Under the pieces are notes generated by a model. That model did not search any database. It saw only the letters and a program-made list of their open reading frames with translations, and was not told the origin of the DNA. From an uncultured Actinomycetes bacterium (GTDB taxonomy: Bacteria > Actinomycetota > Thermoleophilia > UBA2241), in the NCBI GenBank assembly GCA_963733255.1, contig CAVTCH010000009.1, positions 29,694 through 93,693 of the forward strand: a stretch of 64,000 bases of DNA, in the 5' to 3' direction. Position 1 is the first letter of the stretch; each line of letters starts with the position of its first letter. Below are positions 1 to 64,000 of this stretch, in pieces. The position numbers and the translations under genes were made by a program.

Positions 1-160
1 GCAGCGCCACGCGGGTCGTGTCGTAGCGCAGGCCGCGGAACGGTCGGATGTCAGCCAAGGGGGCTCGCCTCTCGCGGGGGGTACAGGGTCGGGAACGCAG
101 GCGGGGTCGGGACTGCAGGCAGTGTCGGGGACGCAGGTAAGTTCCGCACGTACGCCCCGC

Positions 161-1702
161 TTACGGCTTGATGATGATCGGCATGCCCACGGTGACCCAG
201 TCGTAGAGCTGTTCGACATCCCATTCGTGCATGCGGATGCAGCCGTGCGAGGCGTACGTGCCGATCGAGGAGTCCTCGGACGCCGGCACGCCGTGGATGC
301 CGACGCCCGAAAAGCCGGTGCCGATCCAGCGCATGCCGACGGGGTTGTCGGGCCCGGGCGCGACCGGCTTGGCGCCGGCCGCCCAGGGCGAGTCGGGCGG
401 CGTCCAGGTCGGGTCTTTGGTCATCCAGACAACGTAGGTCGTGCCGTTGGGCGTGGGGTAGGCCGCCTGGCCGGTGGCCACCGGGAACGTCTTCTTGAGC
501 TTGCCGTTCATGTAGAAGTAGAGCCGGTGCTCGGACTGCACGACGACGATGCGGCCCGACAGGCCGCCGAGCATCTGGGGGCCCACGACGCCGTCGACCG
601 GGATGCCGATCGCCGCCTGAAAGCGTTTGACCGCCTTCACCGTGCCCCTGCCGAGAACGCCGTTGGCGGGCCCGTGGTAGTAGCCCTGCGCGCGCAGCTT
701 GCGCTGCAGGTCGCGCACGTCGCGGCCGCGGGCGCCGTAGATGAGCGTTGCCTTGCCGAGCTTCTCGGTGCTGTTGACCAGGAACGTGCGCTTGTCGACC
801 GTCACGTGGTGACCGACGTCGGTGGCCGTGACCACCAGCGTGTGGAGACCTTCGGGCAGCTTGTCGAACGGGATCCTGACCTGCGAGGACGTCTTCTGGT
901 GGAGGATCGTGTGGCCGTCGAGTCTCATCGTCACTGTGGGGGCGGCGGCGGCGTCGGTGGCGGTCACGTCGGCCCTGGGTGTCGCGTGCTTTTCGACCTT
1001 GTCGATGCCGCTGACGGTGAGCTGGGGCGGCGTGGTGTCGACCACCAGGGCGCGATGCAGGCGAGTGGTGTTGCCGGCGCGGTCGGTCGCGGTGAGGGTG
1101 AGACGGGCGGGACCGTCGGCGAGGGGGATGCGGAGAGAGAAGGCGCCGTCGCTACCCGTCCGGGCCTGCGCCGTGTGCGTGCCGGACGTGGCCTTCACCG
1201 TGGCGCCCGGCTCGCTCGTGCCGGTGAGCGGCAGCGGGCTGGCCGTTGCGACGGAGCCGGTGCGCACGCCCCGCAGCACGAGCGTGGGGGGCACCGTGTC
1301 GACCGCGAAGCGCCAGCTCTTGGAGAGGCGCGGGCGCAACACGTCGGAGGTGCGCGCCGTGAGGGTGACGGAGTGACTGCCCTGCGCCAGACGGCCGGTC
1401 GGGAAGTAGAGGCCGTGGGCGGTGCTGAGCACCTTGAGGGTCACGTCGCGGTCGTCGAGGCGTACGGCGAGGTCGTGCAGATGCTCGACGCCGGGCAGAT
1501 CGATGGTGACCGTGAGCGAGTCGCGGCTCTGGTAGGAACCCGGGCCGGGGGTAACGGCCGCGATACGGGGAGCGGTGAGCAGCTCGAACCCGACGAAGGC
1601 GGCGACGACGGCCGCGGCGACGATCGCCACGATTCGAACGCGATGGCTGGCTGCGTGCGAGATTGCCGGTCCTTCAGGACTCCGTCTTGACGGTCGGGCC
1701 AA
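161..1702 (-). CDS. L,D-transpeptidase (YkuD domain) with peptidoglycan-binding domain and N-terminal Ig-like repeats
   Basis: C-terminal catalytic motif ...YASHGCIRM..., a PG_binding_1-like segment (LQRKLRAQGYYHGPANGVLGRGTVKAVKRFQ), and an N-terminal TM/signal region. Confidence 0.8.
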   Translation of the reverse strand: MARPSRRSPEGPAISHAASHRVRIVAIVAAAVVAAFVGFELLTAPRIAAVTPGPGSYQSRDSLTVTIDLPGVEHLHDLAVRLDDRDVTLKVLSTAHGLYFPTGRLAQGSHSVTLTARTSDVLRPRLSKSWRFAVDTVPPTLVLRGVRTGSVATASPLPLTGTSEPGATVKATSGTHTAQARTGSDGAFSLRIPLADGPARLTLTATDRAGNTTRLHRALVVDTTPPQLTVSGIDKVEKHATPRADVTATDAAAAPTVTMRLDGHTILHQKTSSQVRIPFDKLPEGLHTLVVTATDVGHHVTVDKRTFLVNSTEKLGKATLIYGARGRDVRDLQRKLRAQGYYHGPANGVLGRGTVKAVKRFQAAIGIPVDGVVGPQMLGGLSGRIVVVQSEHRLYFYMNGKLKKTFPVATGQAAYPTPNGTTYVVWMTKDPTWTPPDSPWAAGAKPVAPGPDNPVGMRWIGTGFSGVGIHGVPASEDSSIGTYASHGCIRMHEWDVEQLYDWVTVGMPIIIKP

Positions 1703-1858
1703 GGATATCAGGATTCACCGGCTCCGCCGAAGCGTCATGTCGCGCCGGTCCCACCGCGGTGTCAGGGGTGTCGTTGTGGCCCTCTGCTGGTGCGGGCACG
1801 GCCGTTTAGGGGTTATGCTCACGGCCAAGCACGACGTCCGGGCGACGAACGGAGCACT

Positions 1859-2647
1859 GTGAGCGACGACGACAGACGAGACGACGACCTGCGGACCATG
1901 CTGGCCGACGTCGCGGCGGGGCGCACGACCGTCGACGAGGCGGCCGATGCTCTTGCCCGGCTCGGCCTCACCCAGGTCGGCGATTTCGCCCGGCTCGACC
2001 TTGGCAGGGCGCGGCGCAAAGGGGTGCCCGAGATCGTCTTCGGCGACGGCAAGACCGTCGAGCAGTTCGTCGCCATCACCGCGGCCTTCCTCACACGCGC
2101 GAGCGCGGTGCTGGCCAGCAAGGTGACGCCCGAGCAGGCGGCCGCGGTGTCGGCTCCGCCCGGCGGCGCCATCGTATGGCACGAACGCGCGCGCCTGCTG
2201 GTCGTGTACCGCGAAGATCACCAGCCGGCGCCCGCCCGCGGCGTGGTCGGGGTGCTGGCCGGCGGCACGAGCGACACAGGGGTCGCCGACGAAGCCGCCG
2301 TCGTCTGTCGCGAGATGGGCGTCGAAGCGCTCACCGCCTACGACGTCGGCGTGGCCGGCGTGCACCGGCTGGCGGCGCCGCTGCGCGAGATGGTGGCGGC
2401 CGGCGCCGCCGCGCTGGTCGTGGCGGCCGGCATGGAGGGCGCCTTGCCGTCAGTGGTCTGCGGCCTTACGGACGTGCCCGTGATCGGTCTGCCGGTCTCG
2501 ACCGGCTACGGCCTCGGTGGACACGGCGAAGCGGCCCTGCTGGGCATGCTCCAGAGCTGCTCGCCCGGGCTCACCGTCGTCAATATAGACAACGGCGTCG
2601 GAGCCGGCGTCACCGCCGCGCTCATCGCCCGGGCGGCGGCCCGATGA
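1859..2647 (+). CDS. larB: LarB-like (PurE-family) nickel-pincer cofactor biosynthesis carboxylase/hydrolase
   Basis: PEIVFGDGKT...GTSD...LPSVV... PurE-like fold; GTG start at 1859 with GGAG 7 nt upstream and a TATGCT -10-like box further upstream. Confidence 0.6.
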   Translation: MSDDDRRDDDLRTMLADVAAGRTTVDEAADALARLGLTQVGDFARLDLGRARRKGVPEIVFGDGKTVEQFVAITAAFLTRASAVLASKVTPEQAAAVSAPPGGAIVWHERARLLVVYREDHQPAPARGVVGVLAGGTSDTGVADEAAVVCREMGVEALTAYDVGVAGVHRLAAPLREMVAAGAAALVVAAGMEGALPSVVCGLTDVPVIGLPVSTGYGLGGHGEAALLGMLQSCSPGLTVVNIDNGVGAGVTAALIARAAAR

Positions 2648-3114
2648 AGCAACTCGCCCTCATACTGCGCGACCGCCGCGACGAGCTCCACGGCTGCTGG
2701 ATCGCCCTGCTCAAGGGCACTGTCGGCGCGGAGTACCTCGACCTGCTGGCGAGCCCCCTGGGGGTGCGCCTCGTGCGCCGCATCGTCGACGACATGGTGA
2801 CGCTGTCGCAGGCCGAAGCCTACGAGGTGCCGGGCATCATCCGCCGCATCGAAAAGGAGACCGCGGGCGACGCCGCCCGCCGGGGCGCCCTCGGCTTCGA
2901 GCTCATGGACGTGGTCGCGGGGCTGCAGCAGGTGCGCGCGGCCATCTGGAAGGTCCTGATCGACGCGCTCGTGGTCGGCGACCTGCCGTCGTTCGGCGAG
3001 ACCATGGACGAGATGCAGCAACTCGACGGCTTCATGGACCTGCTGGTGCGCGTCGAGGTGAGGGGCTTTCTCGAAGGGCGCGACCGCCCCTCCGCCGCCG
3101 ACGACGACTGGTGA
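2644..3114 (+). CDS. hypothetical protein (156 aa), possibly a sensor-type alpha-helical domain; translationally coupled to larB (ATGA overlap)
   Basis: ORF in frame from ATG 2644 overlapping the larB stop; no recognisable catalytic motif. Confidence 0.45.
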   Translation: MKQLALILRDRRDELHGCWIALLKGTVGAEYLDLLASPLGVRLVRRIVDDMVTLSQAEAYEVPGIIRRIEKETAGDAARRGALGFELMDVVAGLQQVRAAIWKVLIDALVVGDLPSFGETMDEMQQLDGFMDLLVRVEVRGFLEGRDRPSAADDDW

Positions 3115-3172
3115 ACCGGCGGTAGCCCGCCGGGCGGTGCGCCTCTCGTCGCGCCCGCGGCGAGCCGGCCCT

Positions 3173-3652
3173 TTAGCTGTTCGTCACCGTCGCCTGGGGA
3201 TGCAGCATGCGGTGAAACCAGGGGCCGATACCCCAGGGCAGGTTCTCGAAGTAGTGGAACACGTAGGTGTGCGGCTGCTTCGTGGCGGTGATCGTGACCG
3301 TCGACTGCGACGGGCTCTGGATCGACGGCTGCAGCGTGCTTTCGGCCTTCAGCAGGATCGAGTTGTGGAGCTTCAGGAACGTCGAGGCGCTGTCCATGGC
3401 CATGTCGCGGCTCTCGGTCTGGACGAAGGTCGCGAGCGCCTGGTTGGCGGCGTCCGAGGCGTCCTGCCGCACGCCGAGCGAGGCGTGGACGACCGCCACG
3501 GCATCGAGACCCACCACGCCCACGATGACGATGATCGCGGCGAAGATCACCACCCCACGCAAAAAGCCGTCTTGTCGACGCCAGCGGGAGAGGTTCACAG
3601 TGCTGCTCCGGTCCACGGCGTTCCTCCGGTCGATACTCCATAGCTCTGCCAT
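3173..3652 (-). CDS. hypothetical membrane-anchored protein
   Basis: N-terminal hydrophobic helix (VVIFAAIIVIVGVVGL); alternative GTG start near 3598. Confidence 0.4.
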   Translation of the reverse strand: MAELWSIDRRNAVDRSSTVNLSRWRRQDGFLRGVVIFAAIIVIVGVVGLDAVAVVHASLGVRQDASDAANQALATFVQTESRDMAMDSASTFLKLHNSILLKAESTLQPSIQSPSQSTVTITATKQPHTYVFHYFENLPWGIGPWFHRMLHPQATVTNS

Positions 3653-3710
3653 GTGTCGCCTATATCGGCGCGCTTGCTCGAGTGCTGTAGCCCTTCGTTT
3701 CGGGCAGCGG

Positions 3711-4553
3711 TCAAGGCGGGCCCGGCGCGCCGGCCGGCTCCCTGTCGCGGCGGATCAGAACGAGGGCGACATCGTCGGCCGGCGGGTGGCCGCCGAACGC
3801 GGTGGCGTCGGCGATCAGGCCGTCGAGGAGGGCGCCGCCCGGCAGGTCGCGCAGCTCCTCGAGGGCCTGGTCTAAGCGCGCGTCTTCGTAGTAGCGGCCG
3901 GTGGCGTCGCGCACGTCGGAGAGCCCGTCGGTGTAGAGCAGCAGGGCCTCGCCGGGAGCCAGCTCGACGTAGTCGGTGGGCAGCGCCTGAAGCTCGGCTT
4001 CCTCGGTGACGCCGAGCGCCGGGTTGCCGAACAGCAGCGGCCGCTCAATGCGGTCGCGGCGCAGGACGATGGGGCTCGGGTGTCCCGCGGTGGCGAGGCC
4101 GACCACGCCGCTGCGGGCGTCGACCGAGGCGATGCAGACGGTGACGAAGTCGTGCGGCTCGTGAGGCACGGCGAGGAGGGCGTTGTGGATGTCGCGCAGC
4201 GCTTCGCCGGGTAGCAGGGGCCAGCGCTGCGCGGCGAGGATGGCCCGCACGATGTACTTGGCCATGATCGCGCGGGCCGCCGCCCCGACACCCTTGCCGC
4301 GGACGTCGCCGAGCGTCACCACGACCTGCGCCAGCCCGCCCTGGCCCAGAAAGTCGACGAAGTCGCCGCCGAAGCCGTCGATCTCGCGCAGCTCCGAGCG
4401 TTCGTCGTCGCCGCGCGTGCGGTAGAGGGTCTCGATCTCGAGCCCCGCCACCTCCGGTCGCTCCCCCGGCCCGAGCAGGTCACGAAAGTCCGAGATCAGG
4501 CGCCGCACGGCATCCGGGGTGTGGCGCCGGTCGCCGGTTTCGGGCGCGGTCAT
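3711..4553 (-). CDS. PP2C-family (SpoIIE/RsbU-like) serine phosphatase
   Basis: Conserved PP2C blocks (GDVRGKG, LLYTDG, DDVALVL); start ATG overlaps the gatD stop (ATGA). Confidence 0.8.
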   Translation of the reverse strand: MTAPETGDRRHTPDAVRRLISDFRDLLGPGERPEVAGLEIETLYRTRGDDERSELREIDGFGGDFVDFLGQGGLAQVVVTLGDVRGKGVGAAARAIMAKYIVRAILAAQRWPLLPGEALRDIHNALLAVPHEPHDFVTVCIASVDARSGVVGLATAGHPSPIVLRRDRIERPLLFGNPALGVTEEAELQALPTDYVELAPGEALLLYTDGLSDVRDATGRYYEDARLDQALEELRDLPGGALLDGLIADATAFGGHPPADDVALVLIRRDREPAGAPGPP

Positions 4554-5506
4554 CGCCGCTGCTCCGGTCGCGCCGCTCCGGCGCCCGAGCCGCGCCGGCG
4601 CCCGCGCCGTGCCGCGCCGGTGCCTGAGCTGCGCCGCGCCGCGTCGCGCTCGGCGACCAGCACGGCCTCGCGCTGGGCTGAGTCTTCGCGGGAGTGCGCG
4701 AGTGGTGCGAGTGCCCGGCCGCCGCCGGCGTGCTCGAGGGCGAGGGCCAGGAGATGGTCGGTGAGCCAGGCGTTCTTGGGCAGGACCGGACCGTGCAGGT
4801 AGGTGGCGATGACGTTGCCGGCGCGCACTCCCTCGCCGCCGTCGCGGCCGTTGTTACCGAACCCGCAGCGCACGCGCCCCAGGGGCTGGGCTTGGCCGAG
4901 GAACGTGCGGCCGCCGTGGTTTTCGAAACCGACCAGAAGATGGACCGCCTCGCCGCCGGTCTCGCCGGCGCCGCCCGCGCCATCGTCGCCGGTGTCGCCC
5001 GCACCGGTGTCGCGAGCCGCGGCGACCTCGTCTCCGGCGGGCCCGCCGAGGCCGGTGACGTTGGCTACGACGTTGCCGATCAGGCGCCACTCACCCGGCT
5101 TGGCGGCCAGGGTCTCGAGGTCGAGCAGGCCGAGGCCGGCCAGCTCACTGCCGTCGGCCGCCACGTAGCGGCGCCCCAGGAGCTGCAGCCCCGCGCAGAC
5201 GGCGAACACGACGGCGCCGTCGGCGATCACGCCCGCGATCCAGGGCCGCAGCCGGACCAGATCGGCCGCCAGCGCCTGCTGGACGCGGTCCTGGCCGCCG
5301 CCCATGAAGACGAGGTCGCAGCGCGCCGGCGGCTCGTCGCCGCGCTCGACCGCGTGCCAGTTCAGGGTGAGGCCGCGCAGCGCGGCGCGGCGGGTGAGGG
5401 CTGCGACGTTGCCGCGGTCGCCGTAGGTGTTCATCGTCGTCGGATACAGGTGGACCGCCTCGAGGATGGTGGGGGCGGCGTGGGTCGCCTCGCGGGCGCC
5501 GGTCAT
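4550..5506 (-). CDS. gatD: lipid II isoglutaminyl synthase glutaminase subunit GatD (CobQ/CobB-type glutamine amidotransferase), with low-complexity insert and tail
   Basis: GATase1-like motifs (FMGGGQD, CAGLQLLG, YLHGP); start ATG 5506 overlaps the murT stop (ATGA); listed ORF extends upstream only as a frame shadow. Confidence 0.75.
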   Translation of the reverse strand: MTGAREATHAAPTILEAVHLYPTTMNTYGDRGNVAALTRRAALRGLTLNWHAVERGDEPPARCDLVFMGGGQDRVQQALAADLVRLRPWIAGVIADGAVVFAVCAGLQLLGRRYVAADGSELAGLGLLDLETLAAKPGEWRLIGNVVANVTGLGGPAGDEVAAARDTGAGDTGDDGAGGAGETGGEAVHLLVGFENHGGRTFLGQAQPLGRVRCGFGNNGRDGGEGVRAGNVIATYLHGPVLPKNAWLTDHLLALALEHAGGGRALAPLAHSREDSAQREAVLVAERDAARRSSGTGAARRGRRRGSGAGAARPEQRR

Positions 5507-6882
5507 TGCCGGACCTCTTTCCAGTCCGCGAGCGCGCCGCGGACCTCCTTGAGCGCCGTATAGGTCGGCAGCAGGTAGACCGCGCGGGCGCCGCGCCGTG
5601 TCGCCAGCTCGAGCGCGGCGCTCACGGAGTCGACCGTCGCAAGGGCTTCGTCGGGCACGCCGGCGTAGCTCAGCCGGAGCGCCATCTCGTGCTTGCGCGT
5701 GCCGCTCGTCACGACCAGGCTCGCCGGCGGCAGCAACTCCTCCATGTCGACGTCCCAGATCCACGAGATGTCGCGGCCGTCGGCGATGTTGTCGTTCAGA
5801 ACGAAGACGAGCGCCTTCTCGCCCGGAACGTCCCCCAGCGCGCGCAGCGTCTGGTTCATGCCGGCCGGGTTCTTGACGAGATTGACCTGCACGGTGGTGT
5901 CGCCGCGGGCCACGAGACTCCAGCGCCCGAAGACCGGCTGATAGGCGGCCAGCGCGCGCAGCGTGCTCGCCGGCTCGACGCCGAGCCGCTGGGTGAGAGC
6001 GACCGCGCCCAGGGCGTTGTAGATGTTGTGCAGGCCGGGCACGCGGAGGCGCAGCTCGCCGGCGACGACGCCGGCGAGCTGCGCCTCCGCGTGCCCGGCG
6101 ACCGTGGCGAGCGCGCGCGCTTCGAGGTCGCGCGGCGGCCGGGCGAAGCTGCACGACGGGCAGCGGTAGTCGCCGAGCTGCGACAGCCAGCGCGACGAGT
6201 ACTCGAGCATCGTCGCGCAGCGCGGGCAGATGGCGACGTCGCTGACCTCGTGGTCGGCGCGTCCGTCGCGCACGTCGACGCCGAAGAAGACGGTCTCGCG
6301 ACCGGATTCCTGGGCGACCCAGGTCACGAGCGGGTCGTCGGCGTTGGCGACCAGCACAGAGGCGGGCAGATCGCGCAAGGCGGCGAGCCAGCCTTCGGCC
6401 AGGCGATTGACCTCGCCGTAGCGGTCGAGCTGGTCGCGGAACAAGTTCGTCAGCACGACGACCCGCGGCGCTCCCAGCAGGTCGATGGCCGCCGGCACGA
6501 TCGCCTCGTCGATCTCGAGCAGGGCGAACGGCGCCGCCGGGCGTCGCGAGAAGGCGGTGGCGATGCCCGAGAGCAGGTTGGCGCCTTCGGCGTTGGTGAC
6601 GAAGTCGCGGCCGGCGGCCGTGAGGGCGCCGGCGGCCATGTTGGCGGTCGTCGTCTTGCCGTTGGTGCCGGTGACCACCGCGAGGCCCTCGGTGAGCCGG
6701 TGACCGTGGCTTTCCAGGTAGCCCGGAAAGAGCGCGTTGGCGACCTTGCCGGGCATGCTGCTCGCCTGGCCGGCGCCGCTCAGGCGCACGGCGGCGGCGA
6801 CGGTTCGGGCGGTGAGGCGGGGAAGGAGCTCCATGTCGGGCTCATGATACTCGATGCGACAGCGCAGCCCCTTCATGGTCAC
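5503..6882 (-). CDS. murT: lipid II isoglutaminyl synthase ligase subunit MurT (Mur ligase family)
   Basis: Mur ligase P-loop GTNGKTTT, Cys4 zinc ribbon (CPRC...CPSC), and a DUF1727-like C-terminus. Confidence 0.8.
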   Translation of the reverse strand: MTMKGLRCRIEYHEPDMELLPRLTARTVAAAVRLSGAGQASSMPGKVANALFPGYLESHGHRLTEGLAVVTGTNGKTTTANMAAGALTAAGRDFVTNAEGANLLSGIATAFSRRPAAPFALLEIDEAIVPAAIDLLGAPRVVVLTNLFRDQLDRYGEVNRLAEGWLAALRDLPASVLVANADDPLVTWVAQESGRETVFFGVDVRDGRADHEVSDVAICPRCATMLEYSSRWLSQLGDYRCPSCSFARPPRDLEARALATVAGHAEAQLAGVVAGELRLRVPGLHNIYNALGAVALTQRLGVEPASTLRALAAYQPVFGRWSLVARGDTTVQVNLVKNPAGMNQTLRALGDVPGEKALVFVLNDNIADGRDISWIWDVDMEELLPPASLVVTSGTRKHEMALRLSYAGVPDEALATVDSVSAALELATRRGARAVYLLPTYTALKEVRGALADWKEVRQ

Positions 6883-6954
6883 GATGGCCAGCGTCTCGTG
6901 TCGCGGCCGGGCCCTACCAGCCGGCAGGTCTGCGAATCGCGCGTCCGTCCGCTG

Positions 6955-7137
6955 TCAGGACCGGATCGGGGAGCTGGTACTTTGCGTATTGGTCTGGAGC
7001 GATCTTGAAGGTGCCCGTGGCCACGTGATCGAAAGCTCGGTTTGAGCGGCGAGGCGGGAAGAGCGCTGTCTTTCAACATCCTTCAACGAATGGTACAGGT
7101 TGAAGCCGTCGACGATGAAGCAGACGCGCTTGGCCAT
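6955..7137 (-). pseudogene. short ORF whose first ~20 aa resemble a NYN/LabA-like domain N-terminus (MAKRVCFIVDGFNLYHSL), probable gene remnant
   Basis: Similarity confined to the N-terminal strand and DG motif; the rest is unlike NYN; local GC drops. Confidence 0.25.
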
Positions 7138-7147
7138 TCGCCCCCCC

Positions 7148-7182
7148 AAAGAAAAAACCCCCGGGATCGCAACCCCGGGGGG
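7148..7182 (-). terminator. intrinsic terminator for the minus-strand gene ending at 7287
   Basis: GC stem cccccggg / ccccgggg with a 7-nt loop, followed on the minus strand by TTTTTTCTTT. Confidence 0.45.
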
Positions 7183-7286
7183 CCCAGAGGGCCGTAGCCC
7201 GCTGGGGATGATCACGCAGTATTCAATACCCAGCCTGCCCAGGCGTCAAGCTCTCAGACGGCCAGGTCCGACTCGCTGTCGCTGCG

Positions 7287-7829
7287 TCAGGTGGCGCGGC
7301 CCGACAGGAAGGAGCCGAGGGCGGCCTGTACCACGAGGGCGATGATGCAGAGCAGCACCGCGGTCGTGAACGTGAAGTTGAAGACCAGCACGAGGACCGC
7401 CATGACGCCCGCCCACAGGAGCGTGCGCGGGATGAAGTCGCGCAGCACGCGCCGCCGAAAGCCGAGCCAGGCGAGCTGGCGGCCCATGACGGAGCTGCGC
7501 TCCTCGTTGTCCAGGTAGCTCGACTCCGCGGTGCGCAGCCGGGGTGTGAGGTCGGTGCCCTCGTCGGAGAACAGCCGGCACTGCAGCTCGAGGCCAAGGT
7601 TCTGGCGCATGAGCTTGCGCTGGCCGCGGCCGTAGAAGGCGACCAGCGAGAGAAAGCGTTCGTCGCCGGCCAGGCCGCTGTCGCGCACGGTGACGTCGAG
7701 CAGGAAACGCCGGGCGCGGTGATCGTACTGCACCCGCGATTGCCAGCGCTTGCGCGGAAAGAAGTCGCGCAAGAACCGGTCGAGGTCGCGCGGCAAACCT
7801 TCGACAACCTGGTCGGCACGGTCCGTCAC
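7287..7829 (-). CDS. hypothetical protein with C-terminal transmembrane helix
   Basis: ORF with C-terminal hydrophobic segment; GTG start at 7829 lies 7 nt after a TACAAT box (possible leaderless transcript). Confidence 0.4.
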   Translation of the reverse strand: MTDRADQVVEGLPRDLDRFLRDFFPRKRWQSRVQYDHRARRFLLDVTVRDSGLAGDERFLSLVAFYGRGQRKLMRQNLGLELQCRLFSDEGTDLTPRLRTAESSYLDNEERSSVMGRQLAWLGFRRRVLRDFIPRTLLWAGVMAVLVLVFNFTFTTAVLLCIIALVVQAALGSFLSGRAT

Positions 7830-7914
7830 GATTCGATTGTACCCCTGCGCAGCGGTGTCACGCGCCGCCGGCCGTGTCGCGACAGCCCGGTGCGGGTCGG
7901 CTACACTTTCCGGC

Positions 7915-9060
7915 ATGAGCGTTCCGGTCGTACTGTCCGTAGTCGGCAACCGCCCGCAGTACATCAAGGCGGCGATCGTCTCGCGCGCCGTGCGCGGGGT
8001 GGCCGCCGAGGTCCTGCTCGACACCGGCCAGCACTACGACCACGAGCTCGCCGGCGTGTTCTATGAGGAGCTCGACCTGCCGGTCCCCGACATCGAGCTC
8101 GGCGTCGGTTCAGACAGCCATGCCCGCCAGACGGCCGCCATGCTGACCGGCATAGCCGATGCCGTCGCGCGGGTGGCTCCGGCGCTCGTCTTAGTCTACG
8201 GCGACACGAACTCGACCCTCGCCGGGGCGCTCGCCGCGGCCAAGCTGCACGTGCCCGTCGCGCACGTCGAGGCGGGGCTGCGCTCCTTCGACAGGCGCAT
8301 GCCCGAAGAGATCAACCGCGTGCTGACCGACCACCTCTCGAGCCTGCTGTTCTGCCCCACCGACACGGCGGTCGCAAACCTTGCCGCCGAAGGCATCGTG
8401 GCCGGGGTCGAGCAGGTCGGCGACGTCATGAACGACCTCGCCATGGCGACGCTGACGGCCGCTCGCGAACAGGCGGTGCTCGCGCGCTTCGGGGTGCGCC
8501 CCGGCGGCTATGTGCTGGCCACGGCTCACCGACCGGCGACCACCGACGAGCCGGCCCACCTCGAAGCCGTGCTGCTGGCCCTCGGCGGCCGCGACGAGAC
8601 CGTGATCTTCCCGGCCCACCCGCGCACGGCGGCCAGCATCGACCGGTTCGGGCTGGCCGGTCTCGTCACGCCCAACATCAGGCTGGTCGAGCCGGTCGGC
8701 TACAGCGAGTCGCTGGCCCTGGTCAAGAACGCCCGCGTCGTGGCGACCGACTCCGGGGGCCTGCAGAAAGAGGCTTACTTCTTCTCGGTGCCGTGCGTGA
8801 CCATGCGCGACACGAGCGAGTGGGTCGAGACCATCGAAAGCGGCTGGAACATACTGGTCGGCACAGACCGCGAGGCGCTCGCCTCGGCCCTGGCCTCACC
8901 GCCGCGGGGTGCGCGGCACCCCGCGTTCTACGGCCGGGGCGACGCCGGCGAGCGTCTCGCGGTCGCCCTCGCCGCATTCCTCGAACAGACGAACACCGCC
9001 CCAGAGGCGGGCCGGCGCGGCGCCCCGTCGCCGTCCGGTCACCAAGGAGACAAGCCATGA
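7915..9060 (+). CDS. UDP-N-acetylglucosamine 2-epimerase (non-hydrolysing; WecB/WbpI-like)
   Basis: Full-length epimerase_2 motifs (VVGNRPQYIK, HVEAGLRS, DSGGLQKEA). Confidence 0.85.
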   Translation: MSVPVVLSVVGNRPQYIKAAIVSRAVRGVAAEVLLDTGQHYDHELAGVFYEELDLPVPDIELGVGSDSHARQTAAMLTGIADAVARVAPALVLVYGDTNSTLAGALAAAKLHVPVAHVEAGLRSFDRRMPEEINRVLTDHLSSLLFCPTDTAVANLAAEGIVAGVEQVGDVMNDLAMATLTAAREQAVLARFGVRPGGYVLATAHRPATTDEPAHLEAVLLALGGRDETVIFPAHPRTAASIDRFGLAGLVTPNIRLVEPVGYSESLALVKNARVVATDSGGLQKEAYFFSVPCVTMRDTSEWVETIESGWNILVGTDREALASALASPPRGARHPAFYGRGDAGERLAVALAAFLEQTNTAPEAGRRGAPSPSGHQGDKP

Positions 9061-10151
9061 GCGTGCCCTACCTCGAGATCGAAGCAAGCGGATCTCCCCG
9101 CGAGATCGGCCGCCAGATCGGCGAAGCCTCACGCCACCTGGTCGTCGCCGGCATCGCCTACTACGAGGAGTACCACGAGGAGATGGGCGGCCTGCCGTTC
9201 GCCGTGGCCGAACAGGAGTGTCTGGCCTTCCTGCCACCCGCCCGCCGGGCGCTGCCCAGGATCGTCGAGGAGCTCGAGGGCCTGGCCGAAGGCGCCGGCG
9301 TGCGGCTCAGCCAGGTGCTCGTGCCCAACCTCGGCGAGGAGCTCACCTGCAACGCCGACCCGGCCGCGAGCCCCGATGGCGCGCCGCCCGTGTCCCACGC
9401 CGATCACTGCACCTCGGTGGCCGTGCGCGCGGGCGGGTGCTGCCTGCTCGGCCACAACGAGGACTGGTGGGCCGGCGACGTCGACAAGAACGTCCTGCTG
9501 CGCCTGACGACCGACGACGGCACGCAGATCCTGGCCATGACGTCGGCCTGCCTGCTGCCGCCGACCGGCATCAACTCGCACGGTGTCGCCACGGCGGGCA
9601 ACACCCTGTACGCCGACGACCAGCGCGTCGGGGTGCCCAACAACTTCATCCGGCGTCACCTGCTCGAGTCGCGCTCGCTCGACGACGCCCGCCGGCGCGC
9701 CCTGATCGAGACCCGCGCCCGCGGTTCGAACCACCTGTTCGCCGACGCGGCGGGCGGCCTGCTCGACATCGAGGCTGCCGCGACCCACGAGGCGCTGATC
9801 GTGGGCGCCGACCGGCTGGTCCACACCAACCACTTCGTCGACCCGGCGATGACCGGCAGCGACCTCTCGACCTCCGAGGGCACCCGCCGCCGGCTGGCCC
9901 GGGCGACCGCGCTGCTCGACCAGGGTCTGGCCCGCGGCGACGACCCGCGCGACCTGCTGCAGGCCATCCTGAGCGACCACGACGGCTACGACGGGGCGAT
10001 GTCGATCTGCGGCCACCCTGACCTCTCGGTGCCGGTGGGCGAACGCGACATGACCACGGCGAGCATGATCTGGGACCTTCAGGAGCTCTCCGTCGAGGTC
10101 TGCGCCGGGCCGCCGTGCGAGAACGAGCGACGCCTGTTCAGACTGCGCTAG
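9057..10151 (+). CDS. peptidase C45 family Ntn-hydrolase (acyl-CoA:6-APA acyltransferase-like)
   Basis: CTSVAV nucleophile region and HNEDW motif; ATG overlaps the upstream stop (ATGA); AAGGAGA SD. Confidence 0.7.
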   Translation: MSVPYLEIEASGSPREIGRQIGEASRHLVVAGIAYYEEYHEEMGGLPFAVAEQECLAFLPPARRALPRIVEELEGLAEGAGVRLSQVLVPNLGEELTCNADPAASPDGAPPVSHADHCTSVAVRAGGCCLLGHNEDWWAGDVDKNVLLRLTTDDGTQILAMTSACLLPPTGINSHGVATAGNTLYADDQRVGVPNNFIRRHLLESRSLDDARRRALIETRARGSNHLFADAAGGLLDIEAAATHEALIVGADRLVHTNHFVDPAMTGSDLSTSEGTRRRLARATALLDQGLARGDDPRDLLQAILSDHDGYDGAMSICGHPDLSVPVGERDMTTASMIWDLQELSVEVCAGPPCENERRLFRLR

Positions 10152-10188
10152 CTCGGCGCTCGACTGTGTCGCCGCCGCTCAAGCCGGC

Positions 10189-10268
10189 GCGACGTCGTTG
10201 CGCACCTGGTCACGGTGCCGCTCAGACCGTCGCGATGTTGTTGCGCACCCGGTCACGCCGCCGACCGT
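10189..10268. repeat. two tandem ~40-bp direct repeats (core GTTGCGCACCYGGTCACG) in the dehydrogenase upstream region
   Basis: Seen directly: gcgacgtcgttgcgcacctggtcacggtgccgctcagaccgtc / gcgatgttgttgcgcacccggtcacgccgccgaccgtc. Confidence 0.5.
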
Positions 10269-10369
10269 CGCGACCGGCTACGGTCGGACCGGGCTGATGC
10301 GATACAATCTGTAGCTCGGTCGCCGCGGCGGCCCGCAACCCGACCGACACCTCGAACGGGAGCGCAGAA

Positions 10370-11635
10370 GTGAAGATCGCAGTCATCGGCATGGGCTACG
10401 TCGGCCTGCCCCTCGCAGTGACCTTCGCCCAGGCGGGCGTCGAGGTCGTCGGTATCGAGGCCGATCCCAATCGTTGCAGCGCCATCAAGGCCGGCGCCTC
10501 GTACATCGTCGACGTCGCCGACGAGGCGCTGGTGGCGGTCGTCGACCAGGGCCTGCTTACGGCCACCACCGACTATGCGGCCACCGAGGACTGCGCGGCC
10601 TGCATCATCTGCTTGCCGACGCCGCTGAACGCCAATCGCGAGCCCGACCTGACGCTCGTCAAGGACGCGACGGTCAAGCTGGCCGGCCATGTGCAGCGCG
10701 GCCAGCTCATCTGCCTCGAGAGCACCACGTACCCGGGCACGACCCGCGAGGTGCTCGCGCCGCTCCTCGAAGAGGGCTCGGGGCTCACCGCGGGCACCGA
10801 CTTCCATCTCGCCTTCTCGCCCGAGCGGGTCGATCCCGGGCGCACGGACTACACGACCAAGACGACGCCCAAGGTCGTGGGCGGCCTCACGCCGGCCTGC
10901 ACCGCCAAGGTCGTCGAGGTCTACGGCCAGGCGCTCGATCACCTCGTGCCGGTCACCACTCCCGAGGTGGCCGAAATGACCAAGCTGCTCGAAAACATCT
11001 TCCGCAGCGTCAACATCGCCCTGGTCAACGAGCTCGCCATGCTCTGCGACCGGCTCGGCATCGACATCTGGGAGGTCATCGAGGCGGCCGGCAGCAAGCC
11101 GTTCGGCTTCATGAAGTTCCAGCCCGGCCCGGGCCTCGGCGGCCACTGCATCCCGATCGACCCCTTCTACCTGTCGTGGAAGGCGCGCGAGGTCGACTTC
11201 TGGACCGAGTTCATCGAGCTGGCCGGCAAGGTCAACGAGAACATGCCGTACTTCTGCGTCGCCAAGGTCACGCGGGCCCTGAACTCGCACGGCAAGGCGC
11301 TCCAGGGCTCCAAGGCGCTCGTCCTGGGCGTCGCCTACAAGGCCGACATCGACGATCTGCGCGAGTCGCCGGCGCTCAAGATCATCCGCCAGCTCGACAA
11401 GCAGGGCGTGGCGGTCGACTACCACGACCCGTTCGTGCCGGCCCTGCCGGCCTTCCACATGCACTCGATCGACCTCACCAAGGGCGCCGGCATCAGCGCC
11501 TACGACGTCGTGATCGTGGTGACGGCGCACTCCTCCACCGACTACGCCGACGTCGTGAGCAAGGCGCAGCTCGTGGTCGACCTGCGCAACGCCACCGCCG
11601 GCCTCGACGGCGCCGGCAAGGTCTGGAAGCTGTGA
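10370..11635 (+). CDS. UDP-sugar 6-dehydrogenase (UDP-glucose/UDP-GlcNAc/ManNAc dehydrogenase family; WbpA/WecC-like)
   Basis: N-terminal Rossmann IAVIGMGYVGL and catalytic GGHCIPID. Confidence 0.85.
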   Translation: MKIAVIGMGYVGLPLAVTFAQAGVEVVGIEADPNRCSAIKAGASYIVDVADEALVAVVDQGLLTATTDYAATEDCAACIICLPTPLNANREPDLTLVKDATVKLAGHVQRGQLICLESTTYPGTTREVLAPLLEEGSGLTAGTDFHLAFSPERVDPGRTDYTTKTTPKVVGGLTPACTAKVVEVYGQALDHLVPVTTPEVAEMTKLLENIFRSVNIALVNELAMLCDRLGIDIWEVIEAAGSKPFGFMKFQPGPGLGGHCIPIDPFYLSWKAREVDFWTEFIELAGKVNENMPYFCVAKVTRALNSHGKALQGSKALVLGVAYKADIDDLRESPALKIIRQLDKQGVAVDYHDPFVPALPAFHMHSIDLTKGAGISAYDVVIVVTAHSSTDYADVVSKAQLVVDLRNATAGLDGAGKVWKL

Positions 11636-11677
11636 CGCGGCGGCCGCGGGCCGCCGTCGCCGGCAACGTTTCGAAGG

Positions 11678-12721
11678 ATGGTGACCAACGTGAGCCGTGA
11701 CCCCCTACGCATCGGCGTCGTGGGCCTCAACTACTGGGGCCCCAACCTGGCGCGCAACGTCGACCGGTCGCCCAACGCCGAGCTGGCCTGGTGCTGCGAC
11801 CTGGACGACAAGATCATCGCTCGCATGGGCGCCCAGTTCCCCGACGCGAGAACGACCACCGAGCTCGACGACGTGCTGGCCGACGACACGGTCGACGCCG
11901 TCATCGTGGCGACGTCGGTGCCCACCCACTACCTGCTTGGCAAGCGCGTCCTCGAAGCCGGCAAGCACGTCTTCATCGAGAAGCCGATGGCGGTCACGGC
12001 CCGCGACGCCGAGGACCTCGTGCGCACCGCCGAAGCGCACGACCGGCAGCTCATGGTCGGTCATCTGCTCGAATACCACCCCGCCGTGCGCAAGATGAAG
12101 CAGCTTCTAGACGACGGCGAGCTCGGGCGCATCTTCTACGTCTACTCGAACCGCCTGAACCTGGGCAAGGTGCGGCCCGACGAGAACGCCCTGTGGAGCC
12201 TTGGCCCGCACGACATCTCGGTCATCAACTTCCTCACCGGCGAAGAGCCCGAAGAGGTCTCGGCGCGCGGCGAGTGCTACCTGCAGCAGGGCGTCGAAGA
12301 CGTCGTCTTCGGCTACATCAAGTTCCCGTCGGGCATGACCGGGCATCTGCACGTGAGCTGGCTCGACCCCCACAAGACCCGCAAGATCACGGTCGTGGGC
12401 TCCGACAAGATGGCGGTCTTCGACGACATGGACGCCGACCGCAAGGTCACCGTCTACGACAAGAGCGCGGTGGTGCCGCAGTACCAGTCTTACGGCGAGT
12501 ACGTCACCCTGCGCTTCGGCGACATCCACATCCCGCACCTCGCCAACGACGAGCCGCTCAAGCTCGAGGTCGAGCACTTCGTCGAGTGCGCGCGCGACAA
12601 CCGCCGGCCGCTGTCCGACGGGCGCGACGGCCTGAACGTGGTGCGCGTGCTCGAAGCGATGGAACGTTCGCTGCGCGACGGCGGCCGTCCCGTCAGGACC
12701 GCCGACCTCACGGTCAACTAG
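11678..12721 (+). CDS. Gfo/Idh/MocA-family NAD-dependent oxidoreductase (WbpB-like UDP-sugar 3-dehydrogenase candidate)
   Basis: IGVVGLNYWGPNLARN Rossmann and EKP motif. Confidence 0.8.
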   Translation: MVTNVSRDPLRIGVVGLNYWGPNLARNVDRSPNAELAWCCDLDDKIIARMGAQFPDARTTTELDDVLADDTVDAVIVATSVPTHYLLGKRVLEAGKHVFIEKPMAVTARDAEDLVRTAEAHDRQLMVGHLLEYHPAVRKMKQLLDDGELGRIFYVYSNRLNLGKVRPDENALWSLGPHDISVINFLTGEEPEEVSARGECYLQQGVEDVVFGYIKFPSGMTGHLHVSWLDPHKTRKITVVGSDKMAVFDDMDADRKVTVYDKSAVVPQYQSYGEYVTLRFGDIHIPHLANDEPLKLEVEHFVECARDNRRPLSDGRDGLNVVRVLEAMERSLRDGGRPVRTADLTVN

Positions 12722-12723
12722 CG

Positions 12724-13437
12724 ATGGCCCTGCACCCCTCCGAGCACGGCCACAACCTCCTGGTCGGCTCAAATGTCGAGATCGGGGTCGGCGTGGTCTT
12801 CGGCGCCAACGTGATCGTCTACGACGACACCGAGATCGGCGAAGGCTGCTTCATTCAGGACGGCGCCGTGCTGGGCAAGGTGCCGTCACTGTCGCCGTCG
12901 TCGACCGCCAAGCGCAGCGCCCTGCCCGCGACGCGCCTCGGTGCCGGCTGCGTGATCTCGACCGGGGCGATCGTCTACCGCGGCGTGACGGCGGGAGCGG
13001 GCTGCATCGTGGGCGATCTGGCGAGCGTCCGCGAGCGCTGCGTGCTCGGTGAGCACGTGGTCGTGGGGCGCGGCACCTGCGTCGAGAACGACACCTCGAT
13101 CGGCGACTTCTCCAAGATCCAGTCGAACGCCTACATCACCGCCTACATGACGATCGAAGACCACGTCTTCGTGGCGCCCTGTGTACAGACCACGAACGAC
13201 AACTTCATGGGCCGCACCGAGAAGCGCCACGAGCTGATCAAGGGCGCGACCATCCGCCGCGGCGCCCGGGTGGGCGGCGGCGTCGTGCTCTGCCCCGGCA
13301 TCGAGATCGGCGCCGAGGCCTTCATCGCCGCGGGTGCGGTCGTCACCCGCGACGCGCCGGCCGGCAAGGTGCTCATGGGCGTGCCGGCGCGCGTCGTGCG
13401 CGACGTGTCCGCCGAAGAGCTGCTCGAAAACCAGTAG
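12724..13437 (+). CDS. hexapeptide-repeat (left-handed beta-helix) acetyltransferase, WbpD-like
   Basis: Repeated [LIV]G-x4 hexapeptides across most of the protein. Confidence 0.8.
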   Translation: MALHPSEHGHNLLVGSNVEIGVGVVFGANVIVYDDTEIGEGCFIQDGAVLGKVPSLSPSSTAKRSALPATRLGAGCVISTGAIVYRGVTAGAGCIVGDLASVRERCVLGEHVVVGRGTCVENDTSIGDFSKIQSNAYITAYMTIEDHVFVAPCVQTTNDNFMGRTEKRHELIKGATIRRGARVGGGVVLCPGIEIGAEAFIAAGAVVTRDAPAGKVLMGVPARVVRDVSAEELLENQ

Positions 13438-13529
13438 GCTCGCGCCGGCCGGCGCCGGGCGCTCCGACCGGTCGGCTCGAGAGTTCCGACCGGTGGGTCG
13501 CCAGGTTCCGACCGGCCGGCAGGGCTGCG

Positions 13530-14849
13530 CTACTCCCGGCCCAGCGCCGCCAGGTAGGTCTCGAGCCGCGGGCCGCCCTTGGGCAGGCCCAGCTTGCGGC
13601 GCACGTTGGCTCTGTGAAAGGCGACCGACGACGCCGAGATGTGCAACGTCTCGGCGATCTCGGCGCTGGTCTTGCCGAGGCGCACGAAGTTGGCCACCTC
13701 GGTCTCGCGACGGGTGAGCGGCCGGCCGCCGTTGGTGCCGGCGAGGTGGTGCCCGAACGGCCCGACGATCTCGCGCAGGTTCATGCGCACGGCCTCTATC
13801 TCGAGCCGCTCGGGTCTGTGGTGCAGCGCCCGGCTCAGGCGATCGAGCGTCGGGTCGATCAGGTGCTCAACGTTCTGTACGATGCGCTCCTCGAGCTCGC
13901 GGCGATCATGCTCACGCTGTTCGAGCAGGACCCGCAGCGCGGTGTTGCGCTCGTCTGAGATCGTCGCCTGGCGGCGCAGCGCGCGTTCCGAGCGGGAGAG
14001 CTCGTCCTGCATGGCGCGCTGCTCGGTGATGTCGGTGCCCAGCAGAAAGTAGCTGCGCTCGTCGCCCAGGTGAGCCGGGATGATCGTGAGGAGCAGCGTC
14101 TTGGGCCGGCCCCGCACCGTGCAGGTCACGTCGAGCTCGACGATCCTGTCGTCGGCGCCGGGCTCGCCGGACACCGCGGCGCACACGTCGGGCGGAAAGT
14201 CGTCGCGGATGGTCGCGGCGAGCATCTCGTCGCGGCTGCGCTCAAAGAAGGCGAGGGCGCGCTCGTCGGCGTCGAGGTAGGCTCCCGAGGCATCGACCTG
14301 CAGAGCCGGGCTGGGCAGGCGGAACAGGACCCGGTGCAGCTCGTTGGCTTCGCGCAAGGCGAGCTGCACCTCTCGCTCGTCTGTGACGTCGCGCATGGCG
14401 CCGATCATGTTCACGGGGTCGCCGGCCTCGTCGGCCAGGATGACTCCCTGATCGTGGATGGTCCTGAACGAACCGTCGCCGTGGCGCAGCCGGTAGTCGC
14501 ATCTGAACGGCGCGAGGCCGCCCACGCTCTGCGAGACCGCGTCACGGACCCGCTCGCTGTCGTCGGGGTGCAGTCGCTCGAACCAGCCTTCGACGTTGCG
14601 CGGGAAAGCGCCCGGTCGCAGCCCGAGCATGCGGTCGAGCTGCTCGCCGAAGTAGATCGCGCCGGTCCGGATGTTCCAGTCGTACACGACGTCGAAGGTG
14701 ACGGCGAGAAAGGCGCGCAACCGGGGGTCGCCGTAGGCGAGGGGCGGCGGTACGACGGTGCCGTCGATGCCGGCCGAGCGAAACAGCGCCCGCGGCCCCT
14801 TGAGTTTGAGGCTCCGTTTGAGCGTGGGCGGGATGCGTCTGCTAGGCAT
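13530..14849 (-). CDS. PAS-domain LuxR-family transcriptional regulator
   Basis: Two PAS-like segments and a C-terminal HTH (LTRRETEVANFVRLGKTSAEIAETLHISASSVAFHRANVRRKLG). Confidence 0.75.
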   Translation of the reverse strand: MPSRRIPPTLKRSLKLKGPRALFRSAGIDGTVVPPPLAYGDPRLRAFLAVTFDVVYDWNIRTGAIYFGEQLDRMLGLRPGAFPRNVEGWFERLHPDDSERVRDAVSQSVGGLAPFRCDYRLRHGDGSFRTIHDQGVILADEAGDPVNMIGAMRDVTDEREVQLALREANELHRVLFRLPSPALQVDASGAYLDADERALAFFERSRDEMLAATIRDDFPPDVCAAVSGEPGADDRIVELDVTCTVRGRPKTLLLTIIPAHLGDERSYFLLGTDITEQRAMQDELSRSERALRRQATISDERNTALRVLLEQREHDRRELEERIVQNVEHLIDPTLDRLSRALHHRPERLEIEAVRMNLREIVGPFGHHLAGTNGGRPLTRRETEVANFVRLGKTSAEIAETLHISASSVAFHRANVRRKLGLPKGGPRLETYLAALGRE

Positions 14850-15042
14850 TGCCTATCATTAGCCCCCCAAAAGATTGGCCTTGCCGCCGTCTATATTGTG
14901 GGTACTGTCGCAGTACGTCAACGATGGCGCGCCACTATGGCGCGTCGGCGGGCCGGCCGCCGCGAAAGGGGGTTGCCGCTGGCACAGGCGGTGTCGATCG
15001 TCCGATCGACGCATCCACCCTTGCTACACGGGGAGGCACGGT

Positions 15043-15390
15043 ATGGAGTCTCATCTCGTTTCCGCCGACGCGATCGCGACCGTTCCGCTCGACGTCGGAC
15101 CCGACAGCAAGCTCAACCTGGTCGACGTCATCGACCGCACACAGGGCGCCCCGTTCTGCGCCGGCATCTGCGAGGTCTTCCCGGGCTCGCCGGTCGACTT
15201 CGACTACGACGACGACGCGGCGGTCTGCTACATGCTCGAAGGGGAGGTCACGTTGGCCGAGGATGGCGAGACCCGTGCCTTCAAGCCCGGGGACATCGTC
15301 TACATCCCCCGCAAGAAGGGCCTGCTCGTCTACTGGAGCACCGATTCGTACGGCAAGTTCTTCTATGTGACCTATCCGCACTGGCGGTAG
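15043..15390 (+). CDS. small cupin-fold protein (EutQ/cupin_3-like)
   Basis: 115 aa with beta-barrel motifs (PGDIVYIP); GGAGG SD before ATG 15043. Confidence 0.6.
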   Translation: MESHLVSADAIATVPLDVGPDSKLNLVDVIDRTQGAPFCAGICEVFPGSPVDFDYDDDAAVCYMLEGEVTLAEDGETRAFKPGDIVYIPRKKGLLVYWSTDSYGKFFYVTYPHWR

Positions 15391-15440
15391 GCAGAGAGGG
15401 GGGCTCCTTGCCATCTGAACCAGAACACCACGGGCACCAC

Positions 15441-17099
15441 ATGTTCCACGACGAAGGCGACGCCCAGCACCGGCGCGACAGCGAGCAGTTGGCCAAGTTC
15501 GGCTACAGCCAGGAGCTGCGCCGCTCGCTCGGCTTCTTTTCGACGTTCGCCATCGCCTTCAGCTTCATCTCGGCGACCAACGGCTTCTATGCGCTCTTCT
15601 ACTACGGCCTCGACGTCGGCGGGCCGGCCGGCCTCATCTGGCAATGGCCGATCATAGTCTTCGGCCAGTTCATGGTCGCCCTCGTGTTCGCCGAGGCGGC
15701 CTCGCACTACCCGCTGGCCGGCGGCGTCTACCAGTGGGCCAAGCGCTTCATGGGCGGCACCTACGGCTGGTGGACGGCCTGGATGTTCGCCGTGGCGCTG
15801 GTCGTGACGGTGGCCGCGGTCGCCTTCGGCGTGACGCCGATCGTCTGCTCGCTCATGGGCTGGCAGACGACGCACGGTACCCTGCTGTGGATCGCCGTCT
15901 GCTTCACCGCGGGGCCGATGCTGCTCAACATCTACAGCGTCAGGGTGACGGCCTTCTTCAACAACATCGGAACGGTGACCGAGATGATCGGCCTCGTGGT
16001 GATCGGCACCGCCCTCTACATCGCGGTGATCACCGGCCACGGTCAGCACCAGGGACTGAGTGTGCTGTTCAACACGACGCCGGGCGCTGCGAAGGGCGCC
16101 ATCTTCGGGTACGGCAGTGTCTTCCTTGCCGCGATGCTCACCGGCGCCTGGGTGATGTACGGCTTCGACGCTGCGGGCGGCCTGGCCGAAGAGACGGTCA
16201 ACCCCACGCGTGAGGTGCCCCGCGCCATGCTGTTCGCCGTGGGCATAACGGCGGCCATCTCGGCCTTCTGGCTGGTGGCCATGGTGCTGGCGATACCGAA
16301 CGTCCCAAAGACGCAGGCACAGAGCACCGGCGCCATCGCCTACATCTTCCACGCGCACTTCCCGAACTGGGTGACCAACGCCTTCCTCATCTCGGTGTGC
16401 GTCGCCATCTTCGTGTGCTGCCTGGCCATCCAGGCGGCGACGACACGGCTGCTGTACGCCTACGGCCGCGACAAGATGATCCCTGGCCACAAGTTCTTCG
16501 GCTACGTGCATCCCAGGACCAAGACCCCGCTGACCTCGGCGATCTTCGTGGCCGTAGCGGCCATCGTCGTGCTGCTCTACGTCACCGTCGGCGGCGCCGA
16601 CCCGTTCGTCCAGATCGCCCGCGTCACCGCCTGGGCCACGGCCGGCACCTACATCGCCTACCAGATGGTGGTCTTCGGCGGCCTCGTCAAGCGCTCCAAG
16701 GGCTGGCCCACGGAGAGGGCCTACTTCAACCTGGGCAGGTGGGGCTGGCCGGTCAACATCATCGCCTTCGTCTACGGCGTCTTCATGATCGTGAACCTGG
16801 CCTGGCCGCGGCAATCCACGACCTGGCTCGACACCTACATCGTGATGCTTTCGCTCGGCGTGGTGGTCGTCGTCGGTGCGATCGTGTATGCGATCCAGCG
16901 CGCGCGGGGCGTCGATCTGAGCGCGACGATCCACGAGATCGACTTCTCGCCGGTCGACGCTCAGGCGGCCCTCGCCATGGCCGCCGGCGAAGCCGGCAAG
17001 ACGATCCCCGGCGACGGGCTCTCGGGCGAGACCGGCATGTCCGAGATGTCGGGGCCGCAGCGTCCCGAAGGACCTGAATCAGGAGGTTTTACAGACTAG
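15441..17099 (+). CDS. APC-superfamily amino acid/amine permease (12 TM)
   Basis: Characteristic APC N-terminal helices (FSFISATNGFY..., GGVYQWAKR); alternative TTG start at 15408 after GAGAGGGGGG. Confidence 0.8.
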   Translation: MFHDEGDAQHRRDSEQLAKFGYSQELRRSLGFFSTFAIAFSFISATNGFYALFYYGLDVGGPAGLIWQWPIIVFGQFMVALVFAEAASHYPLAGGVYQWAKRFMGGTYGWWTAWMFAVALVVTVAAVAFGVTPIVCSLMGWQTTHGTLLWIAVCFTAGPMLLNIYSVRVTAFFNNIGTVTEMIGLVVIGTALYIAVITGHGQHQGLSVLFNTTPGAAKGAIFGYGSVFLAAMLTGAWVMYGFDAAGGLAEETVNPTREVPRAMLFAVGITAAISAFWLVAMVLAIPNVPKTQAQSTGAIAYIFHAHFPNWVTNAFLISVCVAIFVCCLAIQAATTRLLYAYGRDKMIPGHKFFGYVHPRTKTPLTSAIFVAVAAIVVLLYVTVGGADPFVQIARVTAWATAGTYIAYQMVVFGGLVKRSKGWPTERAYFNLGRWGWPVNIIAFVYGVFMIVNLAWPRQSTTWLDTYIVMLSLGVVVVVGAIVYAIQRARGVDLSATIHEIDFSPVDAQAALAMAAGEAGKTIPGDGLSGETGMSEMSGPQRPEGPESGGFTD

Positions 17100-17195
17100 G
17101 CGCGCCACGAAGTCACGCTCGCCTGAGCGGCGACGACGAAGTCGCTCACCGGGGGCACTAGGCGCGTCACGATCGGAACAGAAGCGTCACAGGCG
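17094..17195. repeat. one and a half copies of a ~58-bp palindromic repeat beginning at the permease stop codon (gacTAGGCGCGCC...)
   Basis: Sequence identity with the tandem units at 17587-17762. Confidence 0.5.
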
Positions 17196-17220
17196 GGGCG
17201 GCCGCAAGGCCGCCCCGCCT
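17191..17220 (+). terminator. GC-rich stem-loop (13-bp stem, GCAA loop) without U-tract; terminator-like
   Basis: aggcggggcggcc gcaa ggccgccccgcct. Confidence 0.3.
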
Positions 17221-17297
17221 GCGCGAGTGCCGACCCTCGTGAGCGCTCCGCCGTTCCGCCGAGACGCTCCGCCGGGTCGCCGTGCCCGTCCGAACCC

Positions 17298-17328
17298 TTG
17301 ACGACGGGGGCCTGCGGTCTGGTCTAAT
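17298..17328 (+). promoter_or_regulatory. sigma70-like promoter candidate for rubredoxin (TTGACG, 19 nt, TCTAAT)
   Basis: Motif spacing read directly from sequence. Confidence 0.3.
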
Positions 17329-17422
17329 GGGACGTGACACCCAGCGATCGGGGTCGCTTCGCACGACCAGACGGCCGCGACCACCGGCGCCTCTCACGAT
17401 GCCCGCCACAAAGGAGTCATCC

Positions 17423-17590
17423 ATGCAGAAGTACGTGTGCACGCTTTGCGACTGGGTCTACGATCCCGAGATCGGCGATCCCGACAACGGCGTTGCGCCG
17501 GGCACGGCGTTCGACGACCTTCCCGACGACTGGGTCTGCCCCGACTGTGGCGCCGGCGTCGACATGTTCGAGCCCCTCGACGAAGACTAG
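17423..17590 (+). CDS. rubredoxin
   Basis: [10 protein letters not shown]...CPDCG two CxxC knuckles; AAAGGAG SD 7 nt before the ATG. Confidence 0.85.
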
Positions 17591-17762
17591 GCGCGCCGCG
17601 TAGTCACGCATGCCTGAGCGGCGATGACGAAGTCATTCGCCGGCACTAGGCGCGCCGCGTAGTCACGCATGCCTGAGCGGCGATGACGAAGTCATTCGCC
17701 GGCACTAGGCGCGCAGCGAAGCCACGCTCGCCCGAGCGGCGACGACGAAGTCGCTCGGCGGC
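17587..17762. repeat. three tandem copies of a ~58-bp palindromic repeat; first copy overlaps the rubredoxin stop codon TAG
   Basis: Units 17587-17644 and 17645-17702 are identical; the third is diverged; each contains a bulged hairpin (GGCGATGAC gaa GTCATTCGCC). Confidence 0.7.
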
Positions 17763-18794
17763 CTAAGGCACCAGAACCAGCTTGCCGAGCGCCGGACCCG
17801 CCATGATCTCGCGGTGCGCGGTGGCCGCCTCGGAGAGGGGCAGCTCGCGGGCGATCACCGGGTGAAGGCGGCCGGCGGAAAGCCCTTCGCCGATGGCGGC
17901 GTGGGCTTCGGCCAGGGCCACCGGCGCGGCGTTGAACAGCAGCATGCCGCGCACGTCGGCGTCGCGGCTCATGAGGTCGCGCGGCGTGATCTCGATCGGG
18001 CCCCGGCTGCCCACGACGACCACCCGGCCGCTGTGCGCGAGCAGACCCAGGTCGTCCGCGAGGCCGGCGTGGGCGGCCATCTCGACGATGACGTCGTAGC
18101 CGCGGCCGCCGGTCAGCGCGAGCAGCTCCGCGGCGTAGCCGGACGCCGTATGGTCGGCGACGTGGGCGGCGCCCTGTGCCGCTACCAGTTCCCGGCCGGC
18201 CGGCGAGCCTGCCGTGCCGTGCACCGTCGCTTCCGCCGCGACGGCGAACTGCACCGCGGCCAGCCCGACGCCGCCGCTCGCGCCGTGCACCAGCACCAGG
18301 TCGCCGGCGCGCGCCTGTCCGCGCTGGAACAGTGCGCGATAGGCCGAGGCATAGGGCACGCCGAGCGCAGCGCCGGCGGCGAACGTGATCATGGCGGGCA
18401 GGGGATGCACCTGGTCGACCGTGCACAGTGCGGTTTCGGCGTAGGTGCCCGTGAGTGAGCCCGAGGTGTAGACCCGGTCGCCGACCGACGGGTTCGGCGC
18501 CGGGCTTGTGGCGGCCGCCCCGGCCGCCACAGCCGAGCCGGGCTCCTCGGGCGCCGCGGCCCGCGGGGCGGGGCCGGTCGCCTCGATCACTCCGGCGCCG
18601 TCGCTACCCGGCGTGTAGGGCAACGGGGGCGTAGCGGCGTACTGGCCCGAACGCATGTAGGCCTCGACGGGGTTCACGCCGACGGCGTGCAGGCGGACGA
18701 GCACCTCGCCCGCGCCGGGCGGGCGCAGGTCGGTCACCTCGTCGAGCTGAAGGACTTCGGGGCCACCGAAACTGTGGACGCGAACGGCGCGCAT
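17763..18794 (-). CDS. zinc-type alcohol dehydrogenase / NADPH:quinone oxidoreductase (MDR family) with low-complexity Ala/Pro insert
   Basis: Nucleotide-binding GASGGVG and MDR core motifs. Confidence 0.8.
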   Translation of the reverse strand: MRAVRVHSFGGPEVLQLDEVTDLRPPGAGEVLVRLHAVGVNPVEAYMRSGQYAATPPLPYTPGSDGAGVIEATGPAPRAAAPEEPGSAVAAGAAATSPAPNPSVGDRVYTSGSLTGTYAETALCTVDQVHPLPAMITFAAGAALGVPYASAYRALFQRGQARAGDLVLVHGASGGVGLAAVQFAVAAEATVHGTAGSPAGRELVAAQGAAHVADHTASGYAAELLALTGGRGYDVIVEMAAHAGLADDLGLLAHSGRVVVVGSRGPIEITPRDLMSRDADVRGMLLFNAAPVALAEAHAAIGEGLSAGRLHPVIARELPLSEAATAHREIMAGPALGKLVLVP

Positions 18795-18894
18795 CGAACC
18801 TCCTCGTCTCTGCCCGTCTGCCCGGGCACGCCCCGGGCGGGTCCTTGAAGCTTCCCCGAACGGGCGAAAACGTAGAGTCCGGCGCGCCCGGAAC

Positions 18895-19566
18895 CTACTC
18901 GACCTTGGTCAGCTTGGCGCCCTGCGTGACGGTCACCGCGCCGCCCGACTTGGGCGTGCCCTGAACGGCGATCGCCAGCGTGCCGTGGTCGACCGTGAAG
19001 ACGACGCTGTAGGTCGTGAACACCAGGGCCAGCGCGTTCTTGGCGGCCGCGACGACCGCCGCCTGCCTGGCGTCGTGACCGACGTAGTCGTAGCTGGATT
19101 CGAGGTGACCCTTCGTGAGGGTGGCGCTGAACGGACCGACGGTGCGCCCGCCGGCGACCTGTGTGACCGTGTACAGCGCGCCGCTCCTGGCGATGGTCAC
19201 CGTGATGGCGGTGGCGCCGGTCGTGCCGGTCGAGGCGATCGTCGTGCCCTGCCAGGTGCCGAGGAACTGCGTGCCGGGCGCCGGCCTGAGAACGAAGAAC
19301 CAGACCCCGGCGACGGCCACGATGGCGACGATGGCGAGCAGCACGAGCCAGGGCAGCTTCGAGCCTTTCGATGTCTTGCCGGCGCGCAGCGGCTGGATGG
19401 TGGGAGCGGTCGTGCCGTAGGCGGTCGGCGCGTCGTAGTAGGCCTTGTCGTGAACCGGCTCCTGGTAGGCGTCCGCAGCCGGCTGTTGGCTGAGGGGAGA
19501 TCCGCAGGCGCCGCAGGTCCAGGCGCCGTCGCGTGCCTCAGTGCCGCAGCTCGGGCAGGTTGCCAC
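18895..19566 (-). CDS. zinc-ribbon, single-TM protein with extracytoplasmic domain (paralog of 21070-21603)
   Basis: CPSCG...CGACG zinc ribbon, TM helix, and GTWQG motif; GTG start after GAGGAGG. Confidence 0.5.
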   Translation of the reverse strand: MATCPSCGTEARDGAWTCGACGSPLSQQPAADAYQEPVHDKAYYDAPTAYGTTAPTIQPLRAGKTSKGSKLPWLVLLAIVAIVAVAGVWFFVLRPAPGTQFLGTWQGTTIASTGTTGATAITVTIARSGALYTVTQVAGGRTVGPFSATLTKGHLESSYDYVGHDARQAAVVAAAKNALALVFTTYSVVFTVDHGTLAIAVQGTPKSGGAVTVTQGAKLTKVE

Positions 19567-19710
19567 AGGTGTGCCTCCTCGGGTCCGGTGCGACCGCCTG
19601 CCCACGAGCGGGTGCCTCACTTCTCGCACCCGCGAAAGCCCGCGACGGCCGCCTTCACGGGCTATGTCGGCACGCGGGGGCCCGGACACGACCCCGCCCG
19701 GTGCGGCGCC

Positions 19711-21012
19711 CTAGAACGAGAGCTGCTCGAGGCGCCCGAAGATGACCTCGCGACCGGCCCGGTACTGGTCGGGGTCCATGGCCGCGTCGATCTCGGCCGG
19801 CGAGAGCACCTTCGCCGCCTCGGCGTCGCCTTTGATCAGCGCCCCGAAGTCGACCCCTTCACGCCAGGCCCGCATGGCGCAGTCCTGCACCACGCGGTAG
19901 GCGTCGTCGCGCAGCATGCCGTGGTCGACCAGGGCGAGGAGCACCGCGCCGCTGAACACCAGGCGTTGCGACAGCGCCAGGTTGCCGCGCATGCGGCCTT
20001 CGTCGACGACGAGCGTGTCGAAGAGCCTGGTCGCCTTGCGCAGCATGTAGTCGAGCAAAATGCAGGAGTCCGGAAAGACGATGCGTTCGGCCGAGCTGTG
20101 CGAGATGTCGCGCTCGTGCCAGAGCGCCATGTTCTCCATGCCCACCACGGCGTTGCCGCGCAGCACGCGGGCGCAGCCGGCCATGCGCTCGGAGAGGATC
20201 GGATTGCGCTTGTGGGGCATCGCCGACGAGCCCTTCTGGCCCTTGCCGAAGGCCTCCTCGGCCTCGCGCACCTCGGTGCGCTGCAGGTGGCGCACCTCCA
20301 CGGTGAACTTCTCGATCGAGGACCCCACGATGGCCAGCGCCGACAGGAAGGCGGCGTGGCGGTCGCGCTGCACCACCTGGTTGGCGATCGGCTCGCAGCC
20401 CAGGCCGAGCTCCGCCAGCACGAGCTCCTCGACGCGCGGGTCGATGTTGTTGTAGGCGCCGACGGCGCCGCTCAGCTTGCCCACGGCGGCGCCTGTGGTC
20501 ACGCGCCGCAGGCGCTCGAGGTCGCGGGCCACCTCGAAGGCCCACATGCCGAGCTTCATGCCGAAGGTGATGGGCTCGGCGTGGATACCGTGCGTGCGGC
20601 CGACCTGCACCGTGTCGCGAAACTCGAAGGCGCGCCGCTTGAGCACCTCGCCGAGCGCCGCGAGGTCGCTCTGCAGCAGCTCGCCGGCGCGCCTGATCTG
20701 CAGCGCCAGGCCGGTGTCGAGCATGTCGGAGCTCGTCATGCCGTAGTGGATGTACTTGGAGGCGTCGCCCACGTGCTCGGCCACGTTGGTCAGGAAGGCG
20801 ATGACGTCGTGGTTGGTGGTCTCTTCGATCTCGGCCACCCGGGCGGCCTCGAAGGCCGCCTTGGCCTCGATCTCGGCCAGCGCCTCGTCGGGCACCTTGC
20901 CGAGCCGGTTCCAGGCGCGCACCGCGGCGAGCTCGACATCGAGCCAGGCCTGCAGCTTGGCCTCTTCGGTCCAGATGGCGCCCATCTCGGGCAGCGTGTA
21001 GCGATCGATCAT
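19711..21012 (-). CDS. purB: adenylosuccinate lyase
   Basis: Full-length fumarate-lyase family with GSSAMPHKRNP signature. Confidence 0.9.
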   Translation of the reverse strand: MIDRYTLPEMGAIWTEEAKLQAWLDVELAAVRAWNRLGKVPDEALAEIEAKAAFEAARVAEIEETTNHDVIAFLTNVAEHVGDASKYIHYGMTSSDMLDTGLALQIRRAGELLQSDLAALGEVLKRRAFEFRDTVQVGRTHGIHAEPITFGMKLGMWAFEVARDLERLRRVTTGAAVGKLSGAVGAYNNIDPRVEELVLAELGLGCEPIANQVVQRDRHAAFLSALAIVGSSIEKFTVEVRHLQRTEVREAEEAFGKGQKGSSAMPHKRNPILSERMAGCARVLRGNAVVGMENMALWHERDISHSSAERIVFPDSCILLDYMLRKATRLFDTLVVDEGRMRGNLALSQRLVFSGAVLLALVDHGMLRDDAYRVVQDCAMRAWREGVDFGALIKGDAEAAKVLSPAEIDAAMDPDQYRAGREVIFGRLEQLSF

Positions 21013-21069
21013 GCGAGAGCCCTCCGTCGCGGCCGTCAGAGACGGGGAGATTCTCTCACAGCGCTCGGG

Positions 21070-21603
21070 TCATTGGCGCGTGAGCAGCGTCTCCACCGGC
21101 GGCCGGCCGTCGCCGTAGGTGATGGTGGCGTGGAGCTGTTCGCGGTCGGCGAACGACAGCGAGAGCTGCCAGGTCACCCCGTTCACGGAGCCGTTGGCCA
21201 CGAGCTGGTCGTCGCTCACGCGCCCGGTGGTCGCGCCTGCGCCCAGGGCGCGCGCGCCGGTGAGCGTGTAGGTGTCGCCGCCGGCCTTGGCGATGCGCAC
21301 GATCGAGCTGCCCAGGGCCGGGTCGGACAGACCCCAGGTGCCGACGTACGACTGGCCCGACGTGGTGATGCCGACGTACTGCAACAGGCTGAACCCGCCC
21401 AGAAGAAAGAAGCCTGCGACGACGACCGCCACGACCAGGATGAGCAGCGCCAGCAGGGGCGCGAGCCACCAGGCGTCGCGCAGGCGGCGGCGCCGCGCCT
21501 TGGGCGCGGCGCCGCCGGCCTCGGTTCGCGCGCCGGCTGGGTCAGGCAGCGCGCCGGCCGCCGCCGACCGGTAGATGGTCCTTCCGGGTCTTTGCTCGCT
21601 CAT
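21070..21603 (-). CDS. single-TM membrane protein with GTW-motif extracytoplasmic domain (paralog of 18895-19566)
   Basis: TM helix and shared motifs YVGTWG / IVRIAKAGGDTYTLTG. Confidence 0.5.
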   Translation of the reverse strand: MSEQRPGRTIYRSAAAGALPDPAGARTEAGGAAPKARRRRLRDAWWLAPLLALLILVVAVVVAGFFLLGGFSLLQYVGITTSGQSYVGTWGLSDPALGSSIVRIAKAGGDTYTLTGARALGAGATTGRVSDDQLVANGSVNGVTWQLSLSFADREQLHATITYGDGRPPVETLLTRQ

Positions 21604-21628
21604 GGTGTCCGGCGCATCGTGTCGGGCG

Positions 21629-22009
21629 TCACTCCCGCATGGCGATGGCTTCGATCTCGACCTTGACGCCCTTGGGCAGGGCGGTCACGGCGACCGTCGA
21701 GCGCGCCGGGTAGGGCTGCTCGAAGAACTCGGCGTAGACCTCGTTCACGGCGGCGAAGTCGTTCATGTCGGTCAGAAAGATGGTCGTCTTGACGATGGCG
21801 TGGCTCGTCATGGCGCCGGCCTGCAGCAGATGCTGGAGATTGCCCAGCGCCTGCCGGGCCTGTTCGGCCGCCGTCTCGCCGACCACGACGCCGTCCTTGT
21901 CGAACGGCACCTGGCCCGAGAAGAACACGAAGCCTTCGGCCTGCACCGCGGGCGAGTAGGGGCCGATGGCGGGCGCGGCCGCCGGCGAGGTCAGGGTCAT
22001 CTTCATCAT
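21629..22009 (-). CDS. RidA/YjgF-family reactive intermediate deaminase
   Basis: PYSPAV...FFSGQ...KTTIFL motifs. Confidence 0.8.
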   Translation of the reverse strand: MMKMTLTSPAAAPAIGPYSPAVQAEGFVFFSGQVPFDKDGVVVGETAAEQARQALGNLQHLLQAGAMTSHAIVKTTIFLTDMNDFAAVNEVYAEFFEQPYPARSTVAVTALPKGVKVEIEAIAMRE

Positions 22010-22046
22010 CTCAAGGCTCCTTGTGTGGTGAGTGCGCGGGCGGGCG

Positions 22047-22178
22047 TCACCCGATGAAGTGCAGGATCACGCCGATCAGGGCGAGCACGACGACGAAGGC
22101 CAGCCCGCTGATCGCCATGACGAGCATCTGGCGCTGGTATTCGGGCGGCATGCGCGACTTGCGGGGGCGGCCACTCAT
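22047..22178 (-). CDS. possible small membrane protein (43 aa)
   Basis: Unlisted ORF MSGRPRKSRMPPEYQRQMLVMAISGLAFVVVLALIGVILHFIG between ridA and purE. Confidence 0.3.
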   Translation of the reverse strand: MSGRPRKSRMPPEYQRQMLVMAISGLAFVVVLALIGVILHFIG

Positions 22179-22191
22179 CGTTTCGCCGGCC

Positions 22192-22641
22192 TCAGACGTC
22201 GAGGATCTTGGCGGCCAGGATGGCGGCGTTGCGGGCGCCGTTTATGGCGACGCAGGCGACGGGCACTCCCGGCGGCATCTGCACGATCGACAGCAGCGAG
22301 TCGAGGCCGCCCAGGTCGCTCGTCTTGATGGGCACGCCGATCACCGGCAGGTTCGTATACGAGGCGATCACGCCGGGCAGCGCGGCGGCCTTGCCGGCGC
22401 CGGCGATGAGCACCTTCAGCCCGCGGGCCTGCGCGGTGCGCGCGTAGTGTGAAACCTTGTCAGGGTCGCGATGAGCCGACATGACCTCGATCTCGTAGCG
22501 TATGTGGCGCTCGTCGAGCTCGCGCCCGGCGGCCGCCATGACCTCGCGGTCGGATTCGCTGCCCATCACGATACCCACAAGCACGGGTTCGAACTCGATG
22601 CCGACCAGCAGCGCGTCGACTTCGGTACTGGTCTTTTCCAC
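22192..22641 (-). CDS. purE: N5-carboxyaminoimidazole ribonucleotide mutase
   Basis: [10 protein letters not shown]...AHRDPD...AGKAAALPG motifs. Confidence 0.8.
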
Positions 22642-22714
22642 CGCTCACTCCCTTCGGGACTGTTGGCGCGCCGACCGCGGCACCTGCTGTCGGCCAGAGC
22701 TTAGCTTCGCCCGC

Positions 22715-24031
22715 CTAGCTCGCCCAGGCGGCCGGAAAAAGGACGATCTCGCCGTTCTGAGCCTTGACGGCACGCTCGGCGATGTCGGCACGCGTCTGCA
22801 CACCGGCGAACGAGATGCGCGCAAGCGCGCCGTAGGCGCGCTCGCGCGCCGCGGCGAAGTCGTTGCCCAGCGCGCTCACCGCCAGCACGCGGCCGCCGGA
22901 GGTCACGATGTCGTGGCCGTGCACCGCCGTGGCGGCGTGGTAGACCGTGACGTCGGGCATGCCGGCCGCTTCGGAGAGGCCCTCGATCACATCGCCCTTC
23001 GAGCTCGAGGCCGGGTAGCCGGCCGACGCGGCGACGATCGTCACGCAGTCTTCGGGCTTCCAGCGAAGCTGCACCGTGTCGAGCTCGCCGTCGGCGGTCG
23101 CCAGGCAGGCTTCGAGCAGGTCGCTGTCGAGGCGCGGCAGGATGGCCTGGGTCTCGGGGTCGCCGAACCGGCAGTTGAACTCGAGCAGCTTGATGCCGTG
23201 GTCGGTCACGATGAGGCCGCCGTAAAGCACGCCGCGGTACTCGATGCCGCGCCGCCGCAGGGCGTCGAGCACAGGCTGGTAGAGGTCCTCGACCACGGTC
23301 TCGGCGACGTCGGCGGCAAAACCGGGCACAGGGCAGTAGCTGCCCATGCCGCCGGTGTTGGGACCCTGGTCGCCGGCGAAGATGCGCTTGTAGTCTTGCG
23401 CCGGCGCCATGGGCACGATCCGGGTGCCGTCGCAGAGCGCCAGCAGTGAGACTTCGGAACCGCTCAGGAACTCCTCGATCAGCACCGTGCCCCCGGCCTC
23501 GCCGAAGGCGTGGTCGGCAAGGCAGAGGCGAACGGCCGCCCGCGCTTCGGCGGCATCCTGGCAGATGATCACGCCCTTGCCGGCGGCCAGGCCGTCGGCC
23601 TTCACGACGACCGGCCAGGTCTCCTGGGTGTCGACGTCGCGCAGGGCGGCGACCAGCTCGGTGTGGCGGCGGTAGTGGCCCGTGGCGACGTGGGCCTCGT
23701 TCATGATCTCCTTGGCGAAGGCCTTGCTGCCCTCGAGCCGGGCGCCGTCGGCGCGCGGGCCGAACACCCGCAGGCCGTGCTCGGCGAACAGGTCGGCGAC
23801 GCCGGCCACGAGCGGCACCTCGGGCCCCACGACGGTCAGCTCGATCTTCTCGCGGCGCGCGAAGGCCAGCAGGCCTGGCAGGTCGTCGGCCGCGATGTCG
23901 ACCGTGTCGGCCTCTTGCGCGATGCCGGCGTTGCCGGGTGCGCAGAACACCTGGGTCGCTTGCGGGGAGGCGCAGAAGGCATGGACGAGGGCGTGCTCGC
24001 GACCGCCGCCGCCGATCACCAGAACTCGCAT
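22715..24031 (-). CDS. purD: phosphoribosylamine--glycine ligase
   Basis: MRVLVIGGGGREHAL N-terminus and ATP-grasp core; GAGGAGGA SD. Confidence 0.9.
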   Translation of the reverse strand: MRVLVIGGGGREHALVHAFCASPQATQVFCAPGNAGIAQEADTVDIAADDLPGLLAFARREKIELTVVGPEVPLVAGVADLFAEHGLRVFGPRADGARLEGSKAFAKEIMNEAHVATGHYRRHTELVAALRDVDTQETWPVVVKADGLAAGKGVIICQDAAEARAAVRLCLADHAFGEAGGTVLIEEFLSGSEVSLLALCDGTRIVPMAPAQDYKRIFAGDQGPNTGGMGSYCPVPGFAADVAETVVEDLYQPVLDALRRRGIEYRGVLYGGLIVTDHGIKLLEFNCRFGDPETQAILPRLDSDLLEACLATADGELDTVQLRWKPEDCVTIVAASAGYPASSSKGDVIEGLSEAAGMPDVTVYHAATAVHGHDIVTSGGRVLAVSALGNDFAAARERAYGALARISFAGVQTRADIAERAVKAQNGEIVLFPAAWAS

Positions 24032-24126
24032 GGGTCCTCCTCGTGGCCTGGGGGTTGTCGTGGCCGTCGCACCGCGGGTCGTGCGAGGGGCAGGACAAGC
24101 ATACAACGCGGGGCGCTCCGGGCGGC

Positions 24127-24300
24127 GGTGACGCTCAGGGCGGGGCGAGGATCTCCAGGTCGGGGCTGTCTCGGTCGGCTTCGCGGCCTACTGCCCAAGC
24201 GCACCACCTCGCAGGCCGACCTCACGACCCTCACCCCGCCCTTCGCTCCGGCCAGCGCAGGCCGACCTTACGACCCTCACCCCGCCCTTCGCTCGGGCCG
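24127..24300. repeat. composite repeat set A: E1 (GGTGACGCTCAGGGCGGGGYGAGGRTCTCCAGGTCGGGGCTGTCTCGG) followed by two tandem E2 units (CGCAGGCCGACCTYACGACCCTCACCCCGCCCTTCGCTC)
   Basis: Copies recur at 26150-26353 and, in reverse complement, at 28733-28790; E2 core is the reverse complement of the E1 core (17-nt potential stem). Confidence 0.6.
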
Positions 24301-24538
24301 CCGCGGACTACCGCAGGCCGCGGCACGGCCGTTCGGGGATTCTGACTGGCTTCCCGACTGTAGCCTCGCCCAAAACGCCGTGCGCGGGCTGCAGCGGGGT
24401 GTTGCGAGTCGTGCAGCGGGCGCCTGGAGCCGGTCGTCGGTTGCCTCGGCGAGTGCTCTCCGAGGCACCGGCACGAAGGTTACGGCCAAGCGGGGTAGAC
24501 TTCCGCGGTCTGTCCGATTCGCCGAGGAGGCACGAGAC

Positions 24539-25978
24539 GTGGGCAACGACGTTCGCTACATCGTTCTCTCGGACCTGCATCTCGGGGCCGAGAACAGCAT
24601 CCTCACAAGCCTGCAGGCAGGCACGACGCTGGCCGACTCACAGCACACAAGCCCGGTCCTCATTTCACTGGTCGAGTGCCTGCGCCACATCGTCGCGGCC
24701 AACGAAGGCGGCGAGCTGCCGACCATGATCGTCGCCGGCGACCTGGTCGAGCTGGCCTTGGCCTCACCTGCCCTCAGCCTGCCGGTCGTGGCCCAGTTCG
24801 CGAAGGCACTGGCCGGTGGGGAGCCGGTTGTGCGCGACGAGGCCATCTTCGTTCCCGGCAACCACGACCACCATCTCTGGGAGATGAGCCGGGAGCGCGC
24901 TGCGGCGGAGTTCCTGCAGGCCGGCAAACCTCGCGAGCAGGAGCCCGCATCGTGGCATACCTCGTCGATGTTCCTGTCACAGTCACCCCACTATGGAGCA
25001 CCCCTGCTCGAAGACGCCGTGCATTACCTGCGTGACACCGAGCGCGCCCAGGTGCGCGTCGTCTATCCCGACCTCGCCCTCACCTCGGCCGACGGGCAGC
25101 GCGCCGTGTTTGTCACCCACGGCCATTACATGGAGCCGGTCGGCACGCTGTTCTCGGCGATGGCGCGCCTCGCCGACCCATCGTCGCCGCCGCTCGACAA
25201 CGTCGATCTGATCGAGCGCGAGAACTGGGCCTGGGTCGACTTCTTCTGGGGTTCCATGGGTCGTTCGACGCGGACCGGAGCTCTGATCGAGAAGCTCTAC
25301 GACTCGATGCAGGACCCGCGCGCCGTCCAGGCCATGCTGGGCGGTCTTGCTTTGAGCGTTACACAGCATCAGAGCCCCCTGCTTGCCCGCATCGAAGGCT
25401 GGGGCATCCGCCGCGTTGTCGGCCGTATCGTGACCAACAAGCTGCACGAGCGCGAGCGCAACAACGCCGACGAGGTCCTGGGCGGGGGCTCGCGCCGCGG
25501 CCTGGCGCAGTATCTTGCAGCGATGCGCAACACGTTCGAGCGGCAATGGGAGAATCCCCTGCCGAGTGACGTCACCATGGTAGTGGGTCATACCCACAAG
25601 CCCTTCAGCGAGTGGTGGGAAGAGCCGGCCTGGCCCGCGGGCGGTGTGCGCGTCTTCAACACCGGCGGCTGGGTGGTCGATCACGTGACGCCGCAGCCGC
25701 TCATGGGCGCTGCCGTGGTACTCGTGAGCGACGATCTCGACGTCGTCTCGCTGCGGATCTACCAGCAGGTGAGCAGACCCTCATCGTGGGAGGTCGTCGT
25801 CGAAACGGTGAAGCCCACGGCCGGCGGCGAACACTTCGCCGACCATATCAGGGGCCTCATCAAGCCCGCAGCGGAGCCCTGGTCTACCTTCGTGGCCGCC
25901 GTCGACGCACTCGTGAGAGAGCGCCGCGAGGACATGCGCAAGATCCTCGAGGGCGAGCTGGAGTTGCTGCGGGAGTAG
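24539..25978 (+). CDS. calcineurin-like metallophosphoesterase with ~130-aa unique C-terminal extension
   Basis: MPP motifs IVLSDLHLG, GDLVE, GNHDHH, VTHGH, VVGHTHKP; GTG start after GAGGAGG. Confidence 0.7.
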   Translation: MGNDVRYIVLSDLHLGAENSILTSLQAGTTLADSQHTSPVLISLVECLRHIVAANEGGELPTMIVAGDLVELALASPALSLPVVAQFAKALAGGEPVVRDEAIFVPGNHDHHLWEMSRERAAAEFLQAGKPREQEPASWHTSSMFLSQSPHYGAPLLEDAVHYLRDTERAQVRVVYPDLALTSADGQRAVFVTHGHYMEPVGTLFSAMARLADPSSPPLDNVDLIERENWAWVDFFWGSMGRSTRTGALIEKLYDSMQDPRAVQAMLGGLALSVTQHQSPLLARIEGWGIRRVVGRIVTNKLHERERNNADEVLGGGSRRGLAQYLAAMRNTFERQWENPLPSDVTMVVGHTHKPFSEWWEEPAWPAGGVRVFNTGGWVVDHVTPQPLMGAAVVLVSDDLDVVSLRIYQQVSRPSSWEVVVETVKPTAGGEHFADHIRGLIKPAAEPWSTFVAAVDALVRERREDMRKILEGELELLRE

Positions 25979-26149
25979 GAGCGGTGGGAGTCGCCAGGCG
26001 CGTTGCAGCCTAGCTCAGGCGGCAGCAGGAGCCTGCCTCGGCGTGCAGCTCCATCCAAAGCGTGAGGATGCCAACCAAGACTCGGGCTTTACCGGCCGGT
26101 GGCGTGAGCGGCGAGCGGCTGCCCCACTCGAGGCGTGCGCTGCCTTCGG

Positions 26150-26353
26150 AGCGAGAGGCGGGGTGGGGGTCTCCAGGTCGCGGCTGTCTCGGGGTGACGC
26201 TCAGGGCGGGGTGAGGGTCTCCAGGTCGGGGCTGTCTCGGTCAGCCGCGCGTCCTACTATCCGAGCGCGCCACCTCGCAGGCCGACCTTACGACCCTCAC
26301 CCCGCCCTTCGCTCCGGGCCAGCGCGGGGCCACCGCAGGCGACCTTACGCGGC
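26150..26353. repeat. composite repeat set B (partial E1, full E1, E2, partial E2)
   Basis: Near-identical to set A at 24127-24300. Confidence 0.6.
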
Positions 26354-26403
26354 CCTCGCTCCTGCGCGGCCGGCGGGCGGCCTTGTCGCCGCCTGCGCGC
26401 TGC

Positions 26404-27759
26404 TCAGGGCGCCGGGGTTGGGAACTGCACCGTGATCGCGTTGACGTGCCGGTCGGTCGTGGACCGCAGCCATCCGACGACGATCGGGCCCGACGGGCTG
26501 AGGGCGCTGGCCTCGGCGAATTCGTCGTATAGCGGCGTCTCGTGGAGCATCGGCTCCCCGCGCGATCCGCTCGCGGAGTAGGGCACCACGACCAGCCGAT
26601 CCACGTCGGGGCCAAAGCTCGTGCCGCAGACGAAGATGCTGCCGTCGGCCGCGCACTCGAGCCCGTTCGCCTGGGCGATGGCGCCTTTGCCGGGCGACCA
26701 TGCGGCGCGAAAGACGGGGGAGCCGTGAGTGGTGAACTTGGCGACCAGGAAGGTCGTGGGCGTGTCGCCTCCCAGGCCGCCCGCACAGATCACGTTGCCG
26801 CCGGCGTCGAGTCTTATCCGCGTGAATCCACCGGCGCGACCTTGCGGGCTCACGCGCCGGCCCCAAAGCAGGCGGCCACTCGGGCTGTAGGCGCGCACCA
26901 GGGCGGTGTGGTGGGTCGCCCCGGCTCTCGCGCACAGGTAGACGGCCCCGGACCGAGCGGCGACCAGGTCGCTGCCCGCGACGGTGGCAGACAACGCGGA
27001 CCATCTCTTCGTTCCACTCGGGGTGTACGAGACGAACAGCCCCAGGTCACGGACGACCCCGCAGGCGTACACGTCGTCGTTGCGCCCGACCGCCACCGTC
27101 CAGAGCCCGTCCAATCGACCCGGGCCTCCGGCGATCCTGCGCTGCCAGAGCACCTGTCCGGTGGGGGCGAGCTTCACGAGGATCGCGTCCGAGCCGGTGC
27201 GGCGCCCGATCGAGCCGGCGACGTAGGCGGCGCCACGTGAGTCGATGGCGACGTCGTCTGCCCCGCTGCCCGTTCTTACGTGGCTCATCACTTTGGTCGC
27301 CCAGAGCCGTGTGCCGTCGGTCCGGTACCGTACGATCAGGATGCCGGCTCCTCGCGTGCCGGTCTGACCCCAGGCCAGCAGGTCGCCGTTGGGCATCGCC
27401 GTCACGCCGCCGAACTGTCCGTTGGCGACGACGCCGGACGGCGATCTCTCCCAGACGAGAGAACCGTCGGCCGCGTACTTGACGAGCCAGGGTACGGCCG
27501 GGCTGTCGCCGAACTTGTGAGCGTACGCGGCGCCGGCGACGTACGAGGAGCCCGCGGCGTCCACGGCGACTCCCAGCGCGAGTCGGTTCTGAGTCCCCGC
27601 GGGTCCGTCGTAGACGCCCGCCCACAGCGGATCGGCGGCCAAAGCCGCCGCCGGAGTCGCCGTCGTCACCCCCGAGGCCACGGCCGTAGCCGCGACTGCT
27701 GCCGCCAGTGACGCGGTGAACACGAAGACCAGCACTCCGGACCAGACGTGCTTTCTCAT
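26404..27759 (-). CDS. secreted beta-propeller repeat protein (SBBP-like)
   Basis: Signal peptide MRKHVWSGVLVFVFTASLAAAVA and repeated ~45-aa blades (AGS.YV.G, GS..WA); GGGGGAGGGG SD. Confidence 0.6.
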   Translation of the reverse strand: MRKHVWSGVLVFVFTASLAAAVAATAVASGVTTATPAAALAADPLWAGVYDGPAGTQNRLALGVAVDAAGSSYVAGAAYAHKFGDSPAVPWLVKYAADGSLVWERSPSGVVANGQFGGVTAMPNGDLLAWGQTGTRGAGILIVRYRTDGTRLWATKVMSHVRTGSGADDVAIDSRGAAYVAGSIGRRTGSDAILVKLAPTGQVLWQRRIAGGPGRLDGLWTVAVGRNDDVYACGVVRDLGLFVSYTPSGTKRWSALSATVAGSDLVAARSGAVYLCARAGATHHTALVRAYSPSGRLLWGRRVSPQGRAGGFTRIRLDAGGNVICAGGLGGDTPTTFLVAKFTTHGSPVFRAAWSPGKGAIAQANGLECAADGSIFVCGTSFGPDVDRLVVVPYSASGSRGEPMLHETPLYDEFAEASALSPSGPIVVGWLRSTTDRHVNAITVQFPTPAP

Positions 27760-28020
27760 GACGTGACCCCTCCCCCTTGGCCGGCCGCGGCGACTCACTG
27801 CGAGACTCGCTGCGACTATACCAGTGACACCTCCTTCGACCGCGGTGACCCGGCGTTCTTTCACGCCTGATGGTCGGAGTCCCTCCGCCGGCACGAGCAA
27901 GGACCAGCGAACGCGACTAGGGGTCTCACGTGAAGGCCACAACCAAGAACTACCGCCTCGGGACCGTCGGCGGGAGCAAGCACAGTGCGCCGTCGGGCCG
28001 ACCAGGCCAAGGAGCAGCCG

Positions 28021-28716
28021 ATGACAGGCGAGCAAGGCAAACGCGATGACGATGTCTCTGTGTTTCCGGTGGAGCGCGAGCTGGTGACTCCACGAGCCGC
28101 GGGGGTGGCCGGCATCGTCTTTGCGGGGCTGTTCGTGGGCTCGATCCTCGCTCTGCGCACCGCGACGGGACGCTCGCTCAGCGTCCAGACGGTGATCCGC
28201 AACATTTCCGGCCACCACTCCACGCTGGCCGTGGTGGGCCTGTACCTGACGTTCTTCGCAGGGGTGGCCTTCCTGTGGTTCATGGCCGTGCTGCGCGATC
28301 GCATCGGACGCCGCGAGGACAAGTTCTTCGCGACCGTGTTCATGGGCAGCGGACTACTCTTCGTCGGCCTCTTTCTGGCGGGGGCCGCCGCCACCGGTGG
28401 CCTCGCCGCCGGATTCCGGTTTGGCACAGACGCCTCGCTCGACGCGGCCGTGGTGGGCTATGCGCGCTCGATCGGCTACGCGTTTCTGCTGGTGTTCGCC
28501 ACCAAGGCGGCGGGCGTGTTCACGATCGTCACCTCGACGATGCTGCTCCGTCTGGCACACTGGCCGCGCTGGACCGCGTTCTCGGGCTACGCCGCCGCGC
28601 TCGTGCTGGTGTTCAGCGTCACCTTCTTCGAGCCGGTCATTCTGGTGTTCCCGGCTTGGGTCACGGCCATGAGCGTCTACGTCCTGCTCACAGGTGGAAG
28701 CAGGGAAGCCGCGTGA
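28021..28716 (+). CDS. hypothetical polytopic membrane protein (5-6 TM)
   Basis: Hydrophobic helices throughout; AAGGAG SD before ATG 28021. Confidence 0.5.
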   Translation: MTGEQGKRDDDVSVFPVERELVTPRAAGVAGIVFAGLFVGSILALRTATGRSLSVQTVIRNISGHHSTLAVVGLYLTFFAGVAFLWFMAVLRDRIGRREDKFFATVFMGSGLLFVGLFLAGAAATGGLAAGFRFGTDASLDAAVVGYARSIGYAFLLVFATKAAGVFTIVTSTMLLRLAHWPRWTAFSGYAAALVLVFSVTFFEPVILVFPAWVTAMSVYVLLTGGSREAA

Positions 28717-28732
28717 GTCTCCGCCGGCCTGC

Positions 28733-28790
28733 GCCGCCCTGAGCGTCACCCGAGACAGCCCCGACCTGGAGACTCTCACCCTGGCCGGAG
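28733..28790. repeat. reverse-complement partial E1 repeat (junction of tandem E1 units)
   Basis: Reverse complement matches ...GGTCTCCAGGTCGGGGCTGTCTCGGGTGACGCTCAGGGCGG. Confidence 0.5.
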
Positions 28791-28799
28791 CGTCACTCG

Positions 28800-30470
28800 C
28801 TACGCTGTGAATCCCTCCGCTCGGTACACCTCGTCGCCGCCGAAGACGGTGAGCAGGACGCTGGCCTCGCCGATCTGCTCGGGCGGCGCCGTGAGGATGT
28901 TGGTGTCGAGCACGATCAGGTCGGCCGACTTGCCGGGCGCGAGCGAGCCGGTCTCGCTGTCCAGACGGTGGGCGCGGGCGCCGGCGATCGTGAAGCTGTC
29001 GATCATCTGCTCGACCGAGACCCGCTCCTCGGGCCAGAGGACGTCGCCGGGGGCGGCTTCGCCGGCGGCCCAGCGCATGACCCCGACCTGGATGCCGACC
29101 AGCGGGTCGGGCGGCACCGTCACGGGGAAGTCGCTGGCAGAAGCGACGGGTACGCCGGCCGCGAAGAAGCTCGCCATGGGGTACTCGCGCTCGGCGCGCT
29201 CGAGGCCAAGGTAGGGCACCTGGAGGTCGTAGAAGTAGTCGTCGCGCAGGAACCAGTAGGGGTTGAGCACGGCGGTCACGCCGAGGGCGGCGAAGCGCTC
29301 TATGTCGCCGGGGCGCGTGAGCTGCACGTGGGTGATCGCCGGGCGGTCGCCGCCCAGGCCGGCGGCGCGGGCGGCGGCGATGGCGTCGAGCGCGGCCGCT
29401 GTGCCGGCGTCGCCGATGGCGTGGTAGTGGAGCTCGAAGCCGGCGGCGGACGCCGCGACCGACGCCGCCTCGAGCGCGCCCTGCGGCCATTCCGGAAAGC
29501 CGCGGTCGTCGGGCGTGTCGGCGTAGGGTTCGTCCAGGTAGGCGGTGTGGCCCTCGATGACGCCGTCGGCGAAGAACTTGACGGTGTCGGCGGCAAACAG
29601 CGCGCCGGTGTGGCGACGGCGCTCGGTCGCCGCGGCCCGCAGCTGCTCGTCGACGGGCAGGTCGGAGCGCAGCCAGAAGCCGGCCCTGAAGCGCGCCGTG
29701 AGCTCGCCGTCGCGCTGCAGCCGTTCGAAGGCGTCGAAGCCCGGCTCGCCGGCCACGAGCATGGGGTCGAAGACCGTCGTCAGGCCCAGCGGGCCGGCGA
29801 CCTTGCGCTGATAGAAGCGGATGCCCTCGGCGAACTGGTCGGCCGTGAACGCCGTGACGGCTCCCCGCACGAGCTGCTGGGCGCCCTCGCGCAACGTGCC
29901 GCTGGGGGCGCGGGTCGCGGGGTCGCGCTCGATCACGCCGTTGGCCGGGTCGGGGGTGTCGGGCCCGATGCCGGAGAGCCGCAGTGCCGCGCTGTTGACC
30001 CACAGCGAGTGGCCGTCCTCGGACACGAGAAGGGCCGGCCGGTCGGCCACGACGGCGTCGAGGGCGGCCGCCGTGGGTCCGTGGCCGGGCACGACGACGT
30101 TGCTCCAGCCCGCGCCGAAGACGACGGGCAGCTCGGGGTGGGAGGCGCTGAAGTCGCGCACGGCCGCGAGGTACTGCTCGCTCGAGGTGAGCCCCTTGAG
30201 GCGCACGCCGAAGAGGTCGCCGGTGGTCTCGCTGGCGTGGGCGTGGCTGTCGATGAACCCGGGCAGCACGAGGCGTCCCTCGAGGTCGACGACCCGGGTG
30301 GCGCTGCCGCCGAGCCGCCGCACCACGCCGGCCGGGCCCACGGCGGCGATGCGGCCGCCGGTGACGGCCAGCGCCTCCGCGACGCTGCGGTCGCCGTCGG
30401 CGGTGTAGATCACGCCGTTCACATAGACGGTGTCGACCGCGCGCGGGCCGTCCTGCTCAGTCGCGCTCAT
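28800..30470 (-). CDS. amidohydrolase-family metal-dependent hydrolase (amidohydro_3/YtcJ-like)
   Basis: PGFIDSHAH metal-binding motif near the N-terminus, HYHAIGD and ASDFP motifs. Confidence 0.75.
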   Translation of the reverse strand: MSATEQDGPRAVDTVYVNGVIYTADGDRSVAEALAVTGGRIAAVGPAGVVRRLGGSATRVVDLEGRLVLPGFIDSHAHASETTGDLFGVRLKGLTSSEQYLAAVRDFSASHPELPVVFGAGWSNVVVPGHGPTAAALDAVVADRPALLVSEDGHSLWVNSAALRLSGIGPDTPDPANGVIERDPATRAPSGTLREGAQQLVRGAVTAFTADQFAEGIRFYQRKVAGPLGLTTVFDPMLVAGEPGFDAFERLQRDGELTARFRAGFWLRSDLPVDEQLRAAATERRRHTGALFAADTVKFFADGVIEGHTAYLDEPYADTPDDRGFPEWPQGALEAASVAASAAGFELHYHAIGDAGTAAALDAIAAARAAGLGGDRPAITHVQLTRPGDIERFAALGVTAVLNPYWFLRDDYFYDLQVPYLGLERAEREYPMASFFAAGVPVASASDFPVTVPPDPLVGIQVGVMRWAAGEAAPGDVLWPEERVSVEQMIDSFTIAGARAHRLDSETGSLAPGKSADLIVLDTNILTAPPEQIGEASVLLTVFGGDEVYRAEGFTA

Positions 30471-32410
30471 GCCTCCTCCGCCGTCAGCCGCCGGCGGCGC
30501 GTCGTCCACACGATGAGGCCGGCCGCGACGACGATCACGACCACGGCGACGACGATCCACACGCCCTTGGCGCCGCCGCTGCTCGAGCCGCTGCTCGTGT
30601 TCGGCATCAGGTTGACGTACGAATCGACGGTGGCGGTCGTCACAAAGGCCGGGCCGCGGCCGTGGAACATCGGGGTCCAGCCGGTCCAGCGAGAGGTGTT
30701 GTAGGCCTCGAGGTACTGCGGGTAGACGAGCACGAGCTGCGGGGACTGCTGGTAGAAGATCTGCTGCATCTGCCAGATGAGGTGCTGACGGGTGGTCGGG
30801 TCGAGCGCGGCCGACTGCTCGACATTCAGCTTGTCGAAGGCGGCGTTCGACCAGGCGGGCTCGTTGGTGCCGCCGATCTGCGGCGTCGTGAATGAGGTCA
30901 GTGTCTCGCCGGGGTCGCCGTAGCCGGCCCAGTCGCTCAGGGCCATGTCGAAGTCGGGGGCGAACGTCGTGCCCTTGTAGTTGAACATGCGGGCCAGGAA
31001 GGCGCCGTCGTCCATCACCTGCAGGGTGATCTTGAGGCCGAGCTGCTGGAACCAGCCGGCGATCAGCTTGGCTTCGACCTGGCCCTGCTGAAAGTCGGTC
31101 GTGGTCGCCAGGCGCAGGGTGATCGGCTTGCCCTTGTAGAGACGCAGGCCGTTGGCGCCGCGCGTGTAGCCGGCCGCGTCCAGCATCTGGTTGGCCTTGG
31201 CAATGTCGAAGGTGTAGGTCTCGCCGGCCGGTGGCTGCCAGTGGTAGTCGGGGTCCGACCAGGTGTCGGGCGGCATGATGGTGGTGGCCGGCGCCGCGAG
31301 GCCGTCGTAGGCGACCTTGGCCAGTGTGGCGCGGTTGATCGCGTAGTTCAGGGCGGTGCGAAAGCTCGCGTCGCGCAGCACCGGGTTACCGGTCGAGCTC
31401 GACAGCGTCGAGCAGTTCAGGTCGAGGTAGTCCCAGTTGAAGAAGTTGTAGGCGATCGTGTGGATGCTGCTCATCGCCTTGAGCTGTGAGAACTGGGCCA
31501 CGGGAATGCCCCAGGCTCCGTCGAGCACGCCCGACTTCAGGTCCTGCACCATCGTGTCGGGATTCTGGTACATCTCGAAGTAGATCTGGTCGACGGTCGG
31601 CTTCTTGCCCCAGTAGTAGGGGTTGCGCTTCATCTCGACGTAGGCGCCCTTCCTGAAGGCCACGGTGTAGAAGGGGCCGCTGCCGACGATCGGCGGTGAG
31701 TTCAGGAAGGTCGTGGCTGCCGCCTGCGGTGAGACGTGCTCCCAGACGTGCTTGGGCAGGATCGGCAGGAAGATGTTCTCCATGTTGGCCTTGGGCTGCG
31801 AGCAGTCGATCTCGACGGTGGTCGGGTCGATCTCCTTGGCGCCGGTGATGCCCGTGGTGGTGAGGGCCAGGTTGGCCATGTGGTTCTTGACGATGTAGTT
31901 GTAGGTGAAGGCCACGTCGGCGGCGGTGAGCGGCTGGCCGTCGGACCACTTCACGCCGGGCCGCAGGTGGATCGTCCAGACCTTGCCGTCGGCCGAGATG
32001 CCGCCGTTGGCCTTGGTCGGGTACTGCGCCGCCAGGCTGAGCGTCGGCCGCATCGACTGGCCGTCGAAGCCGAACAGGAAGTTGTAGTTGATCGTCCAGA
32101 TCTCGTAGGTCGTGGTGGCCCAGCCGACGAACGGGTTGAGGTTGTCGGGCTCAGACGTCCAGCCGATCTTGAGGACGACGTTGTTCGACGCGGGCGAGGG
32201 TGACGACGATGCGGCGAGCGCCGCCGCGAGGCCCCAGATCAGGCCGCAGACGAGCACCACCGCGACGATCAGCGCAAGACGGCGGGTGACCCGCCTCGAG
32301 CCCCGGGACCCGCCCGCGCCCCGAGACCGGCTGGAGGCTCGAGACTCGCTGGGGCCCCCGGACCCGCTGGAGCCTCGCGACGTGCCCGAACTACCAGAGC
32401 TGCGCTTCAT
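30467..32410 (-). CDS. ABC transporter substrate-binding protein, family 5 (peptide/nickel type), with N-terminal signal/anchor and predicted C-terminal TM helix
   Basis: SBP_bac_5 N-terminal signature (KIGWTSEPDNLNPFVGWATTTYEIW); C-terminal hydrophobic stretch VWIVVAVVVIVVAAGLIVW. Confidence 0.75.
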   Translation of the reverse strand: MKRSSGSSGTSRGSSGSGGPSESRASSRSRGAGGSRGSRRVTRRLALIVAVVLVCGLIWGLAAALAASSSPSPASNNVVLKIGWTSEPDNLNPFVGWATTTYEIWTINYNFLFGFDGQSMRPTLSLAAQYPTKANGGISADGKVWTIHLRPGVKWSDGQPLTAADVAFTYNYIVKNHMANLALTTTGITGAKEIDPTTVEIDCSQPKANMENIFLPILPKHVWEHVSPQAAATTFLNSPPIVGSGPFYTVAFRKGAYVEMKRNPYYWGKKPTVDQIYFEMYQNPDTMVQDLKSGVLDGAWGIPVAQFSQLKAMSSIHTIAYNFFNWDYLDLNCSTLSSSTGNPVLRDASFRTALNYAINRATLAKVAYDGLAAPATTIMPPDTWSDPDYHWQPPAGETYTFDIAKANQMLDAAGYTRGANGLRLYKGKPITLRLATTTDFQQGQVEAKLIAGWFQQLGLKITLQVMDDGAFLARMFNYKGTTFAPDFDMALSDWAGYGDPGETLTSFTTPQIGGTNEPAWSNAAFDKLNVEQSAALDPTTRQHLIWQMQQIFYQQSPQLVLVYPQYLEAYNTSRWTGWTPMFHGRGPAFVTTATVDSYVNLMPNTSSGSSSGGAKGVWIVVAVVVIVVAAGLIVWTTRRRRLTAEEA

Positions 32411-33819
32411 GTCGTCCTCCTTGGCCGGTCAGGCCGGTCGGCTGAGGTCGCATACCAGGGATGAGCACGTTCGAAGGCGGTGGCGGCGGCGAAGACGCTG
32501 ACGTCGTCGAACGTCCGCCCCACGATCTGCAGGCCGATGGGCACGCCGCTCGCGGCGCGGGCCGCCGGCACCACGAGGACGGGGCAGCGGCTGCACATGT
32601 TGAACGGGAACGTGAGGGCGCGGTCGAAGACCACGTCGATGTCGTAGTCGCCGGCGGCCGGCAGGGCCGGTTCGGTGAAGGTCGGGCAGATCAGCAGGTC
32701 GTGGTCTTCGAACACGGCCGCCAGGTGACCGTAGGTCTCGCCTTCGACGGCGAGCGACTCGAAGTAGCCCATCGTCTCGCGGCGCACGGCGTCTTCGGCG
32801 AACTCGATCGCGTAGGCCGTGAGCAGCTCGCGATGCTGGGCCAGGATCTCGCCGATCCAGGCGCCGAAGATGATCGACAGGTGGGCGCGGGCCGCTTCGC
32901 GCATGGCGTCGAGCGACCAGCCCAGCCCGACCTCGTCGACGGTGGCGCCCAGCCCGCGGAACGTGTCGGCGGCGGCGCGCGCGGCGGCCGCGACCTCGTC
33001 GCTGACGTCGAAGCCGCCGAGGTCGACGCTGCAGGCGATCCTCATGCCGGCCACCGGCGGCAGCTCCGCCGGGATGGTGAGCTTGGGCCGCAGCGAGGCG
33101 ATGTCTTCGGGGTGCGGCCCGGCCATGACGTTCTCGAGCACGCGGCAGTCGTCGACCGAGCGCGCCAGCGGCCCCTCGTGACAGTAGTGATCGAGGTTGA
33201 AGGGCGGAAGCTGTGGCACCCGGCCGTAGGGCGGCTTGAAACCGACCACCCCGCAAAACGAGGCGGGAATGCGGATGGACCCGCCGATGTCGGAGCCGGT
33301 GGCGAGGGTCGCCATGCCGGCCGCCAGCGCGGCGCCCGAGCCGCCCGACGAGCCGCCCGGGCTGAAGTCGAGGTTCCAGGGGTTGCGCGTCACGCCCCAT
33401 AGCCGCGACTCGGTGATCGCCGCGCAGCAGAACTCGGGGGTCGTGGTGCGCACGTGGATGATGCCGCCGGCGTCGATCACCCGCTGCACGCTGCCGGCCG
33501 TGATCTCGGCGATCTCGTCCTTGAAGACGAGCGAGCCGGCGGTGCAGGGCTGGCCGGCCACTTCGACCTCGTCCTTGACGGCGACGGGGATGCCTTCGAG
33601 CGGCCGCGGCTCGCCGCCCTTGCCGGCGAAGCGCGCCTCGGCCCGCCGGGCCGCCTGCAAGGCGTCGTCGAAGAAGCGGATGGGAACGGCGTTGACCTCG
33701 GGGTCGACCGCCTCGATGCGGGCGATCGTCGCCTCCATGAGCTCGACTGGCGAGAGTTCACGGTTAACAAACAGCCGGCGTGCCTCGCCGGCTGTCAGGT
33801 AGTGCAGCTCGTCGGCCAC
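32407..33819 (-). CDS. amidase (amidase-signature family)
   Basis: GGSSGGSGAALAAGMATLATGSDIGGSIRIPA AS motif; GTG start after AAGGGGGGG. Confidence 0.8.
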   Translation of the reverse strand: MADELHYLTAGEARRLFVNRELSPVELMEATIARIEAVDPEVNAVPIRFFDDALQAARRAEARFAGKGGEPRPLEGIPVAVKDEVEVAGQPCTAGSLVFKDEIAEITAGSVQRVIDAGGIIHVRTTTPEFCCAAITESRLWGVTRNPWNLDFSPGGSSGGSGAALAAGMATLATGSDIGGSIRIPASFCGVVGFKPPYGRVPQLPPFNLDHYCHEGPLARSVDDCRVLENVMAGPHPEDIASLRPKLTIPAELPPVAGMRIACSVDLGGFDVSDEVAAAARAAADTFRGLGATVDEVGLGWSLDAMREAARAHLSIIFGAWIGEILAQHRELLTAYAIEFAEDAVRRETMGYFESLAVEGETYGHLAAVFEDHDLLICPTFTEPALPAAGDYDIDVVFDRALTFPFNMCSRCPVLVVPAARAASGVPIGLQIVGRTFDDVSVFAAATAFERAHPWYATSADRPDRPRRTT

Positions 33820-33901
33820 CTGGGCCCCCCTTGTCGACGCGGACGAGTGCTGTCTCTGCGGACAGCGTAAACCTTCGCCCGGGGCGAAGGTCAAGGGGCG
33901 G

Positions 33902-34738
33902 TTACGCGGCGTCCGACCCCCGGGGCTGCACGGGCCAGGTGATCTCGGTCACGTAGCGCTGGGGATCGTCGGTGTCGCGCTCGTCGACCAGGTACGACTC
34001 GCGTACCGGGCCGCTGACGTCATAGCCGCGGCGCGCGATCTCGGCCAGCATCGCCGAATAGGCTTGCCAGATGGTGTCCCACGGTCCGCGAAAGAGGGTC
34101 TGCATGGCGCCGCCGCCGGGGAGCTGCCGGCCGCCGTGCGCCGCGGCCACCGCCTGCTCGACGGGCAGGCAGACCTCGAGGTCGAGCCCCTGATACCACT
34201 GCAGGGCGTTGTAGTAGAGGACGAACTCGCGGCCGGCGGCGCGAGCGCCGCCGTCCGCGAGTTCGTCCGCGAGCGTCACGAGACAGCTCTCGATCACCTC
34301 GTCGAGCCGCGGACGCACCGCCTGTGTCCGGCGGCTGACGACCCAGCCCGGCTTGAGCGCGACCACACCGATCTCGTAGGGCAGCAGGCCGCGCTCCTCG
34401 TGGAGGGCCGCGTCGATGCGGGCCAGGACGCCTTCGAGCTCGCTGCGTCGCTCGACGATGCGTTCGCGGTGATGAGTCAGCACCGCCTTCAGCTCGTGGG
34501 GACCGCCGGAGCCGAGCAGCGCCCTGATCTCGTCGAGCGGCACGTCGAGGTCGCGCAGCAGTCCGATCAGCAGGCCGGTGTCGAGCTGCTCTATGGCGTA
34601 CAGGCGATAGCCGGTGAACGGGTCGGTGAAGGCCGGCGAGAGCAGGCCGCTCTCGTCGTAGCGGCGCAGGGTGTTGGCCGAGATGCCGGTCAGCCCGGCG
34701 AACCTGCCGATGGAGATGTGGTGACCGTGGTCGACCAT
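33902..34738 (-). CDS. MerR-family transcriptional regulator with GyrI-like effector-binding domain (BmrR/TipA-like)
   Basis: N-terminal HTH ISIGRFAGLTGISANTLRRYDESGLL and a coiled coil followed by a ligand-binding domain. Confidence 0.75.
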   Translation of the reverse strand: MVDHGHHISIGRFAGLTGISANTLRRYDESGLLSPAFTDPFTGYRLYAIEQLDTGLLIGLLRDLDVPLDEIRALLGSGGPHELKAVLTHHRERIVERRSELEGVLARIDAALHEERGLLPYEIGVVALKPGWVVSRRTQAVRPRLDEVIESCLVTLADELADGGARAAGREFVLYYNALQWYQGLDLEVCLPVEQAVAAAHGGRQLPGGGAMQTLFRGPWDTIWQAYSAMLAEIARRGYDVSGPVRESYLVDERDTDDPQRYVTEITWPVQPRGSDAA

Positions 34739-34899
34739 CGCCGTCCTGACCGGGGGAACATCGCTTCGCCTTGTGGACAGCGATGTGGGCTCAGGAATCG
34801 CCGTCGTTCTTAGCGGTGGCCACAGTGTACTACCGGTCAGGACTCGGTAGAGGAGGACGGGGCCGGCGGCTTTGCCGCCGGCCCCGTCCGCTCGCCGGT

Positions 34900-36687
34900 C
34901 TATACCTCGCAGGTCCCCAGGACCTCGTCGCAGGGCTGCGCGCGGCCCTCGGTGACGACCGAGCTTAGACGCCAGTGTCCGGTCCAGGTCGTGATGAGCG
35001 CGACCACGAAGCCTGTCAGCACCATGGCGCCGGCCACTCTGAAGCCGGTCGAGAAGCCGGTCGTCAGGGCCTCGTTCACGATGTGGACGGGCAGGCCCGG
35101 GATGGCGCTCGCCGTCGAGCCGGCGGCCGCTGCCGCTGTGCTACTGCCGGCGCCGGCGGCCGCGCCGCTCGCCGCGCCGCTGCCGGCTCCCGTCGCCGCG
35201 ACGGCCGCCACCTGGCTCGCGGCGCTGTGGGCGACCTGTGTCCAGGCGATCGTGCCGACCGCGGCGAGGCCTATGGCGCCGCCGAGCTGCTGGCCTATGT
35301 TGATCCCGCTCGACGCGACGCCGGCCTCCTGGGGCGCGACGCGCGACACGACCGTGAGCGTGAGCGGCACCATCATGCAGCCCATGCCGGCGCTGACCAG
35401 CAGCATCCCGGGCAGCAGGTTTGGCCAGTAGTGTCCGTCGGGGTTGAGTCGCGACAGCCACAGAAAGCCGAGACCGGCCAGCAGCGGCCCCAGCATGAGC
35501 AGCGGCCGCACGCCCACGCGCGCGACCAGGACCCGGGCCACGAGTGTGCTGACGATGATGATCGTGATGGGGAAGGGCACCCAGGCGAGCCCGGTGCGCA
35601 CGGCGCTGTAGCCGTACACCTCCTGGATGTAGATGGTGAGGAAGAAGAACACCGAAAAGACGCCGGTGAACAGCAGCAGCATCATGATGTAGGCGCCTGC
35701 GCGACGGCGCGATTGGAGCAGATGCAGCGGCAGCTCGGGGTGGCTGCTGCGACGCTCGATCGCCACGAAGGTGACGAGCAGCGCCGCGGCCGCGACCAGC
35801 GCGCCGATGGTGACGGGGCTGCCCCAGTGCGAGACCCCGTTGCTGCCGGCGGCGGCGTGCGTCAGGCCGTAGACCAGCAGCGCGAGACCGGCGCAGCTCG
35901 TCAGCACTCCCGGTATGTCGAGACGCAGTCGTGAACGCGGCGTCGACACGAGGGCGATCGGCGCCAGGGCGACCACGACGATGCCGATGGGCACGTTGAC
36001 GAAGAACACCCAGCGCCACGATTCGTAGGTCGTGAGGATGCCGCCGAGCAGCAGGCCCACGGCGCCGCCGGCGCCGCTCATGGCGGCGTAGACGCCGAAG
36101 GCCCGGTTGCGCGGCGGTCCGGCCGGGAACGTCGTGGCGATCAGCGCGAGCGCGGTCGGCGCGGCCAGCGCGCCGCCGGCGCCTTGCACCACGCGGGCTG
36201 CCAGGATCCACCACTCGCCCGTGGCGAGGCCGCCGGCCAGCGAGCCCAGCGAGAAGACGACGATGCCGGCGATGAACACGCGGCGGCGGCCGTAGATGTC
36301 GCCCAGACGGCCGCCGAGCAGCAGCAGGCTGCCGAAGGCCAGCGAGTACGCCGTGACGACCCACTCCAGACCGGTGCCGCTGAAATTGAGGGCGCGCTGA
36401 ATGTGCGGCAGCGCGACGTTCACGATGGTGGCGTCGAGCACGATCATGAGCTGCGCCGCGGCGATCACCACCAGTGCGAGGCCCAGGCTGCGCGGCGCGC
36501 GGGCGGCGGGTGGCGCCGGCGCGACGCGTGGTGCGGGCGGCGCGCTGCGTGGCGCGGGTGACGCGTTCGCGACGGGCGCGTCGGCTCTCAGCGAGGATTG
36601 CGCCGCGGGCGATGCGTACCTTGCGGGCGACGCGGGTGGATCGGGTGGCGATCCGCCGGCAGCGCTCGGCAGGGGTTCTGAGGACAT
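34900..36687 (-). CDS. MFS drug:H+ antiporter (DHA2/EmrB family, 14 TM) with Pro/Ala-rich N-terminal extension
   Basis: LDATIVNVALP...GRLGDIYGRRR motifs; GGAGGAG SD. Confidence 0.85.
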   Translation of the reverse strand: MSSEPLPSAAGGSPPDPPASPARYASPAAQSSLRADAPVANASPAPRSAPPAPRVAPAPPAARAPRSLGLALVVIAAAQLMIVLDATIVNVALPHIQRALNFSGTGLEWVVTAYSLAFGSLLLLGGRLGDIYGRRRVFIAGIVVFSLGSLAGGLATGEWWILAARVVQGAGGALAAPTALALIATTFPAGPPRNRAFGVYAAMSGAGGAVGLLLGGILTTYESWRWVFFVNVPIGIVVVALAPIALVSTPRSRLRLDIPGVLTSCAGLALLVYGLTHAAAGSNGVSHWGSPVTIGALVAAAALLVTFVAIERRSSHPELPLHLLQSRRRAGAYIMMLLLFTGVFSVFFFLTIYIQEVYGYSAVRTGLAWVPFPITIIIVSTLVARVLVARVGVRPLLMLGPLLAGLGFLWLSRLNPDGHYWPNLLPGMLLVSAGMGCMMVPLTLTVVSRVAPQEAGVASSGINIGQQLGGAIGLAAVGTIAWTQVAHSAASQVAAVAATGAGSGAASGAAAGAGSSTAAAAAGSTASAIPGLPVHIVNEALTTGFSTGFRVAGAMVLTGFVVALITTWTGHWRLSSVVTEGRAQPCDEVLGTCEV

Positions 36688-36832
36688 GTGGCTCCTCCAC
36701 GGATAGACGGTCGGCGCGGGCCACGATGGAGACTCGGGTTTCGCGCGACCGCAGAAGAACGAGATGGTTTCTGGTCAGGTTCCTCGCCGTGAGCCGGGCA
36801 AAACCAGCAGATCCGCCGGCGGGCGCGCGGGC

Positions 36833-37477
36833 CTACGCGGGCGTTGAGCTCATCTCTACGAGCGTCTTGACGGTGCGCCAGTTCCTGGTGGTGGCCGGCG
36901 TGCGCAGGACGCGCTCGAAGTAGGCGTTGTTCAGCTTCGAGCGCCCGTAGCCGTGGGGAAGCCGCAGGTAGACGACGCGATCGTGCAGGACGGCCTGCTC
37001 GCCTTCCTGAGCGGGCAGCTTCAGGGCTGCGAAGGCGGCTTCGGTGTCGGCTCCGGCTTTGGCCCCGGCCTCGGTTTCGGCCCCGGCTGCCTGCTCAGCG
37101 AGGAACGTGACGTGCAGCGTCTTCTCGTCGGCGCCGCTCGCCGCGAACGGGTTCGCGGCCGCGATCCCGGCGAACTCCGCCGCCGTGAGGACGAGCACGG
37201 TGACGTCGAGACCGGCCTGGTCGGCGATCAGGCTCGCGATGGTCGCCGCGTGCGCCCGCGCCGTCTGCACCGGCGACCTGTGCGCGAGCACAGCCTTCGC
37301 CGGCGCCGCCTTCGCCGGCGGGTCGTCGGCGGCGGCGCGGAACACGACGTTGCCGCTCTGCACGTAGGTCTGCACACCCTCAAAGCCGAGACCGGTCAGC
37401 CCGCCGCGCAGGGCGGCCATGTCGACCTTGTTGCCGGCGACGTTCACGGCTCGCAGCAGGGCGACGAAGGTGCTCAT
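36833..37477 (-). CDS. DUF1697-family protein
   Basis: MSTFVALLRAVNVAGNKV conserved N-terminus. Confidence 0.6.
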   Translation of the reverse strand: MSTFVALLRAVNVAGNKVDMAALRGGLTGLGFEGVQTYVQSGNVVFRAAADDPPAKAAPAKAVLAHRSPVQTARAHAATIASLIADQAGLDVTVLVLTAAEFAGIAAANPFAASGADEKTLHVTFLAEQAAGAETEAGAKAGADTEAAFAALKLPAQEGEQAVLHDRVVYLRLPHGYGRSKLNNAYFERVLRTPATTRNWRTVKTLVEMSSTPA

Positions 37478-37548
37478 CGCTGGGCCGCCTCGGCTCCGAG
37501 CGGGGCAACGGACATCGTCATCAAGGCGCCACCTCGGATCGCGCCCCT

Positions 37549-38037
37549 TCAGATCACCGGCGGCCGGTGCCGCGCCGGCGGGCGGTGCGCCGCGAACCAC
37601 TCCTGGTGCGGCGGCACGGGGCGATCGATCGTCCACAGGAACAGGTAGGCGCCGTTGTCGCCCACGAAGCGAAACTCGCGCCGCAGCCCGGCGACCGTCT
37701 CCTCGAACGAGTCGAACGAGTCGAGCCAGCCGGCAAAGCCGCCGGGCTCGCCGTCGAGCTCGAGCAGACGCTCGGCGTTCTGGATCGTCGCCTCGAGCTT
37801 CTTGCGGTTGCGGATCACGCGCGGATCGTCGACCAGGCGCTCGACGTCGTCGGGCGTCATGGCGGCCACCTCGGCCGGGTCGAAGCCGTGAAAGGCCGCG
37901 CTGATGTCGGTCCACTTCGCCTCGACGACCCGGTAGCTCATGCCCGTCGAAAAGACCGGGCGGCTCAGCGCTTCGAGGTAGCCGGTCAGCGAGGTCGGCC
38001 TGGCGGGGCTCCAGCCCGGGGCTGCGGTCGGACTCAT
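37549..38037 (-). CDS. tag: DNA-3-methyladenine glycosylase I
   Basis: Adenine_glyco family motifs (VIRNRKKLEATIQNA, WTIDRPVP). Confidence 0.65.
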   Translation of the reverse strand: MSPTAAPGWSPARPTSLTGYLEALSRPVFSTGMSYRVVEAKWTDISAAFHGFDPAEVAAMTPDDVERLVDDPRVIRNRKKLEATIQNAERLLELDGEPGGFAGWLDSFDSFEETVAGLRREFRFVGDNGAYLFLWTIDRPVPPHQEWFAAHRPPARHRPPVI

Positions 38038-38328
38038 CTCACCCTCCGTTTCGTTCGGTGTCGCCCCGAGTCTTCCCACCAGACGGCAACCAAACGTCCA
38101 ACGGGCTTCGCCGGGAGAGGGTCGGGAACGTTCTTGCCATCTCACAAAGGGAGATCGACCTGGCAACCGCCAAGAAGGTCGCTTACCGGGCGCCGGGCGC
38201 GTAAGGCTTCAAGCAGATCGACGGCTGAGACGTGGGGCGCGGGCGGCAAAGCCGCCCGCGCCCCACGACGCCTGGTGTATGCGTGTCAGACCGCGTGTGC
38301 CGGCCGGTGCGTGTCGGCTTCGTGCGGG

Positions 38329-39876
38329 TCAGCCGACGCCCTGATTGCGCTCGTCGTCAACCCTCACCGGCATGAGAGCCGGCTCGCCAGGCCGGCCGGC
38401 GCTGAAGCCTGACCGATCGTGACCGGGCTCGCCGAAGCGCGCTCCGGCTCCCCCGATCTCCGCGTCCGATCTGTCGCTCTCGCCGGGCAGGTACGAGACC
38501 GAGTCGACCACGTCCTGCTTGGGCGGGATGGCCACGGCCGCGATGGTGGCGACGCCCACAGCCGCCGCGCCGACCCACAGGGCCGCCGTCAGGCCGTTCA
38601 CGAACGAGATCGGCGTGAGGTAGCTCCCGGCGGCCGAGAACACGCTGGCCAGTACGGCGACGCCGAACACGCCGCCGACCTCGCGCACGGTGTTGTTCAC
38701 GCCCGAGGCCTTGCCCTCTTCATCGCGCCGCACGCTCGACAGCACCAGGTTGGCGACCGGCGCGAAGTAGAGCGACATGCCCACGCCGGCCATCACGAAC
38801 GACGGCACCAGGTCGGCGTAGGGGACGGTAGGCGACGAGATCACGGCCATCCAGCCGAGCGCGCTCGCCATCAGGGCCATGCCGGCGATCAGCAGCGGGC
38901 GGCTGCCGATGCGGTCCGAGAGGATGCCGGCGATGGGCGCCACCAGGATCGGCATCGCCGTCCAGGGCAGGGTGCGCAGGCCGGCCTGCAGCGGCGTGTA
39001 GTGCTGCACGATCTGGAAGAACTGCGCCAGCAGGAAGATCGAGCCGAACATGCCGAAGCTCATGAACACCGAGGTCAGGTTGGCGGCCGCAAAGGACCGC
39101 CGGCGGAAGAAGCGCATGGGGACCATCGGCTCGCGGGCGCGCAGCTCCCAGGCGACGAAGGCGACGACCAGCAGCGCGCCGGCGATCATCGGGATGAGCA
39201 CGCCGGGGCTGGTCCAGCCGTGGGCGTTGCCGCGCACCAGACCCCAGACGATGCCGAACAGGCCGGTGCTGGCCAGGGCCAGGCCGGGCAGGTCGAGCGA
39301 GCGGTTGGGCCCCTTGGTCTCGGTCAGGCGGAAGTACGCGACGGGCAGCAGGGCCAAGCCGATCGGCACGTTGACCCAGAAGATGAACTGCCAGGAGAAG
39401 CCGTCGACGATGGCGCCGCCGATGACCGGCCCGAGCGCCACGGCCAGACCTGCGGTGCCGCTCCAGATGCCCAGCGCCAGACCGCGGCGGGCGGGCGGCA
39501 CGGCCGCCGAGAGAATGGTCAGGGTCAGCGGCGTGACGATGGCGCCGCCCACGCCCTGCAGGGCGCGCGCCGCGATCAGGGCGCCGATGCTGGGCGCCAC
39601 GGCCGCGGCGGCCGAGCCCACCGTGAAGATGGCCAGGCCGACCAGGAACATGCGCTTGCGCCCGAACCGGTCACCCAGGGCGGCGCCGGTCAGCAGCAGC
39701 ACGGCGAAGGTCAGGGTGTAGGCGTTGACGGTCCATTCGAGACCCGAGAGCCCAGCTCCCAGGTCGTGCTTGATCACGGGCAGGGCGGTCGTCACGACCA
39801 GGTTGTCGAGCGACACCATGAACACGGCGACCGACGTCACGACGAACGTCCAGATCGTCATGGCTCTCTTGCTCAT
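38329..39876 (-). CDS. MFS transporter (DHA2 family, 14 TM) with C-terminal extension
   Basis: SLDNLVVTTALP...GDRFGRKR motifs; AAAGGAG SD. Confidence 0.85.
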   Translation of the reverse strand: MSKRAMTIWTFVVTSVAVFMVSLDNLVVTTALPVIKHDLGAGLSGLEWTVNAYTLTFAVLLLTGAALGDRFGRKRMFLVGLAIFTVGSAAAAVAPSIGALIAARALQGVGGAIVTPLTLTILSAAVPPARRGLALGIWSGTAGLAVALGPVIGGAIVDGFSWQFIFWVNVPIGLALLPVAYFRLTETKGPNRSLDLPGLALASTGLFGIVWGLVRGNAHGWTSPGVLIPMIAGALLVVAFVAWELRAREPMVPMRFFRRRSFAAANLTSVFMSFGMFGSIFLLAQFFQIVQHYTPLQAGLRTLPWTAMPILVAPIAGILSDRIGSRPLLIAGMALMASALGWMAVISSPTVPYADLVPSFVMAGVGMSLYFAPVANLVLSSVRRDEEGKASGVNNTVREVGGVFGVAVLASVFSAAGSYLTPISFVNGLTAALWVGAAAVGVATIAAVAIPPKQDVVDSVSYLPGESDRSDAEIGGAGARFGEPGHDRSGFSAGRPGEPALMPVRVDDERNQGVG

Positions 39877-39965
39877 CCCGCTCATCTCCTTTCGATTTTC
39901 GCTGGGCCTGAGGCCCGGACTTTTGTGGGGCATCCGCCTCGAACTTGCTGCCGAATTGCGCTCTG

Positions 39966-39989
39966 GTGAGTTAGTAATCACTTAGTTAC
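39966..39989. promoter_or_regulatory. candidate TetR operator in the MFS promoter region (GTGAGTTAGTAATCACTTAGTTAC)
   Basis: AT-rich imperfect palindrome; a related motif lies upstream of the tetR gene. Confidence 0.25.
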
Positions 39990-39994
39990 GCGGC

Positions 39995-40068
39995 GAAAAA
40001 AAGAGACGTCTCCCCACGCGCGAGCGCATGCGGCGGCGTCTGACTCGCGCTTCGCTTCAGACGCCGCC
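39995..40068 (-). terminator. terminator for tetR: 12-bp hairpin overlapping the stop codon, then GAGACGTCTC palindrome followed by T7
   Basis: ggcggcgtctga...tcagacgccgcc; on the minus strand ...gagacgtctcttttttt. Confidence 0.45.
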
Positions 40069-40698
40069 CCCCTTTGCCTTGGCGTGGACGCCATCCTTCA
40101 GCGCCAGTCCCTTCTTGTGCATCTCGGCGACGTGCTCGAGCAGCCAGCGGCCGGTGCACATGCGGGCCCAGTCCTCCTGGACTTCGACGAGGCCCAGGGC
40201 GGCCGCGACGGTCATGAGCATGCCCTCGGCCAGCCAGGGCCGGATGGCGTCGTCGGGCGCGCCCGAGGCCGACTGCACGAAGCGCACGAGGCGCAGGAAC
40301 TCCTCGCGCACGGCTAGGCGGACCTCCTCGTCTTCGGAGGCTGCGTACGCCTGAAGCTGCATGAGCAGGATCTCGCGATCGCTTTCGAGCAGGTTCGCGT
40401 AGGCGACGCCCATGGCCATCAGGATCTCCTCGGTGCCGGCCTCGGGGCCGGCCTCGGCTGCCGCCTGGCGGAAGACCGCCACGGTGCGCTGAAAGCCGCG
40501 CCGCATGGCCGCGATGTAGAGATCCTTTTTGGTGCCGAAGAGCTGGAACAAGTAGGGCTGCGAGACGCCGACCCTCTTGGCGATCGCCTCGACCGGCGTG
40601 CCGTACAGACCATAGACGGCGAACTCGCGCATGGCCGCCTCGACGATCTCGCGGCGGCGCTCCTCTTTGGTCGATCTGGTGGTCGTCTTCTCACTCAT
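40057..40698 (-). CDS. TetR-family transcriptional regulator
   Basis: N-terminal HTH (VEAIAKRVGVSQPYLFQLFGTKKDLY). Confidence 0.8.
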   Translation of the reverse strand: MSEKTTTRSTKEERRREIVEAAMREFAVYGLYGTPVEAIAKRVGVSQPYLFQLFGTKKDLYIAAMRRGFQRTVAVFRQAAAEAGPEAGTEEILMAMGVAYANLLESDREILLMQLQAYAASEDEEVRLAVREEFLRLVRFVQSASGAPDDAIRPWLAEGMLMTVAAALGLVEVQEDWARMCTGRWLLEHVAEMHKKGLALKDGVHAKAKGGGV

Positions 40699-40699
40699 G

Positions 40700-40745
40700 G
40701 CGCGGAGTATACCATAAGTGAGTGCTAAGTAAACGATTTGTCTTC
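40700..40745 (-). promoter_or_regulatory. tetR promoter/operator candidate (TATACT -10-like; TTACTTAGCACTCACTTA)
   Basis: AT-rich patch immediately upstream of the tetR start. Confidence 0.3.
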
Positions 40746-40832
40746 TGCAGCCGCCGTGACACCGCATGCACAGCGGCATAGGCTTCGTCGCACGTTGCGC
40801 AATCTACAGAATCACCGCCTTACGGAGTACGA

Positions 40833-41867
40833 GTGCTGATCCGCCCTATGAGCGAAGGCGATGTTGCCGCAGTCGTCGATCTGACGCTGGCCAACTACGA
40901 CGGTGTCCTGGCCAAGCACCACACCGCCGGTATCCTCGCCGGCTTTCGCGCCGACATCACGCCGCAGTTCTTCCGCGAGCAGCTGGCCTGGAAGCAGGTC
41001 TTCGCCGTCGAGGAGGCAGGCGAGGTCGTTGCCACCGGCGCCCTCGCTGATTTCGGCACGCCCGACGAGCCCAGGTACACGGTGTCGCAGTTCTATGTGT
41101 GCTCCGACCTTCACGGTCGCGGCATCGGCAGGAGACTGCTCGAGCACCTTGTCGCGACTACACGCGAGCTCGGCGTTGACAGCCTCCACGTTCCCAGCAG
41201 CCGCAACGCGATTCCCTTCTACCGGCACGCCGGCTTCTCTGTGGACGTTCTCCAGCCCGACGCGGCGACCGAGATCACCTGGATGACGATGCCGCTGTAC
41301 GGGCGGCCCGAAGTGCAGGCTGTGCCACCAGTGAGCGACGGCCGAGCTGCACAGGTGGATGACGAGAGAACTGCGCATGGGGTCCCGTTGGAAACGACGG
41401 TGCGTGCTTTTCGGGCCGCAGACCTTGAACCTGTGGAGGCCCTGATCCACACGACGATCGACGCCTCCTACACCGGCGCCTATCCACCCCGTGCCGTACG
41501 CTTCTTCAAGGACTACCACACGCCTGATCGTATTTTGGAGCGCCAAGCCACGGGTGAGGTCGTGGTCGCGGAGCGCGACGGTGATCTCGTCGCCACCGGG
41601 GCAATCGTCGGCGACCGCATCGTCGCGGTCTTCGTCCATCCTCAGCTCCAGCGCCGCGGTATCGGAGCACGGGTCATGGATGCCCTCGAAGGAGCTGCTC
41701 GCGCCGCCGGACAACTGAGCATCCAGCTTGACGTGTCGCTGCCCTCCGAGGGTTTCTATCGGCGTCGCGGCTATCGGCTGCTGGAGAGTCGCTGGATCGA
41801 CGTCGGCGATGGCGAACGGCTCGACTACTGGACGGCGGAGAAGAGCCTTGGTGTTGGCGAATCCTAA
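40833..41867 (+). CDS. tandem-GNAT N-acetyltransferase (two acetyltransferase domains)
   Basis: Two Q/RxxGxG/A motifs (LHGRGIGRRL, LQRRGIGARV). Confidence 0.7.
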   Translation: MLIRPMSEGDVAAVVDLTLANYDGVLAKHHTAGILAGFRADITPQFFREQLAWKQVFAVEEAGEVVATGALADFGTPDEPRYTVSQFYVCSDLHGRGIGRRLLEHLVATTRELGVDSLHVPSSRNAIPFYRHAGFSVDVLQPDAATEITWMTMPLYGRPEVQAVPPVSDGRAAQVDDERTAHGVPLETTVRAFRAADLEPVEALIHTTIDASYTGAYPPRAVRFFKDYHTPDRILERQATGEVVVAERDGDLVATGAIVGDRIVAVFVHPQLQRRGIGARVMDALEGAARAAGQLSIQLDVSLPSEGFYRRRGYRLLESRWIDVGDGERLDYWTAEKSLGVGES

Positions 41868-41910
41868 CGGGCGCATGCGGCGACATCGTGATCGCCGTCA
41901 ACCACGCGAG

Positions 41911-42963
41911 CTACGTCTCGTCCGCGCTCCTACGCGCCCCGACGAGCCCTAGCCGCACCAGACTGTCCGCCGTCGCCAGGATCGCCTCTTCATTCGAGCG
42001 CGGCTCCCAGCCGAGCACCCGCCGGGCCTTCTCGTTGCTGGCCCGGCGCACCTGGCCCAGGTCGCCCACGATCCCCCGCGCCTCGGGGTTGACCAAGGCG
42101 AGAGCTCGCACCAGGAAGTCGGGCACTTCCCTGGTCGGCACGCGCGCGGCAGCCTCGCCGAGGTGCGCTCGCAGCACGTCGCAGACGTCCCTGATCGACA
42201 CCGGGCCGTTCGCCACGGCCAGGAACCGCTCACCCTTGGCGGCAGGATCGGTCATGGCGCGCAGGTGCAAATCGGCCACGTCGCGCACGTCGACGACGTT
42301 GAAGTAGAGGCGCGGCGCTCCTGGCATGGCGCCGTCGAGCGCCTGCTTGACGAGCCGGATCGAGCTCGACAGGTCGGGACCGAGCACGGGCCCGACCACG
42401 CCGACCGGGTTGACGACGGACAGCTCGAGCGCGCCTCCTTCGCCGGCGACGAACTCCCAAGCGGCGCGCTCGGCCAGCGTCTTCGACTTCACGTAGGGGC
42501 TCGCCGAGTCGTCGAGCTCGGTCCAGTCCTCCTCGGTGAAGGGCCGGTCGGTCGGCTCATGGCCGTGGCCGATGGCGGCAAACGACGAGGTCAGCACGAC
42601 GCGCTCGACGCCGGCGTCGCGCGCTGCGCGCAGTACGCGCAGCGCGCCCTGACGCGCCGGTACGATCAGCTCGAACTGGTTGCGCGGCTGGCGCTCCGGA
42701 AACGGCGAGGCGACGTGCAGCACGAAGCGGCAGCCGGCCACGGCTTCGGCCCAGCCGGCGTCGGCCAGCAGGTCGGCCTCGACAACCTCGAGCGCCGCAC
42801 CCGGCTCGGCGCCGCCCACTTTGAGCATGGCGCGCACGTCGGCCTCGCGAGCGAGCGAGCGCACCGTCGTGCGCACCCGGTAGCTCGCGTCCAACAAGCG
42901 CAGGATGCAGTGCACGCCGATGAACCCCGAGCCTCCCGTCACCAGCACCAGGTCGTCGCTCAT
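41911..42963 (-). CDS. NAD(P)-dependent epimerase/dehydratase-family SDR (cinnamoyl-CoA/aldehyde reductase-like)
   Basis: VLVTGGSGFIG Rossmann and YxxxK (YVKSK). Confidence 0.8.
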   Translation of the reverse strand: MSDDLVLVTGGSGFIGVHCILRLLDASYRVRTTVRSLAREADVRAMLKVGGAEPGAALEVVEADLLADAGWAEAVAGCRFVLHVASPFPERQPRNQFELIVPARQGALRVLRAARDAGVERVVLTSSFAAIGHGHEPTDRPFTEEDWTELDDSASPYVKSKTLAERAAWEFVAGEGGALELSVVNPVGVVGPVLGPDLSSSIRLVKQALDGAMPGAPRLYFNVVDVRDVADLHLRAMTDPAAKGERFLAVANGPVSIRDVCDVLRAHLGEAAARVPTREVPDFLVRALALVNPEARGIVGDLGQVRRASNEKARRVLGWEPRSNEEAILATADSLVRLGLVGARRSADET

Positions 42964-43252
42964 CGTGGCCTCCCAATCCTCGTGGCCGAGCTCCGCTTCG
43001 GAGGATACCCCCGCGCTGACGGTGCCGGCCCGCGGCTTCGCGCCACGTTTCCGCGTACCCGGCCCTGCCCCACGCTCCAACAGGCATTTCGAACCGACTT
43101 GTCGAATCTGAAGATCATGTGGATCCTGGTGATCGCGCTGACGCATCTGATCGGGGCGTTGATCCACTACTTCGTGCGGCGTCCGCAGAGAATGCAGTTG
43201 CACGGAGCGTAGTGGCATTGCGCTCAAGATCCGCGCACCACATGGTGGCACC

Positions 43253-44422
43253 GTGGTGACGAACCTGAAGACTACGCTCGCGCGACGCCCGCTCGTCTGG
43301 TTTCTCGTGCTCGCCGCGGCCGCGTACGTCGCGTACACCGCGTTCGGGCTCCTCGTCACGCGGTGGTCCTTGAACGACCCCCTCTGGGAGCATCGGTTCC
43401 GCAGCGTGAGCGTCGCGGTCGTCGGCCTCATCGCGCTCGTGTGCTGCTGGGCGGTCAGCAGCCCGCGCAGTCGACCGCCTCGCCGTCGCGCTCAGCTCTA
43501 CATCGTCGTCGGCGTCGCGGTCCTGACCATGACCGCGCTGTGCGTGCAAGTCTGGCTCCTCTGGCGTGCGGAGGTAGCCGAATTCCCAGACTACGCTACG
43601 CTTGGCATCACGCTCGCTCGCGAGATCCACAACGCGCTGGTCAGCGCGCCTACGTGGCTGCTCGCGCTCGTCGCCGGGCTGGTGCTGGCCGGCGTCGAGT
43701 CGCGGTTCTCGGTCGTGCGCCGAACCTCGCGCGCCCTCGTGGCTTGGCGCGGACCGAGGGTCTGGCTGTTCGCCGCCGTGGCCGTTCTCCTACCTGCCGC
43801 ATGCTTTTTGGTCGCCACCGTGGGTACGCGCCTTGGGTCGGGCGGCGGACGCAGGATCGACATGTTCCACACGTTCCACGCTCCGTACCAGGGCGTGAGC
43901 TTCGTTGCGCTGCTGCTGACGAACGTGCCGCTCGTCTTCGCCTGGTATGGGTTCGTGGCGGAGCGGCTGGCGCGCAGGGCTTCGCCGCTCGTTGCCGGTC
44001 TCGTGATCGGCCTGGCGGTCACCCTGCCGTACCAGCTTGTGATCCAGCTCGCCGCTCTCCGGTCGGGCGGTGGGCTCGCCCTGGCCGACGCACGGTACGA
44101 TCTTCAGATCGCGGGCGCGATCGCGATCGCCGTTCCTGCGGTCTGGCTGGTGCGCAAGGCCCGCGGGAGCCTGGTGCCGACGGCGCTGCTGCTGGCGATT
44201 GTTTCGGTGGGGAGCAGCATCGCGGGCTGGAATGCTTCGTCTGCGCAGGGTTGGATCAGGGCAGAGGAGCTCTACCAGGGCAGCGTCGTCGCGGCCGCTG
44301 TGCTGATCACCGTCGCCGGTCGCCTATGGCGCAGGACCGAAGCGGCTCCGCCGCTACCTGCGCCCGACGAGTCGCACCCCGCCGGCGGCGGCGCCGACCT
44401 CGAACCCACGCGCGTCTGGTAG
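43253..44422 (+). CDS. hypothetical polytopic membrane protein
   Basis: Multiple hydrophobic helices; no recognisable family signature. Confidence 0.45.
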   Translation: MVTNLKTTLARRPLVWFLVLAAAAYVAYTAFGLLVTRWSLNDPLWEHRFRSVSVAVVGLIALVCCWAVSSPRSRPPRRRAQLYIVVGVAVLTMTALCVQVWLLWRAEVAEFPDYATLGITLAREIHNALVSAPTWLLALVAGLVLAGVESRFSVVRRTSRALVAWRGPRVWLFAAVAVLLPAACFLVATVGTRLGSGGGRRIDMFHTFHAPYQGVSFVALLLTNVPLVFAWYGFVAERLARRASPLVAGLVIGLAVTLPYQLVIQLAALRSGGGLALADARYDLQIAGAIAIAVPAVWLVRKARGSLVPTALLLAIVSVGSSIAGWNASSAQGWIRAEELYQGSVVAAAVLITVAGRLWRRTEAAPPLPAPDESHPAGGGADLEPTRVW

Positions 44423-44473
44423 CGCGGCGGCGGCCGGCGGTCGCGGCTCACTCCGCTATCGTCGCCCCCGCCT

Positions 44474-45040
44474 TCACCACGCCGGCTCGTAGCGCAGGAA
44501 CACGTTCCCGTTGGCGAAGTCCCGGGTCTCGGTCAGCTCGACGCTCAGCTTCTCCCGGATCCCCTCGAACATCGTCCGGCCCGCCCCAAGCACGACGGGG
44601 ACCACCACGACCTGGTATTCGTCGATCAGGTGCTCCTGCGTGAGCTGCGCGACGATGCTGCCGCTGCCCAGGATCGCCATGTCGTTGCCGGGCTCGCTCT
44701 TCTGCGTGCGGATCTCCCCCGCCAGGTCGCCGCTCACCAGCCTGGTGCGGTTCCACGGCGCCTCGCCGAGCGTCTTGGAGAACACGAGCTTGGGCCGGTT
44801 GTTCATGCGCTCGGCCACGACGGGATCGGTCTCCATGGCGGCCGGGGTGGGCCAGTAGCTTGCCATGAGCTCGTAGGTGATCCTGCCGAACACCAGCAGG
44901 CCGCCGCCGCTGGCGTTGCCGGCGACGAACTCGTCCCACTCTTCGTCCAAGGCGTCGTTGTGAGCCCAGCGCATGTCGCCGTGCGCGTCGACGAAGTAGC
45001 CGTCGAGCGAGATCGAGTTGAAAACGACGAGGCTTCCCAT
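44474..45040 (-). CDS. dihydrofolate reductase-like (RibD C-terminal domain family) protein
   Basis: RibD_C-like core (LVVFNSISLDGYF, VVVVPVVLG). Confidence 0.7.
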   Translation of the reverse strand: MGSLVVFNSISLDGYFVDAHGDMRWAHNDALDEEWDEFVAGNASGGGLLVFGRITYELMASYWPTPAAMETDPVVAERMNNRPKLVFSKTLGEAPWNRTRLVSGDLAGEIRTQKSEPGNDMAILGSGSIVAQLTQEHLIDEYQVVVVPVVLGAGRTMFEGIREKLSVELTETRDFANGNVFLRYEPAW

Positions 45041-45195
45041 CTGTCATCTCCTTGTAGTAGCCGCGCGGCAGCGCCGCACCGCTCGCGACCGAGCATACCG
45101 GCTGCCGGGCGCTTGGTCATACCGGCCGGCAGCCGCCCCGCCGGGGGTCTGCGCGGAACGCCTCGCGGTGCCGTCGATCGCCCCGGCGCCGGAAC

Positions 45196-46215
45196 TTATC
45201 CGGAACGCACCGCGGCGTCGCCCGTCGCCTCAGCTACGCTGACGACCACCTTTCCCCGGGCGCGACCGGCGTGCAGGTAGCGGATCGCCTCGGGGACATC
45301 CTCCAGCGGGTATGTGCGGTCGACGACCGGCTTGACCCGGCCGTCCTCGATGAAGCCGTTCAGGACCTCGAGGTCGCCGGCGGTCACCTTGGCGTTGAGC
45401 GGCACCAGCTTCTGGCCCACGAACAGCGACAGCAGCGGCGCTCGCAGCATCTGCCGCCCGAACCCGCCCGACCAGCGGTTGCCCCCTTCGCCGCCCACGA
45501 TCACGAGGATCCCGCTGGGAGCCAGTGCGCGGCGCAGCTGTGACACGGGCCTGTTGCCGGCGGTGTCGAGGATGACGTCGTAGCGCTGCGTGCCGCCGGC
45601 GAAGTCTTCGCGGGTGCGGTCGATCACGCGGTCCGCGCCGAGCGACCGGACCAGGTCGACCTTGGCCGTGTCGCAGACGCCGGTCACCTCTGCGCCGAAC
45701 GCCTTGGCGAGCTGCACCGCGAACGTTCCCACGCCGCCGCCCGCGCCGATCACCAGCACCGTCTGCCCGGGCTGCACGTGTCCCTTGTCGCGCAGGCCCT
45801 GCAGGGCGGTGCACGCCGAGACGGGCACGGCCGCCGCCTGCTCGAAGGTGAGGCCGGCCGGCTTGGGCGCCAGGCGGTCGGCGGGAGCCGACACGTACTC
45901 GGCGAAGGGACCGTCGCCGGATGGCTTACGACCATAGACCTCGTCGCCCGGTCGGAACCGTGTCACGTTCTTGCCCACAGCGTCGGCCCGCCCGGCGAGG
46001 TCGTTCCCCGGCACGCGTGCTTTCGGCGCGCGCAGGCCCATCCCCATGAGGCGCACCAGGTAGGGCAGGCCGGCGGTCAGATGCCAGACGCCCGGGTCGA
46101 CGCCGGCCGCCTGCACGCGTACCAGCACGTCGTCGTCGCCCACCTCCGGCTGGTCGATGTCGGCCAGATGCAGGGCGTTGGGCGAGCCGTACGCGTTCTG
46201 GACGATCGCCTTCAT
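45196..46215 (-). CDS. zinc-binding alcohol dehydrogenase / quinone oxidoreductase (MDR family)
   Basis: IGAGGGVGTFAVQLAK nucleotide-binding motif. Confidence 0.8.
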   Translation of the reverse strand: MKAIVQNAYGSPNALHLADIDQPEVGDDDVLVRVQAAGVDPGVWHLTAGLPYLVRLMGMGLRAPKARVPGNDLAGRADAVGKNVTRFRPGDEVYGRKPSGDGPFAEYVSAPADRLAPKPAGLTFEQAAAVPVSACTALQGLRDKGHVQPGQTVLVIGAGGGVGTFAVQLAKAFGAEVTGVCDTAKVDLVRSLGADRVIDRTREDFAGGTQRYDVILDTAGNRPVSQLRRALAPSGILVIVGGEGGNRWSGGFGRQMLRAPLLSLFVGQKLVPLNAKVTAGDLEVLNGFIEDGRVKPVVDRTYPLEDVPEAIRYLHAGRARGKVVVSVAEATGDAAVRSG

Positions 46216-46275
46216 GGCTCTCTCCTGTGGTCTATGAGTTTGCGCTGGCCCCGGTTAGGCTACGTGCTCTCCACG

Positions 46276-46863
46276 ATGACCGACCAGCGTTCACAAGCAG
46301 CCACGGCGAATGGACCTGCCGACCCGGCCGGCGCGCCGCTGCGCCTCGAACTGGTCGCCAGCCCGGCGACCTCCGCGCCGCTGCGCGCTCTGCTCAGCGA
46401 GTACCTGAGCTGGGTCGCCGGTCTCGCTCACGAGCGCTTCGGCCTCTCGTGGGACGTGGCGGCGATGGTCGACTCCGACCTACACGACGCCGCCAAGTTC
46501 TCTGCGCCGGCCGGTCGCTGCTACCTCGTCGGCCGCGGCGACGCCTACGTTGGCGTCGGCTGCCTCATGCGGCTCGCCCCGGGTGTCGCCGAGATCCAGC
46601 GCATGTACGTACGACCGCGCAGCCGGGGCGCCGGCGCGGGCCGCCTGCTGGTGGAACGGCTCGTCGACGACGCGCGGGCGATCGGCTACCGCGCGGTGAG
46701 GCTCGAGAGCCTCAAGATCCTGGCCCCGGCGCACGAGCTCTACCGGTCGGCGGGTTTCGTCGAGATACCGGCCGACACCACCAGCGACATGGCCGCCTAC
46801 CAGCCGGCCGCCGACATGGAGCGTTACCGCGACAGCGTGCTGTTCATGGAAATGACCCTGTGA
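46276..46863 (+). CDS. GNAT N-acetyltransferase
   Basis: VRPRSRGAGAGRLLV motif A; alternative ATG at 46234. Confidence 0.6.
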   Translation: MTDQRSQAATANGPADPAGAPLRLELVASPATSAPLRALLSEYLSWVAGLAHERFGLSWDVAAMVDSDLHDAAKFSAPAGRCYLVGRGDAYVGVGCLMRLAPGVAEIQRMYVRPRSRGAGAGRLLVERLVDDARAIGYRAVRLESLKILAPAHELYRSAGFVEIPADTTSDMAAYQPAADMERYRDSVLFMEMTL

Positions 46864-47357
46864 GCGCGGCGCACATCGTCGAGCCCACTACTCCGGAGCA
46901 GCTCGACGCGTTCCGCGGCCTGCTGCGCGAGTGGTTCGACTTTCTGGTGAACGACTGCGGCATCGACATGGGCTATCAGTCCGTGGATGCCGAGCTCGCG
47001 GGGCTGCCGGGAGCCTACGGTCCGCCAAAGGGCGGCGTCTGGCTGGCCTACGACGAGGCCGGCGAGCTCGTAGGCTGCGTCGCGCTGCGGCCCATGCCCG
47101 ACGACGGCGTGTGCGAGCTCAAGCGCCTCTACGTGAGGCCGGCGCACAGGGGCGCCGGAACGGGCCGGGCGCTGACCGTAGAGGCGATCGCCGCGGCCCG
47201 CGACCTGGGTTACCGGCTGATGCGGCTCGACACGGGGACCTTCCTCGACGCGTCGCGCAGGCTGTACGCTTCGCTGGGCTTCGTCGAGAGGGGGCCGTAC
47301 TACGACGTGCCGCCCGACGTGCTGCGCGTCACGGTGTTCATGGAGCTGGCGTTGTGA
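46860..47357 (+). CDS. GNAT N-acetyltransferase
   Basis: VRPAHRGAGTGRALT motif A; GTG overlaps the upstream stop (GTGA). Confidence 0.65.
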   Translation: MSAAHIVEPTTPEQLDAFRGLLREWFDFLVNDCGIDMGYQSVDAELAGLPGAYGPPKGGVWLAYDEAGELVGCVALRPMPDDGVCELKRLYVRPAHRGAGTGRALTVEAIAAARDLGYRLMRLDTGTFLDASRRLYASLGFVERGPYYDVPPDVLRVTVFMELAL

Positions 47358-47506
47358 GCCGGATGAGCAACGACGTCGACGGAGGGAGCGACATGGAAAC
47401 GCTGTCAGGAACACACCATCTTCGGTGTCATGTTCATCGTGGCCGGGCTCGCGCTGCTGATCGTCCCGCAGCTCGTCAAGGCAAGGGCTGAGGAGTCGCA
47501 GAGGAC

Positions 47507-48475
47507 TTGATGCACGACGAGGGCCACTTCACCGGGGCCGGCGGCCTCGAGCTCCTCTGGCAGTGTTGGCTGCCCGACGGCGAGGCGCCTGGCGGCGGGC
47601 CGCACCGCGGCGGGCCGCACCGTGCCGGGCCGCGCAGCGCTTCGCCGCGCGCGGTGGTCGCGCTCGTCCACGGCGTCGGCGAGCACAGTGGCCGGTACGG
47701 CAACCTCGTCACCCCGCTCGCGAGCGCCGGCTACCCAGTCTACGGCTACGACCAGCGCGGTCATGGGCGGTCCGCGGGGCCGCGCGTGCACATCGACCGC
47801 TGGACAGACTATCGCGACGACCTCGGCGCCTTTCTCGGCCTGGTCGCCGAGCACGAGCCCGACCGGCCGATCGTGCTCTACGGTCACAGCATGGGCTCGC
47901 TGGTCGTGCTCGACTACCTGCTGGGGTGGAGCCGCGCGCCGCAAGGCCGGCCGCGGCTCGCCGGCGCCATCGTGAGCGGCGTGGCGCTGCAGCCGGCCGG
48001 GGTCGGCAAGCCGTATCAGGCGGTGATGGCCCGGATTCTCTCGCGCGTGACGCCCAGGCTGTCGGTCGACCTGGGGATCGGTGCCGACTCGCTGACCCGC
48101 GACTCGCAGGCGCTCGAGGCGGCGCGCGCCGACCCGTGGCTCACCTCGCGCGCGACGGTGCGCTGGGGGGCCGAAAGCATCGCGACCGTGCGCCGCGTGA
48201 ACGACGGCCTGGCGGTCATCGACCTGCCGCTGCTCGTGCTGCACGGCGGCGCCGACCCGCTCAACCGTCCCGCGGGAGCGCAGGCGCTGTTCGACACCGT
48301 GTCCAGCGCCGACAAGACGCTGCGCATCTACCCCGGCGTTCGCCACGAGCCGCACAACGACCTCGGCCACGAACAGGTGGCCGCCGACGTGACGGAGTGG
48401 CTGGCCCACCTCACGGGAACCCACAGTGCGGCAACGAAGAAGACCGAGCCGTCAACGAGGGAGACCATCCCATGA
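47507..48475 (+). CDS. alpha/beta hydrolase (lysophospholipase/monoacylglycerol lipase-like)
   Basis: GHSMGS nucleophile elbow and HG oxyanion motif. Confidence 0.8.
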   Translation: MMHDEGHFTGAGGLELLWQCWLPDGEAPGGGPHRGGPHRAGPRSASPRAVVALVHGVGEHSGRYGNLVTPLASAGYPVYGYDQRGHGRSAGPRVHIDRWTDYRDDLGAFLGLVAEHEPDRPIVLYGHSMGSLVVLDYLLGWSRAPQGRPRLAGAIVSGVALQPAGVGKPYQAVMARILSRVTPRLSVDLGIGADSLTRDSQALEAARADPWLTSRATVRWGAESIATVRRVNDGLAVIDLPLLVLHGGADPLNRPAGAQALFDTVSSADKTLRIYPGVRHEPHNDLGHEQVAADVTEWLAHLTGTHSAATKKTEPSTRETIP

Positions 48476-48849
48476 TCGACACGACCGACGTCGAGCACTG
48501 GCTCGAGCGCTATCGCGCCGCCTGGCTGTCCGACGAGCCCGCGCAGATCGCGGCTCTCTTCACCGACGACGTGCGCTACTTCACCGCGCCGTACCGTGAG
48601 CCGCTCGTCGGCATCGAGGCGGTGACCGCCTTCTGGCTCGCGCAGGGCGAGTCGCTCCTGCCCTGGACGTTCGAGTACGAGGTCGTCGCCCGCGAGGGCG
48701 ACCTGCACGTGGTGCGGGCCGTCACGCGCTATCCCGAAGGGATGAGCGACGAGCCGGAGCCGGTGGTGTTCCACAACCTCTGGCTGATGACGCTCACAGG
48801 CGACGGCCGCGTCCGCGAGTTCGTCGAGTACTTCATGCAGGTGGAGTGA
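48472..48849 (+). CDS. NTF2/SnoaL-like small protein
   Basis: 125 aa; ATG overlaps the upstream stop (ATGA). Confidence 0.6.
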   Translation: MIDTTDVEHWLERYRAAWLSDEPAQIAALFTDDVRYFTAPYREPLVGIEAVTAFWLAQGESLLPWTFEYEVVAREGDLHVVRAVTRYPEGMSDEPEPVVFHNLWLMTLTGDGRVREFVEYFMQVE

Positions 48850-48907
48850 GCGGCGGCGCCGCCCGACCGGTCGGGCGGCGCCACTCGGACCGGGCCGCTG
48901 CCCGGAC

Positions 48908-49306
48908 TTACATCTGCGGCGGCTTGTGCACGCCGATGCGGTTGCCTTCCGAGTCCTTGAACATGCCTATGGAGCCGACCATCTCGCCCATGTCGGACAC
49001 CGGCATGATCACTTCGCCGCCGGCCTCCACGGCGCGCTGGATCATCCCTTCAGGGTCGCCGTAGCTGTTCAGGTAGATGGTGCAGCCGGTCGTGCTGGGC
49101 TGGTTGTTCTGCGTCTGCGCCAGGTCGAAGCTCACCGGAAACGAGCCCGCCGGCATGTCCGCGGCGTTCTCGGGCGGCGCCTCGATGGCGATCCCCTCCA
49201 TGCCTTCGGCCTTGACGAACGTGCGCTGCAGGACGGCGCCGTAGAACTTGATGGCGCGGTCGAGATCGGTGACCGGGATGTCCGCCCAGACGATGGTGTT
49301 CTCCAT
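48908..49306 (-). CDS. VOC (glyoxalase/bleomycin-resistance) family protein
   Basis: 132 aa beta-alpha-beta-beta-beta module; AAAGGAG SD. Confidence 0.7.
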   Translation of the reverse strand: MENTIVWADIPVTDLDRAIKFYGAVLQRTFVKAEGMEGIAIEAPPENAADMPAGSFPVSFDLAQTQNNQPSTTGCTIYLNSYGDPEGMIQRAVEAGGEVIMPVSDMGEMVGSIGMFKDSEGNRIGVHKPPQM

Positions 49307-49487
49307 GGTCTGCTCCTTTTGGTGATCTGGTCTTCTGGCTCGCCGCCCTGGCGGCGACTGACGTGACAGCGGGAGCATGCCCGTGTGCCCGCGCTCACCT
49401 AACCGTGTCGGTCCGCTTCCGCTGGAGTGCCGGGGTGGGCGGTGTGGCCGGCGTTGCGGGCGGTCCGCGCTCCCAGCCTCTTCGCCC

Positions 49488-49877
49488 TCACCTGGCTTCG
49501 ACGACATACAGCCGGTTGCCGTCGGGGTCGCGCAGGCCGAACATCGGCGGCACGCCGGGCCACCGCAGGATCTCGGGGTCGACATCGACGCCGCCGGCCA
49601 GCAGGTTCGCATGGTCGGTCTCAGCGTCGGCGGTCGTGAAGCGGATGCCGGTGTCGACGCCGGCCGACGCGCCCGGGCCCGGGGGAACGAGGGCGATGGT
49701 CGTCGCGGCTCCCGCCGGCGCCACCTCGATCCAGCGCTGGCCGTCGCCGTAGGGGGCCTCCAGACGCTTCTCGAAGCCGAGCTTGCCGATGTAGAAGGCG
49801 AGCGCGCGGTCCTGGTCTGCGACGGGCACGCTCACCGTCCTTACGCCGGTGATCTGCGTACCGGTCTTTGCGGCCAT
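49488..49877 (-). CDS. VOC family protein
   Basis: 129 aa; GAAGGAGG SD. Confidence 0.7.
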   Translation of the reverse strand: MAAKTGTQITGVRTVSVPVADQDRALAFYIGKLGFEKRLEAPYGDGQRWIEVAPAGAATTIALVPPGPGASAGVDTGIRFTTADAETDHANLLAGGVDVDPEILRWPGVPPMFGLRDPDGNRLYVVEAR

Positions 49878-50211
49878 GTCGTCCTCCTTCATCGTCCTGT
49901 TCGTCAGGGCTCGCCGGGGCCGCCGGCCGGGTGCTGGGGGTGCATCATTGAGTCCGGCGCGGCGTACCCCCCGACGGTTCCCGGTGCGTCGTCGCCTCAC
50001 GCCCATTGTCCGGCGACTGCCGGCCCGCACGGCCGGCTCAGGTCGTTGCGGACATGACTGGGCAGGGTCGACCGCCGTAGACTGAGATCCCACGACAATC
50101 TGCCGTGCGACGACCGCTGTGGCGCGGGGCAGACGATGCGGTGGACGTCGCGCCGAACGACACGAACGGCATAGCGAACGATACGACGAAGGGCGACAGA
50201 AGGCGGCAGCC

Positions 50212-51261
50212 ATGACCACGAAGCGTGATGCCTGTCCGGGGTCCGGCGACCGTTCGGAGGACCTCACCTACAGGCTCGCCGAACCATCCGACGCCGACGC
50301 CGCCTCGCGCATCCTCACGGCCGCCTTGAGCGATCTGGCCGTGCGGCAGGGACGGCCGCCGTTCGCCGCGCCGGCCGACCACGCCGCGCCGTCGCTGCGC
50401 CATGTGCGCGAGACCGACGGCGGCCGCTTCTGGGTGGCCGTCTTCGACGGCCGTCCGGTGGCGTTCTGCTCCGGCTGGGAGCGCGGCGGCGAGAGCCTGC
50501 GCCTGGGCTACTGCGGCGGACTGTTCGTGTTGCCCGAGTGGCAGGGCAAGGGCGTCGGTCGCCGTCTGTTCGAGCTCGCCATGGACGGGCTGCCGGCGGC
50601 CGGCGGCATCACCGCCCTCACGTCGAGCGCCGCCAACCCGGTCTCGAACGGCCTCTACGCGCGCCACGGCATCTACCAGCTGCATGCTCTGCTGTACCTC
50701 ACCGGCCCGCTCGCGCCGTTTGCCGATGGGCGCGCGGCCGGCGGACGTGCCGCTGCCTCGCACGCGGCCGGCGAGCTGGATGCCGGCGGGCGCACGATCG
50801 GAGGGCGCACGGCCGGCGGGCTCGACACCGAGCCGCTCGACGCCGGCCGTCTCGACGAGCTGCGCGCCGTCGACGAGGCCGTGCTCGGCCTCGACCGCAC
50901 CCTCGAGCATCGCTGGTTTCTGAGCCGGGCGGAGAACCCCGGCTGGCTGTTCCGGCGTCGGGAGCGGGCGGTCGGCTATGCGTACCTCGGTGGCGATGGG
51001 ACCGAGGGCGCGAGCGCCCTCGGTCCCATCGCCACCCTGCGCCCTCAGGACCAGCCCGCCGCGCTGCGCTTCGCCCTGGCCGAGCTCGCCGCTCGAGGCG
51101 CCGCCCAGGCGACGGTGGCGCTGCCGGGCCCGAACATCGCCGCCCAGCGCCTGCTGTGGAGCGCCGGCTTCGCGTTCACCGGCGCGACGGGCCTGCTGTG
51201 CACATCGCGGCCGTTCGGCCGCTTCGACCGCTACCTGCTCGCCGGAGACTGTCTGCTGTAG
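50212..51261 (+). CDS. GNAT-family acetyltransferase with C-terminal extension domain
   Basis: WQGKGVGRRL motif A. Confidence 0.6.
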   Translation: MTTKRDACPGSGDRSEDLTYRLAEPSDADAASRILTAALSDLAVRQGRPPFAAPADHAAPSLRHVRETDGGRFWVAVFDGRPVAFCSGWERGGESLRLGYCGGLFVLPEWQGKGVGRRLFELAMDGLPAAGGITALTSSAANPVSNGLYARHGIYQLHALLYLTGPLAPFADGRAAGGRAAASHAAGELDAGGRTIGGRTAGGLDTEPLDAGRLDELRAVDEAVLGLDRTLEHRWFLSRAENPGWLFRRRERAVGYAYLGGDGTEGASALGPIATLRPQDQPAALRFALAELAARGAAQATVALPGPNIAAQRLLWSAGFAFTGATGLLCTSRPFGRFDRYLLAGDCLL

Positions 51262-51364
51262 CGGCAGATCGTGCCGCGGCCGGACTGTGTACGGTCGCGC
51301 CGTACGGGTGACACTGGGTGAACGACACCCGCGCCGCGCACCCTGCGCGAAAGGACGATGCCGC

Positions 51365-51769
51365 ATGGAATGGAAGCTCGAAGTGGTGGTCATCCCGGTC
51401 TCGGACGTGGACCGGGCCAAGCGTTTCTACAGCGAGCAGGTCGGTTTTACGCTCGACCACGACAACCGCATGGGTGAGAAGGCGCGCGTAGTACAACTCA
51501 CGCCGCCCGGCTCCGGCTGTTCGATCGCCTTTGGCACCGGTCTCGTCGAGATGCCGCCCGGATCGATGAAGGGCCTGCAGCTCGTCGTGACCGACATCGA
51601 GGCCGCCCGGGCGCAGCTCGCCGCCGGGGGCGTCGAGGTCAGTGCCGTCAAGCATTTCGAGGACGGTGTGCCGCTCGACGGACCTGCCGGCGACTGGAAC
51701 TCGTTCGTCTTCTTCAGCGATCCCGACGGCAACGGCTGGGCGGTGCAGCAGGTGCCCACTCGCGGCTGA
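51365..51769 (+). CDS. VOC family protein
   Basis: 134 aa glyoxalase-like fold (VIPVSDVDRAKRFY). Confidence 0.7.
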   Translation: MEWKLEVVVIPVSDVDRAKRFYSEQVGFTLDHDNRMGEKARVVQLTPPGSGCSIAFGTGLVEMPPGSMKGLQLVVTDIEAARAQLAAGGVEVSAVKHFEDGVPLDGPAGDWNSFVFFSDPDGNGWAVQQVPTRG

Positions 51770-51902
51770 CGGTCGCGAGCGGCGAGTGGCGAGCGGCGGT
51801 CGCGGTCGGAGGCGGCGCACCTACGGCGGCGGCGCACTTGCGCCGGATCGCGACGGCGGTCGCGCTATGCGGCGCCGATCGAATCGGGGCCGGCAAGCGG
51901 GC

Positions 51903-51938
51903 GGGCCCGCCGCCTCGCCTGCGAGAGGCGGCGGGCCC
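51903..51938 (+). terminator. 14-bp perfect GC hairpin downstream of VOC gene (no U-tract)
   Basis: gggcccgccgcctc gcctgcga gaggcggcgggccc. Confidence 0.3.
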
Positions 51939-52094
51939 TTACAGATCCCCGGGTCGGAGGGATCTGGAGGCGAGGCGCGGGGGGACACGCCTCGGTCAGG
52001 GGGTCAGCCCTATCCTGCCTGCAGCTCTATCCTGCCCGCCGTTCATGAGGACTTCGTGAGCGTCGGCTTTGGTTTTCGCGAGTGAGTGACGCGC

Positions 52095-52271
52095 TCACCA
52101 GCGTGTGTGGTCGCGATACTCGCGCGGCTCGTTTTGGCCCGGCCGCTCGTGGTCGGTCGGCACCCGGGCGGGGGAGCGGGCCGGCATGGTGTGGCTCTTG
52201 ACGGTCGCCGCGATCGCCGCCAGCGCGGGCAGCGCGACGACGACGAGCGCCACGATGATGAAGGTGTTCAT
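52095..52271 (-). CDS. small membrane protein (58 aa)
   Basis: MNTFIIVALVVVALPALAAIAATV... preceded by GGAGGA SD; nested in a longer listed ORF. Confidence 0.35.
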   Translation of the reverse strand: MNTFIIVALVVVALPALAAIAATVKSHTMPARSPARVPTDHERPGQNEPREYRDHTRW

Positions 52272-52296
52272 GACATCCTCCGTTCGGTCGCGCCGG

Positions 52297-52962
52297 CTAG
52301 GCCGCGCCGTCGTTTTCGTTGCTGGGCGGTGTTTCGGTCTGCGGTGAAGCTTCGGTCTCGGTCTGCGGTGACGCTTGGGGCTCGGTCTGCGGTGAAGCAG
52401 GAGTCTCTGGTGACGCCGGGGTCGCCGGGCGGGTGGCGATCGGTGCGCTCGGCGGCGCCGTCGCCGGCGGCTCGCCCGGGCCGGCGCCGTGCATCTGACG
52501 GTGCCACTGCTCGAACTGTCGCCATTGCTCGTACTGTTGCCACTGCCCGTACTGCTGCCACTGCGGGTCATAGGGTCCGCCCGCGCCCGGGGCTGCACCT
52601 GGAGCCGCGGCGGAGCCTGCGACTGAGCCCGGGGCCGCGGCATAGCCTGCCGCTGCGCCGGGGCCCGTGGCGGGTACGGTGGCCGGGCGCCGGCCCGGGT
52701 TCACGAGGTAGACGATCGCCGCGCCGACGCCGCCGGCCAGAAGCAGCGCCACGAACACGCCGAGGCCGGGAAAGCCGACCTCGCGGCGCACGACGCCGTT
52801 GCCGAACACGAAGTTGCGCACCGGTGTCCGGGCACCGATCCGCACGACGCCGCGAACGCCGCCGTGGTTGAAACCGACGTGGTAGGAGACGATACCGACT
52901 GCCGCGACGAGGGCCGCGGCCAGCACGCCGATCACGATCCAGATGATGGTCTTGCGATTCAT
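52297..52962 (-). CDS. membrane protein (two TM helices) with Gln/Trp-rich segment and ASPQTE-type tandem repeats
   Basis: TM helices at the N-terminus and around residue 90; DNA tandem repeats 52330-52420 encode ASPQTEP/ASPQTET. Confidence 0.5.
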   Translation of the reverse strand: MNRKTIIWIVIGVLAAALVAAVGIVSYHVGFNHGGVRGVVRIGARTPVRNFVFGNGVVRREVGFPGLGVFVALLLAGGVGAAIVYLVNPGRRPATVPATGPGAAAGYAAAPGSVAGSAAAPGAAPGAGGPYDPQWQQYGQWQQYEQWRQFEQWHRQMHGAGPGEPPATAPPSAPIATRPATPASPETPASPQTEPQASPQTETEASPQTETPPSNENDGAA

Positions 52963-53196
52963 GCGCGCATCCTCCTCGACACCGCTCGCGGACGGCGTGA
53001 CACGACCGTCGACTACGAGTATGGCCCGCGTGCGTGAGTTTAGACTAGGAGATGGCTGTGAAACGACTGTGAGAGCCGCGCCCCTCGAGCGTGACGCCCT
53101 CTGGATCGCTGTGCTCCTGGAGCATCGCGCTCCCTGAGCTTATCGCCCTCCGGACAGCCCCGCCTTGGACGGCGACGCCTCTGTCCGCCGGTGCCC

Positions 53197-55935
<2,739 letters not shown>

Positions 55936-56016
55936 CTAGGCCGCACGGGCCGCCAACTCAACTGTCGAGCGGGCTCTGCTACGATGTCGGCCCGACCATC
56001 TCTGAGAGGAGGGCTC

Positions 56017-56520
56017 GTGCACGACCCCGTCATGGCGCGCCGCAGCATTCGCGCCTACACTGCCGAACCGGTCTCGGACGAGCACGTCGAGCGGCTGCTG
56101 CGGGCCGCGATGGCGGCGCCCTCGGCCGGCAACCAGCAGCCCTGGCGGTTCGTGGTCGTCACCGATGCCGCGACCCGCGCCCTCATCCCGACCGTGCATC
56201 CTTACGCCGCCATGGTCGAGCAGGCCCCGCTCGTGATCGTCGTCTGTGGCGTCGAAGCCGGCGCGCGCTGGCCGCAGTTCTGGGTCCAGGACTGTGCGGC
56301 GGCCACCGAGAACATCCTGATCGAAGCCGTGCAGCTCGGCCTCGGCGCCGTGTGGCTCGGCGTCTACCCGCTCGAGGAGCGGGTGACGGGGCTGCGCGGC
56401 CTGCTGGGTGTGCCCGACGACGTCACGCCGTTCGCCGTCGTGCCCGTCGGTCATCCGGTCGACCGCAAGCAGCCCGCCGACCGCTACCAGCCGGAGCACG
56501 TCCACCGCGAACGCTGGTAG
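56017..56520 (+). CDS. nitroreductase-family protein
   Basis: RRSIRAY...PSAGNQQPW motifs; GTG after GAGGAGGG. Confidence 0.75.
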   Translation: MHDPVMARRSIRAYTAEPVSDEHVERLLRAAMAAPSAGNQQPWRFVVVTDAATRALIPTVHPYAAMVEQAPLVIVVCGVEAGARWPQFWVQDCAAATENILIEAVQLGLGAVWLGVYPLEERVTGLRGLLGVPDDVTPFAVVPVGHPVDRKQPADRYQPEHVHRERW

Positions 56521-56694
56521 GGCGGCGCGCGGGACGGCGGCTTGGGCGCGCGCCGGCCGCGGGGAGCCGCGACGGATCGCACACCGCGAACGGTGGCAGG
56601 GCGAACGACGTCAGGCTCCGTTGGGGCGTGGTAAGGTCGCCTCTGCGCGGCGGGTCCGGCGACCTGCCGCCTGCCCGACGACGATCGACAAGGA

Positions 56695-57009
56695 GTGTAC
56701 GTGCCCGATTCCTGGGTCAAGGTGGCCGACGAGGGCGCGCTGGCCGACGGCCGGGCGCTGCCCGTCTACCCGCGGGGGCTCGGACTGCTGCTGGTCAAGG
56801 CCGGCGGCGACGTCTACGCGATCGCCAACCGCTGCGCGCACATGGGCTGCCCCCTCGAAGCCGGCGCCTGCGACGAGTTCATCGTCACCTGTCCTTGCCA
56901 CGACTGGCGTTTCGACGTGCGCAGCGGCGCCTTCGTGACGGCGCCCGAGATCAGCATCCCCACCTATCCCGTCCGTGTGACCTCCGGCGAGGTCTTCGTT
57001 CAGCTGTAG
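56695..57009 (+). CDS. Rieske [2Fe-2S] ferredoxin-like protein
   Basis: CAHMGCPL...CPCHDWRF; probable true start is the second GTG at 56701 (7 nt after AAGGAG). Confidence 0.75.
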   Translation: MYVPDSWVKVADEGALADGRALPVYPRGLGLLLVKAGGDVYAIANRCAHMGCPLEAGACDEFIVTCPCHDWRFDVRSGAFVTAPEISIPTYPVRVTSGEVFVQL

Positions 57010-57021
57010 CCAGGAGGCCGC

Positions 57022-57282
57022 ATGAGCGATCCGATATTCGTCTACGCGCTGAGCACCTGCCCCTGGTGTCGCAAGGCCAAGCAGTACTTCGAAGAGAAGG
57101 GCGTCGAGTTCGAGGCCGTCGACGTCGACCTGCTGCCCGACGACGAAAGCGACCGGCTGGCCGGCGAGGCCTTCGAGCTTTCGGGCTCGCGGGCCTACCC
57201 CGTGGTCAGGATCGGCGACGAGGTCGTCGTCGGCTATCTGCCGGAGCGCTTCGACGAGCTTCTGCAGGCCGGCGCCCAATGA
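57022..57282 (+). CDS. glutaredoxin-like thioredoxin-fold protein (CPWC active site)
   Basis: YALSTCPWCRKAKQYF... 86 aa. Confidence 0.7.
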   Translation: MSDPIFVYALSTCPWCRKAKQYFEEKGVEFEAVDVDLLPDDESDRLAGEAFELSGSRAYPVVRIGDEVVVGYLPERFDELLQAGAQ

Positions 57283-57617
57283 GCCACGAGGCCCGCAAAG
57301 CGGCGCTGCGCGAGTTCTACACCCCGCTCGTCACGGCGATGGGCTACAAGTTCACGCCCGACGACGATCTCGCCGACTTCCTGCTCGAACAGGAGGCCGT
57401 CCTCGAAGAGAGCAAAGGCGCGCCGTACTGCCCCTGCCAGGTCCGCACCCGCGAGCGCGAGCACGACATGAAGATCGTCTGTCCCTGCATCCCCTATCAC
57501 CGGGCCCACTTCGACGCCATGCGGCGCTGCTGGTGCGGTCTGTTCGTCCATCTCGACGTGACCGACCCCGGCATACTGCCGCAGATCGCGGCGAGCGAGC
57601 TCGGCATAGAGGAGTGA
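57279..57617 (+). CDS. ferredoxin-thioredoxin reductase catalytic-subunit-like protein (FtrC family)
   Basis: CPC...CPC...CWC cysteine pattern matches the FTR catalytic chain CPC/CPC/CHC; ATGA overlap with the upstream gene. Confidence 0.65.
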   Translation: MSHEARKAALREFYTPLVTAMGYKFTPDDDLADFLLEQEAVLEESKGAPYCPCQVRTREREHDMKIVCPCIPYHRAHFDAMRRCWCGLFVHLDVTDPGILPQIAASELGIEE

Positions 57618-57623
57618 GGCGCG

Positions 57624-58010
57624 GTGTGGACTGAGGTCGGCACGACCGGCGACATCGCCGCCGGTGGCATGAAGTTCGTCAAGCTCGGCGGCGCGCAGGG
57701 CGTGCTGTGCAACTGCGACGGCGAGTTCTACGCGGTCGGCCGGCGCTGCGGCCACATGAACGCTCCGCTCGACCAGGGCTCGCTCAGCGGCCACGTTCTC
57801 ACCTGCCCGCTGCACTTTGGCCAGTTCGACGTGCGCGACGGCGCCGTGCTCGCCTACCCGCTCGACCGCCACTTCGGCGACGAGCCGCTGCCGGCCGCCG
57901 CCCAGCGCGTGCTCGGCGTCGAGGCGCGTCTGCAGCGCAAGATCCGGGTCGACGGCCTGCGCACCTGGCCGGTCAGGGTGACCGGGGAATCGATCGAAGT
58001 CGATATCTGA
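57624..58010 (+). CDS. Rieske [2Fe-2S] ferredoxin-like protein
   Basis: CGHMNAPL...CPLHFGQF. Confidence 0.7.
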   Translation: MWTEVGTTGDIAAGGMKFVKLGGAQGVLCNCDGEFYAVGRRCGHMNAPLDQGSLSGHVLTCPLHFGQFDVRDGAVLAYPLDRHFGDEPLPAAAQRVLGVEARLQRKIRVDGLRTWPVRVTGESIEVDI

Positions 58011-58091
58011 ACACCGCGCGACGGCGCCGACAGCGCGACGTCCGGCGCACACCGAGCGACTACGAAGCAACCAATGAACAAGGAGGGATCG

Positions 58092-58685
58092 ATGCCTTTC
58101 GAACTGCCGCCCCTGCCGTGGGCCGAAGACGCGCTCGAGCCGGTCACGTCGGCGCGCACCATCAGCTTTCACTACGGCAAGCACCACCGGGCCTATGTCG
58201 ACAACCTGAACAAGCTCGTCGCGGGTACCGACCTCGACGGTCGCAGCCTCGAAGAAGTGATCGCGGCGGTGGCCGGCGACTCGGCCAAGGCGGGCGTCTT
58301 CAACAACGCCGCCCAGGTCTGGAACCACAGCTTCTTCTGGCAGTCGATGAAGCCGGGCGGCGGCGGCGCGCCGAGCGGCGCGCTGGCCGCCAGGATCGAC
58401 GCCACCTTCGGCGGGCTACCGGCCTTCGTCGAGCAGTTCAAGGCGGCCGCGGTCGGTCGCTTCGGCAGCGGCTGGGCCTGGCTTGTCGACGACGGTGGCA
58501 CGCTGAAGATCGTCACCACGGCCAACGCCGAGATGCCGGCCCCGCCGGTCAAGCCGCTGCTGACCTGCGACGTCTGGGAGCACGCCTACTATCTCGACTT
58601 CCAGAACCGTCGCCCCGACTTCGTCCAGGCCTTCTGGGACAGCCTGGTGAACTGGGACTTCGCGGCGCGCAACTTCGGCGCCTGA
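58092..58685 (+). CDS. Fe/Mn superoxide dismutase
   Basis: ISFHYGKHH, DVWEHAYYLD motifs; AAGGAGGG SD. Confidence 0.9.
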   Translation: MPFELPPLPWAEDALEPVTSARTISFHYGKHHRAYVDNLNKLVAGTDLDGRSLEEVIAAVAGDSAKAGVFNNAAQVWNHSFFWQSMKPGGGGAPSGALAARIDATFGGLPAFVEQFKAAAVGRFGSGWAWLVDDGGTLKIVTTANAEMPAPPVKPLLTCDVWEHAYYLDFQNRRPDFVQAFWDSLVNWDFAARNFGA

Positions 58686-58694
58686 GAGCCTGAC

Positions 58695-58735
58695 GGGCGG
58701 GGGCCGGCGGGCTGAAAGCCCGCCGGCCCCCGCCC
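58695..58735 (+). terminator. 19-bp perfect GC hairpin with GAAA loop downstream of SOD (no clear U-tract)
   Basis: gggcgggggccggcgggct gaaa agcccgccggcccccgccc. Confidence 0.45.
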
Positions 58736-58800
58736 GCTCTACCAACGAGAATCGCGACGGCAGGTTCGGGTAAGCTGGCCAGTACGTCTGAGCGGAGGGG

Positions 58801-59757
58801 TTGGCCATCGATCGACGGACGTCCGTGGCGGTCGAAAGAGACGAGAGTGTCGGGCGCCGGGGTCCGAGCCGTCTGGCTGCCCTGGTCGACCTGTCGCGCA
58901 CCCGGCAGGCCCTGCTGTCCGTCGCTCAGCCGGGTCTCGGAGCCGTACTCGCGCTCGGCGGACTGCCTTCGCTTCGAGTCTCGCTGGTAGGCCTGGTGGC
59001 CGCCGCGGCGGGCTTTCTCGCGGTGTTCTCGCTGAACGACGTCCTCGACAGGCGGGTCGATGCCGCCGCCTTGCGGGCGGGCAAGGGCGAGTTCGCCGGC
59101 TTCGACATCGACACGGCCTTCGAGCGCCATCCCCTCGCGCGCGGCGACCTCAGCCTGCGCTTCTCGCTGGCCTGGGTCCTGTCGCTCGCCGCGCTGTCCG
59201 CCGTGCTCGCCTTCACCCTGGCGCCGATCTGCCTGCTGCTGTTCGCGGCCGCCGTCGGCCTCGAGGTCGTCTACTGCGCCTTGCGGTCCGTGACGCCCTG
59301 GAAGACCGTCGTCTCGGGGGTCATGGTCGGCCTCGGCGGCGTGGCGGGCTGGGCGGCGGTGGCGCCGCTCTCGTGGCGTGCCCTGAGCGTGTTCGGGTTC
59401 CTCGCCCTGTGGGAGATCGGCGGCCGCAACATCGCCAACGACCTGGCCGACATCGACGCCGATCGCAGCGTGGGCGTGAAGACGGTGGCCACGGTGTACG
59501 GTCCCGCCGTCGCCGCTCGTGCCGCCTGCATCGTCGGTTTCGCGACCCTCGCCTCGACTGTGACCCTGCCCATGAGCGGCGGTCTGCTGAGCGACCTGGC
59601 GCTGGTGGCCGGCGTGTTCGTCGTCGCCTGGCCGGGAGCCAAGCTCTGGTACCGTCCGACGAGCGCCGAAGCCGCCTCGTACTTCAATGTCGCGAGCCTC
59701 TACCCGGCGGTGGTCCTGGTCGTCGCCCTGCTGCCGGCCGTGTTTGGAGCGCTCTAG
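58801..59757 (+). CDS. UbiA-family aromatic prenyltransferase (4-HB/MqnP/MenA-like)
   Basis: NDVLDRRVD first Asp-rich motif, DLADIDAD second motif, 8-9 TM; TTG start after GGAGGGG. Confidence 0.8.
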   Translation: MAIDRRTSVAVERDESVGRRGPSRLAALVDLSRTRQALLSVAQPGLGAVLALGGLPSLRVSLVGLVAAAAGFLAVFSLNDVLDRRVDAAALRAGKGEFAGFDIDTAFERHPLARGDLSLRFSLAWVLSLAALSAVLAFTLAPICLLLFAAAVGLEVVYCALRSVTPWKTVVSGVMVGLGGVAGWAAVAPLSWRALSVFGFLALWEIGGRNIANDLADIDADRSVGVKTVATVYGPAVAARAACIVGFATLASTVTLPMSGGLLSDLALVAGVFVVAWPGAKLWYRPTSAEAASYFNVASLYPAVVLVVALLPAVFGAL

Positions 59758-59759
59758 CG

Positions 59760-60854
59760 GTGTCGAGCCCCGCTCGCCCGCCCGCCTCGCTCGCTTCGTC
59801 CGCGTCGCTCGCTTCGCCCGCCCCGCCCGCCTCGTCCGACGTGGCGCTCTTCGAGGCTCACGCCGCCACCTATGACCGGATCAACACAGTCATCACGTTC
59901 GGCCAGGACGCCCGCTGGCGCCGCTGGGCGGCCGGCGAAGCGGTAAGGCGAGGCGCGGTTGTTGCCGCGGCGACAGTACCGGGGACGGCCGCGGCGGGCG
60001 CACCGGTGACCGCCCCGACGACCGCACCGGCGTCTGCCGCGGCGCCGAGTCCGCGAGCGCCGCGGCTGCTCGACGCCTGCGCCGGCACCGGGCTCGTGGG
60101 GCTGGCGGCTGCCGAGCTGGGCGCCCGGGTGACACTGGCCGACGCCAGCCCCCTCATGCTGGCGCGGGCCCGAGGCAGAGCGGCGGCCCGACGCCTTGCG
60201 GTCGACGACGTGGTGGTCGATCTGGCCGCGCTGTCGCCGCCCGCCGCGACCGGCGTGAGCGCGTCGCAGCCGGGAGCATCGCCCGGCGAAGCGGCTCCGC
60301 TTGCCCCCGCGAGCTTCGACGCGGTGACTCTGGCGTTCGGCCTGCGCTATCTGCCCGATCCGGTCGCCACGCTGCGCGCGCTCGCCGCGATGCTGCGGCC
60401 AGGCGGGGTCGTGGTGGCGCTGGAGGCGGTCGTGCCGACCGCCTCCAGCGCCACCACCCCGACGCCCGGCGCAGGCGCCACCACGACGCGAGCCGCGTCC
60501 CTCGGCATGCGCATCGCTTCCGCCGCCGCCGGGCTCTACTTCTTTCGGGTGGCGCCCCGGATCGGCGCCTTGCTGGCCGGCCGGCGCGACCTCTACATCC
60601 GGCTCACCGGGAGCGTCCGCGACCTGGGCGACGGCGACGACCTCGCCGGCCTGTTCACCAGCGCCGGCCTCACAGTGGTGAGCCGCCGCGCCTGGGTGTT
60701 CGGGCTCGTCGAGGGCCTCGTCGCCGAGCGGCCTCCGGCGCCTGTCGAAAGCGGCGTCGAGCAGCCATCGCCCCCACCGGTCCCGGGCGTCCTCGACGGG
60801 CGGTCGCGTGGTAGTGTCTGCGAACGACCGGCCCCTCCGCCCCCAGGGCAGTGA
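59760..60854 (+). CDS. class I SAM-dependent methyltransferase (UbiE/MenG-like) with low-complexity inserts
   Basis: LDACAGTG motif I, YDRIN, and post-I FD..TLAFGLRYLPDP; alternative GTG start at 59841. Confidence 0.7.
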   Translation: MSSPARPPASLASSASLASPAPPASSDVALFEAHAATYDRINTVITFGQDARWRRWAAGEAVRRGAVVAAATVPGTAAAGAPVTAPTTAPASAAAPSPRAPRLLDACAGTGLVGLAAAELGARVTLADASPLMLARARGRAAARRLAVDDVVVDLAALSPPAATGVSASQPGASPGEAAPLAPASFDAVTLAFGLRYLPDPVATLRALAAMLRPGGVVVALEAVVPTASSATTPTPGAGATTTRAASLGMRIASAAAGLYFFRVAPRIGALLAGRRDLYIRLTGSVRDLGDGDDLAGLFTSAGLTVVSRRAWVFGLVEGLVAERPPAPVESGVEQPSPPPVPGVLDGRSRGSVCERPAPPPPGQ

Positions 60855-62662
60855 AGGAAGGATACGGCGTGCCGCTCCTGCGCTTAGACGAAGACCCCGA
60901 CCAGCTCGTCCTGCACTCCCGGGGCGCCGTCTGCGCGAGTACGCGCGAGGTGGTCGAAAGCGAGCCCTTCGAGCGCGTCCTCGGGCTCTATCTCGATCAT
61001 CTGGCCGAGCACGACGGGCCGCTGCTCGAGGCGCTCGGCTTCGAGCCGCGCGACGCCGCGGCGCGCGCGAGCCTCGTCGACCTGTTGCGGCTGCTGGCTC
61101 ACAACCCGCTCGAGCGCATCGTGCGCACGTCGCCCGAACGGGGGCCGCTGCTCGAGCGCCGGGCTGCGCTGCATCGCTTCGTCGAGGGCCTCTACGACTT
61201 CTGGCGCGGCTTCGACCGGTTCCTGGTCGACCACGCCGGCGCGGGCCGGGTCGGACCCGGCGACGGCGTCGACCGGGTCTTCAACGCCAGCCTCGAGACG
61301 CTGGCGGAGCTCATCCGCGACCTGTATCGCGACGTGGCCGAGAACGTCACCGGCACGCATCCGCACGTCTACCGGCAGGTGCACGCCGGCGCCGAGCTGG
61401 GCGCGGTCGTAGGTCCGCGGCGGTGGCCGGCGCCGGCCGCCTATCGCGCCCAGCTCGAAGACATCCCCTTCGTGCGCCGTGTGCTCATGTATCCGCCGCT
61501 CATCCTGAACCCGCCGGCCACGACGCGCGCCGGCAGCTTCACCGAGGTGAGCGACGATCCGCTCGCCGGCCTGCGGCTCGACCCTGAGCGCTGGGTCTGC
61601 TACCCGGCGGTCGTCGGGCGCCTCGTCGTGTTCGTCTACATCGAGCAGCGCTTCTTTGGGCTGGGCCTTTCGCTGTCGAACCTCTTCGAGCTGGCCAGTG
61701 AGGCGCAGGTGGCGGCCGGGCCCGACGCTCTGCTGGTCTACGGCGCGCCGGCCAAAGGGCTCGCACGTTTCGGAGAGCAGCCCACCGTGTTCTTCGACGA
61801 CACGGCCAACGGGCTGCTCGTGGGCGCTCTGCCGCTCGACGATCGCTATGCCTACTTCGGCTATCTGAAGAAGATGATCCTGACGCTGCACAACGTGGCG
61901 GCCATGAAGCGCGGTCTGATGCCGTTTCACGGCGCCTTCTCGCGGCTGGTGTTGCCGGGCGGCGCCGAGGCCGGCGTGCTGCTGATCGGCGACACGGCGA
62001 CCGGCAAGTCGGAGACCCTCGAGGCGCTGCGGCTCATGGCCGGGGAGCGGGTCGCCGAGGTGCACGTCGTGGCCGACGACATGGGCTCGCTCGAGGTGCG
62101 CGAGCACGAGGGCCGCCCGCGCGTGCTCGGCTACGGCACCGAGATCGGCGCCTTCGTGCGCCTCGACGACCTGCAGCAGGGCTACGCCATAGGCCAGATC
62201 GACCGCGCCATCATCATGAACCCCCAGAAGGTGAATGCTCGCGTGGTCCTGCCGGTGACCTCCATCGACGAGGTGCAGCATGGCTACCCCGTCGACGTGC
62301 TGCTCTACGCCAACAACTTCGAGGAGGTCGACGACGGCCACCCTCTGGTCGAGCGCTTCGCCGACGCCGAGGCGGCGCTCGCGGTCTTTCGCGAGGGCCG
62401 CGCCATGTCGAAGGGCACGACCGCGGCGAGTGGCCTCGTGGCCAACTACTTCGCTAACATCTTTGGACCGGCGCAGCGGCCGGCGCAGCACGACACTCTG
62501 GCCGAGCGCACGTTCGCGGCGCTCTTTGGCGACGACGGGTTCGTCGGTCAGCTTCGCACGAGGCTCGCGCTGCCGGGTTACGCCGGCGAGGGGCCTCGGG
62601 CCGCCGCCGCGGCGCTGCTCGAACTGATAGCCCAGACAACGAGAGGAGAGGCACCCAGGTGA
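60851..62662 (+). CDS. large protein (603 aa) with C-terminal HPr-kinase/phosphorylase-like P-loop domain; N-terminal ~340 aa of unknown function
   Basis: FHGAFSRLVLPGGAEAGVLLIGDTATGKSETLEALRLMAGERVAEVHVVADD resembles HprK C-terminal block G-x-S-G-x-GKSE...ADD; GTGA overlaps on both sides. Confidence 0.55.
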   Translation: MKEGYGVPLLRLDEDPDQLVLHSRGAVCASTREVVESEPFERVLGLYLDHLAEHDGPLLEALGFEPRDAAARASLVDLLRLLAHNPLERIVRTSPERGPLLERRAALHRFVEGLYDFWRGFDRFLVDHAGAGRVGPGDGVDRVFNASLETLAELIRDLYRDVAENVTGTHPHVYRQVHAGAELGAVVGPRRWPAPAAYRAQLEDIPFVRRVLMYPPLILNPPATTRAGSFTEVSDDPLAGLRLDPERWVCYPAVVGRLVVFVYIEQRFFGLGLSLSNLFELASEAQVAAGPDALLVYGAPAKGLARFGEQPTVFFDDTANGLLVGALPLDDRYAYFGYLKKMILTLHNVAAMKRGLMPFHGAFSRLVLPGGAEAGVLLIGDTATGKSETLEALRLMAGERVAEVHVVADDMGSLEVREHEGRPRVLGYGTEIGAFVRLDDLQQGYAIGQIDRAIIMNPQKVNARVVLPVTSIDEVQHGYPVDVLLYANNFEEVDDGHPLVERFADAEAALAVFREGRAMSKGTTAASGLVANYFANIFGPAQRPAQHDTLAERTFAALFGDDGFVGQLRTRLALPGYAGEGPRAAAAALLELIAQTTRGEAPR

Positions 62663-63531
62663 AGGCGCTCTACGAGACCAACGAGACCGACCTGCAGCTC
62701 GTCAGTCGCGGCAAGGTGCGCGACGTCTACGCCCTGAGCGACGACACCCTGGTGATCGTCGCCACCGACCGCATCTCGGCCTTCGACGTGATCCTGCCCA
62801 CGCCCATCCCCGGCAAGGGCGAGGTGCTCACCCAGCTTTCGAACTTCTGGTTCGAGCGCACCGGCGACATCATCGCAAACCACGTCGTCGATCCCGAGCC
62901 GTTCGCCGGCCGCCCCGCCAAGGCGCACCTGCAGGGTCGTTCAGTGGCGGTGCGTCGCTGCGAGGCGCTGCCCGTCGAAGCCATCGTGCGCGGGTATCTC
63001 ACCGGCTCCGGCCTGAAGGACTACGAGCGCAGCGGCATGGTCTGTGGCATCGAGCTGCCGTCCGGCCTCGTCGACGGCAGCCGGCTGCCCGACACGATCT
63101 TCGCGCCGTCCACCAAGGCCGCCGTGGGCGCCCACGACGAGAACATCTCCTACGAGGGCGTCGTGAGCCTGCTGGGCCCCGCGCTGGCGGCCGAGGTGCG
63201 CGCCGCGGCGATCGCCCTGTACGAGTTCGGGGCGGCCTACGCTCGCGAGCGCGGCATCATCATCGCCGACACGAAGTTCGAGTTCGGGCTGCTCGACGGC
63301 GAGCTCATCCTGATCGACGAGGCGATGACCCCGGATTCCTCGCGCTTCTGGCCGGTCGACGGGTACGAGTCGGGCCACGCGCAGCCGAGCTTCGACAAGC
63401 AGTTCGTGCGCGACTACCTCGAGACGCTCGACTGGGGCAAGAAGGCGCCCGGTCCCGAGCTGCCGCCGGACATCGTCGACAAGACGGCGGCGAAGTACGC
63501 CGAGGCCCGGCGACTGCTCACCGCGAGGTAG
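62659..63531 (+). CDS. purC: phosphoribosylaminoimidazole-succinocarboxamide synthase
   Basis: SAICAR synthetase motifs (GKVRDVY, ATDRISAFD, ADTKFEFG); GTG after GAGAGGAGAGG. Confidence 0.9.
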   Translation: MKALYETNETDLQLVSRGKVRDVYALSDDTLVIVATDRISAFDVILPTPIPGKGEVLTQLSNFWFERTGDIIANHVVDPEPFAGRPAKAHLQGRSVAVRRCEALPVEAIVRGYLTGSGLKDYERSGMVCGIELPSGLVDGSRLPDTIFAPSTKAAVGAHDENISYEGVVSLLGPALAAEVRAAAIALYEFGAAYARERGIIIADTKFEFGLLDGELILIDEAMTPDSSRFWPVDGYESGHAQPSFDKQFVRDYLETLDWGKKAPGPELPPDIVDKTAAKYAEARRLLTAR

Positions 63532-63603
63532 GAGAGGCGGCGGAGGCGACGATGGCGACGGGCGGGCGGGGGCGACGATGGCGACAGGCGGACTGAGGCG
63601 GCG

Positions 63604-64000
63604 ATGAGACGGGCGCTCTTCTGGGCGGGCGTCGCGCTGACGATCGCGCTGGTCGCCTTCGGCATCTGGTACTACGTGCGCGACGACTACCCGTTCCAGC
63701 TCTCCCCCGACCAGATCGCCGGTCTTTCGTATCATTCGGTCGCTGCTCCCGGTTCGGGCGCCGCCTCGGTCTCGGGCTACATCTCAGAGCCTCCCCCGGA
63801 CCTCGCCGACTGGGTCAGCAGCATGGAGAAGGACTCGAGCGACGAGACGGTGACGGTGACGACCGTCGCGACGGTGGTGCTGACCGACGGGCGTCAGTTG
63901 CGCCTTTACCTCGGTGGCTCACGGGGCTTCGGACGCTGGGTCGAGCCCGGCGGGGCCCAGTCGACGCCGGTCGGCGTGCAGTTGAACCAGCCCTTCGTGT
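63604..64000 (+). CDS. hypothetical membrane-anchored protein (3' partial at window edge)
   Basis: N-terminal TM helix ALFWAGVALTIALVAFGIWYYV; runs off the window. Confidence 0.4.
   Translation, partial: MRRALFWAGVALTIALVAFGIWYYVRDDYPFQLSPDQIAGLSYHSVAAPGSGAASVSGYISEPPPDLADWVSSMEKDSSDETVTVTTVATVVLTDGRQLRLYLGGSRGFGRWVEPGGAQSTPVGVQLNQPFV

Follow-up and report, generated by a model that had tools for sequence, protein, structure and literature searches.

Organization of the gene cluster

Four open reading frames lie on the same (+) strand at positions 58801-59757, 59760-60854, 60851-62662 and 62659-63531 of the window (the whole 64-kb stretch of DNA that was analysed). They encode a UbiA-superfamily prenyltransferase, a UbiE/MenG-family SAM methyltransferase, a member of an unnamed protein family which we refer to as X, and PurC (SAICAR synthetase); all features given below are on this strand. 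These coordinates agree with the preliminary description of the locus as four co-oriented, tightly packed genes. A perfect 19-bp GC hairpin (58695-58737; -55.1 kcal/mol, z -7.6) is located 3' of the upstream sodA gene, between it and the cluster. The hairpin has no T-tract and was not called in a strict terminator scan; we consider it likely to mark the upstream limit of the cluster's transcript. The terminator scan found no internal terminator within the cluster.

The prenyltransferase gene ends with a TAG stop at 59757 and the methyltransferase begins with GTG at 59760, leaving the 2 nt gap noted earlier. The methyltransferase and X had been described as sharing a GTGA start/stop overlap (60851-60854), but this exists only if X is read from the start of its longest open reading frame. 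A second GTG lies 18 nt further on, at 60869. A strong ribosome-binding site, the Shine-Dalgarno-like sequence AAGGAAGGA (60854-60862), precedes it by 6 nt, and the N-termini of homologues (MPLLRLD...) coincide with the residue encoded by this GTG in 30 of 31 aligned sequences. The overlap is thus probably not real. Judged from these sequence features, GTG 60869 is probably the true start of X, which would make X a 597-residue protein likely to be separated from the methyltransferase by a 14-nt spacer. The overlap between X and purC is secure: GTGA at 62659-62662 is common to the X stop and the purC start, GGAGAGG lies 7 nt upstream, and the same 4-nt overlap recurs in five related loci. X and purC are probably co-transcribed and translationally coupled. 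The GC content here is 70%, and tight packing with 4-nt overlaps is ordinary in high-GC actinobacterial genomes; by themselves, the packing and the overlaps of this cluster are no more than chance.

The family assignments of the other three genes hold, with reservations for the first two. The first gene product (58801-59757; TTG start uncertain) matches PF01040 with an E value of 5.6e-28 and 98.3 bits against a gathering cutoff of 34.2, which places it in the UbiA superfamily. Its earlier label of 'quinone-type' is unconfirmed, as it falls below every NCBIfam subfamily cutoff (best match PRK12884, 68 bits versus 269; UbiA, 47.5 versus 275; MqnP, 36 versus 420) and the NCBIfam search gave no match to any MenA model. 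A search for a relative in the PDB found none. The methyltransferase (59760-60854) matches PF01209 (UbiE/COQ5) with 76.3 bits against a gathering cutoff of 20.1. It misses all equivalog models (TIGR01934, 92.6 versus 158), although Ala/Pro/Ser-rich low-complexity inserts in this protein may depress the scores. PurC (62659-63531) exceeds the equivalog cutoffs of both NF010568 (424 bits versus 251) and TIGR00081 (237.9 versus 189.9).

Overall fold of X

Protein X (60869-62662) is numbered here from 60851, i.e. according to the 603-residue longest open reading frame. The AF2 model has a pLDDT of 82.6 and a pTM of 0.86, and when it was compared with the PDB using Foldseek the top 50 matches were all phosphoenolpyruvate carboxykinases (PEPCKs), with E values of about 1e-13 and alignments spanning 400-520 columns. 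The model has the two-domain PEPCK fold, in which a nucleotide-binding C-domain and an N-domain form a cleft. Taken together, the alignments of X with PEPCKs cover 337-520 positions and take in the N-domain of PEPCK as well as the motifs Y-x4-KK and N-x-R.

As modelled, the chain begins with a short beta-hairpin, followed by a helical non-haem domain of about 140 residues, a PEPCK-type N-domain and a PEPCK-type nucleotide-binding C-domain. The N-terminal 340 residues, in which no domain had been recognised, therefore divide into two parts. Residues ~183-334 (61397-61852) correspond to the N-terminal domain of PEPCK in both hhalign and Foldseek comparisons, and within them NLFE..A.....AAGPDA is aligned by hhalign to a 20-letter stretch of the E. 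coli enzyme. Residues 31-167 (60941-61351) form a separate, additional all-helical domain which is weakly similar to the globin fold and nearest to the non-haem N-domain of RsbR. It contains no conserved histidine and so is not a globin in the sense of that fold with a conserved proximal histidine.

X is most similar to the ATP-dependent enzymes (PckA; PF01293; PDB entries 1ii2, 1aq2 and 2pxz), with which it is collinear from the NMFIRP...PDF motif to the C-terminus. The sequence identity is only 14-17%, however, and X has about 170 additional residues at the N-terminus, comprising the beta-hairpin and the helical domain. Matches to the GTP- and PPi-dependent enzymes (PDB entries 9e32, 4wie and 8e1u) are more distant, and the PPi-dependent enzymes, at about 1,100 residues with large insertions, are unlike X.

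The preliminary description had called X similar to HPr kinase/phosphorylase (HprK), with an unmistakable C-terminal signature. The motif, GVLLIGDTATGKSETLEAL...HVVADD, is indeed present (residues 374-410), and X has the P-loop core fold with GxSGxGKSE ... DD motifs. 'Unmistakable' was too strong, since Hpr_kinase_C gave no match to X at E<=0.01. The similarity to HprK structures (PDB entries 1knx, 1jb1, 1ko7 and 3tqf; PF07475) is local, centred on GDSGxGKSE ... DD, and only ~130-150 residues match. HprK is a protein of about 300 residues with its own N-domain, whereas X has about 600 residues and a PEPCK-type N-domain. Over its whole length X resembles PEPCK and not HprK; it is a full-length, very divergent PEPCK relative and very probably a PEPCK-fold enzyme acting on a small molecule.

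Active-site residues

Alignment of X with E. coli PckA using hhalign provides counterparts for the residues involved in metal binding and phosphoryl transfer. The segment YFGYLKK (61853-61873) contains Tyr335, Lys340 and Lys341, which correspond to Tyr207, Lys212 and Lys213 of PckA at the substrate and Mn site, and His360 (61928-61930) corresponds to the Mn ligand His232. In the P-loop GDTATGKSE (61988-62014), Thr382, Lys386 and Ser387 align with Ser250, Lys254 and Thr255. Asp409-Asp410 (62075-62080) are equivalent to the metal ligands Asp268-Asp269, and Asn462-Ala-Arg464 (62234-62242) to Asn331-Thr-Arg333, which bind PEP/oxaloacetate. With the exception of Thr382, for which conservation was not tabulated, these residues are kept in at least 80% of 82 diverse family members, down to 22-30% identity. 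Across the wide family, conservation is at least 90% for Tyr335, Lys340, Asn462 and Arg464 and 80-90% for Lys341. According to PDB titles, there are mutant structures of E. coli PckA for Arg65, Tyr207, Lys212, Lys213, Ser250, Lys254 and Asp269.

Arg65 of PckA is the N-domain arginine which binds oxaloacetate/CO2. The alignment has zero confidence at this position and places a variable residue of X there; Arg175 and Arg226 of X are conserved and are candidate counterparts. The P-loop also differs: PckA has GLSGTGKTT, whereas the X family has GD(S/T)(G/A)xGKSE, with the consensus GDSGAGKSETLEAL, a wording which we take to be more HprK-like than PEPCK-like. To our knowledge, HprK has neither the Y-x4-KK nor the N-x-R motif.

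Family profile and distribution

The X family comprises at least 583 confirmed species from about 20 phyla, at 45-60% identity, and falls into 702 clusters when grouped at 50% identity. Neither Pfam nor NCBIfam has a model for it, and we found no solved structure and no paper. It is a widespread and highly conserved family that is unnamed and unstudied. A family profile matches E. coli PckA with a probability of 77% (E 2e-5, 242 columns). Among 82 diverse members, weak matches were obtained to Pfam PEPCK_ATP in 48 (best 2.3e-6) and to Hpr_kinase_C in 13, while the NCBIfam PEPCK model NF006821 matched 49 and the hpr-ser model (TIGR00679) six. X itself fails the curated PEPCK models (PF01293, TIGR00224, NF0068xx), with no Pfam match at E<=0.01 and an NF006821 score of 20.6 bits where 369 are required; the highest score of any family member on such models is 25.2 bits, for a cutoff of 26.5.

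X likewise has no match to PF07475, TIGR00679 or Hpr_kinase_N. Dedicated NCBIfam models exist for the RiPP-linked HprK-related kinases A/B; apart from hpr-ser, no HprK-type model, these included, was found for X or among the 25 commonest NCBIfam families of the 82 members (E<=0.01). We also note weak matches to DUF4914 (PF16260) in 26 of the 82 members (best E 5.6e-5), although not in X itself; at the sequence level this suggests that DUF4914 is a further relative within this superfamily, likewise uncharacterised.

Genomic context

The proposal that X is coupled to quinone tailoring called for a check of gene order in related genomes, and it does not survive this comparison. The prenyltransferase and methyltransferase genes adjoin X in the window, in three of 80 scanned genome loci and in one ENA contig (L002), all from close relatives with X identities of at least 62%. 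Loci L002, L007, L019, L086 and L088 all contain the two genes together, and in L088 they lie 5 kb from X, beyond a Rieske cluster. The pair is an independent two-gene module that in a few relatives has come to lie between mscL/sodA and X.

A functional coupling of X to purC fares little better. The two genes adjoin in 11 of the 80 genome loci and two ENA contigs (13 in total), all from a Thermoleophilia-like clade with X identities of at least 59%, and never in the remaining ~66 loci, which represent ~19 phyla. Within the clade the entire 10-kb block is syntenic and mscL is the usual upstream neighbour of X. X-purC is clade-specific synteny within a conserved housekeeping block (purA ... Rieske-Grx-FTRB-Rieske-sodA ... 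X-purC). A 646-residue database protein in which the C-terminal half of X is joined to SAICAR synthetase begins in the middle of X, and would be most simply explained as an artefact, either a frameshift or an erroneous gene call where the two genes overlap.

Elsewhere the neighbours of X differ by phylum (aroC, carB, purC, class II aldolase, DUF2294), so that no single pathway is indicated. The recurrent neighbour there is a DUF2294/MpsC-family gene encoding 110-140 residues (50-70% identity), which immediately precedes X in the same orientation in 15 of the 66 non-clade loci, from eight phyla, and in L087; there is none in the 64-kb window or in the Thermoleophilia loci. In five Planctomycetota loci X is directly upstream of aroC, with aroA upstream in three of them. 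Single loci have carB with X, purE near X (L087), a beta-carbonic anhydrase directly upstream (Pirellulales) or, in the Omnitrophota locus L079, the gene of a canonical ATP-PEPCK, pckA, co-oriented with X and two genes upstream of it. HPr/PTS families are absent from the 25 commonest Pfam families within two genes either side of X in the 66 loci and from the annotated contexts. The window cluster is not a pathway; X has come to stand beside quinone-type and purine genes through an accident of gene packing specific to this lineage.

Proposed function

X is most likely an enzyme of the carboxykinase type, dependent on Mn/Mg, that works at the oxaloacetate/PEP node or close to it. What the analysis shows is the fold, the conserved residues, the distribution and the absence of conserved linkage; the substrate, metal use and reaction direction are what we infer. 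The P-loop residues Lys386 and Ser387 would bind the phosphoryl donor, nucleotide-Mg or possibly PPi. Lys341, His360 and Asp410 would hold a second metal (Mn2+), and an enolpyruvate-type carboxylic acid would be bound by Tyr335, Lys340, Asn462 and Arg464 in the interdomain cleft. The default reaction would be oxaloacetate + NTP <-> PEP + NDP + CO2, and we give the proposal that X catalyses exactly this somewhat less than an even chance. The helical domain may be a family-specific regulatory or oligomerisation module, and in many phyla the small DUF2294 partner may act similarly. Rather more tentatively, the family could form a fourth carboxykinase class, either a true PEPCK or a (de)carboxylase of a related 2-oxo acid. 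It would combine the PEPCK fold with a regulatory domain resembling a non-haem globin, would have a DUF2294 partner in many phyla, and would serve central carbon metabolism in soil Thermoleophilia and in numerous uncultured lineages, most of them anaerobic.

X might instead combine the PEPCK fold and two-metal phosphoryl transfer with some other small-molecule acceptor, such as a 2-oxo or hydroxy acid or an intermediate of aromatic or nucleotide biosynthesis, in which case it would be a new activity and not a fourth PEPCK. We regard this as possible but on the unlikely side. The missing Arg65 counterpart is consistent with it, and the conserved residues Glu112, Tyr115, Trp118, Arg119, Arg123, Tyr159 and Arg160 of the additional N-terminal domain could reshape the pocket. 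The canonical ATP-PEPCK in L079 argues against simple redundancy, and aroC and aroA in Planctomycetota, purC in Thermoleophilia and the isolated carB and purE also speak for this reading. Against this, every PEPCK substrate or metal residue that can be reliably aligned is retained, and each of these neighbour associations is limited to one phylum and may be inherited synteny.

A protein kinase/phosphorylase of the HprK type is improbable, as X retains the N-domain of PEPCK together with Y-x4-KK and N-x-R, which build a small-molecule cleft, Hpr_kinase_N is lacking and HPr/PTS genes are not recurrent neighbours. The weak Hpr_kinase_C and hpr-ser matches in some members speak for it, and X with the upstream DUF2294/MpsC-family gene does resemble a pair of kinase and small substrate, but that gene is missing here and throughout Thermoleophilia. 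Least probable of all, at under one chance in ten, is that X supplies an ATP-dependent or regulatory step to quinone tailoring or purine synthesis together with its present neighbours. The tight packing without an internal terminator, the 4-nt overlap, the 13 loci that retain X-purC, the fusion protein and the purE gene in L087 would all fit; the few relatives with the UbiA and methyltransferase pair, its displacement in L088, mscL as the usual neighbour, the synteny of the whole block and the putative artefact behind the fusion argue otherwise.

Returning to the carboxykinase-type enzyme that we favour, if X acts at the oxaloacetate/PEP node then an anaplerotic or gluconeogenic enzyme has been overlooked in reconstructing the metabolism of hundreds of uncultured lineages, among them Atribacterota, Omnitrophota, Planctomycetota, Bacteroidales, Anaerolineae, Bathyarchaeota and soil Thermoleophilia. 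As the family stands between PEPCK and HprK in its sequence features, it could also show how small-molecule carboxykinases and protein kinases/phosphorylases diverged. For the locus itself the practical message is negative: the quinone/kinase/purine 'operon' is no conserved functional unit. In current annotation, members of the X family are labelled 'hypothetical', wrongly given as an ABC/ECF ATPase or named as PEPCK without evidence.

Fold and family of the 603-residue protein

The interesting part of this finding is not the gene cluster but the protein encoded by its longest open reading frame (60851–62662, plus strand; 603 residues, numbered from 60851; referred to here as X). Homologues of X number in the thousands and are 550–620 residues in length; they carry no Pfam domain, and their source annotations read 'hypothetical', 'phosphoenolpyruvate carboxykinase' or 'EcfA2'. 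X itself is without a Pfam match, and its sole curated match is to an NCBIfam PEPCK model and is sub-threshold, scoring 20.6 bits over residues 335–417 where the cutoff is 369. Neither X by itself nor a profile of 32 sequences retrieved anything relevant when the PDB was searched by sequence.

With 32 homologues as input, AlphaFold2 gave a confident model of X (pLDDT 82.6, pTM 0.86), and when this model was compared with the PDB using Foldseek the top 50 matches were all PEPCKs, with E values of ~1e-13 over 400–520 aligned columns. A profile of 82 diverse family members, sampled down to 22% identity, aligns residues 271–540 of X with residues 144–411 of PckA, the ATP-type PEP carboxykinase of E. 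coli (probability 77%, E 2e-5). Scanned member by member, the same 82 sequences give weak Pfam matches to PEPCK_ATP in 48 cases (best 2.3e-6), to DUF4914 in 26 and to Hpr_kinase_C in 13, while the NCBIfam PEPCK and hpr-ser models match 49 and six members, respectively. The preliminary description had regarded X as HprK-like, to be checked by profile searches and structure prediction. The motif on which it relied is real and is one of the PEPCK/HprK superfamily, but the profile matches, weak as they are, fall more often on PEPCK than on HprK, and the model indicates that X as a whole is of the two-domain PEPCK architecture and not the HprK architecture. A family-specific N-terminal domain is present, and purifying conservation is strong. 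We found no Pfam or NCBIfam model dedicated to this family and no solved structure, and literature searches on the family, on uncharacterized PEPCK-like or HprK-like families and on DUF2294 (see below) returned nothing relevant. X belongs to a large PEPCK-like family that is highly conserved and unannotated.

When one genome per species was scanned, the family was confirmed in at least 583 species, among them the cultured carriers Atrimonadaceae G-SL-SR-0-11 and Anaerohalosphaeraceae U12dextr, and an exhaustive HMM search gave 702 clusters when sequences were grouped at 50% identity. The best 80 of these species, nearly all represented by metagenome-assembled genomes (MAGs), include Thermoleophilia/Actinomycetota, Planctomycetota, Chloroflexota, Bacteroidota, Desulfobacterota, Latescibacterota, Omnitrophota, Atribacterota, Marinimicrobia, Fibrobacterota, Spirochaetota, Acidobacteriota, Verrucomicrobiota, Bacillota and others, together with one Bathyarchaeota archaeon. 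Identity to X is 45–64% in nearly all of the best 80, the closest (L086) being 75% identical.

Gene neighbourhood

Within 58801–63531 of the window, X is one of four co-oriented open reading frames, following a UbiA-superfamily gene (58801–59757) and a UbiE/COQ5-family methyltransferase gene (59760–60854) and preceding purC (62659–63531). Comparison of gene order across 88 loci carrying X homologues shows the UbiA and methyltransferase genes immediately 5′ of X in only four loci besides the window (L002, L007, L019 and L086), all close relatives in which X is at least 62% identical. In L088 the same pair lies 5 kb away, upstream of a Rieske cluster; the two genes behave as a module of their own. 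purC is directly 3′ of X in 13 loci, five of which share the 4 nt overlap; all 13 belong to one clade of Thermoleophilia-like relatives (X at least 59% identical), in which synteny extends over the entire block Rieske-Grx-FTRB-Rieske-sodA ... X-purC-methyltransferase2 and X usually has mscL as its upstream neighbour. In the approximately 66 loci from other phyla, neither UbiA, UbiE nor purC is found near X. The coupling to quinone tailoring suggested in the preliminary description, which was to be judged coincidental if such adjacency did not recur elsewhere, is coincidental on these terms, and the proposed coupling to purine synthesis reduces to clade synteny. The four-gene cluster is not supported as a functional unit, and the comparison shows that X lacks a conserved pathway context.

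All-against-all clustering of the neighbouring open reading frames yielded a single cross-phylum partner of X outside the clade, a gene for a 110–140-residue DUF2294/'MpsC' protein (PF10057, E 3e-35). In 15 of the 66 non-clade loci, from eight phyla (for example L044:9343–9777, L013:9238–9696 and L052:6989–7354), and also in L087, this gene immediately precedes X in the same orientation; its products are 50–70% identical to each other across the eight phyla. The remaining large clusters were accounted for by synteny within clades (Thermoleophilia, Bacteroidales), by generic ABC ATPases or by antisense reading frames. The 64 kb window contains no DUF2294 gene, and no solved structure of a DUF2294 protein was found. 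We considered a link to CO2/bicarbonate through this neighbour and dropped it: in the paper defining MpsAB, deletion of mpsC was without phenotype, mpsC was dispensable for complementation and MpsAB function, and outside staphylococci it was not co-located with mpsAB (PMC6689103), so the Pfam name carries no functional information.

Other associations are confined to one phylum or one locus. In five Planctomycetota loci (L035, L037, L038, L039 and L057) aroC, encoding chorismate synthase, is directly downstream of X, overlapping it by 4 nt in L057; aroA (EPSP synthase) is upstream in three of the five, and in L035 a β-carbonic anhydrase gene lies between aroA and X, directly upstream of the latter. 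In an Omnitrophota MAG (L079:7693–11761) three consecutive genes on one strand encode a canonical ATP-PEPCK (pckA), which shares 59% identity with E. coli PckA, then a protein of the CxxCxxCC type (PF03692) and then a homologue of X; among the loci compared, only this one links X to a known PEP/oxaloacetate enzyme. Single loci have carB 3′ of X (L001), a class II aldolase 5′ (L017), or an MFS transporter and purE 3′ (L087). In one database cluster representative, a predicted protein of 646 residues (P0165), a SAICAR synthetase domain is fused to the C-terminal half of a homologue of X. Since it starts mid-X and other long members have no extra Pfam domain, it is a weak functional clue and is probably an artefact, through a frameshift or the gene call, of the 4 nt by which X and purC overlap.

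Active-site residues and proposed reaction

Residues were mapped by hhalign of the family profile against a single sequence or small set, with E. coli numbering verified, because a large search with PckA gave only enterobacterial sequences of at least 86% identity and hence no diverse PEPCK profile. In this alignment Y207, K212 and K213 of PckA correspond to Y335, K340 and K341 of X, H232 to H360, S250, K254 and T255 to T382, K386 and S387, D268 and D269 to D409 and D410, and N331 and R333 to N462 and R464. The mapped positions, T382 being left out of this tally, are conserved in at least 80–90% of the 82 diverse members, and the alignment shows the predicted phosphoryl-transfer and metal-site set to be complete. 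The N-domain arginine R65 of PckA has no confidently aligned counterpart in X; R175 and R226 are conserved candidates.

By analogy, the P-loop of X would bind nucleotide–Mg, a second metal would be held by K341, H360 and D410, and phosphate would pass to or from an acid of the enolpyruvate type bound by Y335, K340, N462 and R464. The most economical such reaction would be oxaloacetate <-> PEP + CO2, and we tentatively favour it as the specific reaction of X; the conserved residues are consistent with it. The same chemistry on a different small-molecule acceptor is a possibility that we consider somewhat less likely. A protein kinase of the HprK type, for which the DUF2294 protein could be a substrate, would fit the recurrent adjacency of the two genes and the Hpr_kinase_C matches, but the predicted architecture is that of PEPCK and we consider this improbable. 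True cooperation of X with the adjacent quinone or purine genes would account for the packing in the window; given their restriction to close relatives or one clade, it seems very improbable.

Organization of the cluster and the remaining genes

The window has a G+C content of 70%, and such tight gene packing is routine in high-GC actinobacteria. The UbiA gene ends with TAG at 59757 and the methyltransferase gene starts with GTG at 59760. The tetranucleotide GTGA, described previously as a start/stop overlap, is present both at 60851–60854 (methyltransferase/X) and at 62659–62662 (X/purC). The former, however, is probably not an overlap but part of a 14 nt spacer with a ribosome-binding site, because AAGGAAGGA at 60854–60862 lies 6 nt 5′ of a GTG at 60869, the exact start (MPLLRLD...) of 30 of the 31 aligned homologues. 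A GC-only perfect 19 bp hairpin at 58695–58737 (-55 kcal/mol, z -7.6), without a T-tract, lies between the cluster and sodA on its 5′ side, and the four genes may therefore form a single transcript. The consensus terminator scan did not call this hairpin, and the promoter/terminator scan of this high-GC DNA gave nothing useful.

The UbiA gene belongs to the superfamily (PF01040, E 5.6e-28) but falls below every NCBIfam subfamily cutoff, so that of its earlier designation the prenyltransferase superfamily stands and 'quinone-type' is no more than plausible. The methyltransferase is, as had been proposed, a genuine UbiE/MenG-family member (PF01209, 76 bits), and purC is an ordinary purC (NF010568, 424 bits against a cutoff of 251). 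The methyltransferase has 364 residues in the window, compared with 331 in its orthologue in L002, an ENA contig in which X is 93% identical, and 245 in L088; the difference is due to low-complexity inserts rich in Ala, Pro and Ser, located both N-terminally and within the fold.

Upstream of the hairpin lie genes for a Rieske protein (56695–57009), a glutaredoxin-like protein (57022–57282), a protein resembling the ferredoxin:thioredoxin-reductase catalytic subunit (~57279–57617), a second Rieske protein (57624–58010) and the Fe/Mn superoxide dismutase SodA (58074–58685). The order of this block (56695–58685) is kept in more than 15 Thermoleophilia/Actinomycetota loci, and it may represent an uncharacterized redox module.
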